From the NCBI GenBank assembly GCA_963977015.1, contig CAXBMO010000017.1:1-64000 (forward strand): a stretch of 64,000 nt of DNA. The letters are read 5' to 3'. Of this stretch, positions 1-64,000 are shown piece by piece (the stretch's first letter is position 1; every line of letters starts with the position of its first letter). Origin of the DNA: an uncultured bacterium (GTDB taxonomy: Bacteria > Verrucomicrobiota > Verrucomicrobiia > Verrucomicrobiales > DEV007). The position numbers and the translations under genes were made by a program. The notes below the pieces were generated by a model. That model was not told the origin of the DNA and ran no database searches. It worked only from the letters and a program-made list of their open reading frames with translations.

Positions 1-29
1 ATTTTTGATGGTCTCAGACCAAGCCCCGC

Positions 30-299
30 ATGTCTACCGTTTCGGGGGAAGTTCAGAAGGAACAATTCGGAGCATCTGAATACGATGCGAAGTCTGCAGC
101 TCTTCACATCCCGTGGGTCGGTGGTCACTGCCACAATTGCTCGAAGCGAATTCCACGCGGCTGGGTGTCCTGCAAAGCTTGCGGCGCGACCAATTATAAC
201 TTTCACGGACGACCAACTCTTGCTCAGCGTTTAGGGCTCGTCCAAAATCCAGTGCTAAAAGACCAACAAGCCGAACAAGCCGGCGATGGCGACGCCTAA
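30..299 (+). CDS. Small zinc-ribbon protein (cassette 1 gene)
   Basis: CHNC...CKAC double CxxC; ORF runs into attC1 and stops inside it. Frame +1 is also open 1-234, so the frame is not certain. Confidence 0.5.
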   Translation: MSTVSGEVQKEQFGASEYDAKSAALHIPWVGGHCHNCSKRIPRGWVSCKACGATNYNFHGRPTLAQRLGLVQNPVLKDQQAEQAGDGDA

Positions 300-400
300 C
301 CGCGGCCTTGTCGAATTTCGTTTCCGGTGGTTCAATCTCTTCAACCTAGCACGGAGCGCCGCCTCGATTCGGGCGTCGCGCCATGCCTCAAACGTTCTCC
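270..400 (+). mobile_element. attC site 1 (intact)
   Basis: R'' GCCGAAC (270-276), 5-nt spacer AAGCC, L'' GGC(G)ATGG pairing with L' CCATGCC with one extra base, inner stem CGACGCC/GGCGTCG, 6-nt spacer, R' GTTCTCC (394-400). Confidence 0.85.
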
Positions 401-407
401 TCAAAAA

Positions 408-833
408 ATGTTCCTGCGATACGCTCATTCCCCATCTTGCCTCCCCGGCTGGGCGATTGGTGTTCAGCTTGTCGTTGAAACAACGGTTGGATCTCAGGAC
501 GAACAGATTAAGGAGGCATTCGTCTATACGAAAGCACTTACGACAGACGCTTACGTTAAGGCAGGGGAGCTTGGATCAGTTGTTTCCACGAACATCACTC
601 CTGCGGAGATGACCCAAGAAGACCTAGCCGAATTTTCACGGACTATCGCAAAGGTATCGATCTCACCAGGAACCTATCCTTGGGCTTCGATGGATGGAGC
701 TCTATCCTCCTTAGCTGTAGATGCTGGCGATACCTCCATGACTGCCGAGTGGAACACCGAGCATTCCGAATCATGGAAGGGACTTAATGAGCTTCACTCG
801 ATGCTGGAGCTCTTCTACAAAACTTACAACTAA
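408..833 (+). CDS. Hypothetical protein (cassette 2 gene, ~141 aa)
   Basis: ATG 7 nt after R' of attC1; stop 9 nt before R'' of attC2; no recognised motif. Confidence 0.7.
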   Translation: MFLRYAHSPSCLPGWAIGVQLVVETTVGSQDEQIKEAFVYTKALTTDAYVKAGELGSVVSTNITPAEMTQEDLAEFSRTIAKVSISPGTYPWASMDGALSSLAVDAGDTSMTAEWNTEHSESWKGLNELHSMLELFYKTYN

Positions 834-847
834 AACTACCAAGGAGA

Positions 848-2720
848 ATCGGGTAGGCCCAGGGTTTGAACCTGGGCCCCCCACACCACCGGACGTGCGG
901 GTCCGCATCCGGCGGTTCCCATCAGTCATGGATTCTCCTTCGGGCGACCTTTCGGGCCGTCGGGATACCGAATGCTGATCCACTGGTTTGCGATCGAGGG
1001 AACGCCTTGTTGATCCAGCCATTCATTGGTCATCGCGGCCCTGACTTTTGAGTTTTGGCTCATCCGCCAGGGGCCTTTCCGACTCCTACTCGCCAGGTGA
1101 ACGCTCTCACGGTTGATCCCAAGTTTGATGAGGTTGCGTCTTCGGGTGCGGGGACGTCCCCACTGTTTCCAGTAGTACAATCGCATTCGTCGGCGTAACC
1201 ATCCGTCAAGGTCTCGGGCCTCGGCGTAAGTCATTCCAGGCTGGTAGTAGTTGACCGCTCCGCGAATGAATCGCTGCAAGTCTTCCATCACTTGGCGCGG
1301 CGAAACGCCACGCGTCCGTTTGGTGATCTCACGGATTCGTTCGCTGAATCGCTTCTTGGATTTCGCGTTCCACTTGATCCGGTTCTTCACAATGGTGAAG
1401 CCGAGGAAAGTAGCGTCGCAGAGCTCGCAGACGCGACTCTTGGCGCGGTTGACGATCAATTTCAGGCGATGCTCGATGAAGTGGCTGATGCTTGCCATCA
1501 CCCTCATGGCGGCCCGTGGGCTGCGGCAGAGGATGATAAAATCATCGGCGTATCGAGCAAAGGAGTGCCCGCGTTTCTCCAACTCACGATCGAGATCGTC
1601 GAGGAGGATGTTCGCCAGAAGCGGACTCAATGGCCCGCCCTGTGGCACTCCGCTGCAAGTGGGGTCGAGTTTGCCGTTCAGCAGCACGACTCCGGCTCGC
1701 AGGTATTTTCGGATCAGGGACAGAACCCGTCTGTCTTTGATCCGGCGTTCCAGGCGCGTCATCAACACGTCATGATTGACGGTATCGAAGAACGCTTTGA
1801 GATCGCAGTCGACCACCCATTTCCGCCGCTCCACTTTGGACTTTTGCTGGACAGATCGGATCGCATCGTGCGCACTGCGCAGCGGGCGAAATCCGTGACT
1901 GCTTTCGCTGAAAGTCGGGTCATAGATCGGGGTTAGGATTTGAGCGATCGCTTGTTGGATGACGCGATCGAGCACCGTCGGGATTCCGAGCGGGCGTTTC
2001 GTGCCATCCGGTTTCGGGATTTCAACGCGTCGAACCGGCGACGGAGCATAGCTGCCATCGTTCAGTTTTCGGCGAATCGTTTCCCAATGTTGGCGCAGAA
2101 AATCGGGGAACTCCGCGATTTCCATGCCGTCGACTCCGGCTGCGCCACGGTTTGCTTTGACGCGTTTCCACGCTTCCAGCAGGTTGTCGCGAGCCAGAAT
2201 CTTTTCCAGCAGATCATCACATGAACTCGCTTTCTCTGCCTGAGCAGCGATAGGTCTGACTTCACCTGTCGGCTTCGTTGTCGGTTTCGCTGTTTCAGGT
2301 CGGTTCATCTGATTAGGTTCGGTCCTTCGCTTCCGCGTGAGTGTTCCGGTATCGTTGTTTAAGCGGGCCTCTGAAGGCCCCCGGCTCTTCGGTTCGCTAC
2401 TATGACCTCGGCTGACTTCTCCATCGGGCTTCCCCGACGGAGATCTCCCCAGATAAGGTGCTGAAACCTCCGCCACCCAACCGCCTCATTTACCTCCGGG
2501 ACTGAATGAGGGAAGTTCGCTGTGTTGTGCCAGCTCGTTCCATCCCGTCGGCCTCGGATGAGGTTCTTGTTCATCGGCTGATGGTTGTCCCATAGCCTGC
2601 CTCCCCACAATCGGTCACCCGACTGCAGTTGGCTTCTGGTAGTTCTTTTCATCTTTCAGATGTTCATTCTATAAACAGGGGACTTGAACCCCATTTGGTT
2701 TCAGCCCATGCTGGGCGTAC
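848..2720 (-). mobile_element. Group IIC (attC-targeting) intron, full length
   Basis: Minus strand starts GTACGCCCAGCATGGGC (IIC-type 5' end) and ends with DV GAACCGCCGGATGCGGACCCGCACGTCCGGTGGTG and DVI ...CCTACCCGAT; contains an RT ORF; antisense within attC R''. Boundaries +/-2 nt. Confidence 0.92.
926..2308 (-). CDS. ltrA: Group II intron reverse transcriptase/maturase, no endonuclease domain
   Basis: RT0 NRGAAGVDG, IPKPDG..RPLGIPTVLDR, SHGFRP, PQGGPLSPLLANI, RYADD, FLGF, domain X. ATG at 2308 preferred over the upstream TTG at 2476. Confidence 0.95.
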   Translation of the reverse strand: MNRPETAKPTTKPTGEVRPIAAQAEKASSCDDLLEKILARDNLLEAWKRVKANRGAAGVDGMEIAEFPDFLRQHWETIRRKLNDGSYAPSPVRRVEIPKPDGTKRPLGIPTVLDRVIQQAIAQILTPIYDPTFSESSHGFRPLRSAHDAIRSVQQKSKVERRKWVVDCDLKAFFDTVNHDVLMTRLERRIKDRRVLSLIRKYLRAGVVLLNGKLDPTCSGVPQGGPLSPLLANILLDDLDRELEKRGHSFARYADDFIILCRSPRAAMRVMASISHFIEHRLKLIVNRAKSRVCELCDATFLGFTIVKNRIKWNAKSKKRFSERIREITKRTRGVSPRQVMEDLQRFIRGAVNYYQPGMTYAEARDLDGWLRRRMRLYYWKQWGRPRTRRRNLIKLGINRESVHLASRSRKGPWRMSQNSKVRAAMTNEWLDQQGVPSIANQWISIRYPDGPKGRPKENP

Positions 2721-2854
2721 CCAAGCCGGCGCACTCAACTCGATACTCGCTTGGAGACGATTGACTTCCGTGGCTCGATTCCTTACTCTTGATTCGTGGC
2801 CGCGCTCCCAGTATCGAGCGAGCGGCCATTTACGTTCTGCCGCAGCCGATTGAA

Positions 2855-3691
2855 ATGATACCAGCACGAACTACAATGCCTTCCATTCGATCAGCTCATT
2901 GGTTAGGCGTCTCTCTCTTGATCGCTTGCGCTCCAATCTACGCAGATGGCCCTCTAAGTGTTCTCGAGCAATTGGCAAAATCCGATCCCAAGCCATTTGC
3001 AATTTTGGAGGCAAGCGGAGAGGGCACCGTGAACCGGGGGCAAGCAGTAGTGATTTCTTCGCATGGGCACGTTCTTTCGGCTGGCCACATTGCCTGGATC
3101 GAAGCTGACAAAGCCTTCGCAGAGAAGTTTCGAATCAACTTTCGAAGCAGCAGTGAAGACCGGCCAGAGGGAACAACTCACACCCACAAGTTGGAATTCA
3201 AGGACAATGAAAGCGCTACGTTTTTTGAGCACTTTTTTCCCGCAGACCTCAAGAAGCAGGAAGATTCGAGATTCATCGCTGCGGGTGATCTTGCCCTCTT
3301 CAAGATCAAGGCCGAAGGACCTTTCCCCAAATTGGATTTCTTTTCGGAGAAAAGGCCCACTTTAGAAATGGGAGACACTCTGCATCTCTGCCACTATAAT
3401 TTCCCTCATAAGGCAGGTGACCCTTTCTTCCTGATCAATCCGGTCGAAGTCGTAGGTGTTGCCCAGACATCTTGGGGAATGCAGTATCTCGCGAAAGGTT
3501 ACTACCGGATTGGCTCGAGTGGAGGGGCGATTCTCAAAGACGGTCGGCTGATTGGCATTCAGAGCTCTGCCTACACTGTAAATGCGAAGGACATTGGTGA
3601 GATTCCTCTAGGACTTGTGTCCTTCCAACTGGTGTGGAGTGGGATGTTTGACGGACAGCTGGGACCTCAGACTGACGATGTCGAAGAGTGA
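2855..3691 (+). CDS. Secreted trypsin-like serine protease (cassette 3 gene)
   Basis: Signal-peptide-like N-terminus; VLSAGH, GDLALFKI and GSSGGAI triad motifs; start at 2855 or 2876, just after R'. Confidence 0.8.
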   Translation: MIPARTTMPSIRSAHWLGVSLLIACAPIYADGPLSVLEQLAKSDPKPFAILEASGEGTVNRGQAVVISSHGHVLSAGHIAWIEADKAFAEKFRINFRSSSEDRPEGTTHTHKLEFKDNESATFFEHFFPADLKKQEDSRFIAAGDLALFKIKAEGPFPKLDFFSEKRPTLEMGDTLHLCHYNFPHKAGDPFFLINPVEVVGVAQTSWGMQYLAKGYYRIGSSGGAILKDGRLIGIQSSAYTVNAKDIGEIPLGLVSFQLVWSGMFDGQLGPQTDDVEE

Positions 3692-3719
3692 ATTCAATAC
3701 CGCAATAATCACACGATAA

Positions 3720-3906
3720 GCAGAAGCGGGTAGAAGCAGGGGTTGAACCTGCTCCCCCGTTCAATCACGCCCCATGCTGGGCACACCGTGCAGTGGTGAC
3801 CGCCCCTCCTCCGCTGCACAGTTGAATGTGAGGGTGGACGTGCCATCATGATTCATGCCCAGATGCTCGCCGCCCGCGACGATCGGGATCACTTTGGACG
3901 TTAGCC
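3720..3906 (+). mobile_element. attC site 3, interrupted by a miniature intron remnant
   Basis: GCAGA|AC CGTGC AGTGGTGA ... GATCACT TTGGAC GTTAGCC (R' 3900-3906); restored R'' GCAGAAC is complementary to the previous R' GTTCTGC. Confidence 0.75.
3725..3786 (-). mobile_element. Miniature (~60 bp) group IIC intron derivative: 5' end fused to domain VI
   Basis: Minus strand reads GTGTGCCCAGCATGGGGCGTGATTGAAC-GGGGGAGCAGGTTCAACCCCTGCTTCTACCCGCT; both ends resemble the ends of the full intron. Confidence 0.85.
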
Positions 3907-3910
3907 AAGA

Positions 3911-6151
3911 ATGAAAAACCTTCAGCACGATGGCGCGAATTGCCCGATGCATCCGCAAAGAACGAGCAACGTTAACCATCGTGGCAAGAGGTGGCGGCAC
4001 GCTATCGTGACGGCGTTCCTTTGCTGCTTTTCGGATGGCAGTCTGATCGCCAGCGAAGAGCCTCCCTTCACCGATTACTGCCAACGACTTGAGCAGGAGA
4101 TTCAAGGCCGAAAACACGGTTTCCTCGCCGGAAACGTGACCTACTACGTCGGCGGATTTCACGCCAGTTGGAAGTTGGTCGAGGATGAGACGATCGGCTT
4201 GACACACCCATTTCATCATGACCTTCGCAGTCGCGGTGCCGGCTTGGTCGAGAGCGAGCTCGAGGGCACGGAGCACACTGGAATCGGCAACGACTACCTG
4301 AACTGGGAATTCTACAAGGACACCAGGGTTCTCTACGGAAGCGTCACGATCAATGGCAAGACCTACGAGCACCCGAAACCAAAGAGCATGCGATGGCGTC
4401 CCGATCGAATGATCTGCGAATACGAGCTCGGGGACGTGACGATTCGGGAAGAGAAGTTTATCGCCGCCAACGATGCGGCTGCGTCGATCATCACGGCCTC
4501 GAAGCCGGTGACGCTCACCTTTTCCGGGCACAGCTTCTACACCCGAAACAGCAAATCTTCGTCCGCCACGATCAGCGTGGATCCAGCGAACCGAATGCTC
4601 GTAATTTCCGAGGGAGGGACCGCGAAATGCCGCCCCGATCCGGATCGGGCGGAGCGTATCGGCCCCAGCGTGTATTCCGGCATGACAACGGTGTTGCGAG
4701 CGTCCCGCGATTTCCTCGAACCCGTCAGCATCCGGAAGGATGAGGGCGGTGTTCAACACTACACCTTTTCCGTTCCCTGCGACGGCGAGGGCACCACGGT
4801 ATCCTGGGCGATGCACGATGACCGCGACTTCGCGGTTCAAGCCGCCCGTGACATCATCCGGCACGACGCGGCCTGGCTATCGGCGAAGACTGCTGAACTG
4901 AACCGGCAGCTGAACGAGGAGATCCCCTGGTTCCGATGCCCTGACAAGAAGTTGGTCGATATCTACTACTACCTCTGGTCGCTCTATCTGATGTACTACA
5001 TCGACGTCGACCGGGGCTGGGAGATGGAGAACCACACCCAGACCGCGGTGAACAACTTTCTCGGCATCCACCGTTACGATGCAGCCTTCCAGATCAAGGT
5101 CGGTGCCTGGACGACCGACAAGCCGAGGTATGCCTACGGCAACGTGCTCACCTGGAAGCATCTCACCGAGAACGACCGCTATCGAGAGCTCCCCAATGGG
5201 CTGAGGATGATCTCCGACAACAAGGGGATCTCCTGGCACAGCGGCGCCTACGGGGCGGAGACTTCCGAACACGTTCTCGGTGCCTGGCAGATCTACGAGC
5301 ACACCGGTGACACCGAGTTCCTGAAAGCGTGCTACAAGGGCCACTTCGAAAAGCTATACCGGAAACGTCTTTCGAACTTCGCGATGAACGAGTTTGAATT
5401 GGCCGAGACGCTTGAAAAGATGACCCGGGTAGTCGGGAATGCTGCCGATGTGGAACATTGGCAAGAGATGATCCGGCGTGATCCCGAACACATCCGCCAG
5501 ATGTTCGATCAGCGGTGGGAAATGAACGGAGTGCCGGCCTACTTCGCCGCCCCGAAGAACGGCATGTTGATGACCAACGCCTTCTGGGCCATGCGCTCCC
5601 GTCACTTCCCGAGGGAATACGCCAGGGAGATGGTCGATGCCTGGGCTCTCGATCGGGAGAAGGGCTTCTACGGAGAGTTCTTCCCATTGGCCATGGCCAG
5701 GCAGTCGATGCTGGCTTTCAAGACCGACGTCGATCACTCATTCGGCTACACTCCCGACACCGCCTACTTCACCCTCGATGGGATGTTCTGTCAGGGAGTG
5801 GAGGAGGCCGCCGAGCTGACGCTGAACCACCTCACCAACTACAACTACCACGACGAGTGGCAGATCCCGGTCGCGCCGGAGGCCTACAGACGGGATCTGA
5901 CGCTTTTCGGTGACCAATACTCCAACTTCAATGCGGGGAAAATCCTGCTCTATCTCGAAGGCCTCGGAGGACTGCACTACTCGCTGCTCGCCCGCCAACT
6001 CACCATCCGGCCCGCCCTGCCCAGCGCCTGGGACTGGATGGAGATTCGACTTCCCATTGCCAATCAATGGACAACCATACGATACACCAAAGACGGCATT
6101 GACGTCACCGGTTGCCCGCTTCAAGTCATCCAAGCGCCCGTCGAAAAATAG
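3911..6151 (+). CDS. Putative secreted glycoside hydrolase, (alpha/alpha)6-barrel type
   Basis: 746-aa ORF, signal-like segment, aromatic-rich, IYYYLW and C-terminal RPALPSAWDW motifs reminiscent of six-hairpin glycosidases; family not determined. Confidence 0.55.
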   Translation: MKNLQHDGANCPMHPQRTSNVNHRGKRWRHAIVTAFLCCFSDGSLIASEEPPFTDYCQRLEQEIQGRKHGFLAGNVTYYVGGFHASWKLVEDETIGLTHPFHHDLRSRGAGLVESELEGTEHTGIGNDYLNWEFYKDTRVLYGSVTINGKTYEHPKPKSMRWRPDRMICEYELGDVTIREEKFIAANDAAASIITASKPVTLTFSGHSFYTRNSKSSSATISVDPANRMLVISEGGTAKCRPDPDRAERIGPSVYSGMTTVLRASRDFLEPVSIRKDEGGVQHYTFSVPCDGEGTTVSWAMHDDRDFAVQAARDIIRHDAAWLSAKTAELNRQLNEEIPWFRCPDKKLVDIYYYLWSLYLMYYIDVDRGWEMENHTQTAVNNFLGIHRYDAAFQIKVGAWTTDKPRYAYGNVLTWKHLTENDRYRELPNGLRMISDNKGISWHSGAYGAETSEHVLGAWQIYEHTGDTEFLKACYKGHFEKLYRKRLSNFAMNEFELAETLEKMTRVVGNAADVEHWQEMIRRDPEHIRQMFDQRWEMNGVPAYFAAPKNGMLMTNAFWAMRSRHFPREYAREMVDAWALDREKGFYGEFFPLAMARQSMLAFKTDVDHSFGYTPDTAYFTLDGMFCQGVEEAAELTLNHLTNYNYHDEWQIPVAPEAYRRDLTLFGDQYSNFNAGKILLYLEGLGGLHYSLLARQLTIRPALPSAWDWMEIRLPIANQWTTIRYTKDGIDVTGCPLQVIQAPVEK

Positions 6152-6204
6152 AGTGTTGCGTTTCGGCGCTTCGCTGCTTCGCTCCACAGATTTTCGCGTT
6201 AGGA
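6145..6204 (+). repeat. Possible degenerate attC remnant
   Basis: Imperfect inverted repeat (AAAATAGAGTGTTGCG / CGCTCCACAGATTTT) followed by GTTAGGA at 6198-6204; the expected R'' GGCTAAC is absent. Confidence 0.3.
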
Positions 6205-6240
6205 TTCAGCAATCCCAATTCGCGTGAGAATGGGGCCGCC

Positions 6241-7677
6241 TCAGGCGAAGACGTCCATGACGGGTTTTCCGTGCCCGTCTTTCGTCGCGAAGAAGGGACG
6301 TTTCTCGACTTCGTAAGCCGTTTTGGGACTGATGCCCATGGCGGTGAAGATGGTGGCGTGGAGATCCTCAACCGAAACCGGATTCTCGACTGCGACCAAC
6401 GGACGTTCATCGGCGGTTCGTCCGTAAAGGTGGCCGCGCTTGGTTCCGCCGCCGAACAGGGCGACGCTGGTGCCGCCGGTGAAGTGGCGATGGAGCCCGT
6501 AGTGCTTGAGTTCGCCGAGTTGATCGGCGCGAGCGCGGGACTGGTCCTTGGCGTTGGAGCCGGGAACGCCTTCAATCATCATGTCGCGGCTGAATTCGCT
6601 GGCGATGACGACGAGGGTGTTTTCGAGCATGCCACGTTGTTCGAGATCGAGGATGAGCTGGGCGATGGGGCGATCGATCTCGTCTTTGAGACGCTTGACG
6701 GTGGTGTGGCCGTTTTCGTGGGTGTCCCAGTGGACGAAGGGGATGTACTCGGTGGTGACCTCGACAAAGCGCGCGCCTTCTTCGACGAGACGACGCGCGA
6801 GGAGGCAACCGCGACCAAAGCGGCCGGTGTCGTAGCGGTCGCGAGATTCCACGGGCTCAAGCGTGAGATCGAAGGCTGCCTTCTCCCGCGATTGCAGGAG
6901 GCGATGAGCCGCGTCCATGGAGCGAAGCATGGACTGCTGCTGATAGTCGCTCATGAATTCGCGATTCGGGTTTTGATTGATGAGCTTCTGGTAATGGCGA
7001 TAGCGGTTGGCGAAGCGCCCGGGTTCCATGCCCTTGGGCGGCTGCACGGAGCGGACGGCGTCTTCCGGGTAGGGCAGGTTCATCGGTCCATATTCGGTGC
7101 CGAAAAAACCACCGGTGGTGAAGGCTTTGAGTTCTTCCTTCTCGCCAACGCCTTCGAGGCGCTGACCGATGTTGATGAAGGGCGGCATGATCGAATTCCT
7201 GGGGCCGAGCACCTTGGCCATCCAGGCTCCGAGATGAGGCGCGGCGACGGTCAGCGGCGGGACATAGCCGGTGTGCCAGTGGTATTGGTGCCGGGAATGA
7301 AGGATGTGGCCGAGGTCCGGCTGAACGGCGGAGCGAATAAGCGTTCCGCGATCCATCACCTGGGCGATGTTCTCCATCCCCTGGGTGAGCTTGATGGGAT
7401 CGACGGCGGAATCGATGGCCGGGAAGGTGCTGAGGATCCGGTCGACATCGAGCCCTTTCTCAAACGGGAGATAGCGTTTGGGATCGAACGTGTCCGGTGC
7501 GGCCATTCCACCGGCAAGCCAGATGAGGATGCAGGAATCCGCCTTGGCGGGCGGATGAACCACGTTCCCGGAGTTGGCCCAGGCACGGGTTCCGGTCGTT
7601 CCCAAGGCGGCGAGGGACGCGGCGCCCAACTGCTTGAGCAGGTCGCGACGGGCGAGGTTTTCTTCGTGGGTATCCAT
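6241..7677 (-). CDS. DUF1501 domain protein
   Basis: Tat-like RRDLLK, LIWLAGG...DTFDPK, CLLARRLVEEG, WDTH, SEFSR, DLHATI. Confidence 0.9.
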   Translation of the reverse strand: MDTHEENLARRDLLKQLGAASLAALGTTGTRAWANSGNVVHPPAKADSCILIWLAGGMAAPDTFDPKRYLPFEKGLDVDRILSTFPAIDSAVDPIKLTQGMENIAQVMDRGTLIRSAVQPDLGHILHSRHQYHWHTGYVPPLTVAAPHLGAWMAKVLGPRNSIMPPFINIGQRLEGVGEKEELKAFTTGGFFGTEYGPMNLPYPEDAVRSVQPPKGMEPGRFANRYRHYQKLINQNPNREFMSDYQQQSMLRSMDAAHRLLQSREKAAFDLTLEPVESRDRYDTGRFGRGCLLARRLVEEGARFVEVTTEYIPFVHWDTHENGHTTVKRLKDEIDRPIAQLILDLEQRGMLENTLVVIASEFSRDMMIEGVPGSNAKDQSRARADQLGELKHYGLHRHFTGGTSVALFGGGTKRGHLYGRTADERPLVAVENPVSVEDLHATIFTAMGISPKTAYEVEKRPFFATKDGHGKPVMDVFA

Positions 7678-7702
7678 GAGAAGTCGGGGTTGGAAGACGG
7701 GG

Positions 7703-9592
7703 TTAACGAATGATCTGAAACTCTGGCTGCATGAACACGAGCCACAACACGTCTTCGAGAGCGACGAGATCCTGAGTGGCGACTTCGTTGATCACCGCTC
7801 TTTCGTCAGCAGTGGGCAAGCGCGCGAGCGCGTATTGGTATAACCAATCGACAAAGCCGCTTTGGGTTGCCTTTGATGCCAGCAACTTCGCGCCGGCGGT
7901 GAGGTAACCGGCGAGGATATCTCCATTGGCCAGATCGATTGCCTGCAGGGTGGTGAGTTCCTTGGGCCGTGTGGTCACGACTTGATCGCGGTGAGGGCGA
8001 CCGAGAGACCGCATGAGAAAATCGTTCTTGACCAAGGCCGCCCGAACCGGAGGAACCTGAGCCTTCCCGCCTTCGATGGAGATTTCGCGATTCACCTTGG
8101 CCTCGGCTTTGGCGGGGTGCGTCCCGGTGATTTGCCAAATGGAGTCGACGAATTGCTCGGCGGTCATGCGCTTGGCGATGGGCCCGGCATAGGAGTAATC
8201 GGCACCCGGTTCCTTCTCCAGAATCACGCTTTGTGATTGATAGGCCTGTGAGGTCATCACCAAGCGGATGAGCTTGCGCAGATCGTAGTCATCTTCCGCA
8301 AAACGCACCGCGAGAACATCGAGAAGATCCTCATTCCAGGGCTTCGTGTCCATGGCATCAACGGGGTGAACGATTCCCCGTCCCATGAGCCGCTCCCACA
8401 TGCGATTCACCACCGTCCGGGTGAACCGGCCGTTTTGTGGGTGCGTCATCAGGTCCGCCAACTGCTGAAGCCGCGCGGCCTTGGGCGCTTGCGGATCGAC
8501 GTCGCCCAGTTCCGGGAAAATCCAGCGCGGTGTCGCCATGACGCCGATGGGCTTGTCGCAGCGGTTGAGTTCCAGCGGTGCATCGGAGAAGATCGCGGCA
8601 AGGTTGTAGGCCTCGGACAGCTTCCAACGATCGATGAAGCTATCGTGGCAACTGGCGCACTTCATATTAATGCCGAGAAAGACTTGGGAGATGTTTTGTG
8701 AGAACTGGATCTCCCGTGTCTGGCTCGCATTGACGTCGCCGCGCCATTTGATGCCATTGATGAACCCGGCGGAGGCGTCGCCCGGAGGCGCGATCAACTC
8801 GCGGACGAATTGATCGAACGGGAGATTCTCGCGCAGCGCGGCGTAAAGCCAGGTTGTGATTTGGGTCCGGCCCTTGGTGATGAAGCCGGTGCCGGTATAG
8901 TCGTTGCGCAGCAGATCATTCCACGTCGTGAGCCAGTGATCCGCATAACCAACATCATCCGCCAAGAGCGAGTCGATCGCCTTCGCTTTTTTGTCCGGAT
9001 CGGTATCGGCCAGAAAGGCGGCAAGGTCCTCCGGCGTCGGCAGGAGACCGATGGCATCCAGCGTCGCCCGGCGCAGAAAGGCCGCGTCAGACGCCACGGG
9101 CGGCAGTGGCTCCCCATGCTTTTTGAGATGGGCGTCGAGAATCCGGTCAACCGGGTGGTCCCTCCCCTCTTGCGCCGGAGGCAACGCGACAACACGCGGC
9201 CGCAGCGGCGGTTCCCAAGCCGATTCACCCAAGGTGACTCCCGGTTCCCACGGCAATCCCGCGTTGATCCATTTCTTCAGGGTCGCGATTTCGTCCGGCG
9301 AGACTCGCGGTCCTTTCGGCGGCATCGCGTCAACCTCATCCGTCGATTCGATCAGCTCGATCAACCAACTGGCGGACGCGTCTCCCGGCACGACGACTTC
9401 GCCATTTTCGCTTCCGGCCAACAACTCGGCGCGAGTGTTCATGGCCAGTCCGCCCTTTTTCTTCTGACCCGTATGGCATTCGGCACAGTGCGTCTTGAGA
9501 ATCGGCATGACCTCATGGGCAAATTCGATCGCGTGAAGCGTTGGCGAGAGGAACGCGGAGGCGCAGACAAGCAGGAGGGGATTTCGAAACAT
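7703..9592 (-). CDS. Planctomycete cytochrome c / DUF1549 / DUF1553 protein
   Basis: CAECH, MPPKG, HPVD, FLRRATLD, CASCHD, NRMWERLMGRGIV; usual partner of DUF1501. Confidence 0.9.
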   Translation of the reverse strand: MFRNPLLLVCASAFLSPTLHAIEFAHEVMPILKTHCAECHTGQKKKGGLAMNTRAELLAGSENGEVVVPGDASASWLIELIESTDEVDAMPPKGPRVSPDEIATLKKWINAGLPWEPGVTLGESAWEPPLRPRVVALPPAQEGRDHPVDRILDAHLKKHGEPLPPVASDAAFLRRATLDAIGLLPTPEDLAAFLADTDPDKKAKAIDSLLADDVGYADHWLTTWNDLLRNDYTGTGFITKGRTQITTWLYAALRENLPFDQFVRELIAPPGDASAGFINGIKWRGDVNASQTREIQFSQNISQVFLGINMKCASCHDSFIDRWKLSEAYNLAAIFSDAPLELNRCDKPIGVMATPRWIFPELGDVDPQAPKAARLQQLADLMTHPQNGRFTRTVVNRMWERLMGRGIVHPVDAMDTKPWNEDLLDVLAVRFAEDDYDLRKLIRLVMTSQAYQSQSVILEKEPGADYSYAGPIAKRMTAEQFVDSIWQITGTHPAKAEAKVNREISIEGGKAQVPPVRAALVKNDFLMRSLGRPHRDQVVTTRPKELTTLQAIDLANGDILAGYLTAGAKLLASKATQSGFVDWLYQYALARLPTADERAVINEVATQDLVALEDVLWLVFMQPEFQIIR

Positions 9593-9697
9593 GGGGTTTT
9601 CCGGAGGGGCTCGTTCAAGGTAGCGCCTCCAAGGGTTCCCTGACAAGCCTCACCTTGAGGATGTTCGCGAACGCCCATGCTTCCGGCGCGGTTGCCC

Positions 9698-10702
9698 TCA
9701 AGAACCGCAAGCGACGGCGGTGGTGGCGACAGCCTGACCGGGGAGACCAAAGGCGACGTCGTTCGCGTCATTCCACGACCAACCGTAGAATCCATCGTCG
9801 AAGTTTTTGGCACGGTAGCCGAGGAGGGTCGCGACGAGGAAGGACAGGCTGGAACGCCACCCGGTGCCGCAATAGAAAATGAGGGCGGTGTCGCGTTGTT
9901 TGACTCCCTCATCGACGATCCCCAGCTCGATCCATCGCCGCCGGACCTCTTCGAGAACCGGGCCGACCTTGTGGGTTTCACTCTCCACGAGATTGATCCA
10001 GTTTCCTTGAAGGACGGCGTTGGGGATGTGACCGGCCTTCGAAAAGAAAGGGTAGTAACGCGTTTCCGTGCCGTCGTATTCCCCGGGCCGGCGAACATCT
10101 ACAAGGCGCGCCGGGACGCCGGGACGTGAGGCTGCGATTTGCTTCACCTCAGCGGTGGTGGCGAGATATTCCGGTTTCCCCGGCCAGGCCGGGAATGGAT
10201 CGCTGAGCGGCAAGGCGGATTCGGCCACATCGATGGCGCGGGGAATCAACGGGACGGAGGCGCCACCGAACGCGAGCCAGGCATCGATCCCGCCGTCGAG
10301 AAGGCGGATGGTTTCAACCCCGGCAACCATCAGCCCCCAGATCAATCGGGCCGCCGCCATGATTCCATCCGGTTCGGTGCCGTAAACCCACACTTCCCGG
10401 TCCGGAGTGATGCCGAGCGCGCGAAGAGCTTCCGTCAACCGCTCGGGAGGGAGAAGATTGCCGTCAGCAGGACACTGGTAGTTGGGGTAGTAGCGGGATT
10501 GATCCGTTCCCGCTTCGAGAAAGGAGGGATGGACCTGGATCGCCTTGGGAATGTGTTTGCGCACCGGAAGATCACCCTCCAGCGGATGATCGAATGAGGA
10601 GAAGTGGGCTTCGAGAATGATGCGGGGAGCGCCGTTGCCATTGCTTTCCATGGCTTCGCGAGCGGCGAACACTTCGGGGGTGACGAGTTGGAAATCGGTC
10701 AT
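9698..10702 (-). CDS. Tandem rhodanese-domain sulfurtransferase
   Basis: HIPKA, LLDGGIDAW, VDVR..GEYDG, GHIPNA, YCGTGWRS, DDGFYGW. Confidence 0.85.
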   Translation of the reverse strand: MTDFQLVTPEVFAAREAMESNGNGAPRIILEAHFSSFDHPLEGDLPVRKHIPKAIQVHPSFLEAGTDQSRYYPNYQCPADGNLLPPERLTEALRALGITPDREVWVYGTEPDGIMAAARLIWGLMVAGVETIRLLDGGIDAWLAFGGASVPLIPRAIDVAESALPLSDPFPAWPGKPEYLATTAEVKQIAASRPGVPARLVDVRRPGEYDGTETRYYPFFSKAGHIPNAVLQGNWINLVESETHKVGPVLEEVRRRWIELGIVDEGVKQRDTALIFYCGTGWRSSLSFLVATLLGYRAKNFDDGFYGWSWNDANDVAFGLPGQAVATTAVACGS

Positions 10703-10873
10703 TGAGGGAGGCTTCGGGAAAATGGATGGGGAGCGCTCCCCATACACGGAAACGCGATGCCGAAAATTCACTTGGAATGAAAGGACTTTCCAAATTCACG
10801 GCGCCGATGGACTCCGAAGCTGCTTTTCCTCGCGGATCTGGCCTGGCAAGCGGACAATTCGCCGATCCTGAAC

Positions 10874-11320
10874 TCACTCGGACTCGCCAAACTGAAGATG
10901 CTTGAGCGTGGCGATGTGTTTCTGCGCTTGGGGCAACAACTGCTTCTCCACCATCTCCCGGCAGGGTGACGGGGTAGTTTCGTCGTCAAGAATGGCCTGG
11001 TAGTTGGCGAGTTCAAGTTCCTCACCGTTCTGCAGATTCGACAGGATGGTTTGCGATCCCAACACGCTGGAAGACGATTGAATGGTGTAGGCGAGTTTGC
11101 CCCAGGTCCCTGAATCGGGAGCCGGCGCGCTCCCGAGCGCTCCAATCTTGACTTCCAGCCCGGCGATGGCCAGGCGGTGGTCGTTGAGGATTTGATCCAG
11201 GGTCCGGGCCTTGGGATCATCACCATATTTCTTAATCGCCAGCTGATAGGTTTCCACGGCTGAGCGGCTGGCCGTCAGCATCTTGTTGAAGACGGCGGCT
11301 TGCTGTTTGAAGTCTTGCAT
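10874..11320 (-). CDS. PA2169/DUF2383 ferritin-like four-helix protein
   Basis: 148 aa; DSGTWG, GEE...Y, HI..L pattern. Confidence 0.7.
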   Translation of the reverse strand: MQDFKQQAAVFNKMLTASRSAVETYQLAIKKYGDDPKARTLDQILNDHRLAIAGLEVKIGALGSAPAPDSGTWGKLAYTIQSSSSVLGSQTILSNLQNGEELELANYQAILDDETTPSPCREMVEKQLLPQAQKHIATLKHLQFGESE

Positions 11321-11347
11321 GGGGTTATTTGAGGTTGGTTTTATTCT

Positions 11348-11375
11348 ATACTAAGACTTCGGATTTGGCTGACAA
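11348..11375 (-). promoter_or_regulatory. Candidate sigma70 promoter
   Basis: Minus strand TTGTCA-N16-TAGTAT about 30 nt upstream of the 11320 start. Confidence 0.35.
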
Positions 11376-11520
11376 GGCAGAGCTTGCTGCTTCCTGCCTG
11401 TAATTTGTCACCAGACACGGCGCGGAGTGCCAGGAAACCAGCGCGCTCAAGGTCGCAGCATCATGATGTGGATCTGAATTATGGCGTGCTTTGGCTTTCT
11501 CTCGCAGACTCCGAGGGAAA

Positions 11521-12798
11521 ATGAACCATTCGATGAGACATAGTCGGCGTCACTTCCTGAGATCAGCGGGAGTCACGATCGGCCTTCCGTTCCTGAGTTC
11601 CCTGGCGTCGGCGAACTCGAACTGGCCGAAGCCGCCGTCCACCAAACGAATGGTTTTTGTCTCCACGGGACTGGGCATGCACCCCGACTCTTTCTTCCCG
11701 AAGGACTTTGGTCTGGATTTCACGCCTTCGCCCACGCTGAAACCGATGATGCGGCACAAGGGAGACTTCACGGTTTTTTCCCGAATGGATCACCCGCAAA
11801 TTCACGGTGGTCACGGTGGGCCAAAGTCGTTTTTGAACGGTCTTCCGGGAGGCGCCTTCAAAAGCGAAAAAATCACGAGCGTGGATCAGGTTGCCGCCCA
11901 CTCCCTCGGTTACGTCACCCGTTACCCGTCCCTTCACATTGGCGTGGGCGGGCGAGCCGCGTCCTCCTACAGCGAATCGGGAATCAGGCTAAGGCCCGAG
12001 GGATCTCCTCAACAGTTGTTCAAGAAGCTCTTTGTCAATGATAGTGAAGCGGCGAAAAAGGCGCTCGCCGTCGAGATCGAGGAGCAGGGCAGTGTCTTGG
12101 ATTTGGTGAAAGGTCAGGCAAAGATGCTGGAGCGAACCATCAGTCGAATCGACCGCGAAAAACTCGATGAGTATCTGACGGCCATCCGCGATGCCGAGCA
12201 GCGGCTGCAAGGGCTGAAACGCTGGCAAAACGTCAACAAGCCGACGCTTCAGGCGTCACCGTTTGAGGACAAAGAGAAGGACGATGACGGCTACGAGTTT
12301 TACGTGCCGATTCTTTTCGATCTCTTCCACCTCGCATTTCTCTCCGATTCCAGCCGGGTCGTCACGCTCAACTATGCGATCCACAACAACCGCATCCCCC
12401 TGCCCGGCGTGACAAGTGGCTATCATAGCCTCTCCCATCACGGCAGACGCCCTGACGCACTCGCCCAGCTGCAAATCATCGAGGGCTTTTACCTCGAACA
12501 AGTGGCCCGCCTTATCGATAAGCTCAAAGACTCCCAAAGCATGGGCGGATCCATGTTCGATGAAACCATGGTATTCTTTGGCAGTGCCCTGAGCGATGCG
12601 GCGCGCCACTCCAATCGGGATTTGCCGATCATGATCGCAGGAGGCGGGTTCAAGCACAAGGGACACTACAACGCGATCACGTCTCACAAACGGCAAACGC
12701 CGTTGAACAATCTCTTCACCACGATGCTGCAAAATTTCGGCGTTGAAATTGAGAAATATAACGACGCCACCGGCGATCTTTCTCATATCCTCACCTAG
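11521..12798 (+). CDS. DUF1552 domain protein
   Basis: SRRHFLRSAGVTIGLPFL, SVDQVAA, DREKLDEYLTAIR, YHSLSHH, HSNRDLP..IAGG. Confidence 0.9.
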   Translation: MNHSMRHSRRHFLRSAGVTIGLPFLSSLASANSNWPKPPSTKRMVFVSTGLGMHPDSFFPKDFGLDFTPSPTLKPMMRHKGDFTVFSRMDHPQIHGGHGGPKSFLNGLPGGAFKSEKITSVDQVAAHSLGYVTRYPSLHIGVGGRAASSYSESGIRLRPEGSPQQLFKKLFVNDSEAAKKALAVEIEEQGSVLDLVKGQAKMLERTISRIDREKLDEYLTAIRDAEQRLQGLKRWQNVNKPTLQASPFEDKEKDDDGYEFYVPILFDLFHLAFLSDSSRVVTLNYAIHNNRIPLPGVTSGYHSLSHHGRRPDALAQLQIIEGFYLEQVARLIDKLKDSQSMGGSMFDETMVFFGSALSDAARHSNRDLPIMIAGGGFKHKGHYNAITSHKRQTPLNNLFTTMLQNFGVEIEKYNDATGDLSHILT

Positions 12799-12819
12799 AG
12801 CAGTTCATTCAAAACGAAT

Positions 12820-15117
12820 ATGAAGTTCCGTACTCTATGGGGGATCGTGTGTGCGATCTGGCTGGCCGCATCCGCTCTTGCTTCCGAATACCAACCGATC
12901 ATTCCCTTTCTCAACGAATACTGCATCAGTTGCCATGGTCCTGACGAACAGGAGGGCAACGTGAGACTGGATGATGTGCGAAAGATCGACGGCGCACTGT
13001 GGGTCGAAATTTTCCATCAGATCGACCAGAGTGACATGCCGCCGCTCAAGGCGGAGCAACCTCCCGCCGCGTTGAGAGAAAGCATCAACGAACTGATCAT
13101 GGCGGTGTCTTACGACGACAGGTTTACGATTACGACGGGGTATCGGCGACTGAACAAGCGCGAATATCACAACACGGTGGTCGATCTGCTGGGCCTCTCA
13201 GAAGAGTTGTTCAATCCTTCGGCGGACATCTATCCGGACGAAATTGAGGAAGGCTTCGATACGAATGCGGAGAACCTGGAGATCTCCAACGAGCTGTTGC
13301 TGGAGTTCCTGCGATCCGCCGAGAAAAGTCTGCGCACCGCCATCTTCACGAGCGAAACGGAAAAGCCGGAGGTTTCCACCATCACCTTGCCTGCAGGCCG
13401 GCTTGGCTCGACCGGCCAGTTCAGTTCCAGCAACAAACAGGCGGCGGCAACCATGGTTCGAGACGGGACCATCATCGTCAAAAATGGAAGCCAAGTGATC
13501 CAGCAGACCGGGACATATCGCGTCAAGGTTAGTGCGATGGGTAGGAATCGGGCGAACTACCCCAGGTTCAAGAAACCTCAACCTGGCGAGCCTTTCCGGA
13601 TGGAGCTTGGCGTTCACTATCAAGGAAACACGAAGTTCTACCAAAAATTTGAGGTTCAGGAAGATGGGTTTGATGCCTACGAAGGCGAAGTTTGGTTGGA
13701 GAAAGGCGCCTCTCCTTTTGTGAGTTTTACCAATGGGCAGTTCAAGCCCAGGAACATCTTTCGAAAACTGAACCAGCGAGTGCCGATGCCCGCCCTGGTC
13801 GTCAATGAGATGACGATTGAAGGGCCTCTGGATGTCGAATGGCCTCCCGCCACCTACAAGACCACCTTCCAGATCAAGGATCGTGCTCCCAACTTTGCCA
13901 GCTCAGCAGACCGTCGGGTGATTCTGCGAAACTTCGTCTCACGGGCCTATCGTCGCCCGGTCACGGAAAAGGAACTCGAAGGCTACATGATTTACATGAA
14001 TCAGCAGCACGCGAAAGCGGATGATTGGCGCGAGGCGGTGATTCGCACCTTTGCCGCGGTCATGGGTTCAAATGACTTCCTTTATCTTAAGGAAGATTTG
14101 GGTCGTCTCGAACCGTTCCAACTGGCGAGCCGACTCTCTTACTTTTTGTGGAGCAGCATGCCGGATGCCGAGTTGTTCCGGCTGGCAAGCACCGGCGAGC
14201 TCACCGACCCCGAAGTTTACCGGGAACAGATCAAGCGAATGTTCTTCGATCCAAAAACCGAGAACTTTATCACCGGCTTCGGGTCGCAATGGCTTTCCTT
14301 GACGAAGCTCGGTGAAATGCGCCCTGACATTGGACGAAAGGCCTACTTGGATTACTACAAGTATCGCGCTGAGGATGCGATGAGGCAGGAAACCCTGCTC
14401 TACATCAAGCATGTCCTGCTTCAGAATCAGCCGATCGGGGATTTCCTCGATTCCGACTACACCTTCCTGAATGCCGGGCTCGCCAAAATCTACGGACTGC
14501 CTTTTGAAGGCGGAGCCGAACATGTCCTTTACAAACTGCCGGAAAATTCCACCCGAGGCGGATTGTTGGGTCACGGCAGCATCCACGCCGTCACCTCGAA
14601 CGGAGTTGAGACCCTGCCTGTCACGAGAGGACACTGGGTTCTTGATGAGCTGATGGGAACTCCTCCTCCGCCTCCACCGGCGGAAGTCCCGGCTCTGGTT
14701 GCGGACCTCACAGGTCTGGTTTCGCCGCGGGCTCAGTTGGCGAGACACTCCGAAGATCCTGCCTGCTTCAAATGCCACCAGCACATGGATCCCCTGGGCC
14801 TGACCCTGGAGGCTTTTGACATCATTGGGCGCGACCGAACCAGTTATGGCCGGGGCAATCCCATTGATACATCTGGTGAGCTTTTTGGACAGCAGTTCGA
14901 CGATGTTCGCGGCCTGCGCAAAGTGCTTAAAGGCAAAGAGCAACTGTTCGCAGAAGGGCTCGTCACCAAAATTGCAGAGTATGCCAAGGGAAGAACATTG
15001 AACCGCAAGGATCTGGATATCGTGGACGAGATCGTCAGCGGAGCGAAGGCTTATGACTACAGATACATGAACATCATGAGAGACATCCTTGTGAGCGATT
15101 TGATTCTGAGTCGGTAA
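12820..15117 (+). CDS. DUF1587/1595/1592/1588/1585 cytochrome c protein
   Basis: CISCH, RRLNKREY.NTV.DL, LASRLSYFLWSSMPD, TRGHWV, CFKCH..MDPLG. Confidence 0.9.
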   Translation: MKFRTLWGIVCAIWLAASALASEYQPIIPFLNEYCISCHGPDEQEGNVRLDDVRKIDGALWVEIFHQIDQSDMPPLKAEQPPAALRESINELIMAVSYDDRFTITTGYRRLNKREYHNTVVDLLGLSEELFNPSADIYPDEIEEGFDTNAENLEISNELLLEFLRSAEKSLRTAIFTSETEKPEVSTITLPAGRLGSTGQFSSSNKQAAATMVRDGTIIVKNGSQVIQQTGTYRVKVSAMGRNRANYPRFKKPQPGEPFRMELGVHYQGNTKFYQKFEVQEDGFDAYEGEVWLEKGASPFVSFTNGQFKPRNIFRKLNQRVPMPALVVNEMTIEGPLDVEWPPATYKTTFQIKDRAPNFASSADRRVILRNFVSRAYRRPVTEKELEGYMIYMNQQHAKADDWREAVIRTFAAVMGSNDFLYLKEDLGRLEPFQLASRLSYFLWSSMPDAELFRLASTGELTDPEVYREQIKRMFFDPKTENFITGFGSQWLSLTKLGEMRPDIGRKAYLDYYKYRAEDAMRQETLLYIKHVLLQNQPIGDFLDSDYTFLNAGLAKIYGLPFEGGAEHVLYKLPENSTRGGLLGHGSIHAVTSNGVETLPVTRGHWVLDELMGTPPPPPPAEVPALVADLTGLVSPRAQLARHSEDPACFKCHQHMDPLGLTLEAFDIIGRDRTSYGRGNPIDTSGELFGQQFDDVRGLRKVLKGKEQLFAEGLVTKIAEYAKGRTLNRKDLDIVDEIVSGAKAYDYRYMNIMRDILVSDLILSR

Positions 15118-15118
15118 A

Positions 15119-15140
15119 GCTTGAGCCGGACGGCTCAGGC
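15119..15140 (+). other. Intergenic hairpin
   Basis: GCTTGAGCCG-GA-CGGCTCAGGC directly after the stop codon; no U-tract. Confidence 0.4.
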
Positions 15141-15184
15141 ATCGTGGAGAATCCCAACCCCTTATCACCAACGAAGAGTCCAAC

Positions 15185-17557
15185 ATGAGAGTATTTGCCC
15201 GCAAAATCGCCCAAGGGGCTCTGATCGCGTCCCTTGTCGCTTCTATTTCCTGTTTCGATCAACGCGGCAGCGATGGGGCTGCGGCGGAAGGTGCGAATGT
15301 TTACTATGTCGCCACCAACGGCGATGACGAAAATTCCGGCACGTCCCCGGAGCAGCCCCTGGCCACGATCCAACAGGCCGTTGACGTAATGAAGCCCGGC
15401 GACACCTGTTATATTCGCGGGGGAGTTTATCGCGAGACGGTGGATTTGAGCGGCAAAGCCGGTGCTCCCAAGCAGCCCATTACCTTGACCTGCCATGAAG
15501 GCGAAGAGGTAACGCTCGATGGCACGATCGAGATCGATGGAGAATGGACCCTGGACGAAGGCAAGGTCTACAAGACGACCACGAAACAGGATGTGACTCA
15601 GCTTTTTGTCGATGGGAAGCTGATGACCCTGGCCCGTTTCCCGAATGCTCTGGCGTTCTCAGATGATGTTTGGCATCGAACGGCTGCTCGTTGCCATCGC
15701 TCCCGGGATACGACGAATGAACGCGACCGTGGGCACGTCGTCGATGGCAGCCAGGACGCGAAAGCCATTGCGAATGCGGGGCATTCCTTCAATGGGTGCG
15801 TGGCGCTGATGAACTTCGGCGCACATGCCACGGCCTCACGGATCGTGGAAAATCACGCCGAGGGCACCGGTGAGTTCGATTACCGCCCTGAATTGATGAA
15901 ATTCAAAACCACCCTGGGCTACTTCTTTGAGGGTGGAATCGGGAATGCGGAGCGACCCATGCTGGATATCGCGGAGGAGTGGGCGTTTGATGAGTTAACC
16001 AAGACCCTCTATCTCTGGGCCGACGATGGTGAGGATCCGAACGGACGCACGATCCATGGCAAAACCCAGACCTTCGCCATCACCGGTGATGCGGCGACGA
16101 AGCACATCGTTGTGGATGGATTGAACTTTTTCGCGACCACCTTCTCGTTTACCAATTCCGACGATATCACGATCAGGAATTGCGACTTCAGCTACTATGC
16201 GGCTTCGAAGCGGGCGTTGGGAATTCTCGGGCCATCGGATACGGCTCAATTTTCGGGAGACGCCGAGGATTTCTGCACGGATATCACGATCTACAATTGT
16301 GAGTTCCGTTATGCAGACGGCAGCGCGCTGCTTGGCGATTTCGTGGAGAATATCCGCATCGAAAACAATCTCTTTTCCTACATCGATTACGCGTGCGTGA
16401 ACAATGACGCGGGGAAAGAGAGTCCGTTTCAGCCAAGCAGCACCATCCAGATGAACAAGGTGCGCGATCTGGTCTATCGGCGTAATACGCTTTCGGTCAA
16501 CGGGAACGCCCAGAGCTTTTCGGCGAATCGCTATCTCCACCGCAAATTCCGTCGTTTTAATCCGAAAATCTACGACCCAACCACCATCCAGCCGATCGTT
16601 TGTGAATACAACTTTCACACCGCCTGCGGGCTCGTGCATACCGATGGAGCCTCGATGTACATTCCCGATATGCATGTGATGGAATCCGTGGCGCGTTACA
16701 ACTGGTTTATTGGAAACGGGCAACGGGACTTCCGATGGGATGGAAACAACAAACCGCTCACCGGCGTGCACGCCAACCTCTACCGCAACGTGGCCCTGGC
16801 GACCGGCATCAAGAAAATGTCGCCCTCGGGAGGCAATGGATTTCGGGTCAAGGGAAGCTACCACGAAGTCTACAACAACCTCGGTTTGGGGTATGGTGGA
16901 GAACTGAACATTGCGACGGAAAAAGGCGGCAATGAACAAACCATCACTCGCAACAATGCCGCGACCCGCCTGACCGATTATCCCATTCCGGGAATCGCGT
17001 CCCACAACCATGGAGACCGCAGGAAAAGTGATCGGCGTTTGTTAGGGATGGTTCGCGACGTGAAGAACTGGGATTTCCGGCCCCGCGCCGATGCGGTTGA
17101 GCTGATAGATCAGGGAACGCCCGTCGAATGTTCGATCAAGGGTGAGATGATCGATGTCACGGCAGGCTATCTTGGAGAGGCTCCGGATATCGGCGCGTAT
17201 GAGTTTGGGGCCGAGACTTACTGGATTCCCGGGCGGCAGGAAGCGCGGGCTTCCATGCCGATTCCGAAAGCGGGCGGGGAAACGGTTCCGCTCGACGCAG
17301 ACCTGATGTATCTGATCGGCCTGGGCGGCGTGAAAGCGCACATCTACCTGGGAACCGATCCGGACAATCTGGCGTTGGTGACCGCGAAGACAGAACCGCA
17401 GAACATCGTGAGTCTGACCGATGAACACGCCCTGGAAAGCGGCACGTCGTATTCCTGGCGCGTGGATACCGAATGGTCCGACGGCACCGTGGTGAAGGGA
17501 GAGGTCTGGGGATTCACAACCATTTCCGATGATCCAACGCCCCCGAAATCCAACTAA
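15185..17557 (+). CDS. Secreted right-handed beta-helix protein (DUF1565, pectin-lyase-like fold)
   Basis: YYVATNGDD.N.G...PLATIQ.A, PGDTCYIRGGVYRE, PDIGAYE, C-terminal WRVD...G.VW.FTT. Confidence 0.8.
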   Translation: MRVFARKIAQGALIASLVASISCFDQRGSDGAAAEGANVYYVATNGDDENSGTSPEQPLATIQQAVDVMKPGDTCYIRGGVYRETVDLSGKAGAPKQPITLTCHEGEEVTLDGTIEIDGEWTLDEGKVYKTTTKQDVTQLFVDGKLMTLARFPNALAFSDDVWHRTAARCHRSRDTTNERDRGHVVDGSQDAKAIANAGHSFNGCVALMNFGAHATASRIVENHAEGTGEFDYRPELMKFKTTLGYFFEGGIGNAERPMLDIAEEWAFDELTKTLYLWADDGEDPNGRTIHGKTQTFAITGDAATKHIVVDGLNFFATTFSFTNSDDITIRNCDFSYYAASKRALGILGPSDTAQFSGDAEDFCTDITIYNCEFRYADGSALLGDFVENIRIENNLFSYIDYACVNNDAGKESPFQPSSTIQMNKVRDLVYRRNTLSVNGNAQSFSANRYLHRKFRRFNPKIYDPTTIQPIVCEYNFHTACGLVHTDGASMYIPDMHVMESVARYNWFIGNGQRDFRWDGNNKPLTGVHANLYRNVALATGIKKMSPSGGNGFRVKGSYHEVYNNLGLGYGGELNIATEKGGNEQTITRNNAATRLTDYPIPGIASHNHGDRRKSDRRLLGMVRDVKNWDFRPRADAVELIDQGTPVECSIKGEMIDVTAGYLGEAPDIGAYEFGAETYWIPGRQEARASMPIPKAGGETVPLDADLMYLIGLGGVKAHIYLGTDPDNLALVTAKTEPQNIVSLTDEHALESGTSYSWRVDTEWSDGTVVKGEVWGFTTISDDPTPPKSN

Positions 17558-17682
17558 GCCCACCAGGATGAACGTTTGGGGAGTCCGACGCTGAGCATTT
17601 TTCTCGCCTCACTCGCCGCTGTCGGAATCCGCAAAACCGCGAATTGAAAACCGGCAGGATCGGAGGGATGGTCTCGGCCCAC

Positions 17683-18939
17683 ATGAACATCCAGGAACAA
17701 GTCCACCAACTCGGAAAACAGGCCAAGGCCGCGGCCCATGAACTGGTCAAGCTCCGCACCGAGGACAAAAACCGGATTCTGCTGGCAATGGCGGACCGGA
17801 TTGAGGCGAATTGCGAGGAGATCCTGGCCGGGAACGCAAAGGATATTGCGGGAGCTGAGGAGAAGGGGCTGACGAAGGCGATGGTCGACCGATTGCGGCT
17901 CGATGAGAAGCGCGTCGCAGCGATCGCAGATGGCGTGCGCCAAGTCGCGTCATTGCCGGATCCGGTCGGCGAGGTTCTGCGGGAGTGGACGCCGAAGAAC
18001 GGGATTCACCACGTGAAAAAGCGGGTACCGATCGGGACGATCGGGATCATCTACGAGTCGCGGCCCAATGTGACGAGCGATGCGGCGGTGCTCTGCTTCA
18101 AGGCGGGAAACGCGACGATTTTGCGCGGCGGCTCGGAGGCGTTTCACTCGAACACCGCCATCGCGAAGGCGCTGGGAGAAGGTGGCGCGGAAGCGGGGAT
18201 GCCGGAGCACGCCATTCAGCTGATTCCATTCACCGACCGCGAAAGCGTGAAGCACATGGCGGAAATGGATCAGTATCTCGACCTGATTGTGCCGCGCGGC
18301 GGAAAGGGGTTGATCGAGACGGTGGTGTCGCTGGCGCGGATGCCGGTGATCAAGCATTACGACGGAATTTGCCACACTTACGTGGATAAGGACGCGGATT
18401 TGGAGATGGCGAAGGCGATCGTGATCAATGCCAAGACGCAAAAACCCAGCGTTTGCAACGCGGAGGAAACCCTGTTGGTCCATCGCGATGTGGCGGAGGA
18501 GTTTCTCCAGGACGCGGGGACGCAACTTCTGGCGCAAAATGTGGAACTTCGCGGCGACGCGGAAACGCAGCAGATCCTTGGTTCCGCCGTCAAGGCGGCG
18601 ACCGACGAGGATTGGGTAACCGAATACCTCGACCTGATCCTGGCGGTCAAGATTGTCGACAGCCTCGATGCGGCGATCGACCACATCAACGAATTCGGCT
18701 CGCAACACAGCGATTGCATCGTGACCGCCAACAAGGCGGCGGCTGACCGTTTTCAGAACGAAATCGACTCGGCCTGCGTTTTCTGGAACGCCTCAACCCG
18801 CTTCAGCGACGGCGAGGAATTCGGCTTCGGCGCGGAGATCGGGATCAGCACTGACAAACTCCACGCCCGCGGGCCGATGGCGTTGGAAGAGCTGACGAGC
18901 TACAAATATCTACTGACGGGAACCGGCCAGGTGAAGTAG
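17683..18939 (+). CDS. proA: Glutamate-5-semialdehyde dehydrogenase
   Basis: IIYESRPNVT, LRGGSEA, PRGG, VCNAEE, NASTRFSDGEEFGFGAEIGISTDKLHARGPM. Confidence 0.98.
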   Translation: MNIQEQVHQLGKQAKAAAHELVKLRTEDKNRILLAMADRIEANCEEILAGNAKDIAGAEEKGLTKAMVDRLRLDEKRVAAIADGVRQVASLPDPVGEVLREWTPKNGIHHVKKRVPIGTIGIIYESRPNVTSDAAVLCFKAGNATILRGGSEAFHSNTAIAKALGEGGAEAGMPEHAIQLIPFTDRESVKHMAEMDQYLDLIVPRGGKGLIETVVSLARMPVIKHYDGICHTYVDKDADLEMAKAIVINAKTQKPSVCNAEETLLVHRDVAEEFLQDAGTQLLAQNVELRGDAETQQILGSAVKAATDEDWVTEYLDLILAVKIVDSLDAAIDHINEFGSQHSDCIVTANKAAADRFQNEIDSACVFWNASTRFSDGEEFGFGAEIGISTDKLHARGPMALEELTSYKYLLTGTGQVK

Positions 18940-19018
18940 CTTCGACTGGCAGTCGAAGTTTGCGGATGAATTTGTTGATGGGTGGGAAGATTCGGATTCG
19001 ACTACCAGTCGAATCTAC
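18936..19018. repeat. REP doublet (REPIN) copy 1, 83 bp
   Basis: GTAG-CTTCGACTGGCAGTCGAAG ... GATTCGACTACCAGTCGAAT-CTAC: two inverted GTAG+palindrome units. Confidence 0.9.
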
Positions 19019-19027
19019 GAGGCCGCG

Positions 19028-19717
19028 ATGAAATTCCAACCGTACGACAGTCGGCAACCTCTCCGCGTTTACTTCACCAACCTGCCACACTGGCGCCAAG
19101 AAGGCTGCACTTATTTCGTCACCTATCGCCTCTTCGACTCCATCCCTTGGCGGAATCTTGAAGTCTGGGAGGAGGAAAAAGTGCATTGGCTGGCCTGCGA
19201 AGGCGTTGATCTCGCCGAAAACGAACCCTGGCAAGACGGCTTCCTCAAACTTCGTGAACGCCGTCAGCGCGCCTTCCTCAAAACCTTCAACCGCAAGTTG
19301 AACGAATACCTCGACGATGGACGGGGTTCCTGCCTGCTTCGCGAACCGGCCTGCTCGCAGATTGTCCTCTCAGGGTGGGAGTATTTTGATTCCGAGCGCT
19401 ACGACTTGCACGACATCGTGGTCATGCCCAATCACGTCCATCTTACCCTCACGCCCTATCCCAACCACGACCTGGAAAAGATCCTGCACAGCCGCAAGGG
19501 ACAGGCCTCGCGGGACATCAACCGACTGCTGGGCCGGCAGGGCAAACTCTGGCAAAAACACAGCTACGATCACCTTGTTCGAGATGGGAATGAGGCTACC
19601 GCCATTTCCGATTACATCGCCCAGAATCCGAAATGGGCGAATCTCCGCGAAGGGGAATTTCAACACCGTAGCTTCGACTGGCAGTCGAAGTTTGCGCAAG
19701 AATTTGGTGACGGGTAG
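19028..19717 (+). CDS. REP-associated tyrosine transposase (RAYT, Y1/HUH)
   Basis: LPHW...TYFVTYRL, VVMPNHVH, LWQ..SYDHLVR, YIAQNP; flanked by REP doublets. Confidence 0.92.
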   Translation: MKFQPYDSRQPLRVYFTNLPHWRQEGCTYFVTYRLFDSIPWRNLEVWEEEKVHWLACEGVDLAENEPWQDGFLKLRERRQRAFLKTFNRKLNEYLDDGRGSCLLREPACSQIVLSGWEYFDSERYDLHDIVVMPNHVHLTLTPYPNHDLEKILHSRKGQASRDINRLLGRQGKLWQKHSYDHLVRDGNEATAISDYIAQNPKWANLREGEFQHRSFDWQSKFAQEFGDG

Positions 19718-19750
19718 GGAGATTCGGATTCGACTGACAGTCGAATCTAC
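19668..19750. repeat. REP doublet (REPIN) copy 2, 83 bp
   Basis: Direct repeat of 18936-19018 with 8 mismatches by manual alignment. Confidence 0.9.
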
Positions 19751-19829
19751 GGCGCGGCGACGCGTTCGGCGATGAACGTCTGCCGTTTCGAATCGGCTCA
19801 CAATTCGCGTTTGTGCCAACCTGACGGAA

Positions 19830-22070
19830 ATGCGAGGCTTCGGGGTGAAGCCCACCCCTTTCGTTGCCCTTGTCCTTTGCTTTGTACTCCCCATGGCCGC
19901 TTTTTCCGAAACTGGATCTGTTCGCAAACCTCTTCCGAGCCAGGAGGTGATTGCGAAGTTGCCGGCCGATGGCGGGGAGGAGTTCAATCGCCTGATTTTC
20001 TCGCAAAGCCCGTATCTGCTCCAGCACGCGCGGAACACGGTTGACTGGCATCCGTGGGGCGAGGAGGCGTTTGCGCTGGCGGCGAAGGAGGACAAACCGG
20101 TTTTCCTGAGTGTCGGTTACTCGACCTGCCATTGGTGCCATGTGATGGAACACGAGTCGTTTGAGGACGAGGAAGTCGGGAAGAAGATCAATGAGAACTA
20201 CATCGCGATCAAAGTGGACCGGGAGGAGCGTCCGGACATCGACGAGGTTTACATGACGGTAACGCAGTCGCTAACCGGTGGTGGCGGCTGGCCGATGACG
20301 GTGATCATGACGGCGGACAAGAAGCCCTTTTTCGCAGGAACCTATTTCCCGAAGAACGATCAACCGGGACGACGCGGGCTGATGTCGACCTTGGATCTGG
20401 TGAACGATTATTGGGCGAACAATCGGCAGGCGCTGCTCGATGACGCGAACAACATCACCAAATTGTTGAAGGAGAGCATGGAATCGCAGGAGGGCGATGT
20501 GGATCCGGAAGCGGTGATTCAGCAAACCTTTGATGGATTGGCGGAGAGGCATGATGCGAAGCATGGCGGCTTCGGTTCCGCGCCCAAGTTTCCGGTCCCG
20601 CCAAACCTGTCCTTCCTGTTGCGTTACCATCAGCAAACGGGCAACGCCAAGGCGTTGGAAATGGTGGAGAACCAATTGACGGCGATGCGAAAGGGGGGCG
20701 TCTACGATCACGTCGGCTTCGGGATTCATCGTTATTCGACGGATCCGATCTGGCTGCTGCCGCATTTTGAAAAGATGCTTTATGATCAGGCGCTCGCCGC
20801 AATCGCCTATATCGAGGCGTATCAAGCGACGGGAAATGCGTTGTACGCCGATACGGCGAAGGAGATTTTCACCTATGTGCTGCGCGACATGACGAGCGAG
20901 ACGGGAGGGTTCTACAGCGCGGAGGATGCGGACAGCGAGGGCGTGGAAGGCAAGTTCTACGTCTGGACACCGAAAGAGGTGATCGAGGTGTTGGGCGAAG
21001 AGGACGGCGCGATCTTCAATCAGATTTTCAGCATCACGGAGGATGGAAATTTCGTGGAAGAAGCCAAGCGGGTCCGAACGGGAGACAGCATTCCCCACCT
21101 GAAGCTTACCATCGGAGAACTCGCGCAGCGCATCAAGCAGGAGCCAGCCCAGTTGGCCGAAAGGATCGAGGGAATGCGCGCGAAGCTGTTTGCGCATCGC
21201 GAAAGCCGGGTTCACCCGATCAAGGACGACAAGATCCTGACCGATTGGAACGGGTTGATGATCGCGGCATTGGCGAAGGCGGCGCAGGCGTTCGATTCGG
21301 CTGAGTATCGCGACGCGGCGATGAAAGCGGCGGACTTCGTTTTAACGACGTTGCGCGACGAGAACGGGCGACTGCTGAAACGCTATCGTGCGGGAGAAGC
21401 GGGGCTGACGGCTCACCTGGAAGATTACGCGTTTGTGGTTTGGGGGCTGATTGATCTCTACGAGGCGACATTCGAGACGCGTTTCCTCGAAGCGGCGATC
21501 GAGCTGACCGACTCCACGCTGGAACATTTTTGGGACGACAAAGAGGGCGCGTTTTTCATGACGGCGGATGATGCGGAGGAACTTCTGGTTCGATCGAAAA
21601 AGCTGTATGGAGGGGCGATCCCGTCAGGAAACGCCGTTTCCGCGCTGAATCTGGTTCGCCTGCATCGCATCACGGCGCGACCGGAGTTTGAGGAGCGCTT
21701 TCACGCGCTGATCCAGGGATTCGGCAAACAGATCGCGCAATCGCCGAGCTCATTTCCGCTCGTGATGACGGCGATCGATTTTCAACACGGTTCGTCCAAG
21801 GAGATCGTCGTCACCGGCGACCTCGCAGCTCCGGATACCCAGGCGATGCTGGCGGCGATTCGCACGCCGTTTCTCCCCAACAAAGTCGTCGTCTTTCGTT
21901 CGCCCGGCGAGGAAAGCCCGATCACGAAATTGGCGCCCTACACGGAATCCCAACTCCCGATCGATGGCAACGCGACGGCTTACGTTTGCGAAAACTTTGC
22001 CTGCCATTTGCCAACGACCGATCTCGCGAAGATGATCGAACTGATCGGCATTCAGCCTGCGAACAAGTGA
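19830..22070 (+). CDS. Thioredoxin-domain protein, YyaL/DUF255 family
   Basis: [58 protein letters not shown]. Confidence 0.93.
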
Positions 22071-22369
22071 AGAAACACGAATGGAAAGAACGGACGGAAG
22101 ACGGGCCACGCCTGTTTATCGCCTCGCATCACGGGGCAGAATGGAATTTGCGGTCCAAATTGAAGTCCGAGGAGGAATGGACTTACCACGATCCGATTGA
22201 GTTGGAGCATTGGGTGGCGCTTCGCGACATCCTCTGGCGGAAGTACCAACGCAAACGGCTTCCGTTCAGCCAGATCGAGCAAATCGACAAGACGATTGAA
22301 AAGATGCGGGAGGAATTGCCGCCTCCGCCCCCGCTTGAGACGATTGAGGCAAGCGACGAGGAAGAGTGA
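22067..22369 (+). CDS. Hypothetical protein
   Basis: GTG overlaps the upstream TGA; 100 aa; RKYQRKR motif. Confidence 0.65.
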
Positions 22370-22375
22370 ACGGTC

Positions 22376-22843
22376 CTACTCCGGAACCAGCTTCACGCCG
22401 TCCGGCCAATACGCGCCTTCCTTGATCCAGTCGTAGATCAGCTTCCGCTCCTTGTAGGGAAGCTTGTGCGGAGTCGCCAAGTCCGGCCCGGAAGTGCTGT
22501 CGCGTGTCAGCATCAACACCTGATAGAACATGCTGGCTTCCGGATCTTCCGCGATGATGACAGGACCACCACGCCAGGAGTTGTTGGCCGTTTTCCGCGT
22601 TTCCAGATTCAACCCGCGTTTCGCATCGCCGGAATGGTGACACTTGAGGCATCTCGCTTCCAGAATCGGCTTGATGTGGAGATTGAAATCGACGGTTGCC
22701 TCCGGCGCTTTCGACTTGCCGAGCATTGGAATGTCGGGCAGATCCGGCAATCGCGATGAGGAACCGTCTGAACACGACGAAAGGGAAAAGGTTCCGACGG
22801 ATAGGGCAATGAGCGAAAGAACGGGGAGGAGGCGTGATGTCAT
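22376..22843 (-). CDS. Lipoprotein with planctomycete-type cytochrome c domain
   Basis: LSSC lipobox, IKPILEARCLKCH, WIKEGA.WP. Confidence 0.8.
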   Translation of the reverse strand: MTSRLLPVLSLIALSVGTFSLSSCSDGSSSRLPDLPDIPMLGKSKAPEATVDFNLHIKPILEARCLKCHHSGDAKRGLNLETRKTANNSWRGGPVIIAEDPEASMFYQVLMLTRDSTSGPDLATPHKLPYKERKLIYDWIKEGAYWPDGVKLVPE

Positions 22844-23002
22844 TGGGGAAGTGAAAAATCGAAGGTTGTCAGGATAGAACTCTTTGTTATCCAAAAGCCG
22901 AAAAAAGATCAAGTCACGTTCGACAAATCCTGGTCTGGAATCAGAACGAGGGAATGGATTTTCAGTTTCGAATTACAAAGCTCCAGTTAGATTGACGGTC
23001 CA

Positions 23003-23890
23003 ATGCCGGATGACTATCAAATCCTTCTTTATTACCGTTATCAGCCGATTTCCGATCCGGAGTCGTTTGTCGAGGAACATCGCGCATTTTGCGAAGAACT
23101 GGAGCTTCGCGGCCGCATTTTGATTGGCCACGAAGGGATCAATGGAACCGTTTCGGGCAAAACCGCGACGACGGAACGCTACATGGAAGCCCTGATTGCC
23201 GACGAGCGAACCAAAGGGATCGAATTCAAGGTCGACCCCGCCCCGGATCACGCCTTCAAGAAGTTGTCCGTCAAATTCCGCTCCGAAATCGTCACCCTGG
23301 GCCTCGACGAAGAAGACGTTGACCCGAATGAAGTCACCGGAAAACGGCTTTCGCCCAAAGAATGGCTCGAAACGATGGAAACCGAGGACCCGATCATCAT
23401 CGATGGCCGGAATGATTACGAAAGTGCGCTGGGCCACTTCAAAGGAGCGATTTGCCCCGACGTGGGGAACTTCCGCGACTTTCCCAAGTGGATTCAGGAA
23501 AACCTGGCCGACGCCAAGGATCGCAAGGTCCTGACCTATTGCACCGGCGGCATTCGCTGCGAGAAACTTTCCGGCTACCTCGTCAAGGAAGGCTTCCAGG
23601 ACGTGAGCCAATTGGATGGTGGAATTGTGAAATACGGAAAGGATCCGGAAACCCAGGGCAAGAACTTCGACGGGCTCTGTTACGTGTTCGACGAGCGCAT
23701 CGCCGTGGAATCCAATTTCACGGAAACGCGGAAGGTCATCAGCCGCTGCGAAAAGTGCGGGGAAGAATGCGCCCGCTACCGCAATTGCGCCTGGCCTGAT
23801 TGCAACCGACAGCACTTTCTCTGTGAGAGTTGCGAAGAAACCAAGGGGCGCTATTGCAGTGAGAATTGTGAGGCTGGAGCGCAGGTTTGA
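23003..23890 (+). CDS. trhO: tRNA uridine(34) hydroxylase (UPF0176 rhodanese)
   Basis: GRILIGHEGINGT, DGRNDYE, YCTGGIRCEK, LDGGIVKY, YVFDER. Confidence 0.92.
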   Translation: MPDDYQILLYYRYQPISDPESFVEEHRAFCEELELRGRILIGHEGINGTVSGKTATTERYMEALIADERTKGIEFKVDPAPDHAFKKLSVKFRSEIVTLGLDEEDVDPNEVTGKRLSPKEWLETMETEDPIIIDGRNDYESALGHFKGAICPDVGNFRDFPKWIQENLADAKDRKVLTYCTGGIRCEKLSGYLVKEGFQDVSQLDGGIVKYGKDPETQGKNFDGLCYVFDERIAVESNFTETRKVISRCEKCGEECARYRNCAWPDCNRQHFLCESCEETKGRYCSENCEAGAQV

Positions 23891-24035
23891 TTCCCCCTTG
23901 TTCTAACCGTTAAAAAACCTCTCAAACTTTCTCATTCTGTTTCGAAAAGAGGCTTGATCAATCCCCGGAAAAAGTCTTCTCTAGCGGCACACCGACTACT
24001 GGTGCTTTGAACAAGCCACACAAACAACGAAACTC

Positions 24036-24395
24036 ATGAGCCAGAGCAAGAATATCCTCTCCAGCGACGTCGAAATTCAGGGAAAACTGAAGTTCGCCGA
24101 AGACCTTATCATCGACGGAAAAATCGAGGGAGAGGTTGAATCCAACGGTCATCTTACGATCGGTGAAAACGCTCAAACCAAAGGCGAAATCAAAACCAAA
24201 TCTCTGGTGGTTTTCGGCAAGGTGGAAGGAAACATCACCGTTCAAGAGCGTTGTGAACTCAAGTCGAGCACCGAGATTGTCGGTGACATCGCAGCAGGTT
24301 CACTTTCGATGGAAGAAGGCGCAAGTTTCGTTGGCGCCTCCAAAGTGGGACGCGCGGCAGCGGCACAAGGTGCTGGCGGTCCTCGCCCAGCCTAA
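24036..24395 (+). CDS. Bactofilin (polymer-forming cytoskeletal protein)
   Basis: IDGKIEGEV, GKVEGNI, GDI...LSMEEGASFVG repeats. Confidence 0.92.
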   Translation: MSQSKNILSSDVEIQGKLKFAEDLIIDGKIEGEVESNGHLTIGENAQTKGEIKTKSLVVFGKVEGNITVQERCELKSSTEIVGDIAAGSLSMEEGASFVGASKVGRAAAAQGAGGPRPA

Positions 24396-24452
24396 GTCAG
24401 AAACTCGGTAGAGAGTTCGGCCCGAGTAAAACCCGGCCCAAGTCGGCAAACT

Positions 24453-24479
24453 CGGCTCACCCGCAGGGTGGCGCCCTAC
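24453..24479 (-). repeat. REP-like element of a second family
   Basis: Minus strand GTAG-GGCGCCACCCTGCGGGTGAGCCG; possible decayed partner GTAG at 24408. Confidence 0.45.
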
Positions 24480-25156
24480 TTTTCGTCCAACTTGCCTTGG
24501 GTTCCCACCCAGTTTGCGGCGTGGCAGATCAGCTCACGCATGGTCTCGGCTTGGAGCTTGGATTTGATCTGGCGATAGTGGGTTTCGACCGTTTTGTCTC
24601 CGATATGGAGTCGCGAGGCAATCCCTGCGGTTGAAAGCCCGATCCCCATCAGTTCGAAAACCTCCAATTGCCGGTCCGAAAGGCTGGCGACTGCGGCCTT
24701 GTGACTGATGTCCTGATCGCCCGACGGTTTGCGAAACCGGGACAGCAGCCGGGTTCTCGCTCGTTCGCTGAGATAAACGTGTCCTTCCGCAACCTTGCGG
24801 ATCGCATCCACCACCAAATCGGGTGCTTCATCCTTTGAAACAAACCCTTGAGCTCCCGCGTCCAGCACTCGCTCCGCATAGATGTTTTCATCGTGCATCG
24901 AAATCACCAGGATCGCGCCTTTGAAATCGGCATGACGCAAATCCCGGATGACGCTCAACCCGTGATAGTCTCTCAGGGTTAGATCCAGGAGCAGAACATC
25001 GGTCTGGGCTTCCATCGTCTTCTGAGCAGCCCCGATCCCCTCATCGCATTCTCCGCAGATTTCCATATCGGTCTCCATCTCAATGGACAACCGGAGACCG
25101 GCCCGGAAAAACGGATGGTCATCAACGATAAAGACCCGGATGATTTCTTGGTTCAT
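24476..25156 (-). CDS. NarL/LuxR-family response regulator
   Basis: VDDHP, LLDL, GFVSK, LSDRQLEVF..TVETH HTH. Confidence 0.93.
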   Translation of the reverse strand: MNQEIIRVFIVDDHPFFRAGLRLSIEMETDMEICGECDEGIGAAQKTMEAQTDVLLLDLTLRDYHGLSVIRDLRHADFKGAILVISMHDENIYAERVLDAGAQGFVSKDEAPDLVVDAIRKVAEGHVYLSERARTRLLSRFRKPSGDQDISHKAAVASLSDRQLEVFELMGIGLSTAGIASRLHIGDKTVETHYRQIKSKLQAETMRELICHAANWVGTQGKLDEK

Positions 25157-26958
25157 AGATGTAACCTCTCAATTTGAAGAGTCTCCAATTCCTTGACGGG
25201 AAGACGGCAAACGATTTGAACTCCTGGCCTGCCGATTCCTGTCTCGATACGAAATGACCCTCCCAGTATTCGAGCGCGGTAGGCAATGGATCGCAAGCCT
25301 AAACCGTTCTCATCCCCTCGTTCGACGAGTTCCTGCAAGGCAATCGGGTCCCCTTCACCATCATCCAGAATCGCCAGAAACACGTAGGCGCCGGTCGACC
25401 AGAATCGCACATCGACCCGCTTCGCCCTTCCATGGCGGAGCGCATTCCGAACGGCTTCCTGGGTAATGAGATGCAGCTGAGTCGCCATCGTGCTGCTGAG
25501 TTCGCGAGTTCGCAGCGATACGTCGAGATGCAATTCCAGCTCGGGATTCCGTTGCCGAAGCTCTTCGAGGTGCGAACGCAGCGCTTGTTGCAATGACTGG
25601 CCTTCGACTGTGATTGGCGCCATTCCCCGCGCCAAGTCACGGGTAAACTTGGTCGACTCATTGAGCCGGCGCACATTTTCCTCCGCTTCGGCCGACAAAT
25701 CGCCCAATCCGGCCTGATCCAGCTTTTTCGCCAAGACCTTGGCCCGAAATCCCATTCCGCTGAGGCGCTGACACAAATCGTCGTGGAGCTCGACTCCAAT
25801 CCTCATCTTCTCCCGCTCCGTCGCATTCAAAACCTCTTTCTCAAGCCGCCGCTCATTGGTGATATCAATCCCGAGCACGTACACTCCCGTAATCTCCCCC
25901 TCGGTGCCTTGTTGCGGAATATAGCAAACCCTGAGCATCATGTTTCCCAACTTTGGCGTTTCAACCTCCGCCTCAAAAATTAGTTCCTCGCCTTCCAAGG
26001 CCTTCTCAAGCCTGGGCTTCATTCGCTCCCAGACAGTTTCTCCCAACAACTCTTCAACCGGCAGATCGCGAAATTTTTCGATACTGACCCCAAAAGCTTT
26101 CTCATACTTTCGATTCACAAAGGCGTAACGCAGATTGCGGTCGACCACCGAGAAAAACCCTGGAACGTTTTCCGCAATCATCCGGAGATTTTGCGTTCGC
26201 TCCTCAACCCGCCGTTTCAAGCTCGCGGCCAACTCAAGAAGCTCGCTTTCATGGCGCTTCCGCTCGGTGACGTCAAAACTGACCCCCACCAAAGCGATAA
26301 TTTCGCCCCTGGAATCGAAAGTCATGGAAGCCTTCTCTTCAATCCATCGAAACGTTCCATCTTCTTTTTCCACTCGAAATTCGAACGCATAATCGCTCTT
26401 CTCTGCCAACGCCCGGGTGCTCGCTTCTTCGACACTCTTTCGATCGTCCGGATGAATGACTTCCAGGAATTCTTCCATGGTCGCCTTTCGTTTGGAAGAA
26501 GGAAACCCAAACAACTGGCCAAGGCGCTCGTCAAAGGTGCAAATTCCTGAGGTGTAGTCGAACTCCCAAACCCCCATCTTCCCACCGGCCAAAGCCAGCC
26601 TCAATCGATGATCAATGCGACGCTTTTCCGTGGAATCGGTAAAAAACACGGTAACGCCACCATTCGGCGACCGATGGAAGCGACAATTGTACCAGCTCTC
26701 CAGCGGCGCATAGTATTCCTCCAACTCGCGAACCAATCCGTCATCCCTTACCTTGAGAATGGTCTCATAGAACCGGGTGCTGGTGATTTCCGGAAACACT
26801 TCGTCAAACTTGCGCCCCAGCATTTCATCGCGATTCGTTCCCAGGACCTTGGTTGCCTGCGTGTTGACGTAAATGTAGCGGAGATCCGAATCCATCGAGA
26901 GAATCGAGTCTGAGACACCTTCCAAGACTTCTTGAATCTGCAGTTCATCAGCTTTCAT
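25153..26958 (-). CDS. PAS-domain sensor histidine kinase (HisKA_3)
   Basis: Three PAS-like domains, ELHDDLCQRL, EAVRNALRH, DDGEG, GLGL. Confidence 0.92.
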   Translation of the reverse strand: MKADELQIQEVLEGVSDSILSMDSDLRYIYVNTQATKVLGTNRDEMLGRKFDEVFPEITSTRFYETILKVRDDGLVRELEEYYAPLESWYNCRFHRSPNGGVTVFFTDSTEKRRIDHRLRLALAGGKMGVWEFDYTSGICTFDERLGQLFGFPSSKRKATMEEFLEVIHPDDRKSVEEASTRALAEKSDYAFEFRVEKEDGTFRWIEEKASMTFDSRGEIIALVGVSFDVTERKRHESELLELAASLKRRVEERTQNLRMIAENVPGFFSVVDRNLRYAFVNRKYEKAFGVSIEKFRDLPVEELLGETVWERMKPRLEKALEGEELIFEAEVETPKLGNMMLRVCYIPQQGTEGEITGVYVLGIDITNERRLEKEVLNATEREKMRIGVELHDDLCQRLSGMGFRAKVLAKKLDQAGLGDLSAEAEENVRRLNESTKFTRDLARGMAPITVEGQSLQQALRSHLEELRQRNPELELHLDVSLRTRELSSTMATQLHLITQEAVRNALRHGRAKRVDVRFWSTGAYVFLAILDDGEGDPIALQELVERGDENGLGLRSIAYRARILGGSFRIETGIGRPGVQIVCRLPVKELETLQIERLHL

Positions 26959-27295
26959 TCTCAGAGGAACAGTTGGGGTATTTTGTCAGCGGGGTGGGAC
27001 GGCCTCTGAATTCATCTTCAGAAGCCAAGCTTTTCTCAAAAATGCAAATCCAGGAGAATACCTCGCGTACTGTTCCCAAACCCGCACACATCAGGATAAG
27101 TATTAACCCACCATTGCGAATATAACAAGTTCTCAAATCTGAGACGCCATGGTAAAACTAGAGCGTTGTCAGGATTCAGATCATGTTCCGAATCTAAGCA
27201 GCGTCCCCGAGAGAGAACTTAGGGTTCGGTGGTAGAACCACATTGGAGGCAATCAATGGGCAAAGTTTCTCTCTTGGGGCGCCGCTGATTCGCCA

Positions 27296-28420
27296 TCAAG
27301 GAGACTCCGGCCAGACCTCCACTCGCTTCACTCGCTGGGTAATTCCTGTCAAAATTTCCCACGAAATCGTGCCCGCCTTCTCCGCGATTTCCGTCGCCAG
27401 AATCGGGCGGCCAGACCGCTCCTGCTCTCCGATCAACACCACTTCATCTCCCGCCCCCGGCAGTGGATCCAGCCCGGAGACATCCACCATGATCTGATCC
27501 ATCGTTACCCGGCCCAACACGGGGCAACGCTTGCCGTTGATCAACACCTCGGCTCCCTGATTCGAGAGATGACGAGGATAGCCATCCCCGTATCCGGCCC
27601 CCACCGTGGCAACCTGCACCGGTTTGCTCGTCACAAACGTTCGCCCGTAACTGATGCCCCGGCCGGCCGGAAGTTCTCGAACCAAGGTCACGCGCGACTT
27701 CAAACTCATCACCGGTCGCAACCGGTCCTGAAGTGCCGGCAATGGCGACAAGCCATACAGCATCAAACCTGGCCTCATCAGCGTTGCAAAGGGTTGCTCC
27801 CCGGCAAACCCCAACAAACCCGCACTATTGCTGAGATGAACTTCGCTCAAATCTGGAATCTCGCCGAGCAATTCACCAATTCGGGCAATCTGTTCCCGGG
27901 TGTAAGCTTCGTCTTCGTCGGCTGAAGGAAAATGCGTCGCCACGCCTTCCAAACGCACATGCTCCAAGTCCCTGATTCGTGCCACCAAATCCAACACCTC
28001 GCTTTCGAGGCACCCCATTCGCCCCATGCCAGAATCAATCGCCAAATGCGCGGAAACCGGCTTGCCGAATTGCGCAAAGGCTTCCGCCTCAGCCCAGGAG
28101 GAAAGCACGACCACAAATCCCTGATCCACCGCCAACTCACGCTCGTGCGGCAAAATGGGCCCCAATACCAGGACCTTCTCACCGGAATTTGCCGCGACCA
28201 CCAGCCCTTCCTCAACGTTGGCGACTCCGAACCAGGTTACTTCTCCGGCCAACGCCTTCACGATCCGGGCCAAACCATGCCCATAGGCATCCGCCTTCAC
28301 CACGGCCATGATTTCACGTCCCCCGGAAAACTCCCGCGCGACCTTCAGATTGTGACGCAGAGCGCCCGGATCAATCTCCGACCAGGTTCGCAGGAATTCT
28401 TCGTTGGTTGGTTTACTCAC
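27296..28420 (-). CDS. alr: Alanine racemase
   Basis: AVVKADAYGHG, DSGMGRMG, RPGLMLYG, SYG, GYGDG, GRVTMDQ. Confidence 0.97.
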   Translation of the reverse strand: MSKPTNEEFLRTWSEIDPGALRHNLKVAREFSGGREIMAVVKADAYGHGLARIVKALAGEVTWFGVANVEEGLVVAANSGEKVLVLGPILPHERELAVDQGFVVVLSSWAEAEAFAQFGKPVSAHLAIDSGMGRMGCLESEVLDLVARIRDLEHVRLEGVATHFPSADEDEAYTREQIARIGELLGEIPDLSEVHLSNSAGLLGFAGEQPFATLMRPGLMLYGLSPLPALQDRLRPVMSLKSRVTLVRELPAGRGISYGRTFVTSKPVQVATVGAGYGDGYPRHLSNQGAEVLINGKRCPVLGRVTMDQIMVDVSGLDPLPGAGDEVVLIGEQERSGRPILATEIAEKAGTISWEILTGITQRVKRVEVWPESP

Positions 28421-28527
28421 TCATCGAAAGATTTACGCCTCTTCGCGACCGGCTTCAAGAGCAACGCCGAAAAGCTCGGGAAGTATCGCTTGCCAAAAAC
28501 TTGAACCCTCAGTCTAAATTACTCTCC

Positions 28528-29136
28528 ATGATTGGGAATTGGAGATTTTTGACGGGGTGGCTCCTTCTTGTGATCACTCCAGGTTTGAGTGCCGCTGAGT
28601 TGAACCTCGTTGACGGCAGAATCCTGATTTGTCAGGGCCTGAGCTACAACGAGGATGGCGCAACGGTGATTTTGGCAGACAAGCCACCGCAACTGGTCCC
28701 ATGGACCCTGATTGCCCCGAATTCATTGCGTGATGAGCACCGTCAACTTCAGCGCTCATTGATCGAAAACCAGCTTCAATCCGCCAGGAAGTTCGCAAAA
28801 CAGGACCCCGCCCGCGCCAATCGCCTGATTCTCAGTCTTCGGCCGTTCATGGAAAGTGTCGATGACAGCATTCGAGAATCCTATCAATGGATTGAAGCGC
28901 AGGCCTATGTGGCGAGCAAAGGAAATCGCGTGGAGGAACCTCCATCACCTCCTCCACCGTCGCCCGTCAACGAAGAGAACCCCGTCACCAAGAAAACGCT
29001 GATGGACTCGATCAACGAGGCGAAGAGCGCATTCCTCGAAAAACCGCTTTGGCAGAAGTTGGTGATTCCAGCAGCCATCCTGGCACTGCTTGTCTTCCTC
29101 TCAATTCAACGCGCCCGCCGTCGAAACCGTTCCTAA
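28528..29136 (+). CDS. Hypothetical exported protein with C-terminal membrane anchor
   Basis: Signal peptide, Pro-rich linker, C-terminal TM segment followed by RARRRNRS. Confidence 0.7.
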   Translation: MIGNWRFLTGWLLLVITPGLSAAELNLVDGRILICQGLSYNEDGATVILADKPPQLVPWTLIAPNSLRDEHRQLQRSLIENQLQSARKFAKQDPARANRLILSLRPFMESVDDSIRESYQWIEAQAYVASKGNRVEEPPSPPPPSPVNEENPVTKKTLMDSINEAKSAFLEKPLWQKLVIPAAILALLVFLSIQRARRRNRS

Positions 29137-29251
29137 AACCGGCCCCCGCCAAGTTCGTGTTTACGAGCCTTGAGACCTTCTCACAAAGCCTCGAACCGCA
29201 TTTTCAATCGGGAAAAGCGCAGTATCTCAAGATCATGCGAAGCCAATCCCC

Positions 29252-30523
29252 CTAGCTCTCCAGCACATTCGACGACGCCAAATGCTCTTCCTCGCCAACC
29301 GGTTTCCCCAGCGAAGGAAGGACGGTCCGGACCCGGAGACCTTTCGGATCCTTCATGTTCTTGAGCAGAAGGTTGCCGTGGTGCTGGCTGAGGATGCTTT
29401 TGACAATCGCAAGGCCCAGCCCCGTTCCCTCCCCTCTCGGTTTGGTGGTGAAGAACGGGTCGGTAACCTTGTTGATCACTTCCTCGGAAATGCCGGGACC
29501 GGTGTCGCGAATATCGATCGTGACGACGTCGGCCTGCATCTCCGGTCGTGGCGAACCAACCCCGCCCTCGCGGAGAATTTGGGCGCCAGGATTCAGGGCG
29601 GTGCTGATTCGCAGCTTGCCGCCATGCCCCATCGCCTGCACGGCATTGGTCATGATATTGATGAGCACTTCCTCGATTTTCTCCGCGTCGATTGAGACCA
29701 ACGGAAGCCCCTCTTCCAGATCAATTTCCAGCTCTGTTTTGGAGAGGTGAAATTCAAACTGCACCTTTTCAATGGATTGGCTCACGACTCGATTGATGTC
29801 CCGTTGTTCCAATTCAAGGGTGGATTCCCGGGCAAAGTCGAGCATGCCTGAAATGGTCTTGTTCGCGCGCTGGATCGCGTTGCGCATCAGATTGAGGCGA
29901 GCCTGAGCGCGGTCATCCCCCGGCTCAAACTTGGTGCGGAAGAAGTCGTAGATCGCCTGGAGAACGGCGAGCGGGTTCTTGACCTCGTGAGCGATCCCGG
30001 CAGCCATGCGACCGAGCGATTCGAGCTTTTCTGCCCGAATCAAGGCTAGTTCAGCGGCGGAGAGCTTCTCGTTGGTGGCTTTCAGCTCCCGGCTGAGCCG
30101 ACGGGATCGCTGATCGGCGTGATGACGGCCGCGGGCATAGAGAATGGAACGCCCAAGCAACTCCCCACTCAGCGCGCTCTTGGGAATGAAATCCTGGGCA
30201 CCGCGCCTGAGGAGTCGAACACCCAACTCGCTGTCGTCGATTCCAGTGAGCACGATAATGACGGCGTCGTGAACACAGGTCCGGAGATCGAGGAAGGTTT
30301 CCTCTCCCTTGGAATCGGGCAGATTGAGATCAACAAGGACCACGTTGAACGCGGTTTTAGCGGTTTCAAACATGCGCCGTCCTTCCGCCAACGATTTGGC
30401 GCACTCCATCGTGAACACCGGGAAATTTGGCAACTGGGACAGCATGTCCTTCACGAGATCGTAATCCGCCCGGTTGTCCTCGATGTAAAGGATCCTCAGT
30501 TTAGCCGTTGTTGCCTTGCTCAT
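29252..30523 (-). CDS. Hybrid receiver-histidine kinase
   Basis: IEDN, VDLNLPD, AHEVKNPL, NAVQA, DTGPG, PFFTTK, GTGLGL. Confidence 0.92.
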   Translation of the reverse strand: MSKATTAKLRILYIEDNRADYDLVKDMLSQLPNFPVFTMECAKSLAEGRRMFETAKTAFNVVLVDLNLPDSKGEETFLDLRTCVHDAVIIVLTGIDDSELGVRLLRRGAQDFIPKSALSGELLGRSILYARGRHHADQRSRRLSRELKATNEKLSAAELALIRAEKLESLGRMAAGIAHEVKNPLAVLQAIYDFFRTKFEPGDDRAQARLNLMRNAIQRANKTISGMLDFARESTLELEQRDINRVVSQSIEKVQFEFHLSKTELEIDLEEGLPLVSIDAEKIEEVLINIMTNAVQAMGHGGKLRISTALNPGAQILREGGVGSPRPEMQADVVTIDIRDTGPGISEEVINKVTDPFFTTKPRGEGTGLGLAIVKSILSQHHGNLLLKNMKDPKGLRVRTVLPSLGKPVGEEEHLASSNVLES

Positions 30524-30873
30524 TTTGCGGGATTTCCTTGAAAGTGCATGGGAGCCGTCCCGCCCGTCATGACGGCGGGAGGTCGCAAGCCAAAAGCCCG
30601 TGAGGGTTCAAGGTCTATATGATGCCTGCCCATAATTCTAAGTGTAGACGACCGTAGTGACCCAATGCGGGAATTCAATGAGAGATAGTGCCTAGAATTT
30701 AACAACTTTGTCACAAAATTAGGCAACCGAGAGGAAAGCAGATTCCGGGCCAAGCCAAAGCCAACTCTCACATTTGCTCAATTGCCAATCCCCTCGGATT
30801 TGCGAGAAAGATCTGGTCTTCCCTACGCATTTTTTGTACTGTGTTTCAAGGCTGGTGGCTTCCAATCTGACCT

Positions 30874-32085
30874 ATGGCATTACCCGTTCCATCTCGAATC
30901 CTGATTGTCGATGACAATCGCGTCAACCGGCGTGTGCTGGAGTCGACCGTGACGGGAGCGAACCACATCCCGGTTCTGGCGAAAAATGGTTTCGAATGCC
31001 TCGACGCGTTGGAAGCAGCCGATCAGGGTTCCGCGCCCCCGATTGACATGGTTCTTCTCGACATCATGATGCCCGATCTGGACGGAATGGAGGTTCTCGA
31101 ACGCATCCGTCGCACCAAACCACCACTGGAGCTTCCCGTGATTATGGTGACCGCGAAGGAACACCCGGAAGATATCGTCGCGGCATTGCGGGCGAAGGCC
31201 AACGACTATGTGACAAAGCCGATCGATCTGGATGTGTTGTTGGTCAGGGTGGAGACTCACCTCGATCTGAAGCGGACCCATCACGCCCTGGTCGCCGCGC
31301 AAACGGCGCTGCTCGAGGCCGGAAAATTGGAGAGCGTGGGATTTCTCGCCGCCGGCGTAGCCCACGAAATTCGCAACCCCTTGGCTCAGCTGCAGATGGG
31401 AATTGATGCGATCACCCGATTTTCGTCCAAACCGACAGCCCAGGAGGCCGATCCCCGCATTGCCCAGATTCTCGAATCGATGCACCAATCCGTGGAGCAA
31501 GCGAATACCATCGTGAGCGACCTTTTGACGTATGCCGAATCCAAGCGCCTGCAAACCCAGGATCAGGATTTGAATACCCTGGTCCAGGAGACGCTTTCGC
31601 TTCTGGAAAGCGAAGTTGAACGAAATGGCACGACGCTCCAATTCAAGTTGGCCGAGACCGGGGTAACGACCAATGTTGCGGTCGAGGAATTGAAGCAGGT
31701 GTTGGTGAACGTTCTGTTGAATGCGCTTCAGGCCATGCCCGACGGAGGCACGCTGACCATTGCAACCCAGGAACAAATCGTCGAAGGGTTGACACACAAT
31801 CAGGGCACCCGTTCCGGCGCACACCTTAGAAATGGGGATCTGGCAGCCTGCATTGAAGTCACCGACACGGGTTCAGGAATCTCGCCAGAAGACCTTTCCC
31901 GGGTCTACGATCCATTTTTCACCAGTCGCCCCACCGGCAAAGGAACCGGCCTGGGGTTGACCGTCGCACGGAAGCTCCTCGAATTGCAGGGCGGGCAAAT
32001 TCAAGTTTCCAATCGCGATGATGGCCCTCGGGGAGTTCGCGTCCGTATTCTCTTGAAGAAGAAAAAGTCGTTCTCCGTTATCTAG
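30874..32085 (+). CDS. Hybrid receiver-histidine kinase
   Basis: VDDN, LDIMMP, YVTKP, AHEIRNPL, DTGSG, GTGLGL. Confidence 0.92.
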   Translation: MALPVPSRILIVDDNRVNRRVLESTVTGANHIPVLAKNGFECLDALEAADQGSAPPIDMVLLDIMMPDLDGMEVLERIRRTKPPLELPVIMVTAKEHPEDIVAALRAKANDYVTKPIDLDVLLVRVETHLDLKRTHHALVAAQTALLEAGKLESVGFLAAGVAHEIRNPLAQLQMGIDAITRFSSKPTAQEADPRIAQILESMHQSVEQANTIVSDLLTYAESKRLQTQDQDLNTLVQETLSLLESEVERNGTTLQFKLAETGVTTNVAVEELKQVLVNVLLNALQAMPDGGTLTIATQEQIVEGLTHNQGTRSGAHLRNGDLAACIEVTDTGSGISPEDLSRVYDPFFTSRPTGKGTGLGLTVARKLLELQGGQIQVSNRDDGPRGVRVRILLKKKKSFSVI

Positions 32086-32118
32086 CTGATTTCAACAGGA
32101 GCTCTGGATCCCTCAGCC

Positions 32119-35100
32119 ATGCATCCCAACACCAAAGACAAACTTGGCCGAACGCTGACTGGCCGGTTCATGGTTTATGCAATCGCGAGCGTGCTGATCG
32201 TCAGCGCTCTGGTTGCGTGGGTCGGGATGATGCCGCTCTACCGCGAGTTGCTGCGAAACCAGGAGCAGAACCTCGCATTTGGCGCGCACACAAGAGCCCA
32301 AACGCTTGATCAACTCCTGTCCAACAAGATCGACGTTGCGCTGCAAATCACAGGCCGGACGCAAGCACGCCTTGCGCTGGAACGCTACAATCAGGGCGAG
32401 TTGGATCTTGAATCTCTCCAGGAATTCAGTGAGCCCATCCTTCTCGACGCCTTGGCGATGTCTGAAAATGTGGCGGGCATTACCCGCTTGGATGATGACG
32501 CAAAACTGGCCATAACGGTAGGTAGACCAGTTCCCGAATCCTATTGGCAGGCGGTGGCCAGCGACAACGACGCAACCCAACTACGCGGCCCGGTGGAAAT
32601 TGAGGACGAGGAATACCTCCTGATTTCCACCCCCATTCTGGATCGTGACTCAAACCGGGCAGGCACGGACATTGTGGTTTTCGGACTCAAATCTCTCCAC
32701 GCTCTGATTCGCGACTATTCCGGTCTGGGAAAAAGTGGGGAGTTGATTGTGGCAGTCACCACGGTCGACGGAAACCGGCGGCTCCTCGCTCCGCTGCGGG
32801 ACGGAAGCAGACCTGATCTTGATGGGTCCGCGATTGGCCAAGCCATTGCCAAAGGCTTAAACGGAGAATTGGGAACCCTGGAAGCATCCGAGACGCAGAA
32901 CCATACCATCCTCTCCTATCACCCCATCAACCATGCGCCTTGGGTTGCGATCCTCAAGATGGATCGCAGCGAGCTCTATCAGAATATCCGTCAAAAACTC
33001 TCCGGCCTAACCCTTTTCATCCTGATCCTCAGCTTAATGGGAGCGGGAGGCGCCGTCGTCTTACTCAATCCCCTTGCCGGTAAAGTGATCGTCAAGACGG
33101 ATGAGATGAAGGACGAGATCTCGCGAAAGACGTCCGAACTTGAAGAGGCGAATCGCGTCCTCGAATCCTTCTTCCATGTTTCGCTCGACATGCTTTGTAT
33201 CGCTGGAGTTGACAGCTACTTCAAGCGGGTCAATCCCGCGTTTGAGGAGACACTCGGCTTCAGCCAGGACGAACTTCTCGCAAAACCGTTCATCGACTTC
33301 GTTCACCCGGACGACCGCAGATCAACGACGAAAGCCGTTCAGAAACTCGCTTCCGGGAATACCGTGATCTCCTTTGAGAATCGCTACCTCCACAAGGATG
33401 GAACTTATCGCTGGATCGAGTGGAATGCCGCACCTGACGAGACCAGTGGCTGGATTTACGCCGCAGCCCGAGACATCACCCAACGGAAAACCAACGAAGA
33501 AAATTTGCGGGCAGCCAAGCACGAGGCGGAGGAGGCCAATCACGCCAAGAGTGAGTTCCTCGCGAACATGAGCCACGAGATCCGCACGCCGATGAACGGC
33601 ATCCTCGGCATGACCGAGCTCCTGCTCCACACGCCGCTGACTCCGGAGCAAAACGAGTATGGCAGGATGGCTTACCAATCGGCTGAGAATCTCCTCAGGC
33701 TGCTCAACGACATACTCGACTTCTCCAAGATTGAAGCCGGTAAACTGGAATTGGCGCCACACACGTTTCAACTTCGCGACTCGATTGGTGACACCCTGCA
33801 AACCCTGGCCCTCACCGCACAAGAGAAAGGTTTGGAACTGGCATTTCACATCGATTCGGACGTGCCGGACCGATTAACCGGCGACCTCAGCCGCCTCAGA
33901 CAAGTGCTCGTCAATTTGATTGGCAACGCGATCAAATTCACCCGTCAGGGAGAAGTCGTTGTCGAGATTTCTTCCGAAGAAGCCATCGAAGGATTCACCG
34001 TTCTTCACGTTTCGGTTCGCGACACGGGCATCGGAATTCCCAAGGACAAACTGGGCAGAATTTTCGAGTCGTTCACGCAAGGGGATACCTCAACGACCCG
34101 CACCTTTGGGGGCACCGGACTGGGACTCGCGATATCCCGCGAAATTGTCGCCATGATGGACGGGGAGATTTCCGTTGATAGTGAAACCGGCAAGGGTTCG
34201 GTCTTTCAGTTTTCAGCAAGATTTGGGGTGGACACTGAAACCTTCAGGAAACTGAACGCCCCGGAATCGCTACACCATGTGCCAGTCCTGGCGGTTGACG
34301 ACAATGCTACGAACCTCCGGATCCTAACGGCAATCCTGGAAAGTTGGAAGATGAAACCGGTTGGAGTGACCAGCGGAAGCGAGGCACTCGAGGCACTGAA
34401 AAAGGCCGACAAGGAGGGGAAACCGTTTCGAGTGGTATTGCTCGACTACATGATGCCGGGAATGGACGGAATGGAATTGGCGGTTCGGATTCAGGATCTC
34501 AACCTCAAACCGAATCCGAAGCTGATGTTGCTTTCCTCCGCAGGAAGCCAGACGTTTGAACCTGGTGTCAAGCTTGAACGTTGTCTTAGCAAACCCATCA
34601 AACCCTCAAGCCTGCTCGATGCGATCGTGAGTAGTCTCGGATTCACCTCGCGCGAAAAATCTGGAGTCCCCACCATTAAGTCGGGAGCCGACCTTCCTCC
34701 TCTCAACGTGTTGGTAGTGGAGGACAATCGGGTCAATCAGGACGTTGCCGCCCGTTTTCTGCAGCGTCGCGGCCACAAGGTTACGATCGACTCCAACGGT
34801 AAAGAAGCGCTCGACCGGCTGGAAACCGAACATGACTTCGACCTGATCCTCATGGACGTTCAGATGCCGGTGATGGGTGGCCTGGATGCTACGAAAGCGA
34901 TTCGTGAGAAAGAACAAAAGGCCGGTAAAGGCGATCACCTTCCCATCGTTGCGATGACCGCTCATGCCATGACCGGCGATCGCGAAAAATGCCTGGAAGC
35001 AGGGATGGACGGCTATGTGGCAAAACCTCTCCAATCAGCCGCCCTGTTTCGGGCGATTTCCGACACCCTCGGTTTCACCGATGCCGAAAAGGCGGCGGCT

Positions 35101-35514
35101 CAGGAAGCCCCGCCGGACGAAGATACCAATACGCTGAAATTCTCTCAAGAAGAAGTGTTCGACGCGGACGCGTTTCAGAAACGCCTTGGCAAGCTGGAGT
35201 TGATGCAAGAGTTGGTCAGCTACTTCTTCGAGGACTCGGCGGAATACCTCAGAGAAATTGATGCGGCTTTTTCCCGAAATGATCTCACGGCATTGCAGCA
35301 CTCCGCTCATGCCCTCAAAGGATTGGTCGGGAACTATGCGTCACCGGTATCACTTCGTTTGGCCGCAAATCTCACGAACCAAGCCAAAGCTGGCAACTTG
35401 GAGGGTGCGCGGAAGTGGGATGTTCCCCTGAGAAAGGCGATAGAGTCGCTCGGTGACGCCTTGACGGAGTTCATCGAGACAAAGTGCGGATCGAAAGAAA
35501 AAGAGTCGGCCTAA
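32119..35514 (+). CDS. Membrane hybrid sensor kinase (PAS, HisKA, HATPase, two receivers, Hpt)
   Basis: Two TM segments, [40 protein letters not shown]. Confidence 0.95.
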
Positions 35515-35544
35515 CTACCCGCGATAACCAACCTCCAACGTCGG

Positions 35545-35997
35545 CTATCCCTGGCAACCCAGCATCGTATCGACCGCGTCGCCCACCTGCTTCAACCGAA
35601 CACGCCGCGGAAGCAACATGACGCGGTCCTTTTCCTCATAGCCCTGAAACCCGACGAACGGTGAGTAGAGCGGCGAGAGCATAATCGCAGGAAGCACCGG
35701 TTGGAGCCGATAAGCGTCCCGAATTTCAGCGAGAACTTCGCGGCCCGTCATCCCAATCTGGGGTTCCTCCAGAATCAGCAAATCCGGCTTGATCTGTTTA
35801 CAGGCACAGACCGCAGTCTTCGTCGTTTGCGCACAGTAAACGCGGTGCTTTCCTGAAAATTCCAAACCGAATTTCAGGAAACGAACAAACATGGTCTCGC
35901 TGCCCACCAGGAGAATTCGGCCTTCACGACTCGGGCCGATGTCAGGTAGAGGAGTAACCTCATGAGCATGCTTTTTGTCGGGGGTCTCGGTCAGCAT
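35545..35997 (-). CDS. Atypical stand-alone receiver domain protein
   Basis: RILLVGSE, PDLLILE, MTGREVL, PAIMLS; conserved Asp and Lys residues altered. Confidence 0.65.
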   Translation of the reverse strand: MLTETPDKKHAHEVTPLPDIGPSREGRILLVGSETMFVRFLKFGLEFSGKHRVYCAQTTKTAVCACKQIKPDLLILEEPQIGMTGREVLAEIRDAYRLQPVLPAIMLSPLYSPFVGFQGYEEKDRVMLLPRRVRLKQVGDAVDTMLGCQG

Positions 35998-36255
35998 ATT
36001 TCTGAGAATCGATCAGGTTAACAATCTACAGATTGTAAGCAGCATTCGTTCCAAGAGCCCTCCAGAGCCCAATTCCGTGACAAATCCTGCCCAACTGTAT
36101 CAATCGTATCATCTCAGTCCCGCGATTGGCAACAAGTGACCAGCCTTATTTCCCTGACTGGCTCAAAACAACCAATCCGGATTCAAGGATTCAAAATTCC
36201 CGGCATCTCCAATTTTGAGCTTTACCCACGCATTCCCAACATCAACGATACGCGG

Positions 36256-36948
36256 ATGCTGTTGGTGCCTTATCGAATCGAAACCTTGGAGCAGGATGTC
36301 CCTTGGGCGAACTGGCTGATCATCGCGGTCTGCACGCTGACCTCGCTCCTCTTTTTTTCCAATGGTCCCACGGAGGAGGATTTCATAACCGGCCGTCATT
36401 GGTCGATTCCCATGATTCTCAATGGATGGAACCCGGTCGGCCTTGTCGGCCACATTTTCCTGCACACCGACATTTTTCACCTGTTGGGAAACATGCTGTT
36501 TCTCTGGGTTTTCGGAAACTCGGTTTGCACCAACATCGGCAACGGGCGGTATCTTCTGCTCTTCCTGTTTGTCACGATCATCGCGGCAATCTTCCACAAC
36601 CTCTTCTCGGGCGGTCTCGCCGTCGGCGCAAGCGGTGCGATCAACGGAGTGGTGGGCGTTGTCCTGGCCCTCTATCCCATCAACCGGGTTCACGTTTGGT
36701 ACCTGTTCTTTTTCAGATTCGGAACCTGGGAGGTTTCCGCCTGGCTCATTATCCTCGTTTGGCTTGCCTTTGACATCTGGGGCGTCATTACAGGTGGAGG
36801 CATGGTCGCCTACTGGGCCCATATCGGCGGATTGATTGCGGGAGTCGGCCTCGGCACCCTGGCCCTGCAAAAAACCTGGGTGATGTTGACGGAATATGAC
36901 AACCGCTCGCTACTTGAGATTCTGACGGGACAGAATTGGAATGAGTAA
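36256..36948 (+). CDS. Rhomboid intramembrane serine protease
   Basis: HLLGNMLFLWVFG, GASGA, AHIGG. Confidence 0.92.
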   Translation: MLLVPYRIETLEQDVPWANWLIIAVCTLTSLLFFSNGPTEEDFITGRHWSIPMILNGWNPVGLVGHIFLHTDIFHLLGNMLFLWVFGNSVCTNIGNGRYLLLFLFVTIIAAIFHNLFSGGLAVGASGAINGVVGVVLALYPINRVHVWYLFFFRFGTWEVSAWLIILVWLAFDIWGVITGGGMVAYWAHIGGLIAGVGLGTLALQKTWVMLTEYDNRSLLEILTGQNWNE

Positions 36949-36973
36949 GCCCGTTGCCGGGTCAAAATTCCCA

Positions 36974-37177
36974 AGGGGGCGTTTGAAAATGATGACGGAC
37001 GCCCAATTGTTCCTCATTTTTGAAGATTGGCTTCGCAGGATCTTGAGATGCGGCGCTTTTCCCGCCTGAAAATGCTGTTCGGGGCTTTGTGAGAAGGCTC
37101 ATCGCCGCCCCGAGCCATCATTCCAAGTCGACAAAATCACTCGCAGCGCGTCTCGGCCTCATTTTCAAACGCGCCCT
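36974..37177. mobile_element. MITE-like element (~204 bp, 19-bp terminal inverted repeats)
   Basis: AGGGGGCGTTTGAAAATGA (36974-36992) versus TCATTTTCAAACGCGCCCT (37159-37177), one mismatch; no transposase inside. Confidence 0.75.
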
Positions 37178-37209
37178 AACAAGTTTCAAAAAATTCGATT
37201 GCAGGTAGG

Positions 37210-37424
37210 CAAACCCTGAGTCCTTGGTTGCCTTCACCCGCTTTGGCGAGTCCCAACTTGATTTTTCCCTTGGTGTTTGGCATGAAAAGAATGACTTTAT
37301 CATGGAGCGAAATTCCTTCCTTCGCGACGTCAAGCCTGGCCTCGAAAAGGCGGGGATTGCAATCCCCTACCCTCACAGAGAGATCCTGATGCCGCCCCCA
37401 AGCGGTCCTGATCCCGAAAAATAG
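37210..37424 (+). pseudogene. C-terminal fragment of an MscS-family gene
   Basis: VAFTRFGESQLDFSLGVW...IAIPYPHRE parallels FVSFGDSSLDFELVVW...IEVPFPQRD of the intact MscS at 41020. Confidence 0.75.
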
Positions 37425-37427
37425 CCC

Positions 37428-37901
37428 ATGGACGACAACCTCTCCCCTACCACCACGCTTCCGGTCATCGGTTGGCGTGAATGGCTCGCCCTCCCCGCTC
37501 TTGGGATTCCCGGCATCAAGGCAAAGATTGACACGGGGGCCCGCAGTTCGGCACTTCATACCAACTCTTTTGAGGTTGAAGATCGCGATGGAGCCCAGTG
37601 GGTGAAATTCCAAATGCATCCCCTGACGCGCACGAATGAAGTTGAGATGACTTGCGAAGCACCGATACTCGAGTTCCGCGACGTCAAAGACTCGGGTGGA
37701 CACGTTGAACACCGCCCATTTATCCGGACAAGAGCCCGGCTCGGCACCTATGAATGGGACGTCGACATGAGCCTCACCAACCGCGAAGGCATGAAGTTTC
37801 GCATGCTGTTGGGGCGCGAAGCCGTTGCGTCAGACTTCTTGATCGATCCCTCAGCCAGTTACATCATCGGACAATCTTTAGCCCACCAATATGGAATCTA
37901 A
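37428..37901 (+). CDS. RimK-associated retropepsin-like protease (RimB/DUF785 type)
   Basis: [25 protein letters not shown]. Confidence 0.9.
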
Positions 37902-38820
37902 CCCAGCCCCAAAACCCTCACTGCGAATTGGAATTCTCTCTCGAAACCGAAGACTTTATTCCACCGAAAGCCTGGTCAAGGCCTGCGAGAAGCGCGGTCA
38001 TGAGGTGAGGGTCATCGATTATTTGAAATGCCACATGAACATCACGACTCATAAGCCACGGATTTATCTGGGCGATGAGGAGTTGAAGTTTGATGCGGTG
38101 ATTCCGCGGATCGGCGCATCGCGCACGTTTTTCGGCACGGCGGTGGTTCGGCAGTTTGAGATCATGGGCTCCTACAGTGTCAACGAATCCGTCGCCATCA
38201 GCCGGAGCCGCGACAAATTGCGTAGCCTCCAACTTCTCGCTCGCAGGGGGCTCGGGCTTCCGGTTACCGCATTTGCGCACGATACGAGCGCGACGGGTCA
38301 TGTCGTGAAAATCTGTGGTGGCGCCCCCGTCGTCATCAAGCTTTTGGAAGGCACCCAGGGTGTCGGCGTCGTTTTGGCGGAAACCCCCAAGGCGGCCGAA
38401 AGCGTGATTGAGGCGTTTCGCGGACTGGATGCCAACATTCTCGTTCAGGAGTTCATCAAGGAAGCCGGTGGCGCAGATTTTCGTTGTCTGGTTGTTGGCG
38501 ACCGCGTGGTAGCAGCGATGAAACGCCAGGGCAAAGAGGGCGAATTCCGCAGCAACCTTCACCGGGGCGGTTCAGCAGCCATCGCTAAAATTACCCCGGA
38601 AGAGCGCTCAACCGCCGTCCGCGCGGCCAAGGTAATGGGATTGAACGTTGCCGGAGTCGATCTGCTGCGCTCAAACCACGGCCCGGTGATCATGGAAGTG
38701 AATTCATCGCCTGGGCTCGAAGGAATCGAAAGCGCAACCGGCAAAGACGTTTCCGCTTCCATCATCCAGTTCATTGAAAAGCACGTGGCTGACGGAACCC
38801 GGACAAAAGGGAAAGGATGA
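37891..38820 (+). CDS. rimK: Ribosomal protein S6 glutamate ligase
   Basis: [52 protein letters not shown]. Confidence 0.96.
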
Positions 38821-38984
38821 CCGCAGAAGGATTTGAGAAACCGTTAGAATTTGGCCATTCCTCGTTTTTTCCCGGAGATCGAGGCTCGCGTCAAATTCCG
38901 AACAGCAATCTCATCCCCCTCGGGATGGTCGAACTGAATGCTTACGCAAAAACTCGACCACCGACTGGTCCACCCCAAATTTGA
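38817..38984 (+). pseudogene. Possible N-terminal remnant of a succinylglutamate desuccinylase/aspartoacylase gene
   Basis: ATG overlaps the rimK stop; 55 aa with a PG.R....P.S.L.....V.L.......GP pattern like the N-terminus of the gene that often follows rimK. Confidence 0.4.
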
Positions 38985-39006
38985 CGATCCTCTCAAGGAC
39001 TAACCC

Positions 39007-39999
39007 ATGCTACTGACCTGGCTAGCCATCTTTTTCTGCCTCTCTCAATCGGCCATGTTCTCAGGTTTGAACCTGGCCTTCTTCTCACTGGGCCGGCTTA
39101 ATCTGGAGGCGGAAGCACAGCTTGGCTGTCCAAACGCGTTGAAGATTCTGCTTCTGAGAACGCGGTCCAACTTTCTGCTCTGCACCATTCTTTGGGGCAA
39201 TGTTAGTGTCAATGTCGCGCTAGCCATGTTGTCGGACTCCGTCATGACCGGCGTTTTCGCGTTTCTGTTTTCAACCTGCGGAATTACGTTTTTCGGTGAG
39301 ATCGTTCCCCAGGCTTACTTTTCGCGGCATGCCCTCCGGGTGGGAGCGATGCTCGCCCCGGTGATTCGAATCTACCAAATCCTACTCTGGCCCGTGGCGA
39401 GGCCCTGCGCGTGGATTCTGGACCGCTGGATGGGAGAAGAAGGTCCCCTGTTCTTCAAGGAACGCGACTTCGAAGTCTTGCTCGATCGTCATATCAAGGA
39501 GCGTGAAACGGATATCGGCCGCGCAGAGGGACGTGGCGCCCTCAACTTCCTGCGCCTGGACGACCTTCGGGTGAGCGGAGAAGGATCTTCGTTGGACCCG
39601 GACACCGTTTTGCAGATGAGCGATTTGGAAGATCCGGGTTTAGGGGCAAAGTTGCAGGCAAGCCGCTGGAAATGGGCCATTCTCGTGGATGAATTCGGGA
39701 ATCCGGTCCAAGCCCTGAATTCGGACGAATATCTCCGGGCGTTCCAGGATCGTGGCGACAATCCGCATCCGGGCGAGTTTTGCCATTTGCCCATTGTCGT
39801 GACCAACCCGGAAACAACGCTCGATCGTGTCCTCTCGGAATTGGTGGTGGAAAGCGACCGGCCCGACGACCGTCTCATCGACCGGGAAGTGATTCTCTAT
39901 TGGGGCGAAAACACCAAACGGATCATCACCGGCCCGGATTTATTGGGGCGGCTCCTGAATGGAATCGCCCAACGAACGTCCACTGCGGCAAGCCCCTAA
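39007..39999 (+). CDS. DUF21/CNNM domain membrane protein
   Basis: SAMFSGL, LLCTILWGNVSVN, FGEIVPQ. Confidence 0.85.
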   Translation: MLLTWLAIFFCLSQSAMFSGLNLAFFSLGRLNLEAEAQLGCPNALKILLLRTRSNFLLCTILWGNVSVNVALAMLSDSVMTGVFAFLFSTCGITFFGEIVPQAYFSRHALRVGAMLAPVIRIYQILLWPVARPCAWILDRWMGEEGPLFFKERDFEVLLDRHIKERETDIGRAEGRGALNFLRLDDLRVSGEGSSLDPDTVLQMSDLEDPGLGAKLQASRWKWAILVDEFGNPVQALNSDEYLRAFQDRGDNPHPGEFCHLPIVVTNPETTLDRVLSELVVESDRPDDRLIDREVILYWGENTKRIITGPDLLGRLLNGIAQRTSTAASP

Positions 40000-40036
40000 C
40001 CGACCAACCAACCCCCAACTCTCGCTCAACCAGCCC

Positions 40037-41023
40037 ATGGAAGCCAGCCATCCGAACCTGCATTGCCTGCTTTATCATCCGGAATCCGATGAGCTACTTT
40101 CCGGGGGAGAGGAGCTGGTCGAAACCTGGAAAAAACAGCCATCAGCTCAGCTGTGGTTGCATATTGAAGGAAAATTGGATCAGGAGCTCCATGGGCTCCT
40201 GGAATCGACATTTGGACTGCATCCCCTCGCTTTACAGGACGCCTCCCGCGATCGCCACCCGCCAAAGATCGAAGCGTTTGATGATCACAGCTTCATCATT
40301 TTCAAGTCCTTGACTCGCGGCACCAAAAATCTCGACTTTGCAACGTTGCAGTTCGCAATGTTTGTTGGAGAGCGATTCCTCGTGACGCGAACCTCCGGGG
40401 ATTGTCCGAGCGTCGCCAAGCTCCGGACAGAGACCGAAAAGAACATACGCGGGTTTGCGGATGGGCCTGAATTGCTGGCCGTTCGCCTGATGCGGCTCAT
40501 CGTTGAACGCTATCTCAACGTCCTGCTGGCCTTCGAGCCCGAATTGGAAGCGGTCGAAGAGAACCTCCTCGAACGCAGCGACGACCAGCTGCTCGCGGAA
40601 ATGACAAGCAACAAGGCCAGCTTGAAAAAAATGCGCCGGATCTTTCTCTATCACGAACAGATTTTGGAGCAGCTTCGTCAAACTCATCCCGGATTTACCA
40701 GCGATCGGGAACACGAGATCAACGATGTGTATGAACAGCAGGAACGCGCCAACAGCCTGACATTGCTCTATTACGAATTGGCCTCGGATCTGATTGATGG
40801 CTATCTTTCGCTCTCATCGCACCGGCTCAACCAGATCATGAAAGTTCTTACGATCATTACCGCGATTTTTGTTCCGCTCAGTTTCCTGGCCGGAATCTAC
40901 GGGATGAATTTTGAGAACATGCCGGAACTGAATTCCAAATCCGGCTATTTCATCCTCCTGGGCGTAATGACAACCATCGCCGCCGGCCTGCTCTTCGCCT
41001 TTCGGAAACAAAAGTGGATATGA
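40037..41023 (+). CDS. corA: CorA-family Mg/Co transporter
   Basis: FGLHPLALQD, PPKIE, MKVLT, GIYGMNF..MPEL. Confidence 0.95.
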   Translation: MEASHPNLHCLLYHPESDELLSGGEELVETWKKQPSAQLWLHIEGKLDQELHGLLESTFGLHPLALQDASRDRHPPKIEAFDDHSFIIFKSLTRGTKNLDFATLQFAMFVGERFLVTRTSGDCPSVAKLRTETEKNIRGFADGPELLAVRLMRLIVERYLNVLLAFEPELEAVEENLLERSDDQLLAEMTSNKASLKKMRRIFLYHEQILEQLRQTHPGFTSDREHEINDVYEQQERANSLTLLYYELASDLIDGYLSLSSHRLNQIMKVLTIITAIFVPLSFLAGIYGMNFENMPELNSKSGYFILLGVMTTIAAGLLFAFRKQKWI

Positions 41024-43176
41024 TGCTTACCAGCTTTCGAGTCGCAATTCCCATCCTGTTGTTCGCCACTGCGTTCGCCAACGCGCAGGACGAACCTCCG
41101 CCTCCCGTGCCCGATCGCCTGGCTTCGGACTGGTGGAATTATTTTTCTCCGAGCGAGCCGCTCTCCCCGGAAGGCCTCGAACGCCGAATCAACAAATTGG
41201 CCGCCGTTCTGGACAAAGCGATTCAGGATTCCTCTCCCGAACAAGTTGCGAATATTCAGCCGCTGATTGAACGCATCAAATCCGGATTGGCAAAGTATGC
41301 GGAACTCAACGCGATGGAAGCACCGCTGGCCGGCACCAGCATTGTCCCTGCCAGCCGCTACACGGTGAGCGAGGCACTGGTTCGCTACAAGGCCTGGCGT
41401 CAACTGGACGTGGACATCCGCGCCAATCAAGAAGAAGCGGATTGGCGACGTTCCCTGCTTGAGGAGGATCGACGACAGCAATCCATGCGTCGCGTTGCTT
41501 ACATGGATAAGGCCACTAGCGATTCAGGTCGTTTCCAGCTAGGTCTGAATCTCATGGCCATCCGTATTGAACTGGAGGTCCGCGCCCTGACACTTGCCCG
41601 CCAACAAAAGGAATTGGCAATCGCTGAAGGAACCTTGCGCGACCTGAAAGTGGAGCTTGAAAAGATTCCCAAACTCCTGCAACCCGGTCCGGATAGCCTG
41701 GAGATTTGGGCTCGGGCCAAGGATGAGGCGACCACCGCACTTTCGCAATTCAAAGCGAAAATTACCGACGATACCAAGACCGCTCCGCTCGTTGCGGATT
41801 CAATTGGTTCCGCTCAATCCCGTCTCGCAGTTCTGAGGTCGGTTTTGCGGGATGTCGACCTCGCTTTGGCGGAAACGGATCTCAAACGCGCAGAATTGGG
41901 TTTGCAGCTGATCGAGATGATTTCGCCTTCGACGGAGGAGCCGAGCCCCTCGCTGATTTCGGCAAAGATTACGGAATATCGCAAGTTTTCCAGTGCGGTT
42001 GATGCGGTTCGGAATCGGGCGTTTCGGATCGTCGATCGCACCAGAACGGCAGCTGGTCAGCAATTGGCCGCCAATGATGCCAACGAATCGCTCACCAACG
42101 TTCTTCAGGAAACGCTGACCTTGGCCGAGACGACACTCCTGAGCCTTCGCCGGCTGGAGGAGGGACAGGGAAGCGCCCAGTTTTTAACCGTTCTGTTGGA
42201 AACCCGGTTGAACGAAGTCCTGGGTTGGGTTGGCCAGGCATCCTCCCAAACGAAGAACTTTGCGGCCAATACCAGGCAGAGCGTGATCGACGCCTTTCAG
42301 TATCCCATTTTTGAGATCAACGAAACGCCAGTCACTGGATTGGGAATCCTGCGCTTCTTCCTCATCCTCGCAATCGCGTGGTGGAGTTCGAAACTGATTC
42401 GAGGAGGCATGGAACGCTTTGGCCAGCGGCTGCGGAAAGTCAACCGCACCTCGCTTTACACCCTTGAGCGCCTGATTCACTACGTCATTCTTGCCATCGG
42501 CATTATGATTGGGCTGACTACCGTGGGATTGGATCTTTCGAAATTCGCCCTGTTTGCGAGCGCGATTGGCATTGGACTTGGCTTTGGTCTCCAGAACCTC
42601 GTATCCAACTTCGTTGCGGGTCTCATCGTGCTTTTCGAGAGAAGCCTCAATGTTGGTGACTTTGTCGAATTGCAGTCCGGCGTCGCCGGCGAAGTCCGGG
42701 AGATCAACATGCGGAGCACCCTCATCACGACGAACGACAACATCGACATTCTGGTTCCCAACTCGGAATTTGTGGCCACTCAAGTCACGAACTGGACGCT
42801 TCGCGAAGCCTTCCGGCGAATCCATATCCCGTTTGGGGTGGCATACGGGACCGACAAGGAATTGGTCAAAAAAGCCGTCCTGGAAGCTGCTGACCGAGTC
42901 CCCTGGACCTTCTCAGAACAGAATCGCCGCAAGCCTCAAGTCTGGTTTGTAAGCTTTGGCGACAGCAGCCTCGATTTTGAACTCGTCGTTTGGTTAACCC
43001 CTGAAGCTGTGAAACGTCCCGGAGCAGTTCAGTCTGACTTTTTGTGGGAAATTGAGACGAGCCTCGCCGAACACAATATCGAAGTTCCCTTTCCCCAACG
43101 CGACCTCCACCTGCGATCCGGTTTTGACTCCGCAACGGGAGCCCTCCAAGACGATTCCGCGGAATCAAAGGGCTAA
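41020..43176 (+). CDS. MscS/MscK-like mechanosensitive channel with large periplasmic region
   Basis: GIGLGFGLQ..VSNFVAG, VGDFV, VPNS, FGDSSL, PFPQRD. Confidence 0.92.
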   Translation: MMLTSFRVAIPILLFATAFANAQDEPPPPVPDRLASDWWNYFSPSEPLSPEGLERRINKLAAVLDKAIQDSSPEQVANIQPLIERIKSGLAKYAELNAMEAPLAGTSIVPASRYTVSEALVRYKAWRQLDVDIRANQEEADWRRSLLEEDRRQQSMRRVAYMDKATSDSGRFQLGLNLMAIRIELEVRALTLARQQKELAIAEGTLRDLKVELEKIPKLLQPGPDSLEIWARAKDEATTALSQFKAKITDDTKTAPLVADSIGSAQSRLAVLRSVLRDVDLALAETDLKRAELGLQLIEMISPSTEEPSPSLISAKITEYRKFSSAVDAVRNRAFRIVDRTRTAAGQQLAANDANESLTNVLQETLTLAETTLLSLRRLEEGQGSAQFLTVLLETRLNEVLGWVGQASSQTKNFAANTRQSVIDAFQYPIFEINETPVTGLGILRFFLILAIAWWSSKLIRGGMERFGQRLRKVNRTSLYTLERLIHYVILAIGIMIGLTTVGLDLSKFALFASAIGIGLGFGLQNLVSNFVAGLIVLFERSLNVGDFVELQSGVAGEVREINMRSTLITTNDNIDILVPNSEFVATQVTNWTLREAFRRIHIPFGVAYGTDKELVKKAVLEAADRVPWTFSEQNRRKPQVWFVSFGDSSLDFELVVWLTPEAVKRPGAVQSDFLWEIETSLAEHNIEVPFPQRDLHLRSGFDSATGALQDDSAESKG

Positions 43177-44999
43177 GGCAACTCTGCGTCATTCCCAGTT
43201 GGAACAACCGGGGAATCCTCGACGACGAGACTGATCAGCGTATCACCGCTTTCGCCCGGACGGGATTCCTCATTCATAATCTTGAGTTCGCCATCACGAA
43301 GAATGAACAGGACCATTGTCAGGTCTCCCCGTTTCGCAAAAAAGTCTTCCCAGCCAAACTCATCGGTCAGGAGCGTCTTTTTCACACTCGCATGCACACT
43401 CTCAAGTTTGCGGATTTGCTCGCGACTGCCTTCCCCCGAAAAGAGAATTCTGCCGCGCAACTCTCCCGAGCCTGACTTCCGTTCGGATTCCCCCATATCG
43501 GCTGGGGCAAGCTGATAGACGTTGGAGCGACCCAACGCGTGGGCAAAGCCAAGGCAGGCCAACGAATTCACCTGATCATTCGGCGTGACGGCCAACATTG
43601 ATCCGATGCCCGATAAGTCGAGTTCCTCGTGAGCAAACTCCGACAAGACATTGGCGTTGACGGCTTGAAGACCAGCCATTCTCGCTTTCGAGGTGGCGGC
43701 ATAGTTGGAATCCACCAACAAACAGCGAAAGCCGAGCGATTGCAGTTCTTTGGCCGCTTCAATGACCCAAGGACGAATTCCGGTGAACAGGACGCCTTGA
43801 GGCCGTTTGGATGCGACGCCCAACCGTCGTGCAATCGGCCCCGCACTGAGTCCGTAAAACAGCACGGTTCCCACAATAACCGTGAAGACGATGGGAACCA
43901 TTTTCTCTCCCTCCGCCTGAAAGTGCCCGCCGGAGGCGATGATCTCCAACGAAAAAATTGAGCAAACGGCTGCAGCCACGATGCCGCGCGGAGCCATGAG
44001 GGCAAGAAAGACCTTCTCAGTCCGGCTGACTTTGCTACCCATCGTACTGATAAACACGGCGGCGGGCCTAACGACAACAATCAGGATACACAGAAACATA
44101 ACCGCCTCCTTCCAAACCTCGGTCACCTGAGCCCATGATACGCGCCCGCCCAAAATGATGAACAACGCGGAAATGAGGATGATCCGCAGGTTCTCCTTAA
44201 ACTCAATAATGTGCCGAACCTGGGCTTTGCTCTGGTTGGCAATCCCGATTCCCAAAACCGTGACGGTCAACAATCCCGATTCGTGTTGAATCATGTTGGA
44301 GATCGCAAACACGATCAACCCGGCAGTCAGGATCACCACGCTTTGCAGAAAGTCCGGAATCCAGTGGTGTTTCAACACCTTGACCAACATCCAGGCAACT
44401 CCGAACCCCAGGCCAAAACCCACGATCAGCGTTTTGGCCAATCCGGTGATGACCGTCTGGGCACCATTCTCGGACTCTCCGTGCCCAAACAACACGCTGA
44501 AGACCAGAACCGTCAACACGGCCCCGACCGGATCGATGACAATGCCTTCCCATTTTAGAATCGAATTGATCGAGCGAACCGGTTTGAGAGTGCGCAAAAT
44601 CGGGCCAATCACGGTTGGTCCTGTCACCACCAGAATGGCGGCAACCAGGGTCGCAACCGGCCAACTGAATCCTGCGGCGTAGTGAGCCGCCGGAATGGTC
44701 AGGAGCCAGGTTACGGCGGCACCGGTCGTGACCAACCGTAAAACCGGTTTCCCGGCTTCTTTCAGTTCGGGCAATCGTAAGGTCAAACCTCCTTCCAGCA
44801 GGATGATGGCCACCGCCATCGAGACCACGGCAAACAGAGTTTGATCTTCCAGAATCGCACTTTGGTCATAAATCTGGCCGGCGGCGAAACCAAATCCCAG
44901 CAGCAACAAGATGGATGGCAGCTTCAAACGCCAGGCCAGCCACTGTGCAAAAATGCCGAGCGTGAGAATCGCCGTGAAATACAAAAGCCGTTCGTCCAT
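43173..44999 (-). CDS. NhaP-type (CPA1) cation:proton antiporter with C-terminal RCK-like domain
   Basis: IILLEGGL, VTGPTV, WEGIVIDP, APRGIVAAA. Confidence 0.9.
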   Translation of the reverse strand: MDERLLYFTAILTLGIFAQWLAWRLKLPSILLLLGFGFAAGQIYDQSAILEDQTLFAVVSMAVAIILLEGGLTLRLPELKEAGKPVLRLVTTGAAVTWLLTIPAAHYAAGFSWPVATLVAAILVVTGPTVIGPILRTLKPVRSINSILKWEGIVIDPVGAVLTVLVFSVLFGHGESENGAQTVITGLAKTLIVGFGLGFGVAWMLVKVLKHHWIPDFLQSVVILTAGLIVFAISNMIQHESGLLTVTVLGIGIANQSKAQVRHIIEFKENLRIILISALFIILGGRVSWAQVTEVWKEAVMFLCILIVVVRPAAVFISTMGSKVSRTEKVFLALMAPRGIVAAAVCSIFSLEIIASGGHFQAEGEKMVPIVFTVIVGTVLFYGLSAGPIARRLGVASKRPQGVLFTGIRPWVIEAAKELQSLGFRCLLVDSNYAATSKARMAGLQAVNANVLSEFAHEELDLSGIGSMLAVTPNDQVNSLACLGFAHALGRSNVYQLAPADMGESERKSGSGELRGRILFSGEGSREQIRKLESVHASVKKTLLTDEFGWEDFFAKRGDLTMVLFILRDGELKIMNEESRPGESGDTLISLVVEDSPVVPTGNDAELP

Positions 45000-45066
45000 C
45001 GTTTTGGTTCAGAGGTAAACGCAAGGTCCGCACAACGCAGGTCATTTTCCGAACATTGGCCACCTT

Positions 45067-46653
45067 TTAGCTTTCCAGCTTCGCCAAATGCCAAAACTCC
45101 TCCAATTGACGATTCCAGTCAGCTTCCAGTTGCCTGACACGTTCTGGAAATTTTCGGGCCAGGTCATTCGACTCTGCGCGATCGTTGGCCATTTCATAAA
45201 GCTCCCAGGGCCCGCCTTTCGAAGAAACCAGTTTCCAATTCCCTTTGCGGATCGCTTTGTGACCATCGTGAAACCACCAAAAAGAGTCATGCTCGACGGT
45301 GCCATCGTTTGCGAAAACAGGCCGGAGACTTTTCCCCGGCGGCTTGGGAGCCCCCTGCCCTTCCCCAGTTGGCGCCAACTCGGCCCCGGCCAGCTCGAGA
45401 ATGGTCGGGACGACATCAATGACGTGGCCCGGATTGGATCGCAATTCGCCGCGGGCCGGAATTCCAGCGGGCCAGGAAACGATAAGCGGCGTGGAACAAC
45501 CGCCTTCATGCGTCCAGGTTTTATGGCGGCGAAATGGCGTATTGCACGCGGTTGACCATCCGGGCCCCAGACAGAGATAGGTCACCGCAGATCCCATCGG
45601 CGCGTCAGAATCGTGACCGTCACCCCGCACCATGATCTCCGCGCTGGCACCGTTGTCGGAGAGAAAGAGAATCAGCGTGTTCTCCATTTGGCCCATGTTG
45701 CGGATTTGTGCGATCACGCGACCGATTTCCTGGTCCATCCGGTCGACCATCGCGGCATGAATCGCCATCTTCATCGCCTGAAAGTCCTTCTGAGCATGGG
45801 TCAACTCGTCCCAGGGAAGCGGCCGGTTCGTCTCGCCATTGCCGAGAATTTCGAGATGGTCGGGAAAATGATAGGGCGGACCCAAATCAGGTTCGACATC
45901 CGAGAGCCTGCCCTCGTAAATCTCCAGTTCCTTTAGCTTGGCGAAACGTTTCGCCCGAACTGCGTCCCACCCCTTCCGATAGGTGTCTTTGTATTTGGCA
46001 ATGTCATCAGGTAACGCGTGAAGCGGAAAATGGGGCGCGGCGAAGGCCAGGTAGCAAAAAAAGGGCTGGTCCGCGTGCTCCGCCGAATGCTGAGCGAGAA
46101 ACTCGACCGTGCGATCTGCCAATGCGACGGTTCCGTAAAACCCGGAATCCCGTTCAACGGCCGGAAGTGGTTTGTCATCGAGCCAATGTTTTTGGGGGCT
46201 GAAAAAGCGACTTTGATCCTTGAGATAATAGGAGCGGTCAAACCCGTTTTGGAGGGGCATCCCGTCGATGTGCCATTTCCCAACGTGATACGAGCGATAT
46301 CCCTGAGGTTTCAGCAATTCAGGCAACAAGGGAGCCCAAGCTGGCCGAATTCCGATATTGCCTCCTCCGCTGGCTGGAATTCCCGGGATTTTGTCGCGGC
46401 GAATCTGCTGGGCGTAGTATCCCGTCATCAGCGCGCCTCGGGTTGGCCAGCAACGCGCCGTGTTGTAAAATTGGGTAAAGCGAAGCCCGTTTTCGGCGAT
46501 CGAATCCAGATTTGGAGTCGCGATTTCGCCTCCGTAACAGCCCAGATCCGAAAACCCAAGGTCATCGGCCAAAATCAGTAGAACGTTGGGTTTTTCGACA
46601 GCGGGTAGCGTCGCAACAAGAAGAAAAGACAACAGAACCAGCGGAGTTTTCAT
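45067..46653 (-). CDS. Arylsulfatase
   Basis: ADDLGFSD, CWPTR, GKWH, APHFP, SDNG. Confidence 0.95.
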   Translation of the reverse strand: MKTPLVLLSFLLVATLPAVEKPNVLLILADDLGFSDLGCYGGEIATPNLDSIAENGLRFTQFYNTARCWPTRGALMTGYYAQQIRRDKIPGIPASGGGNIGIRPAWAPLLPELLKPQGYRSYHVGKWHIDGMPLQNGFDRSYYLKDQSRFFSPQKHWLDDKPLPAVERDSGFYGTVALADRTVEFLAQHSAEHADQPFFCYLAFAAPHFPLHALPDDIAKYKDTYRKGWDAVRAKRFAKLKELEIYEGRLSDVEPDLGPPYHFPDHLEILGNGETNRPLPWDELTHAQKDFQAMKMAIHAAMVDRMDQEIGRVIAQIRNMGQMENTLILFLSDNGASAEIMVRGDGHDSDAPMGSAVTYLCLGPGWSTACNTPFRRHKTWTHEGGCSTPLIVSWPAGIPARGELRSNPGHVIDVVPTILELAGAELAPTGEGQGAPKPPGKSLRPVFANDGTVEHDSFWWFHDGHKAIRKGNWKLVSSKGGPWELYEMANDRAESNDLARKFPERVRQLEADWNRQLEEFWHLAKLES

Positions 46654-46835
46654 GGAACTGGAATCTTGAAGTGATTCGGGTTCTCAAGGCAACCCACTTT
46701 CCCACAATTGTGACGGTTTCGTCGAAACGGTGGCTTTGGGGCCGTTCGTCAAAAAAACTCACCTCAATTTGGCTTGATTTCCCGTCAACAAGCGCCATTC
46801 TACCCGCCCTCTTCGCCGGAATATTTAATTCAAGA

Positions 46836-46887
46836 GTCGAGACGCCCGCTTCATGCGGCAGAGTTTACCCAACCGGCGAGTCTTGGC
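46836..46887 (+). promoter_or_regulatory. Structured rpsB leader (candidate autoregulatory element)
   Basis: GTCGAGAC/GTCTTGGC stem enclosing a CCGC-TTCAT-GCGG hairpin; candidate promoter TTGATT-N16-CATTCT at 46774-46801. Confidence 0.35.
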
Positions 46888-46928
46888 GAAAACACCCGTT
46901 GTCTTGGTTAAAAGGCAGCACCCCTATT

Positions 46929-47618
46929 ATGTCACAAGAAGCCCTTATTGAGCTGGTCGAAGCCGGTGTCCACTACGGTCACCAGAGCCGCAAATGGAAC
47001 CCAAGAATGAAGCCTTTCATTCTGGAGGAACGCAACGCAATCCACATCATCAACCTTGAGGAAACTCTGAAGCAGGTTGATGTCGCCGCCAACTATCTGG
47101 CCGACCTCGTGGACGCAGGAAAAAAAGTCCTGTTCGTTGGCTGCAAGCGCCAGGCTCAAGACGCCGTTGCTGAAGCAGCTGAAGCGTGCGACCAATTTTT
47201 CGTCAACAACCGCTGGCTTGGCGGAACACTCACCAACTTGGAAACCATCCGCAAAAGCGTGAAGCGCCTCGACTACCTCGAGGGGTTGGAGCGGACTCCT
47301 GAATTCAAGAAAATGAGTAAGAAGGAATTGGCTTCCCTGGGACGCGAACGCGCAAAGCTTCAGCGGAACTTGAATGGAATCCGCAAAATGGAGAAGTATC
47401 CTGATGTCCTGGTCATCGTTGACTCCGCTCGGGAAAAAATCGCGGTTCACGAAGCTTTGAAGCTCGGCATTCCAATCGTTGCCTTGGTTGACAGCAACGC
47501 CGATCCCGATGTAATCGACTACCCCGTTGCCGCAAACGACGACGCGATTCGTTCCATTCGCCTCATTCTCCAAAAACTGATCGAGCCCATCTTGACGATG
47601 AAGGGCAAGACCATCTAA
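46929..47618 (+). CDS. rpsB: 30S ribosomal protein S2
   Basis: EAGVHYGHQ..KWNPRM, RWLGGTLTN, ANDDAIRSI. Confidence 0.99.
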   Translation: MSQEALIELVEAGVHYGHQSRKWNPRMKPFILEERNAIHIINLEETLKQVDVAANYLADLVDAGKKVLFVGCKRQAQDAVAEAAEACDQFFVNNRWLGGTLTNLETIRKSVKRLDYLEGLERTPEFKKMSKKELASLGRERAKLQRNLNGIRKMEKYPDVLVIVDSAREKIAVHEALKLGIPIVALVDSNADPDVIDYPVAANDDAIRSIRLILQKLIEPILTMKGKTI

Positions 47619-47669
47619 CGAGTCCTTTTTGACTCCCCAATTTTTTACAACACTCACGAACCTCTAAAG

Positions 47670-48263
47670 ATGTCCGCAAAAATTGACGCCAAACTGGTTA
47701 AAGAACTCCGCGATAAAACGGGTGCGCCGATGATGGCCTGCAAAGAAGTCCTCGCAGCTACCGAGGGCGACTTGGAGAAAGCCATTACCGAATTGCGCAA
47801 GCGCGATGCCAAAGTCGCGGAAAAGAAAGCAGGACGTGAAGCCAAAGAAGGCGCCGTTGCTTCCTACATTCACATGGAAGGCCGAATTGGTGTGCTGCTT
47901 GAAATCAACTGCGAGACCGACTTCGTTGCCAAAAACGACCAGTTCCGCGATTTCGTGAAAGATATCACGCTTCATATCGCAGCGGCAGCCCCTCAATACG
48001 TTTCCCGCGACGAGGTTCCTGAAGACGTCATTGCCAAGGAAAAGGAAATCTTTGCCGAGCAGATGAAAGACAAGCCAGCCAAGGCATTGGAAAAGATTCT
48101 CGAAGGCAAGATGAACAAATTTTTCAGCACGATTTGCTTGTTGGAACAGGGTTACATCAAGGATCCGGACAAGACGATCGAGGATCTGCTGAAAGCAAAA
48201 ATCGGTGAGTTGGGTGAAAACCTGATTCTTCGCCGCTTTACGCGTTACGCGCTTGGCGAGTAA
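47670..48263 (+). CDS. tsf: Elongation factor Ts (short form, 197 aa)
   Basis: VKELRDKTGAPMMACK, EINCETDFVA; follows rpsB. Confidence 0.98.
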   Translation: MSAKIDAKLVKELRDKTGAPMMACKEVLAATEGDLEKAITELRKRDAKVAEKKAGREAKEGAVASYIHMEGRIGVLLEINCETDFVAKNDQFRDFVKDITLHIAAAAPQYVSRDEVPEDVIAKEKEIFAEQMKDKPAKALEKILEGKMNKFFSTICLLEQGYIKDPDKTIEDLLKAKIGELGENLILRRFTRYALGE

Positions 48264-48283
48264 GTCGCGAAGGCTTTTGCGAC
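48264..48283 (+). terminator. Hairpin after tsf
   Basis: GTCGCGAA-GGCT-TTTGCGAC immediately after the stop; weak U-tract. Confidence 0.4.
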
Positions 48284-48330
48284 ATCGGATTTCGGAACTC
48301 TCACGGGTCCCGGAATTCCACAACTGACTC

Positions 48331-49005
48331 ATGCCCACCCAGGAATCCCACATCTGCGGAGTCAATCTTCATCGCGCCTTCACCATTGGTGAGAAAACGA
48401 TCGAAGTGCTCCGCGGGGTGGATTTGGAAGTCAAACGCGGCGAGAAGCTCTTTCTCTGCGGCGCTTCCGGGGCGGGAAAGACCTCGCTCCTCTACACCCT
48501 GGCCGGTTTGGAGCGCCCAAATCAAGGTTCGGTCGAGATCAACGGCCAATCTCTCTACGACCTCCCGGCTCACGAGCAGGCACGGCTGCGGAACCAATTC
48601 ATGGGCTACGTGTTTCAGCACTACTTTTTGCTGCCGGAATTAACGGCGATCGAAAACGTGCTGCTGCCAGCCATGATTGGTCGCAAAGTCGCGGAAGACC
48701 GCGCCAAGGAGATGATGACCAAGATCGGATTGGGAGATCGACTCAATCACCTGCCCGCCGAGCTTTCCGGAGGAGAGCAACAGCGGGTCGCCATTGCGCG
48801 TTCCCTGATCAATGACCCGGAGATCATCTTCGCCGATGAACCGACGGGAAACCTGGATTCCAAGACCGGCGCTGAAGTGATGGCGGCCCTCTTGGAAATG
48901 ACCGGCGAGCAGGACAAGACGCTGGTGGTCGTCACCCACGACAACGAACTGGCTCAAACCGGCGATCGGCAGTTGGTGTTGGCCGACGGCAAACTGGTCA
49001 GCTAG
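48331..49005 (+). CDS. lolD: LolD-like ABC transporter ATP-binding protein
   Basis: GASGAGKT, LRNQFMGYVFQHYFLLPE, LSGGEQQR, ADEPTGNLD, VTHD. Confidence 0.8.
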   Translation: MPTQESHICGVNLHRAFTIGEKTIEVLRGVDLEVKRGEKLFLCGASGAGKTSLLYTLAGLERPNQGSVEINGQSLYDLPAHEQARLRNQFMGYVFQHYFLLPELTAIENVLLPAMIGRKVAEDRAKEMMTKIGLGDRLNHLPAELSGGEQQRVAIARSLINDPEIIFADEPTGNLDSKTGAEVMAALLEMTGEQDKTLVVVTHDNELAQTGDRQLVLADGKLVS

Positions 49006-49008
49006 CGA

Positions 49009-50025
49009 TTAGCGGGCCTTGGGCGGAGGCCCCGGAGGCTTTTTTCCTGGTGGCGGCCCATCGAGCTTGCGCCGAATTCTGCCATTCGCGAATTCCTCGA
49101 GATCGATTTCATCACTTCCATCGGTATCGATTCGGGCAAACATCTCTTCTTCCATCTCCCGGTTGCGGGCAAACATCTCAACCAACTTGCCACGCGAGAA
49201 TTCCCGACGGCTGATCGCGCCATCTCGATTGCGGTCCATTTCCTTAAATCGTGCCATCGTTTCGGGATGGACATTCGGGCCTGCCACGGTCGTGATCGCA
49301 CGAGCAAACTCCTGAGGACCAACTTCCCGGTTTCCGTTCAGATCGATCGTTTCAAACCTGGAGATGGCTTCGTGCATAAATTCCGCAGGATCGATCGCCG
49401 CATGCTCGGAAGCCCCAATCGAGCCATCATCATTTTTGTCCAGCAGCGCAAAAATCGCGGCGGAATCAGGATCCATCAGCTGTTTCTCGACTCCCAGAGC
49501 CTGAATCCACTCAAACGGCCCAATCACGCCACTTTGGTTGAGGTCAATCCGCTGAAACAGGCTGGCGACAAAGTCGGGATCTTTTCCGTTCTCGAGCGCC
49601 TGCTTGGCCTTCGGGCTGTCCAGGTATTCCTGCATCGCGATCAGACCATCGCGGTCGCGATCGAGCTCCCCGTAGCTTCGGGCGCTGTTCCGATCCAGAA
49701 TCCGGACATTGCGATTGAGCTGTGAAGCCGTGAGCTCGAGCAACTCAATCTCGCCATTTTGATCGCCATCCATCAGCGCAAACACTTCGTCAACCTGATC
49801 ACGTCCTCCGAACTCGCGAGCTCGCTGCGCAACCTCGCTAAACGCAAATTCGAGACGATCCAACCCGGAATTGCGGTTGCGGTCCAAGCTCCCAAACTCC
49901 TGAATCGTCTCGACGTCCAACCCGGCGGAATCCGGCCCGTCCGCTTGAGCGAATCCCCAAACCAAACCAACCGTGGCGAGGAAAATCCCCCGCAACATGG
50001 ATGAAATCTGGGTCGAACGGTTCAT
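49009..50025 (-). CDS. Secreted EF-hand protein (8 motifs)
   Basis: Eight DxN/DxxGxIxxxE-like loops; signal peptide. Confidence 0.85.
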   Translation of the reverse strand: MNRSTQISSMLRGIFLATVGLVWGFAQADGPDSAGLDVETIQEFGSLDRNRNSGLDRLEFAFSEVAQRAREFGGRDQVDEVFALMDGDQNGEIELLELTASQLNRNVRILDRNSARSYGELDRDRDGLIAMQEYLDSPKAKQALENGKDPDFVASLFQRIDLNQSGVIGPFEWIQALGVEKQLMDPDSAAIFALLDKNDDGSIGASEHAAIDPAEFMHEAISRFETIDLNGNREVGPQEFARAITTVAGPNVHPETMARFKEMDRNRDGAISRREFSRGKLVEMFARNREMEEEMFARIDTDGSDEIDLEEFANGRIRRKLDGPPPGKKPPGPPPKAR

Positions 50026-50047
50026 GAGTTGAACGAGTGTAAGGCTC

Positions 50048-51388
50048 TCAACCTGACGGGAGGATGATGAGATGAAGTTGATTCTCGTCAACAAGCTCGG
50101 CCTGAAGCGTCAGATCAAGCACTTCGGCGCACGATTTGGCAAGCGCCAACCCGAGGCCGCTGTGGGTGGAATCCGTTCGCGCCCGATCATGCCGCCAAAG
50201 CCGATCGAACATTCGCGCCAAGTCTGCATTCTCCAGGTGAGGCGCGGGATTGGCGACGGAAAAGCCGGATTGCTCAAAATTTGCGATGACGATCTCCGAC
50301 TTTTCCGGGGCGTATTCAGCGGCGTTCGAAAGCAAATTCGAGACGATCACCCGAAAGAGTTTCACGTCGGTTCGGAGCGAAAAACCGGAATCCAAGCGAT
50401 TACGAAAGTCCACTCCCCGTTCGGCGGCTTTGGGTGCAAACAACGGCCAGGTCTCGTCGATCACAGTCGAGACATTGACCGGCTCCAGATGGATCTGATC
50501 GCTCCCTTTTTCCAGGCGGACCAGGGACAACATATTCTCGATGGTCGTCTGCAATTCTCCGGTGATTTCCAGAACATCCGCGTAATCCTCGTGGGACGCC
50601 TGATCGGGCCACTTCAGCGAAACCTCGGCAATCGAGCGCAAAGCCGCGACCGGATTTCGCAACTCGTGGGCCAGGTCCGCACTGAAACGGCGCTCGCGCG
50701 CAAAACTCTCCTCCAAGCGCCGCATCAGCTCGTTCAACCGCATCACGATTCCTGCCAGTTCCTTTGGCTGTGACTCCGTCGGAAATCTCGCGCTGAGGGT
50801 GTCCGCATCCATTCGCTCAGCCTGGCTCCCAACCTCGGCAAGCGGACGGAGCCCGGATCGGAGGGCAAAACTCGCCAAAACCGCGAACCCCAGGCCACTC
50901 AGAGCGCCAATTGCAACGATTGCGGTGACCAGCTTGCGAAGCGATGCATCCGCCGATTCACGGGTTGTCGCGACCATGATCCCGACCGTTCCCAAGGCAC
51001 CTCCGTCACTCGCCACGGCCAGAGTCCGCACCCAATCTCCATTGCCGAGAAGCTGGTTGGAATACGCAAATTCTTCGGCAAACTGCTCCGGCTGCTCGAT
51101 CTCAAACTGACCCAGATTTTGCGATTTGAGGATGCGCATCCCGCTCTCGCCCCAAATTTGAAAGTAGATCCCAAAGTCGTCCCGCGTGAAGTCTTCGATA
51201 CTCAACAAGCTGCTGCGCCCGGCGTTTTCTCCAAAGGGAATGGCCGCATAGAGCTCCCGCAACCGGGCATCCAGTTCCGTCTCCAGGCGATCCCGCACCG
51301 ACCAGAAAATCGCCCCACCAGCGATGGCCCAAAGCAGGAGAAACCCGGGAAGGAGCCAAAGCAGAAGGTGATGGCGAATGCTCGTCAT
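50048..51388 (-). CDS. QseC/CusS-type sensor histidine kinase
   Basis: Two TM segments, HAMP, ADLAHELRNP, NLLSNA, GLGL. Confidence 0.92.
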   Translation of the reverse strand: MTSIRHHLLLWLLPGFLLLWAIAGGAIFWSVRDRLETELDARLRELYAAIPFGENAGRSSLLSIEDFTRDDFGIYFQIWGESGMRILKSQNLGQFEIEQPEQFAEEFAYSNQLLGNGDWVRTLAVASDGGALGTVGIMVATTRESADASLRKLVTAIVAIGALSGLGFAVLASFALRSGLRPLAEVGSQAERMDADTLSARFPTESQPKELAGIVMRLNELMRRLEESFARERRFSADLAHELRNPVAALRSIAEVSLKWPDQASHEDYADVLEITGELQTTIENMLSLVRLEKGSDQIHLEPVNVSTVIDETWPLFAPKAAERGVDFRNRLDSGFSLRTDVKLFRVIVSNLLSNAAEYAPEKSEIVIANFEQSGFSVANPAPHLENADLARMFDRLWRHDRARTDSTHSGLGLALAKSCAEVLDLTLQAELVDENQLHLIILPSG

Positions 51389-51445
51389 GGAGGGAAGTCA
51401 TCGCCTATTCTCGCAACGCAGGCAACCCGGCGACCACCGGGCTGC

Positions 51446-52831
51446 TCAGGCAAGAATTGGGCGGACAACTTTCCCATAGACGTCCGTGAGTCGAAAATCC
51501 CGCCCTCCATGGAGAAAGGTGAGTTCCTCGTGATCGAACCCCATGATGTGGAGAAGCGTCGCGTGGAGATCGTGAATCGAAACCGGCTTCTCCACCGCGT
51601 AGTAACCGAAGTCGTCGGTCGCTCCATGATGAAAGCCGGACTTCACCGCACCGCCAGCGAACCACATCGTAAACCCATGGGGATTGTGATCGCGGCCGTT
51701 GGTGTGTTTCCCGTCGATCCCGGAAAAATACTCGAAGGTTGGCGTTCGCCCAAATTCACTTCCGCACATGACCAGGGTATCGTGAAGCAGGCCCCGCGCA
51801 TCCAGATCATGAAGCAACGCCGCGATCGGCTTGTCGACCGCATGGGCGTTTCCACGATGCCCCTTCTCAAGGTTCGAATGCTGATCCCACAAATTGCCGT
51901 AGCGCGGGGTGGCGTGGGTAATCGTGACGTAGCGAACGCCGGCTTCCGAGAATCTTCGCGCCAACAACAACGCTCGCCCAAACTCGTCGGTATGATCCTC
52001 GTCGATGCCGTAGAGGTCCCGCGTGGCTTTGGACTCGCGATTCAGATCCATCAGTTCGGGAGCTTCGGTCTGCATCCGAAACGCGAGTTCGAGATTCTCG
52101 ATCTCCTCCTCGGATTCACCATCCAACGCCCGGATGAAATCAAGGTGCTGTTCCTGGCCCTCGAATCGGGAATCCAGGTTTTCCCAAAGATGGGCAGGAT
52201 CCTTCTTGTCGGGTTTCCCGATCGGAGTGCCACCGTAAATCGATGGCAGAAAACCGGTCGGTCGAGACTGAGGCCGCCCCGGCACAATGTCGATATACCC
52301 CGGCAAATTCGCGTTCTCCGAACCCAATCCATACATGAGCCAACTTCCCAACGTCGGCCGAACCTCGCGCGGGACGCCCGTGTGAAGCACCGTTTTGGCG
52401 GTAAGGTGGTCGTTGCTCTCATGCTGAAGCGAATGGATGAAACACAGCTCATCGATGAACCGGCGATTCACCTCGGGAAAGAGATCGCTCGCCCAGGTTC
52501 CATTCCCTCCCCATTGCCTCCAATCAAACGGCGAACCAATGACGGTTCCTTGCGGGGCAAACGTGAATTTGGGAGGCCGAATCGAATCCGGAAGCGGCTT
52601 GCCATGATGAGCCTGCAAGGCAGGCTTGCGGTCGTAGGAATCAATCTGCGACAGTCCGCCTTCCAAAAAGATATAGATCACCCGCTGGGCTTTCGGGGCA
52701 AAATGAGGAATCCGCGTCGTGGCAGGCTTCCGCTGACTTCTCGCCAACAAATCCGTCAACGCGACACCGCCAATCCCGAGCATGGCATGGCGCAGGATTC
52801 GGCGTCGGGAGATCTGGGAGGTTCCTTTCAT
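51446..52831 (-). CDS. DUF1501 domain protein
   Basis: SRRRIL, PHFAPKAQRVI, WDQH, SEFGRTP, GRDH, DLHATLLH. Confidence 0.9.
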   Translation of the reverse strand: MKGTSQISRRRILRHAMLGIGGVALTDLLARSQRKPATTRIPHFAPKAQRVIYIFLEGGLSQIDSYDRKPALQAHHGKPLPDSIRPPKFTFAPQGTVIGSPFDWRQWGGNGTWASDLFPEVNRRFIDELCFIHSLQHESNDHLTAKTVLHTGVPREVRPTLGSWLMYGLGSENANLPGYIDIVPGRPQSRPTGFLPSIYGGTPIGKPDKKDPAHLWENLDSRFEGQEQHLDFIRALDGESEEEIENLELAFRMQTEAPELMDLNRESKATRDLYGIDEDHTDEFGRALLLARRFSEAGVRYVTITHATPRYGNLWDQHSNLEKGHRGNAHAVDKPIAALLHDLDARGLLHDTLVMCGSEFGRTPTFEYFSGIDGKHTNGRDHNPHGFTMWFAGGAVKSGFHHGATDDFGYYAVEKPVSIHDLHATLLHIMGFDHEELTFLHGGRDFRLTDVYGKVVRPILA

Positions 52832-52936
52832 CGGCTCAAACAAGATGGTCTCAGCTAATGAACGTCTCAAGCTGAACCACGGCCGAAAAATGACAGAAAA
52901 ATCGACTTTTCGCGTTTTCGAACTATTCTCGAGCCT

Positions 52937-53848
52937 ATGAATCGCACCATCGGCATCGGAATTGCCGTGCTTATTTTGGCTGGAACAGGCTACCTGGCGG
53001 CAGAATTTATCGTCAATTCGCGGATAAAAGGCGAGATCGACGCCGAGATTGAGCGCCATCGCGAAGACGCGGACATCAGCTACGGCAAATTCCGCTACGA
53101 CCTCGCCAGCAGTTCGGCACGAATGTCCCAATTTCAGATTGAAGGAAAAAAGGGGCAGAAAGGCAAAGTCACCGTCGATGAGATGATCGTCGATGACTTC
53201 AAGCCCCGCACAGAGGATGAATCATTCCCGTCGATGTTGAATTTCAAGGCGCTTGGAATCCAGCTCTCTGAAGAGGTGAATCCCGAGTTGAGCGAAGAAC
53301 TCAAGGAACTGGGCTATGAGGAGCCGCCACGGATGGATGCGGCGATCGATTACGAATACAATCTGGAAACCAAGCAGTTGGATATCCGTAAAGCTGCGTT
53401 GATGGGAGACGACATGGGAGAACTTTCCATCTCCCTCAGCCTCACCAATTTCACACCGCCACCAACACCTCCGCCGGGCGAAGAACTCAACCCGCTCCAA
53501 TTGATGGCGATGCTCTCAGCCTTGTCGATCCAATCCTGCGAAATCACCTTCCGGGACAACGGCATCACCAATCGGTTCCTCGACCGCGGAGCGGAAACCG
53601 CAGGAGTGACCCGCGATGAATTCGTCACCAGCCTGATCGCAGACTTGAGGGAAGGCCTGAAATCCGATTCCAGCACACTCAATCGCCAGGCGCTCGCCTC
53701 TGTGGAGCAGTTTCTCGACGATCCTGATCAGCTGAAAGTTACCATTCAGCCTGCCAGCCCCATTTCCGTCGCATCGATTGTCGCAGCGAAGTTCCTCGGT
53801 GGCGGCGCTCAGATTCCCCAGATGTTGGGAATCGAAGTGAGCAACTGA
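52937..53848 (+). CDS. Hypothetical N-terminally anchored protein
   Basis: 303-aa ORF with N-terminal TM segment. Confidence 0.75.
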   Translation: MNRTIGIGIAVLILAGTGYLAAEFIVNSRIKGEIDAEIERHREDADISYGKFRYDLASSSARMSQFQIEGKKGQKGKVTVDEMIVDDFKPRTEDESFPSMLNFKALGIQLSEEVNPELSEELKELGYEEPPRMDAAIDYEYNLETKQLDIRKAALMGDDMGELSISLSLTNFTPPPTPPPGEELNPLQLMAMLSALSIQSCEITFRDNGITNRFLDRGAETAGVTRDEFVTSLIADLREGLKSDSSTLNRQALASVEQFLDDPDQLKVTIQPASPISVASIVAAKFLGGGAQIPQMLGIEVSN

Positions 53849-53857
53849 AGCGCCAAC

Positions 53858-55243
53858 CTACTGCAGGTAGCTTTCGACCCAGTAAGAACGCCAGAGGAGA
53901 TCCTCGAACAGCGTTGGATTCGTCGTTTCCGCGTAGAGATCGATCGTCCCGGAAGTAATCGCCACGCCCTCATCCGTTGCCAACCCGCCGTAGAGGTTTG
54001 TCGATCCGCCTGACGAAATGCTCAACGGCTGCTGCTCAGCAATCAGAAACAGCCGAAGGCTTCCTCCATCGTCAAAGGAGGTAGTGGTCGTGACCGCGTT
54101 GGAACCGGAAAGCGCGACCACCAAGGGTCTCGCGTTGGACGAGGTAAAATTAAGCGTCGCCAGCGATGCGGAATCGACAGCGTAGGTGACAACCGGCTGA
54201 TTCTCCACGGCAAGCGCTTCCGACGGAGTCGACTGCCCCGTAAAGGTCAACGTCACCACATTGTTGATGATGGTATCGACCAAGTCCAAACTCCTGAGAT
54301 CAACAGTCACGACACCCGCTCCATTGGAACTAACCCCATTGGTATTCACCGAAGAGCCACTCAACGCATCCACCGTAAAGGCGGAACCGCCGTTGCGAGA
54401 AATCATCTTGTTCGTGAAACTCGGAAACGAGCCACTGTCGTTGAACGGCCCCCAATCATCGTCAAAAAACTTCGGATAGGTTCCCGAGGGATTGTGGGTT
54501 GATCCAGCCGCCGCAAACCAGTTCGGCAGGTCGGTCACCACCAGATTATTGGGCGCAAGCGCTGCCCCCGAAAGATCGGTAACCGCAAAGTTCGTCTGAA
54601 CTGCGGTTTCGTTATTCGCGACCAATTCTTCCGTGGCAAACGCAAAGGTGTTGTTCGCGCCGGAGTGCTGCCAGATGGCGCTCTTCCCATGAACCCGAAG
54701 ATTCCCGGAAACCGTTTTCGACGAAGTATGTCGACGAGATTCAAAGAGGTGATCGGACAGATTCAAAGCCCGGCTGCAGACTTGAAACTCGATCGTCTTG
54801 GGCGTCAGCGTCGTGCTCCAGGTTCCGGTTCCGGAATCGATATGACCGTAGACCGAAATATCAACCGTCTCGGCATAAGCGGCCCGATCGGGACTCGGGC
54901 TAACCTGGTTCACCGTTCCCAGCTGATTGGTCGTCGCAAAACCAGCGGTCGACCACGAAGGCGTGACGATGCGTCCCCAATTTCCCGGAAGATCAACCGT
55001 TTCGCCACCACCGGAAGCTGTCGTCCAGAAACGCTGATAGGCATAGGCTTTTGCGAGTTGCCGGCCATTCATTTCCCGGACATGCCGGATCGCACGATCC
55101 TCGAGCGAATTGACCTGTTCCATTCGGGCATTCATCACCGCGATGAGGGAGAGCATGCCCATTGTACCAAGCGCCATCACGATCATCGCAATGACGGTAA
55201 AAGTGCCGCGACAATGAAATTTGCGGGAGAGTTGAGAAGTCAT
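53858..55243 (-). CDS. PilX/GspK-like large minor pilin
   Basis: RG|TFTVIAMIVMALG hydrophobic helix without E5; Ser/Thr/Gly-rich body; third gene of the cluster. Confidence 0.6.
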   Translation of the reverse strand: MTSQLSRKFHCRGTFTVIAMIVMALGTMGMLSLIAVMNARMEQVNSLEDRAIRHVREMNGRQLAKAYAYQRFWTTASGGGETVDLPGNWGRIVTPSWSTAGFATTNQLGTVNQVSPSPDRAAYAETVDISVYGHIDSGTGTWSTTLTPKTIEFQVCSRALNLSDHLFESRRHTSSKTVSGNLRVHGKSAIWQHSGANNTFAFATEELVANNETAVQTNFAVTDLSGAALAPNNLVVTDLPNWFAAAGSTHNPSGTYPKFFDDDWGPFNDSGSFPSFTNKMISRNGGSAFTVDALSGSSVNTNGVSSNGAGVVTVDLRSLDLVDTIINNVVTLTFTGQSTPSEALAVENQPVVTYAVDSASLATLNFTSSNARPLVVALSGSNAVTTTTSFDDGGSLRLFLIAEQQPLSISSGGSTNLYGGLATDEGVAITSGTIDLYAETTNPTLFEDLLWRSYWVESYLQ

Positions 55244-55261
55244 GATGCAGTCAGCCGGGGG

Positions 55262-55723
55262 TTATTCGTAGTTCCGAATCTGGAGGTTGGAGCGATACGC
55301 CTTCAGATCGAGCGTTCGAGTCGGAATCGTAGCCTGCGATCCACCCGTCCATTTTCCTTCCGACCAACTTCCTTCGTCGCGAACCGGTTGGATCGAAGCA
55401 CGAAACGTCGTCGACTTGAAAGCCATTTCCGAAATGGTGTCCGAGACCTCCGCAACCTGAACCGTGACGGTCGTATCGGGGTCCGTCGGCAAATAGGCAA
55501 TCGCGTCCGATGGAGCCATTCCCAAAACATAGAGCGCTACCGCATTTTCCGCCAGGTTCAGGCCACGCGTTACGCGCCAGGACATGTCTTCCTGCGTATT
55601 CATCGTCAACGTCAACGAGGCTGCGGCGCTAACGCCAACGCCAAGAATGGCTGATGCGACGAGAACGTCGGCAAGGGAGTATCCCTTGTTTCGCTTTCTT
55701 TTGAAGGGGTGTTTGAACGTCAT
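55262..55723 (-). CDS. Prepilin-type N-terminal protein (PilV/GspI-like)
   Basis: KRKRNKG|YSLADVLVAS class III signal. Confidence 0.75.
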   Translation of the reverse strand: MTFKHPFKRKRNKGYSLADVLVASAILGVGVSAAASLTLTMNTQEDMSWRVTRGLNLAENAVALYVLGMAPSDAIAYLPTDPDTTVTVQVAEVSDTISEMAFKSTTFRASIQPVRDEGSWSEGKWTGGSQATIPTRTLDLKAYRSNLQIRNYE

Positions 55724-55731
55724 GGTCAGAC

Positions 55732-56652
55732 TTAGTGAAGGCTTGGAAATGCGGGAATCGTGAACATGAACTGGGTCCGGCCTCCCATCTTGTAGTAATC
55801 CCAAACCGCGTGGCCAGCGGCCTGTGACGGGGCCGGCGGATCCGTCGGAGATTCGAGGGTCCGGGTCGAGGGATCCGGAAGCCAAAGGAAGTAGAACGGC
55901 TGCTCCTGGGCGATCATGTACTTCGCCTTGTCAGCATCTGCCTCAAATGGCGCCTGGGCCTTCCGCTTAAAATACGCGATCATCGGACTGAAAGCGGTTC
56001 CCGTCCCAGTTGGAAAAAGCACATCGTAATAGGCGGTCATCAATCCGTTCTCATACCTTCGAACGGAGACATACTTGCCCTGAGTTACCGAGACGATATC
56101 GATGTCGTAAACCGCGACCACCGCCAACTCCGTCGCCGAGGAGCCGGGGGCAATCATGTAAACGGTCGCGTCTTCGGCCGTGGAAATCGTATCGTAGGCC
56201 ACAAACACGGCTGCAGCCGTCGCATCCAGAGTCAAAAGGTGCTGACGAAACGCCTCAGGCGTATCCAACGTGGCGCTTCCATCGGCGTAGGCAATGGTGG
56301 CCCCCCGCATCGTGTTCAAACCATTGCGACCGAGGCAGAAAACCGCAGAGGACTTTGCCATGTCATCGAGGAAATTCTCGCTGAGGTTAGCTGCCATGGC
56401 CGTGCGACCGAAATTGGGAGCGGAGTAAACCTCGATGGAATTCTGATCCAAGCCATAGAAGTTCTGAATCACGGCGTTGCTTGCCGCATCGTCTGCTCCC
56501 AGCTTGATCGTCTCAATCGTTGCGAGCACTTTCCGGTTCGCCGTGATGTTCTGGAAAATAAGAGCAGCTGCGGAGAAGAAAATCGAAGACAGTCCGATTG
56601 TCACAAGGACTTCAATGACGCTGAAGCCACGATTACGGGGAAATTCTTTCAT
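55732..56652 (-). CDS. Prepilin-type N-terminal protein (PilW/GspJ-like)
   Basis: RNRG|FSVIEVLVTI class III signal. Confidence 0.8.
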   Translation of the reverse strand: MKEFPRNRGFSVIEVLVTIGLSSIFFSAAALIFQNITANRKVLATIETIKLGADDAASNAVIQNFYGLDQNSIEVYSAPNFGRTAMAANLSENFLDDMAKSSAVFCLGRNGLNTMRGATIAYADGSATLDTPEAFRQHLLTLDATAAAVFVAYDTISTAEDATVYMIAPGSSATELAVVAVYDIDIVSVTQGKYVSVRRYENGLMTAYYDVLFPTGTGTAFSPMIAYFKRKAQAPFEADADKAKYMIAQEQPFYFLWLPDPSTRTLESPTDPPAPSQAAGHAVWDYYKMGGRTQFMFTIPAFPSLH

Positions 56653-56814
56653 AGAGCGAGTGAGAGTATAATATTTTAGATCCATTTACCATATTTACCA
56701 GAACTTTTAAGAATTCGATTCTCACTCTCTGGATTCGAAGCAAAACAGATCGAACTCGCGTTCTCTTACAGGCTGGTTTTTGACAACTGAGCCCAGCGGA
56801 CCTAAATCAAGGGC

Positions 56815-58578
56815 ATGAAACCTTCCCAAATTGCTCTGGGCTTGTGGAACCACCTCGAAGGTGAAGATTCAGGCGCTGAGTTGATTCGAGTAGCTCTGGA
56901 ATCCGGAGTCCGAACCTTCATCACATCGGACTCACTTGGAGGCGGCAAAGCCGATCGTATTCTCGGTGAAGCGATCCGTGACTCAGGCATTGCCCGCCAG
57001 GATTTGTGCATCATTGGGTGCATCGGTTACGTTGCAGGGAACGCAGGCCACGGCTACTCCACTGCGAAAGCCAGATTTACGGGCACCAGAGAGGAGTCGG
57101 AATACGCCGCCTATATCGATTCAGCGGTGAAGTCCTCGCTTGAGGCTCTCGGGCTCGAATCCTTCGACGTTCTTCTGCTTCAGGATCCCGACCAGACCGG
57201 ATTTCGGAGCATCGTCGTTTGGGATGCCCTTGCCAAAGTAAAGAGCGACGGTTTAGCCGCGTCTCTGGGAATCGCTCCCGGCCCCGCCAACGGTTACACG
57301 CTGGACTTGCTACACGCTTTTGACCAATTTGGCGACCGAATCGACTACGCAATGGTCGTCTACAGTCCGATCGAATCCTGGCCCGGTGAACTCTGCCTTC
57401 AGGCCGCCACCGAAGCTGGAATCGATTTGATCGTGCGCGAAAGTGTTGTTCCCGGTGGTCCCAACGCCCCGGCCGAAAAGGAGAAACGCCAAGCCAAACG
57501 GGATGCCGTCCGCGAAATCAGCGAATCGAGAATTACCAGCCACGGCGTCGCCACGTTGGAAGAACTTTGGGTCGCCTGGAGCCTTGCTCCTCCGGCGGTG
57601 AAAAGCGTTGTTGCCCCACTCCCCGGACCGGACAATGCCCCGTTGAAGGATCGTTTGGAAAGCCTTGTCTCGCTCGAAAACCTGGACACCACCGAACTGG
57701 CCAAAGACTTTGACCAAGTCCGCGAAACGGGCTCAAACCGTGGCATGGTTGCGCTCAAGGGCGGAACCCAGCAGTTTCAGGGAAAAATCCAGACCGAGCA
57801 ATGGCCGCTCGACGACGAACTGGAGAAAACGGCGGAGAAACACGGAATCGTCCTCGATCGCGATTACCTCTGCAAGGGTGATCCCCGCGATCATCGCGAC
57901 TTTGGCATGCCCAAACGTGGTGTCCCCCAGGCAATCGACCGGCGTCTCTTCATTCAGCTTCAAGTCTTTACCGACGTCGATCGCGACGCTGCCGTCGCTG
58001 AATTGGAATCGGCAAAAACGCCCGCAGTTGGATATGCCGATTTGAACGACCCTCGCGGAATGGGCGTTCTCCTCTGGGACGAGGATCCAATTGCCCTGAG
58101 TCAGCGGGCCTCTGAAACCTACGGATCCCCGGGATTTTCCCAAGCCACGTTGAAGCCGGAATTCACGATGCTGGGCCGGACCTACGCGTTCGGTCGCGAG
58201 GACGACGTCGAATACTGGCTCACGAAACGCCCGATTGAGAGCGCCACGTTTGCTGGTCGCCCTTGGGCTGTTTGGTATCCGCTTCGTCGCAAACCAGAGT
58301 TTTACCGCTTGCCCCGAACCGAGCAGGCGGAGATGCTTCGCGAGCACGGAATTATCGGCCACCACTATGGTTCGGCCGCCTATGCGACAGACATCCGTTT
58401 GGAATGTTTCGGGATGGATTCCAACGACAACGAGTTTGTGTTGGGCCTGCTCAGCGATCGGCTCTACTGGCTGTCGCGACTCGTCAAAGACATGCGAAGC
58501 ACCAAGCAAACCGGCGAATTCATGGATAGTTTGGGGCCGTTTTTTGTCGGTCACACCATTTATCAACACGCCGGTTAG
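56815..58578 (+). CDS. Fusion of an aldo/keto reductase-like barrel and a ChdC(HemQ)/chlorite dismutase family domain
   Basis: N-terminal ALESGVRTF, SLEALG...DVLLLQDPD; C-terminal WYPLRRK..FY.LP, EHG.IG, DNEFVLG, GPFFVG. Confidence 0.8.
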   Translation: MKPSQIALGLWNHLEGEDSGAELIRVALESGVRTFITSDSLGGGKADRILGEAIRDSGIARQDLCIIGCIGYVAGNAGHGYSTAKARFTGTREESEYAAYIDSAVKSSLEALGLESFDVLLLQDPDQTGFRSIVVWDALAKVKSDGLAASLGIAPGPANGYTLDLLHAFDQFGDRIDYAMVVYSPIESWPGELCLQAATEAGIDLIVRESVVPGGPNAPAEKEKRQAKRDAVREISESRITSHGVATLEELWVAWSLAPPAVKSVVAPLPGPDNAPLKDRLESLVSLENLDTTELAKDFDQVRETGSNRGMVALKGGTQQFQGKIQTEQWPLDDELEKTAEKHGIVLDRDYLCKGDPRDHRDFGMPKRGVPQAIDRRLFIQLQVFTDVDRDAAVAELESAKTPAVGYADLNDPRGMGVLLWDEDPIALSQRASETYGSPGFSQATLKPEFTMLGRTYAFGREDDVEYWLTKRPIESATFAGRPWAVWYPLRRKPEFYRLPRTEQAEMLREHGIIGHHYGSAAYATDIRLECFGMDSNDNEFVLGLLSDRLYWLSRLVKDMRSTKQTGEFMDSLGPFFVGHTIYQHAG

Positions 58579-58608
58579 ACCATCGTCGAGGTAACCACGT
58601 CCCACCCG

Positions 58609-59499
58609 ATGCTCGACCTCGAATACCTTTCCCAGCTTCATCGCCAATTTCAGGACGAGCTATCCGCTCAACCGCAGACTTTTGAAATCCGCGGGCAAAG
58701 GTTCGGGCATTTCCCCGATGACACGGCGCTGATGGGCGTGGTGAACCTGTCTTCCGATTCCTGGTATCGGGAAAGCGTAAGCCTGACCACAGAATCTGCG
58801 ATTCGGCGTGGGAAACGACTGATGGCAGACGGCGCTCGCCTCATCGATCTTGGAGCCGAATCAACGATTCTTAACGCCGAGCGCGTTGACGCAGAAGGTC
58901 AGCAGGCCGCACTTTTGCCGGTCGTCAGGGAACTCACGGCTCAGGGAGCCCTGGTTTCAACCGAGACCTACAATCTGGAAGTGGCCCAGGCCTGCCTCGA
59001 AGCCGGAGCTGCGGTTCTCAACCTCACGGCCGCCGAGTACACCTCCGACTTTTACGAACTCGCGGCAACGCACGAAGCGGGCGTCGTCATTTGCTACCTC
59101 CAGGGAAATCACGCCCGTGAAGTCGCCGACTTTCAACTCTCCACCGATCACACGGCGGTTCTACATCGCTACTTCGCCAACGAAATCGAACGAGCCACTT
59201 CCGCCGGAGTCCGGCGGATCTGGATTGATCCCGGTTTGGGCTTTTACTACAAAAACCTCCAGGATTCGTCGGAACGCGTTCGCTACCAAATGCAGACCTT
59301 TCTCAACGCCTTCCGGCTTCGCACGTTGGGATGGCCCGTCTGCCAGGCGTTACCCCACGCTTTTGAATTCTTCGAAGACGAAGTTCGCTGCGCCGAACCG
59401 TTCTTCGCCGTCCTTGCGGCCCTCGGAAAGGTCGACCTAATCCGAACCCACGAGGTCAGCCGCGTTCGGGGAGTTCTTCAAACCATGTCGGCCCACTAA
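58609..59499 (+). CDS. folP: Dihydropteroate synthase-like protein (atypical)
   Basis: MGVVNLSSDS, IDLGAEST, IDPGLGF, RTHEV; SRK motif absent. Confidence 0.75.
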   Translation: MLDLEYLSQLHRQFQDELSAQPQTFEIRGQRFGHFPDDTALMGVVNLSSDSWYRESVSLTTESAIRRGKRLMADGARLIDLGAESTILNAERVDAEGQQAALLPVVRELTAQGALVSTETYNLEVAQACLEAGAAVLNLTAAEYTSDFYELAATHEAGVVICYLQGNHAREVADFQLSTDHTAVLHRYFANEIERATSAGVRRIWIDPGLGFYYKNLQDSSERVRYQMQTFLNAFRLRTLGWPVCQALPHAFEFFEDEVRCAEPFFAVLAALGKVDLIRTHEVSRVRGVLQTMSAH

Positions 59500-61401
59500 C
59501 GAAGCCGCCTTGTGGTTTTTGGTTCGGCTCTCGACGAACTTGACGGCAGGAACGCCTTCAATATCATCGATGAACTCGGAGGTTCCCGACGCAGTCAGCG
59601 CCAGGAACGACTCCGCCCGGGTGATGCCGACATAGAAGAGGCGGCGATCTTGAAGGCGCTCCGCAGTCGATCCAAAGCGGTAGGGCAACTTGTCCGTCCA
59701 AACGAGAATCACCGCCCGGTACTGGAGCCCCTTGGCTGAGTGGATCGTTTGCAGCTTCACGGAAGAGCGGTCCAGTTTTCCCACTTCGCCGAATTGAACC
59801 GGCACTCCGCGAGCCGTGAGATCCTTCGCAAATCTCTTCAGCAATGCCTTATCATCGGCATTGCTCGCCGGATAGAGGACGCCGATTTCCTGCGGCTGCA
59901 ATGGCGCGATTTCGCGCCCATCCCATTTCCCGGCCAGAAGTTGATCAATGATTCTGGCAGCCTCCCGCAACTCTCCCTTTCGATGACTGGCCCGAATCAG
60001 GAGCGGGCTGGCACCGGTGCTGCGAACACAATTCGTCATCTCCACCCGGACGGAGGCAATGGTCTCTTCATCGGTGCCTTCTCCGATCTCGGCGGCGGTG
60101 GCGAAGGTTTCCGCCAGAGCCACGATTTCGCTGGGGTTGCGGTAGTTTTGATGGAGGAAATAGCGCTGCGACGTTGTGCGCCCCCGCGCCTTGATGCCGA
60201 GAGCCGCCCAGGAGACTTTCGAGCGCCGATAAAGCCCCTGCGAACCATCGGCCACGATAAGCAAATCGCCATCGACCGGATCCCGATGCATCGCGAGCAG
60301 GCAGCGAAACCAGTTCGGCTCGAAATCCTGCGCCTCATCAACCAAAATCACATCAAATGCCCCGCTGTGCTTCGATCCACCATTCAGCCGAGCCAGGAAC
60401 CGGTCGCCCAACTCTTCATCAAGACCTTTGGCATCGAAGCGCTCGCCATTCTGATTGGCGAGGCTGTGGAAGGTGGCCACCGTCACTTGGGGCAAATCGG
60501 CCAGCTTCTCCTTCAGCCAGCCAACCAGGGCGCGATTGTAGCAGGTCAGCAGAATCCGCGCGTCCGGATTTTCTGAGGCGACCCGTTTCGCCCGTGCCAG
60601 GAGAATCAGCGTCTTGCCGGAACCGGCCACGCCGTAGAGAATGCGATGCCCTGTCCCCAACGACAACGCAAAGTCCTGCTGGCGTTCGTCCAGTTCCTTG
60701 AGCAACCCGAGTCTTTCGGAAAGCGGGAGAGGCGTGTCCGCTATTTTTTTCAGCGATACCCGATCATCAAAGAAGATCTCTGGACAAATCTCTGTTCGGA
60801 GCGCTTTCAGGTGCTCATGAGCCATCTTTGGGATTGGCCAAAATGGCGAGAAAAATTTCACGATCTCAGCCTGAAGCTCCTCCGGGGAAAGCGTCTCCCA
60901 AACATCGAGGGTTGTCTTCGTCACAAAGCGCTCCCGTGGGAAAATCTCCAGCAATTGGTCCTCTTCCAAATCCGCATCCTTGAGATTCGGCAAAACGCCA
61001 AAGCGTCCCATGGGAAAGCGAATCCGTCCCTCGTATTCTCCATCAGGATGCGAATAAACCGGCGCAAACTCGGACTCCGTCAGTCGATTCTTCAAATCAA
61101 ACATATAGTCCCTCGCTTGCCGATCTGGATGCGTGCTGGTTTCCATCCCTCCGGTCTTCCGATTTCGCAAGGTCACGGTTTCCGACGAGCCACTCACGAT
61201 CGAATCCCGAAACCAACCTTTGACCTCAATCACGAGAACCCCATGGGTCGGAAGAATCACGACAAAATCGGGATACTTTCCCGCGATGCAAGGCTCGTAA
61301 TAAACGAAGCAATCGCCGGGGAGTTTTCCCAGAATGGCGTGAAGCCGTTTTTCTCCAGCAGTTGCCTTCGACTTAAGGATTGAGGGGATTAATTGTGCCA
61401 T
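59437..61401 (-). CDS. NERD nuclease fused to an SF1 (UvrD-like) helicase
   Basis: PDFVV...VIEVKG, GVAGSGKT, VDEAQD, L.QNYRN, TIHSAKGLQY, YVGITRA. Confidence 0.9.
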   Translation of the reverse strand: MAQLIPSILKSKATAGEKRLHAILGKLPGDCFVYYEPCIAGKYPDFVVILPTHGVLVIEVKGWFRDSIVSGSSETVTLRNRKTGGMETSTHPDRQARDYMFDLKNRLTESEFAPVYSHPDGEYEGRIRFPMGRFGVLPNLKDADLEEDQLLEIFPRERFVTKTTLDVWETLSPEELQAEIVKFFSPFWPIPKMAHEHLKALRTEICPEIFFDDRVSLKKIADTPLPLSERLGLLKELDERQQDFALSLGTGHRILYGVAGSGKTLILLARAKRVASENPDARILLTCYNRALVGWLKEKLADLPQVTVATFHSLANQNGERFDAKGLDEELGDRFLARLNGGSKHSGAFDVILVDEAQDFEPNWFRCLLAMHRDPVDGDLLIVADGSQGLYRRSKVSWAALGIKARGRTTSQRYFLHQNYRNPSEIVALAETFATAAEIGEGTDEETIASVRVEMTNCVRSTGASPLLIRASHRKGELREAARIIDQLLAGKWDGREIAPLQPQEIGVLYPASNADDKALLKRFAKDLTARGVPVQFGEVGKLDRSSVKLQTIHSAKGLQYRAVILVWTDKLPYRFGSTAERLQDRRLFYVGITRAESFLALTASGTSEFIDDIEGVPAVKFVESRTKNHKAASLVGRHGLKNSPNAADLVGSD

Positions 61402-61473
61402 CGGTGCCCGAATTATAATTATGGTAATTATAACATAGGCAACCTGTCGGTGCTCAACTAATTTCTTGTAGCC

Positions 61474-62205
61474 ATGACTTCAAACGATCACCAACCAAAA
61501 ACCGCACTTGTCACCGGAGGCGGCAGCGGGATGGGCGCGGCGATTTGCGGGCATCTGGCGGAGTTGGGCTACGATGTAGCAGTTCATTACCACTCGAGCC
61601 GGGATTCTGCGGAAGCGGTGCAGCGAGCGGTGGAGAAGAGAGGCCGGCGCGCGCAACTCTTTCAGGCCAATCTCGCCGTTGAGGCGGAGGTTCTGCGAAT
61701 GAAGGCGGCCTTTCGCGAGAGCTGGAGTCACCTGGATCTCCTGATCAACAACGCCGGCGTTTACCACGAAAAAGCGTTCGCCGATCTGACGGAAGCGGAG
61801 TGGTTCACGGAACTGAATTCGACCGCCACCGCGGTTTACTTTACAACGCGGGCGTTTCTTCCCCTCATCCGTCCCGCCCGCGGCCGCGTCATCAACATTG
61901 GCGACGGCGCTTGTGACCGGCCCGGGGCTCGCGAGATGGCGCCGGCCTATCACATCGGCAAGACCGGCGTATTCATCCTGACCCGCAGCTTCGCCCAAGC
62001 GGAGGCGGCCCATGAGGTGGCCGTGAACATGGTTTCACCCGGGTTGCTCGAAACGAGTGTCGGCCTGGGGGCGTCGGATGTGGTTCCTTCGGGACGATTT
62101 GGCCGCTTTGAGGATATTTTTGCCGCCATCGACTTTCTGGCGACGGCGGAAACCCGCTACATCACGGGGTCGAACCTCATCGTCGGCGGCGGCTGGAATC
62201 TTTAA
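61474..62205 (+). CDS. SDR oxidoreductase (pteridine reductase/FolM-like)
   Basis: TGGGSGMG, VAVHYHSS, NNAG, YHIGK. Confidence 0.85.
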   Translation: MTSNDHQPKTALVTGGGSGMGAAICGHLAELGYDVAVHYHSSRDSAEAVQRAVEKRGRRAQLFQANLAVEAEVLRMKAAFRESWSHLDLLINNAGVYHEKAFADLTEAEWFTELNSTATAVYFTTRAFLPLIRPARGRVINIGDGACDRPGAREMAPAYHIGKTGVFILTRSFAQAEAAHEVAVNMVSPGLLETSVGLGASDVVPSGRFGRFEDIFAAIDFLATAETRYITGSNLIVGGGWNL

Positions 62206-62218
62206 AGATTCTCCAATC

Positions 62219-62902
62219 CTACGAGCCAACGCGTCCCGCAGCCGGCACACCAGACCCGCCCCCCTCCATGGCGCGAATAAACCGGTCGGCTTCGGCGATG
62301 GAGCGATTCATTTCACTGATGAGATTGGCGGTGTTGATCTCGACGGAGCGCAGTTCGCTTTTCAACGATCCCACGACTTGGGCGTTCAGGTTGTGCTTCA
62401 GGAAAAGCACGTTGTCGCGAAACTTGACCAGCACGGGGTCGAGCGTCCCTTCGGCGCGGCGCATGGCGGACATGAGGCCGTTGTAGCGGCTCTTGGTGTC
62501 GGCAAGTTGACGCGCGCTGGCAGCCCGCAGGCCAGCATCGGAATACTGGTTCAACTCACGTTCCCATTCGCGAAATAAGGATTTGGCGACGCTTTCGACC
62601 TCGTCGTTGCGGTCTTTGACGGCGCGGGCTTTGGATTCACTGCGCTGATATGCCGAGTTCAGCCGGTTGTAGGTCGATTCCAGGCTGCCGCCCTTGTAGT
62701 TGACTAGACTTGAGAACTGCTCCAGCGCAGATTGAAACTCTTCCTTGCTCTCGGACTGGGCTTGGCGTGCCTTGAGCACCCGCTTCACCAGAATTTCCCG
62801 TTTCGCGACACCAAATTGCTCCATCGTGCCCAGAACCACGGAATCGCACGAGGAGAGGGCCAGGGCAATGACCGGCAGAATGAAGAGGGGGGATTTTTTC
62901 AT
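62219..62902 (-). CDS. DUF2959 family lipoprotein
   Basis: LSSC lipobox, KREILVKRV, LF.EWE.EL, VLFLKHNLNAQ. Confidence 0.88.
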   Translation of the reverse strand: MKKSPLFILPVIALALSSCDSVVLGTMEQFGVAKREILVKRVLKARQAQSESKEEFQSALEQFSSLVNYKGGSLESTYNRLNSAYQRSESKARAVKDRNDEVESVAKSLFREWERELNQYSDAGLRAASARQLADTKSRYNGLMSAMRRAEGTLDPVLVKFRDNVLFLKHNLNAQVVGSLKSELRSVEINTANLISEMNRSIAEADRFIRAMEGGGSGVPAAGRVGS

Positions 62903-62990
62903 CAACCAATTCTAGCCAAAATCGCGGCGGAGTCGATTCCGTTTTTGCGGACTTGTTAGAACCGATTCGCTCGGTTTGGTCTGGAAGATC

Positions 62991-63821
62991 ATGGGGAATC
63001 TCTGTCTTTCGGGAAAACAGCGTCTCACGAGCTATCGCAAGATCGCGATCGCGAGTTGGAATCACCCACGCGATCCCCAAACCTACGCCTCGGTCGATCT
63101 ATCCTACGAAGCGGCGGAAACTTTTCTCGAGAACTTCCCTTCTCCCATTCCCGTTTCGCTCACCCATTTCGTCGCAAAGATTCTCGGGCATTGCTTCGAG
63201 AAATACCCGGAGTTCAACCACGTTCTTCGCCTCGGAAATCTCTACCAACGCGCCGATGTCAGCATTTTTGTGACGACCCTGATTCGAACCAAAGAAGGGA
63301 AGGACCTGTCTGGCTTTCTGGTCAAAAACGCCGATGGAATCGGTTTGGCCGAGATTGCCAGTGTTTGCGACGCGGCAGTGAAACAGCTCCGAAATGGCGC
63401 GGATTCGGAAATGGGCCGGGTTCAACGCATGGTGGATCTCATGCCGGTTTGGTTGGTAAACTGGGTGTTGCGGGCCCAGGACTTTGCGCAAAACACGCTG
63501 AACTGGAATCTCCGTTGGCTCGGCATTCCCTGCGATCCGTTCGGCTCGGTCATGCTCAGCAACATCGGCGCGCTCGGCCTGGACAACGCGCATATTCCGC
63601 TGTCACCCTATTCCCGCTGCCCGGTGATGGTGGGGCTGGGGAAACCCCGGGAAATCCCGGTGGTTCGCGATGGAAACGTGGTCCCGGGAAAGGTCGTTCG
63701 GATAACGTTCACCTATGATCATCGCCATGCCGACGGCGCCCATGGAGCGATGATCATTCGCCGCTTTCAAAAGGTTTTTGAGAATCCCGAAGGATTCCGC
63801 CAAATCTTTGAGTCAACATGA
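62991..63821 (+). CDS. 2-oxoacid dehydrogenase E2 catalytic-domain-only acyltransferase
   Basis: LSNIG, DHRHADG; no lipoyl domain. Confidence 0.85.
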   Translation: MGNLCLSGKQRLTSYRKIAIASWNHPRDPQTYASVDLSYEAAETFLENFPSPIPVSLTHFVAKILGHCFEKYPEFNHVLRLGNLYQRADVSIFVTTLIRTKEGKDLSGFLVKNADGIGLAEIASVCDAAVKQLRNGADSEMGRVQRMVDLMPVWLVNWVLRAQDFAQNTLNWNLRWLGIPCDPFGSVMLSNIGALGLDNAHIPLSPYSRCPVMVGLGKPREIPVVRDGNVVPGKVVRITFTYDHRHADGAHGAMIIRRFQKVFENPEGFRQIFEST

Positions 63822-64000
63822 GTTCCCATCTGACCATGCTTGAGCGCGAGTTCTTTCAGCAGGCTCCGGAAGTCTGCGCGCGGGAATTGATCGGAACGGT
63901 TTTCACGTGGAATGGCTGCAGCGGCATCGTCGTGGAAACCGAGGCCTATGCGGAGCACGGCGACGAAGCCTGCCACACCTTTTTCCGGCCCAGTGCCCGC
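63818..64000 (+). CDS. mpg: DNA-3-methyladenine glycosylase (partial, runs off the window)
   Basis: Manual translation gives FF....EVCARELIG...GIVVETEAY....DEACH. Confidence 0.85.
   Translation, partial: MSSHLTMLEREFFQQAPEVCARELIGTVFTWNGCSGIVVETEAYAEHGDEACHTFFRPSAR

Follow-up and report, generated by a model that had tools for sequence, protein, structure and literature searches.

Does a 62-nt sequence that carries the two ends of a group II intron, joined directly to each other, represent a recurrent or programmed element, or is it what remained of an ordinary intron after a deletion? The sequence in question lies on the minus strand at 3786..3725 of the 64,000-nt stretch of DNA that was analyzed (the window), which corresponds to bases 1-64000 of contig C17 in a genome of 6.9 Mb and 51 contigs and encodes planctomycete-typical genes (DUF1501, PSCyt1/2, PSD1). 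A previous description made from the letters of the DNA without database searches (the sequence-only reading) had proposed that an element of about 60 bp at this position consists of a IIC 5' end fused to a whole domain VI (DVI). This description was accurate: the minus strand reads GTGTGCCCAGCATGGGGCGTGATTGAAC joined without a gap to GGGGGAGCAGGTTCAACCCCTGCTTCTACCCGCT, a group II intron 5' end followed by a complete DVI, 62 nt in total. We refer to this sequence as the stub; it is documented by the sequence itself, by alignment, by a contig of sequencing run X3 and by metagenome scaffold L018.

The 5' segment of the stub (28 nt, 3759..3786, minus strand) opens with the 16-mer GTGTGCCCAGCATGGG and is made up of a GTGTG terminus of the GUGYG type at 3786..3782, the CCCAGCATGGG hairpin and a 12-nt linker. 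Its first 16 nt are identical to intron 5' ends found at C6:270468 and C4:401229 in the same genome. When the stub was aligned with eight other 5' ends, it tracked the intron family to nt 32, through the 16-nt head, the 12-nt linker and a GGGG. In the family, this GGGG is the 5' half of the stem in the first DI hairpin (GGGG-TTCAAGT-CCCC). In this alignment of nine 5' ends, the switch to DVI falls inside a run of five Gs at 3758..3754, and homology to intron 5' ends may extend across these Gs as far as 3755. The DVI segment (34 nt, 3725..3758, minus strand) contains the G-run, a helix of AGCAGG/CCTGCT, a TTCAACC loop, the CTAC branch region and a 3' GCT, and closes with AGCAGGTTCAACCCCTGCTTCTACCCGCT. 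It folds as a 9-bp hairpin. Compared to the DVI of an intron from a related genus (genome G008), 2 of its 34 positions are changed, with A>C in the loop and A>C at the penultimate base; the helix and the CTAC branch region are kept, and the terminus reads CT. The stub lacks DV, the exon-binding sites and the reverse transcriptase, and DI is reduced to its first ~32 nt.

The window contains the 5' motif GCCCAGCATGGG in two places, in the stub and in a full intron nearby (0.40 occurrences expected; at least two in 8 of 100 shuffles), and a DVI pattern matches twice in the window while none of 100 shuffles contained any match. A search of 3400-4100 against Rfam at E<=10 returned no match, RF00029 included. 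These comparisons of sequence support the assignment of the stub to a class-C-like group II intron of which only the ends remain. The sequence-only reading had also placed the internal junction beside a GTT/AAC triplet. An AAC does stand at 3761..3759, but the join itself lies within the G-run, and the AAC is merely the end of the 12-nt linker, which is variable and reads CTAC, AAAT, AGAA or GGAA in other copies; no significance of the triplet is supported.

The DVI stems of the stub and of the nearby full intron differ by two compensated pairs (AGCAGG/CCTGCT vs CCCAGG/CCTGGG), which indicates that the stub and the full intron descend from different lineages of one intron family. This had been anticipated from the sequence, and introns with the AGCAGG/CCTGCT stem are indeed present in genomes G007, G008 and G017. 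In the suggested search for the parental intron, a DVI only two substitutions away was located in G008, and no intron with the 12-nt linker of the stub was found in 120 other genomes of the host family.

The first DI hairpin (GGGG-TTCAAGT-CCCC, window 2690-2675) and the DVI hairpin (..AGG-TTCAAAC-CCT.., window 873-858; stub 3748-3736) both contain GGTTCAAnnCC, which resembles a tRNA T-loop. The likeness of these two hairpins to each other may favor deletions between them. The T-loop-like GGTTCAAnCC, together with the 9-mer CTACCCGCT that also ends a tRNA-like sequence at C1:385709, led us to consider the stub as a tRNA fragment. This candidate was rejected: ARAGORN predicted no tRNA in 1-8000, the register of the helix does not match that of a tRNA acceptor, and the 9-mer has 88 matches in the genome, which is about the level expected by chance according to our own estimate.

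The neighboring intron is full length (1873 nt, 848..2720, minus strand) and is of a different lineage from the stub, differing in both DVI stem and linker; the two lie about 1 kb apart in the same orientation. On the minus strand it matches Rfam models RF02001 (D1-D4) at 2459-2624 with 99.8 bits and RF00029 (DV/DVI) at 848-917 with 46.4 bits. Comparison with the copy at C4:398021 places its 5' end at GTACG at 2720, rather than at a GTGCG 12 nt upstream. The intron-encoded protein ORF (926..2476 as listed, minus strand) matches the Pfam domains RVT_1 (1.3e-42) and GIIM (1.3e-14), and no endonuclease domain was matched in this ORF. A hairpin at 2716..2759 (arms 2716-2726 and 2749-2759, 82% complementary) stands directly 5' of the intron, which thus sits directly 3' of a hairpin and 14 nt past the stop codon of ORF 327-833.

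The layout at the stub is the same. The stub lies within a 219-bp spacer, antisense to both flanking plus-strand genes, 33 nt past the stop codon of a trypsin-like peptidase gene (2789..3691; Pfam Trypsin_2, 1.4e-06; GC3 0.53 vs 0.76 in neighboring genes) and upstream of a gene for a 746-aa protein with a weak Pfam match to the GH65 C-terminal domain (3911..6151; GC3 0.763). An antisense ORF at 3761-4864 that overlaps the stub was dismissed as spurious given its GC3 of 0.579, against 0.763 for 3911-6151, and its lack of any domain. An imperfect hairpin at 3785..3822 (arms 3785-3796 and 3811-3822, each of 12 nt, 83% complementary, with 14 nt between them) abuts the 5' end of the stub. Both the stub and its neighbor are therefore inserted directly 3' of a stem-loop, the type of target used by class C introns. 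The two hairpins are unlike each other. The plus-strand ORFs 327-833 and 2789-3691, which come before the full intron and the stub, respectively, have GC3 values of 0.51 and 0.53 compared to 0.76 in neighboring genes, and this suggests from base composition that they are foreign or cassette-like.

A more specific claim of the sequence-only reading was that the stub sits in an attC site, at the same R'' position as the full intron. In an attC, paired R'' (RYYYAAC) and R' (GTTRRRY) cores close an imperfect hairpin of roughly 57-141 nt. The orientation relative to the full intron was correctly described, but no RYYYAAC/GTTRRRY core is present at the stub insertion point. The sole GTTRRRY-like heptamer at the site, GTTGAAT at 3821..3827 on the plus strand, is flush with the hairpin and unpaired there; elsewhere in the window a lone R''-type heptamer, GCCTAAC, is found at 294-300 with no partner. 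Two heuristic attC-like scans of C17:1-12000 returned nothing at the stub and one unrelated match at 9666-9767; these scans were also silent beside the integron integrase gene on C1 and yielded no attC consensus for this genome. This gene (C1:216518-217420; TIGR02249, 291 bits vs a cut-off of 265) is the sole integron integrase over the cut-off in the genome. Neither an integrase nor an array of similar attC sites was detected near the stub, where the contig begins at window base 1 and covers that much of the upstream side.

Group IIC-attC introns are described, in PMC3001079 and PMC7923331, as inserting in the bottom strand, opposite to the cassette genes and between a gene and its attC, and the latter gives a consensus junction of TTGT/T. 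In agreement with this pattern and with introns of the S.ma.I2 lineage, the stub occupies the bottom strand opposite to both adjacent genes, between the peptidase stop codon and the hairpin, and its 3' exon starts with T. Other copies in the same genome have TTGT 5' exons, and copies in related genomes stand in arrays and near intI. The likeness ends at the exon junctions, which read CACG/T at the stub and TTGG/T at the neighbor, both departing from TTGT/T, and at the R'' core and attC, neither of which was detected at the site, and the integrase, which is not nearby. A canonical attC site at the stub is unsupported by these data, and the earlier claim to that effect was not borne out.

It was also necessary to consider whether the junction exists in the DNA or was created by an assembler that collapsed a full-length intron. 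A 151-nt contig from another sequencing run, X3, aligns to 3716-3866 with 0 differences and spans the junction, extending 43 nt to one side of it and 108 nt to the other. Metagenome scaffold L018 is identical to window 11-13371 (13,361 nt), stub included, and may derive from the same data. Contigs from two other studies flank the junction, at 3518-3758 (run X5) and 3758-3953 (run X1), and neither runs on into other sequence. The end of the former and the start of the latter thus fall exactly on junction base 3758. We estimate a probability of about 1e-4 that, of 12 piece ends, 2 would coincide on one given base out of 951; depth is low, at 2-4x, and parts of 3300-4250 are uncovered in runs X1, X3, X5 and X6. 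The ends at 3758 may mark a point where the assembly graph branches because a second allele, such as an undeleted parent at the same site, diverges there, or they may be due to chance at a depth of 2-4x. These coinciding ends favor an artefact, as does the observation that intron repeats break assemblies in related genomes, where many copies lie at contig starts. The X3 contig bridging the junction, on the other hand, excludes assembly collapse, and L018 carries the same sequence, though possibly from the same data; a shared stretch of 1-5 nt of G would in addition be too short to yield a false join in a 31-mer graph. We regard an artefact as scarcely credible, and the bridging contig speaks against the collapsed intron that the sequence-only reading had named as a refutation.

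If the stub were a recurrent or mobile element, further copies with the same ends and the same junction would be expected at different sites, as for a MITE. Only one copy was found. Within its own 6.9-Mb genome the DVI pattern has four matches, and the stub alone is without DV. Its 24-nt 5' segment, searched with up to 3 mismatches, was present in one of 121 family genomes, and a relaxed ends-only pattern (5' motif, at most 61 nt, DVI loop and tail) in one of 134; in both cases this was the genome of the stub. No second ends-only copy was found elsewhere in this genome or in the 133 other family genomes. Among 185,579 species genomes, stricter versions of the pattern matched once, by chance and within a coding sequence. 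In a metagenome collection they matched twice, at the stub locus itself (L018) and, again by chance, in a coding region, and in a plasmid collection not at all. Collection matches L017 and L019 both fell within coding regions and were set aside as chance. The collection-wide patterns required exact CCAGCATGGG and CTACCCG, and in two large scans also CCCT, so an ends-only stub from a different intron lineage would go undetected, and the collections searched may not include the genome of the stub. The search for additional copies that had been recommended on the strength of the sequence was in this pattern-based form negative for family genomes, species genomes, metagenomes and plasmids alike.

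Other intron debris is common in the genome. A tblastn search with the protein of the neighboring intron identified two full-length copies (C17 and C18), fragments at C31 and C41, and a match to the reverse transcriptase domain with 33% identity at C6:343603-344484. BLAST and motif searches identified intron fragments on C4, C6, C8, C16 and C31, giving a genome with two intact introns of the neighbor's type and many fragments. A minimal relic at C4:401208-401229 (minus strand) consists of only the 5'-terminal 22 nt of an intron, following a TTGT junction and a long hairpin. Some 3 kb from it, C4:398021-396981 (minus strand) is an ORF-deleted, insertion-bearing copy of the neighbor lineage which keeps nt 3-428 and 1793-1872 in the numbering of the neighbor.

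Truncation and deletion are likewise frequent in related genomes. The loci fetched from these genomes, which are not a random sample, contain 68 distinct DVI-like copies, 65 of them with 60 nt of upstream context. The 3' strand of DV is kept in 49 of the 65 and missing in 16. On visual inspection, chance accounts for about half of the 16, and the rest are true remnants cut or deleted at different places, e.g., leaving 25, about 28 or about 40 nt of the 3' end, or with a small deletion that affects DV itself or the stretch between DV and DVI. The 5' motif was found within 120 nt of 0 of the 68 DVI-like copies. The terminus is AT in 61 of 68 copies, and the first exon base is T in 61 of 68. The CT terminus of the stub is thus a departure from a conserved splice signal.

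These results lead us to interpret the stub as an inert, one-off internal-deletion relic of a class-C-like group II intron and a product of ordinary decay, a reading to which we assign a probability of roughly 85%. With DV, the catalytic center, the exon-binding sites of DI and the protein all gone, the stub cannot act as an intron, and its position in a spacer antisense to both genes means that there is no selection for splicing; we infer that it has no function. Its single occurrence and the differing endpoints among its homologues favor a one-off scar over a recurrent element. The sequence-only reading had offered both a deletion scar and a recurrent, non-autonomous or programmed element; only the scar stands, and a single occurrence with varied deletion and truncation endpoints among homologues, which that reading had itself named as the mark of simple decay, is what was observed. 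Several points weigh against this reading. GTGTG, the first hairpin, the DVI helix and the branch region are intact, with DVI only two changes from that of a relative; this fits a young relic and, judged from the sequence, would also fit conservation. Others are the pair of contigs, from two other studies, that end and start at base 3758, and the failure to find, in 120 other family genomes, a parent with the linker of the stub by which decay since the deletion could be gauged.

For such a relic to arise, the parent intron would have inserted directly 3' of the hairpin and antisense to the flanking genes, as its relatives did, and a single deletion of ~1.8 kb would then have removed its middle. 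The endpoints would be the GGGG of the first DI hairpin (intron nt ~29-32) and the G-run at the base of DVI, joined with 1-5 nt of G microhomology. This could have occurred after insertion, at the DNA level, through slippage or illegitimate recombination, or by a template jump of the reverse transcriptase between the two G-runs while the inserted RNA was being copied. Group II reverse transcriptases have an established ability to switch templates. A second allele at 3758, if real, would favor the route through DNA after insertion. We infer a deletion, and the data do not choose between the two routes.

Degraded introns of this general kind are well known. Fragmented group II introns are commoner than full ones in bacteria according to PMC7923331, and internal deletions and remnants of RmInt1 are documented in PMC4181065. 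As in the RmInt1 remnants of Sinorhizobium and the 5'-truncated introns of CALIN elements, the stub is an intergenic, non-functional leftover in a setting where fragments outnumber intact copies (PMC4181065 and PMC7923331). The documented fragmented introns considered here are hundreds of nucleotides long or 5'-truncated; in contrast, the stub is 62 nt long and keeps both termini. No bacterial ends-only group II intron was found in the literature searched, a search whose scope was the articles without their supplementary files. ORF-less bacterial introns that are mobilized in trans share with the stub an internal deletion and the presence of intact relatives in the genome (e.g., L021 1830..1141 in G008, and C4:398021-396981), but these retain DI-DVI and can still be ribozymes, whereas the stub keeps no catalytic core. 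The stub is then an unusually clean relic, with both termini kept and a microhomology join in a G-run. It is a small data point on the erasure of group II introns by internal deletion besides 5' truncation, and matters little alone.

One alternative would be a working miniature intron or non-autonomous element, excised or mobilized in trans by the ribonucleoprotein (RNP) of a full intron, as a bacterial counterpart of the group III introns of Euglena. The latter are 90-120 nt long and sometimes have only DI and DVI motifs without DV (PMC4424553); the stub is similarly a miniature group II derivative with a 5' end and DVI but no DV. Its GTGTG, DVI helix and bulged-A region are intact, and a full intron lies only 1 kb away. 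Euglena group III introns are, however, numerous, located in essential genes and spliced, while the stub is single in every search, intergenic and antisense to both genes, with a mutated 3' AY that reads CT rather than AT. Its EBS region is gone, leaving nothing to pair with exons, and the neighbor that would have to serve it belongs to a different lineage with another DVI stem and linker. A working miniature intron is for these reasons very unlikely. The same low credence applies to the idea that stub RNA is recognized and excised, or copied, in trans by the resident class C intron RNP in a group III-like manner; were this true, the contig ends at 3758 would reflect an ongoing interconversion with a full-length allele. 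A programmed or integrase-mediated deletion inside an attC, with a cut at the GTT/AAC triplet, would draw on the AAC that adjoins the join, on the integron integrase encoded in the genome, on the GTTGAAT flush with the hairpin, and on relatives' introns that occur in cassette-like arrays or within 1.3-2 kb of intI. Yet the linker ending in this AAC is variable among copies and the join is within the G-run, the CACG/T junction departs from the TTGT/T published in PMC7923331, no R''/R' pair was detected at the site, the integrase is on another contig, and no second such product was found in 134 family genomes. We consider a deletion of this kind extremely improbable.

A relic could also have acquired a new role, e.g., within a recombination site, or as an RNA hairpin by which the peptidase transcript is terminated or stabilized. 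The DVI hairpin forms on the plus strand as well, 34 nt past the peptidase stop codon, and runs from two or more additional studies contain the stub sequence. Against such a role, no promoter- or terminator-like site was found in 3550-4000, and the fold of 3715-3830 is ordinary (z = -1.51; 16 of 200 shuffles fold as well). Conservation of the site could not be seen among genomes of the same genus, as homology to G002 and G003 begins only at window 4054, inside the downstream gene, leaving no comparable spacer. Re-use of the stub is in our judgment improbable, and the reading as an inert deletion relic is retained.

The setting of the stub is more interesting than the stub itself. The host family is rich in class-C-like intron remnants, and in some relatives these stand at about 1-kb spacing in cassette-like arrays, and also beside integron integrases. 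In genome G121, DVI-type motifs at C44:105333 and C90:65117 lie 1.3 kb and 2 kb from integrase genes (C44:103100-104023 and C90:62101-63045, respectively), indicating that introns of the host family do occur in integrons proper. Locus L021 (G008:C5:1-9000, minus strand) has intron 3' ends at about 1141, 2443, 3740 and 4983, a spacing of ~1.3 kb. The copy at L021 1830..1141 is a 690-nt ORF-less intron with DI-DIII, DV and DVI and the junctions TTGT and TCTGC; the other copies in this locus are truncated at the 5' end or carry a deletion within DV. Three integron integrases in G008 exceed the cut-off, and they are located on contigs other than C5.

Locus L057 (G017:C25:72000-84000, minus strand) contains seven units about 0.8-1.2 kb apart, with 3' ends near L057 positions 2892, 3846, 4724, 5541, 6466, 7667 and 8722. 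Six of the seven share a conserved unit of 330-400 nt with sharp ends and unique flanks, in which TAACAG is followed by interlocking inverted repeats, the 3'-terminal ~170 nt of an intron (end of the reverse transcriptase ORF, DV and DVI) and CCCGAT|TAGCC. The 5' half of the unit has only one other match, L024, in the same genome. From its sequence organization, L057 resembles an array of cassettes in which the 3' remnant of an intron forms part of the repeated recombination-site unit.

Two further observations concern the 3' ends of introns in this family. In one sublineage the terminal loop of DV is replaced by an insert of ~65 nt (…GCGAAGCGACATCGATAGCC…GGCAAGGGAGGAACGACCGC…) with a small hairpin of its own. 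The insert was seen in the genome of the stub (G000) at C6:269658-269822, in L007 and L010, in the L057 units, in L058 near 1910 and in L059 near 591; its presence in several genera means that it is not a one-off. In G000, a 5'-truncated copy at about C31:26856-26930 ends in a tandem triplication of the last 10 nt of the intron plus 4 nt of exon (CCTACCCGATTAGC three times), followed by two copies of a related 14-mer.
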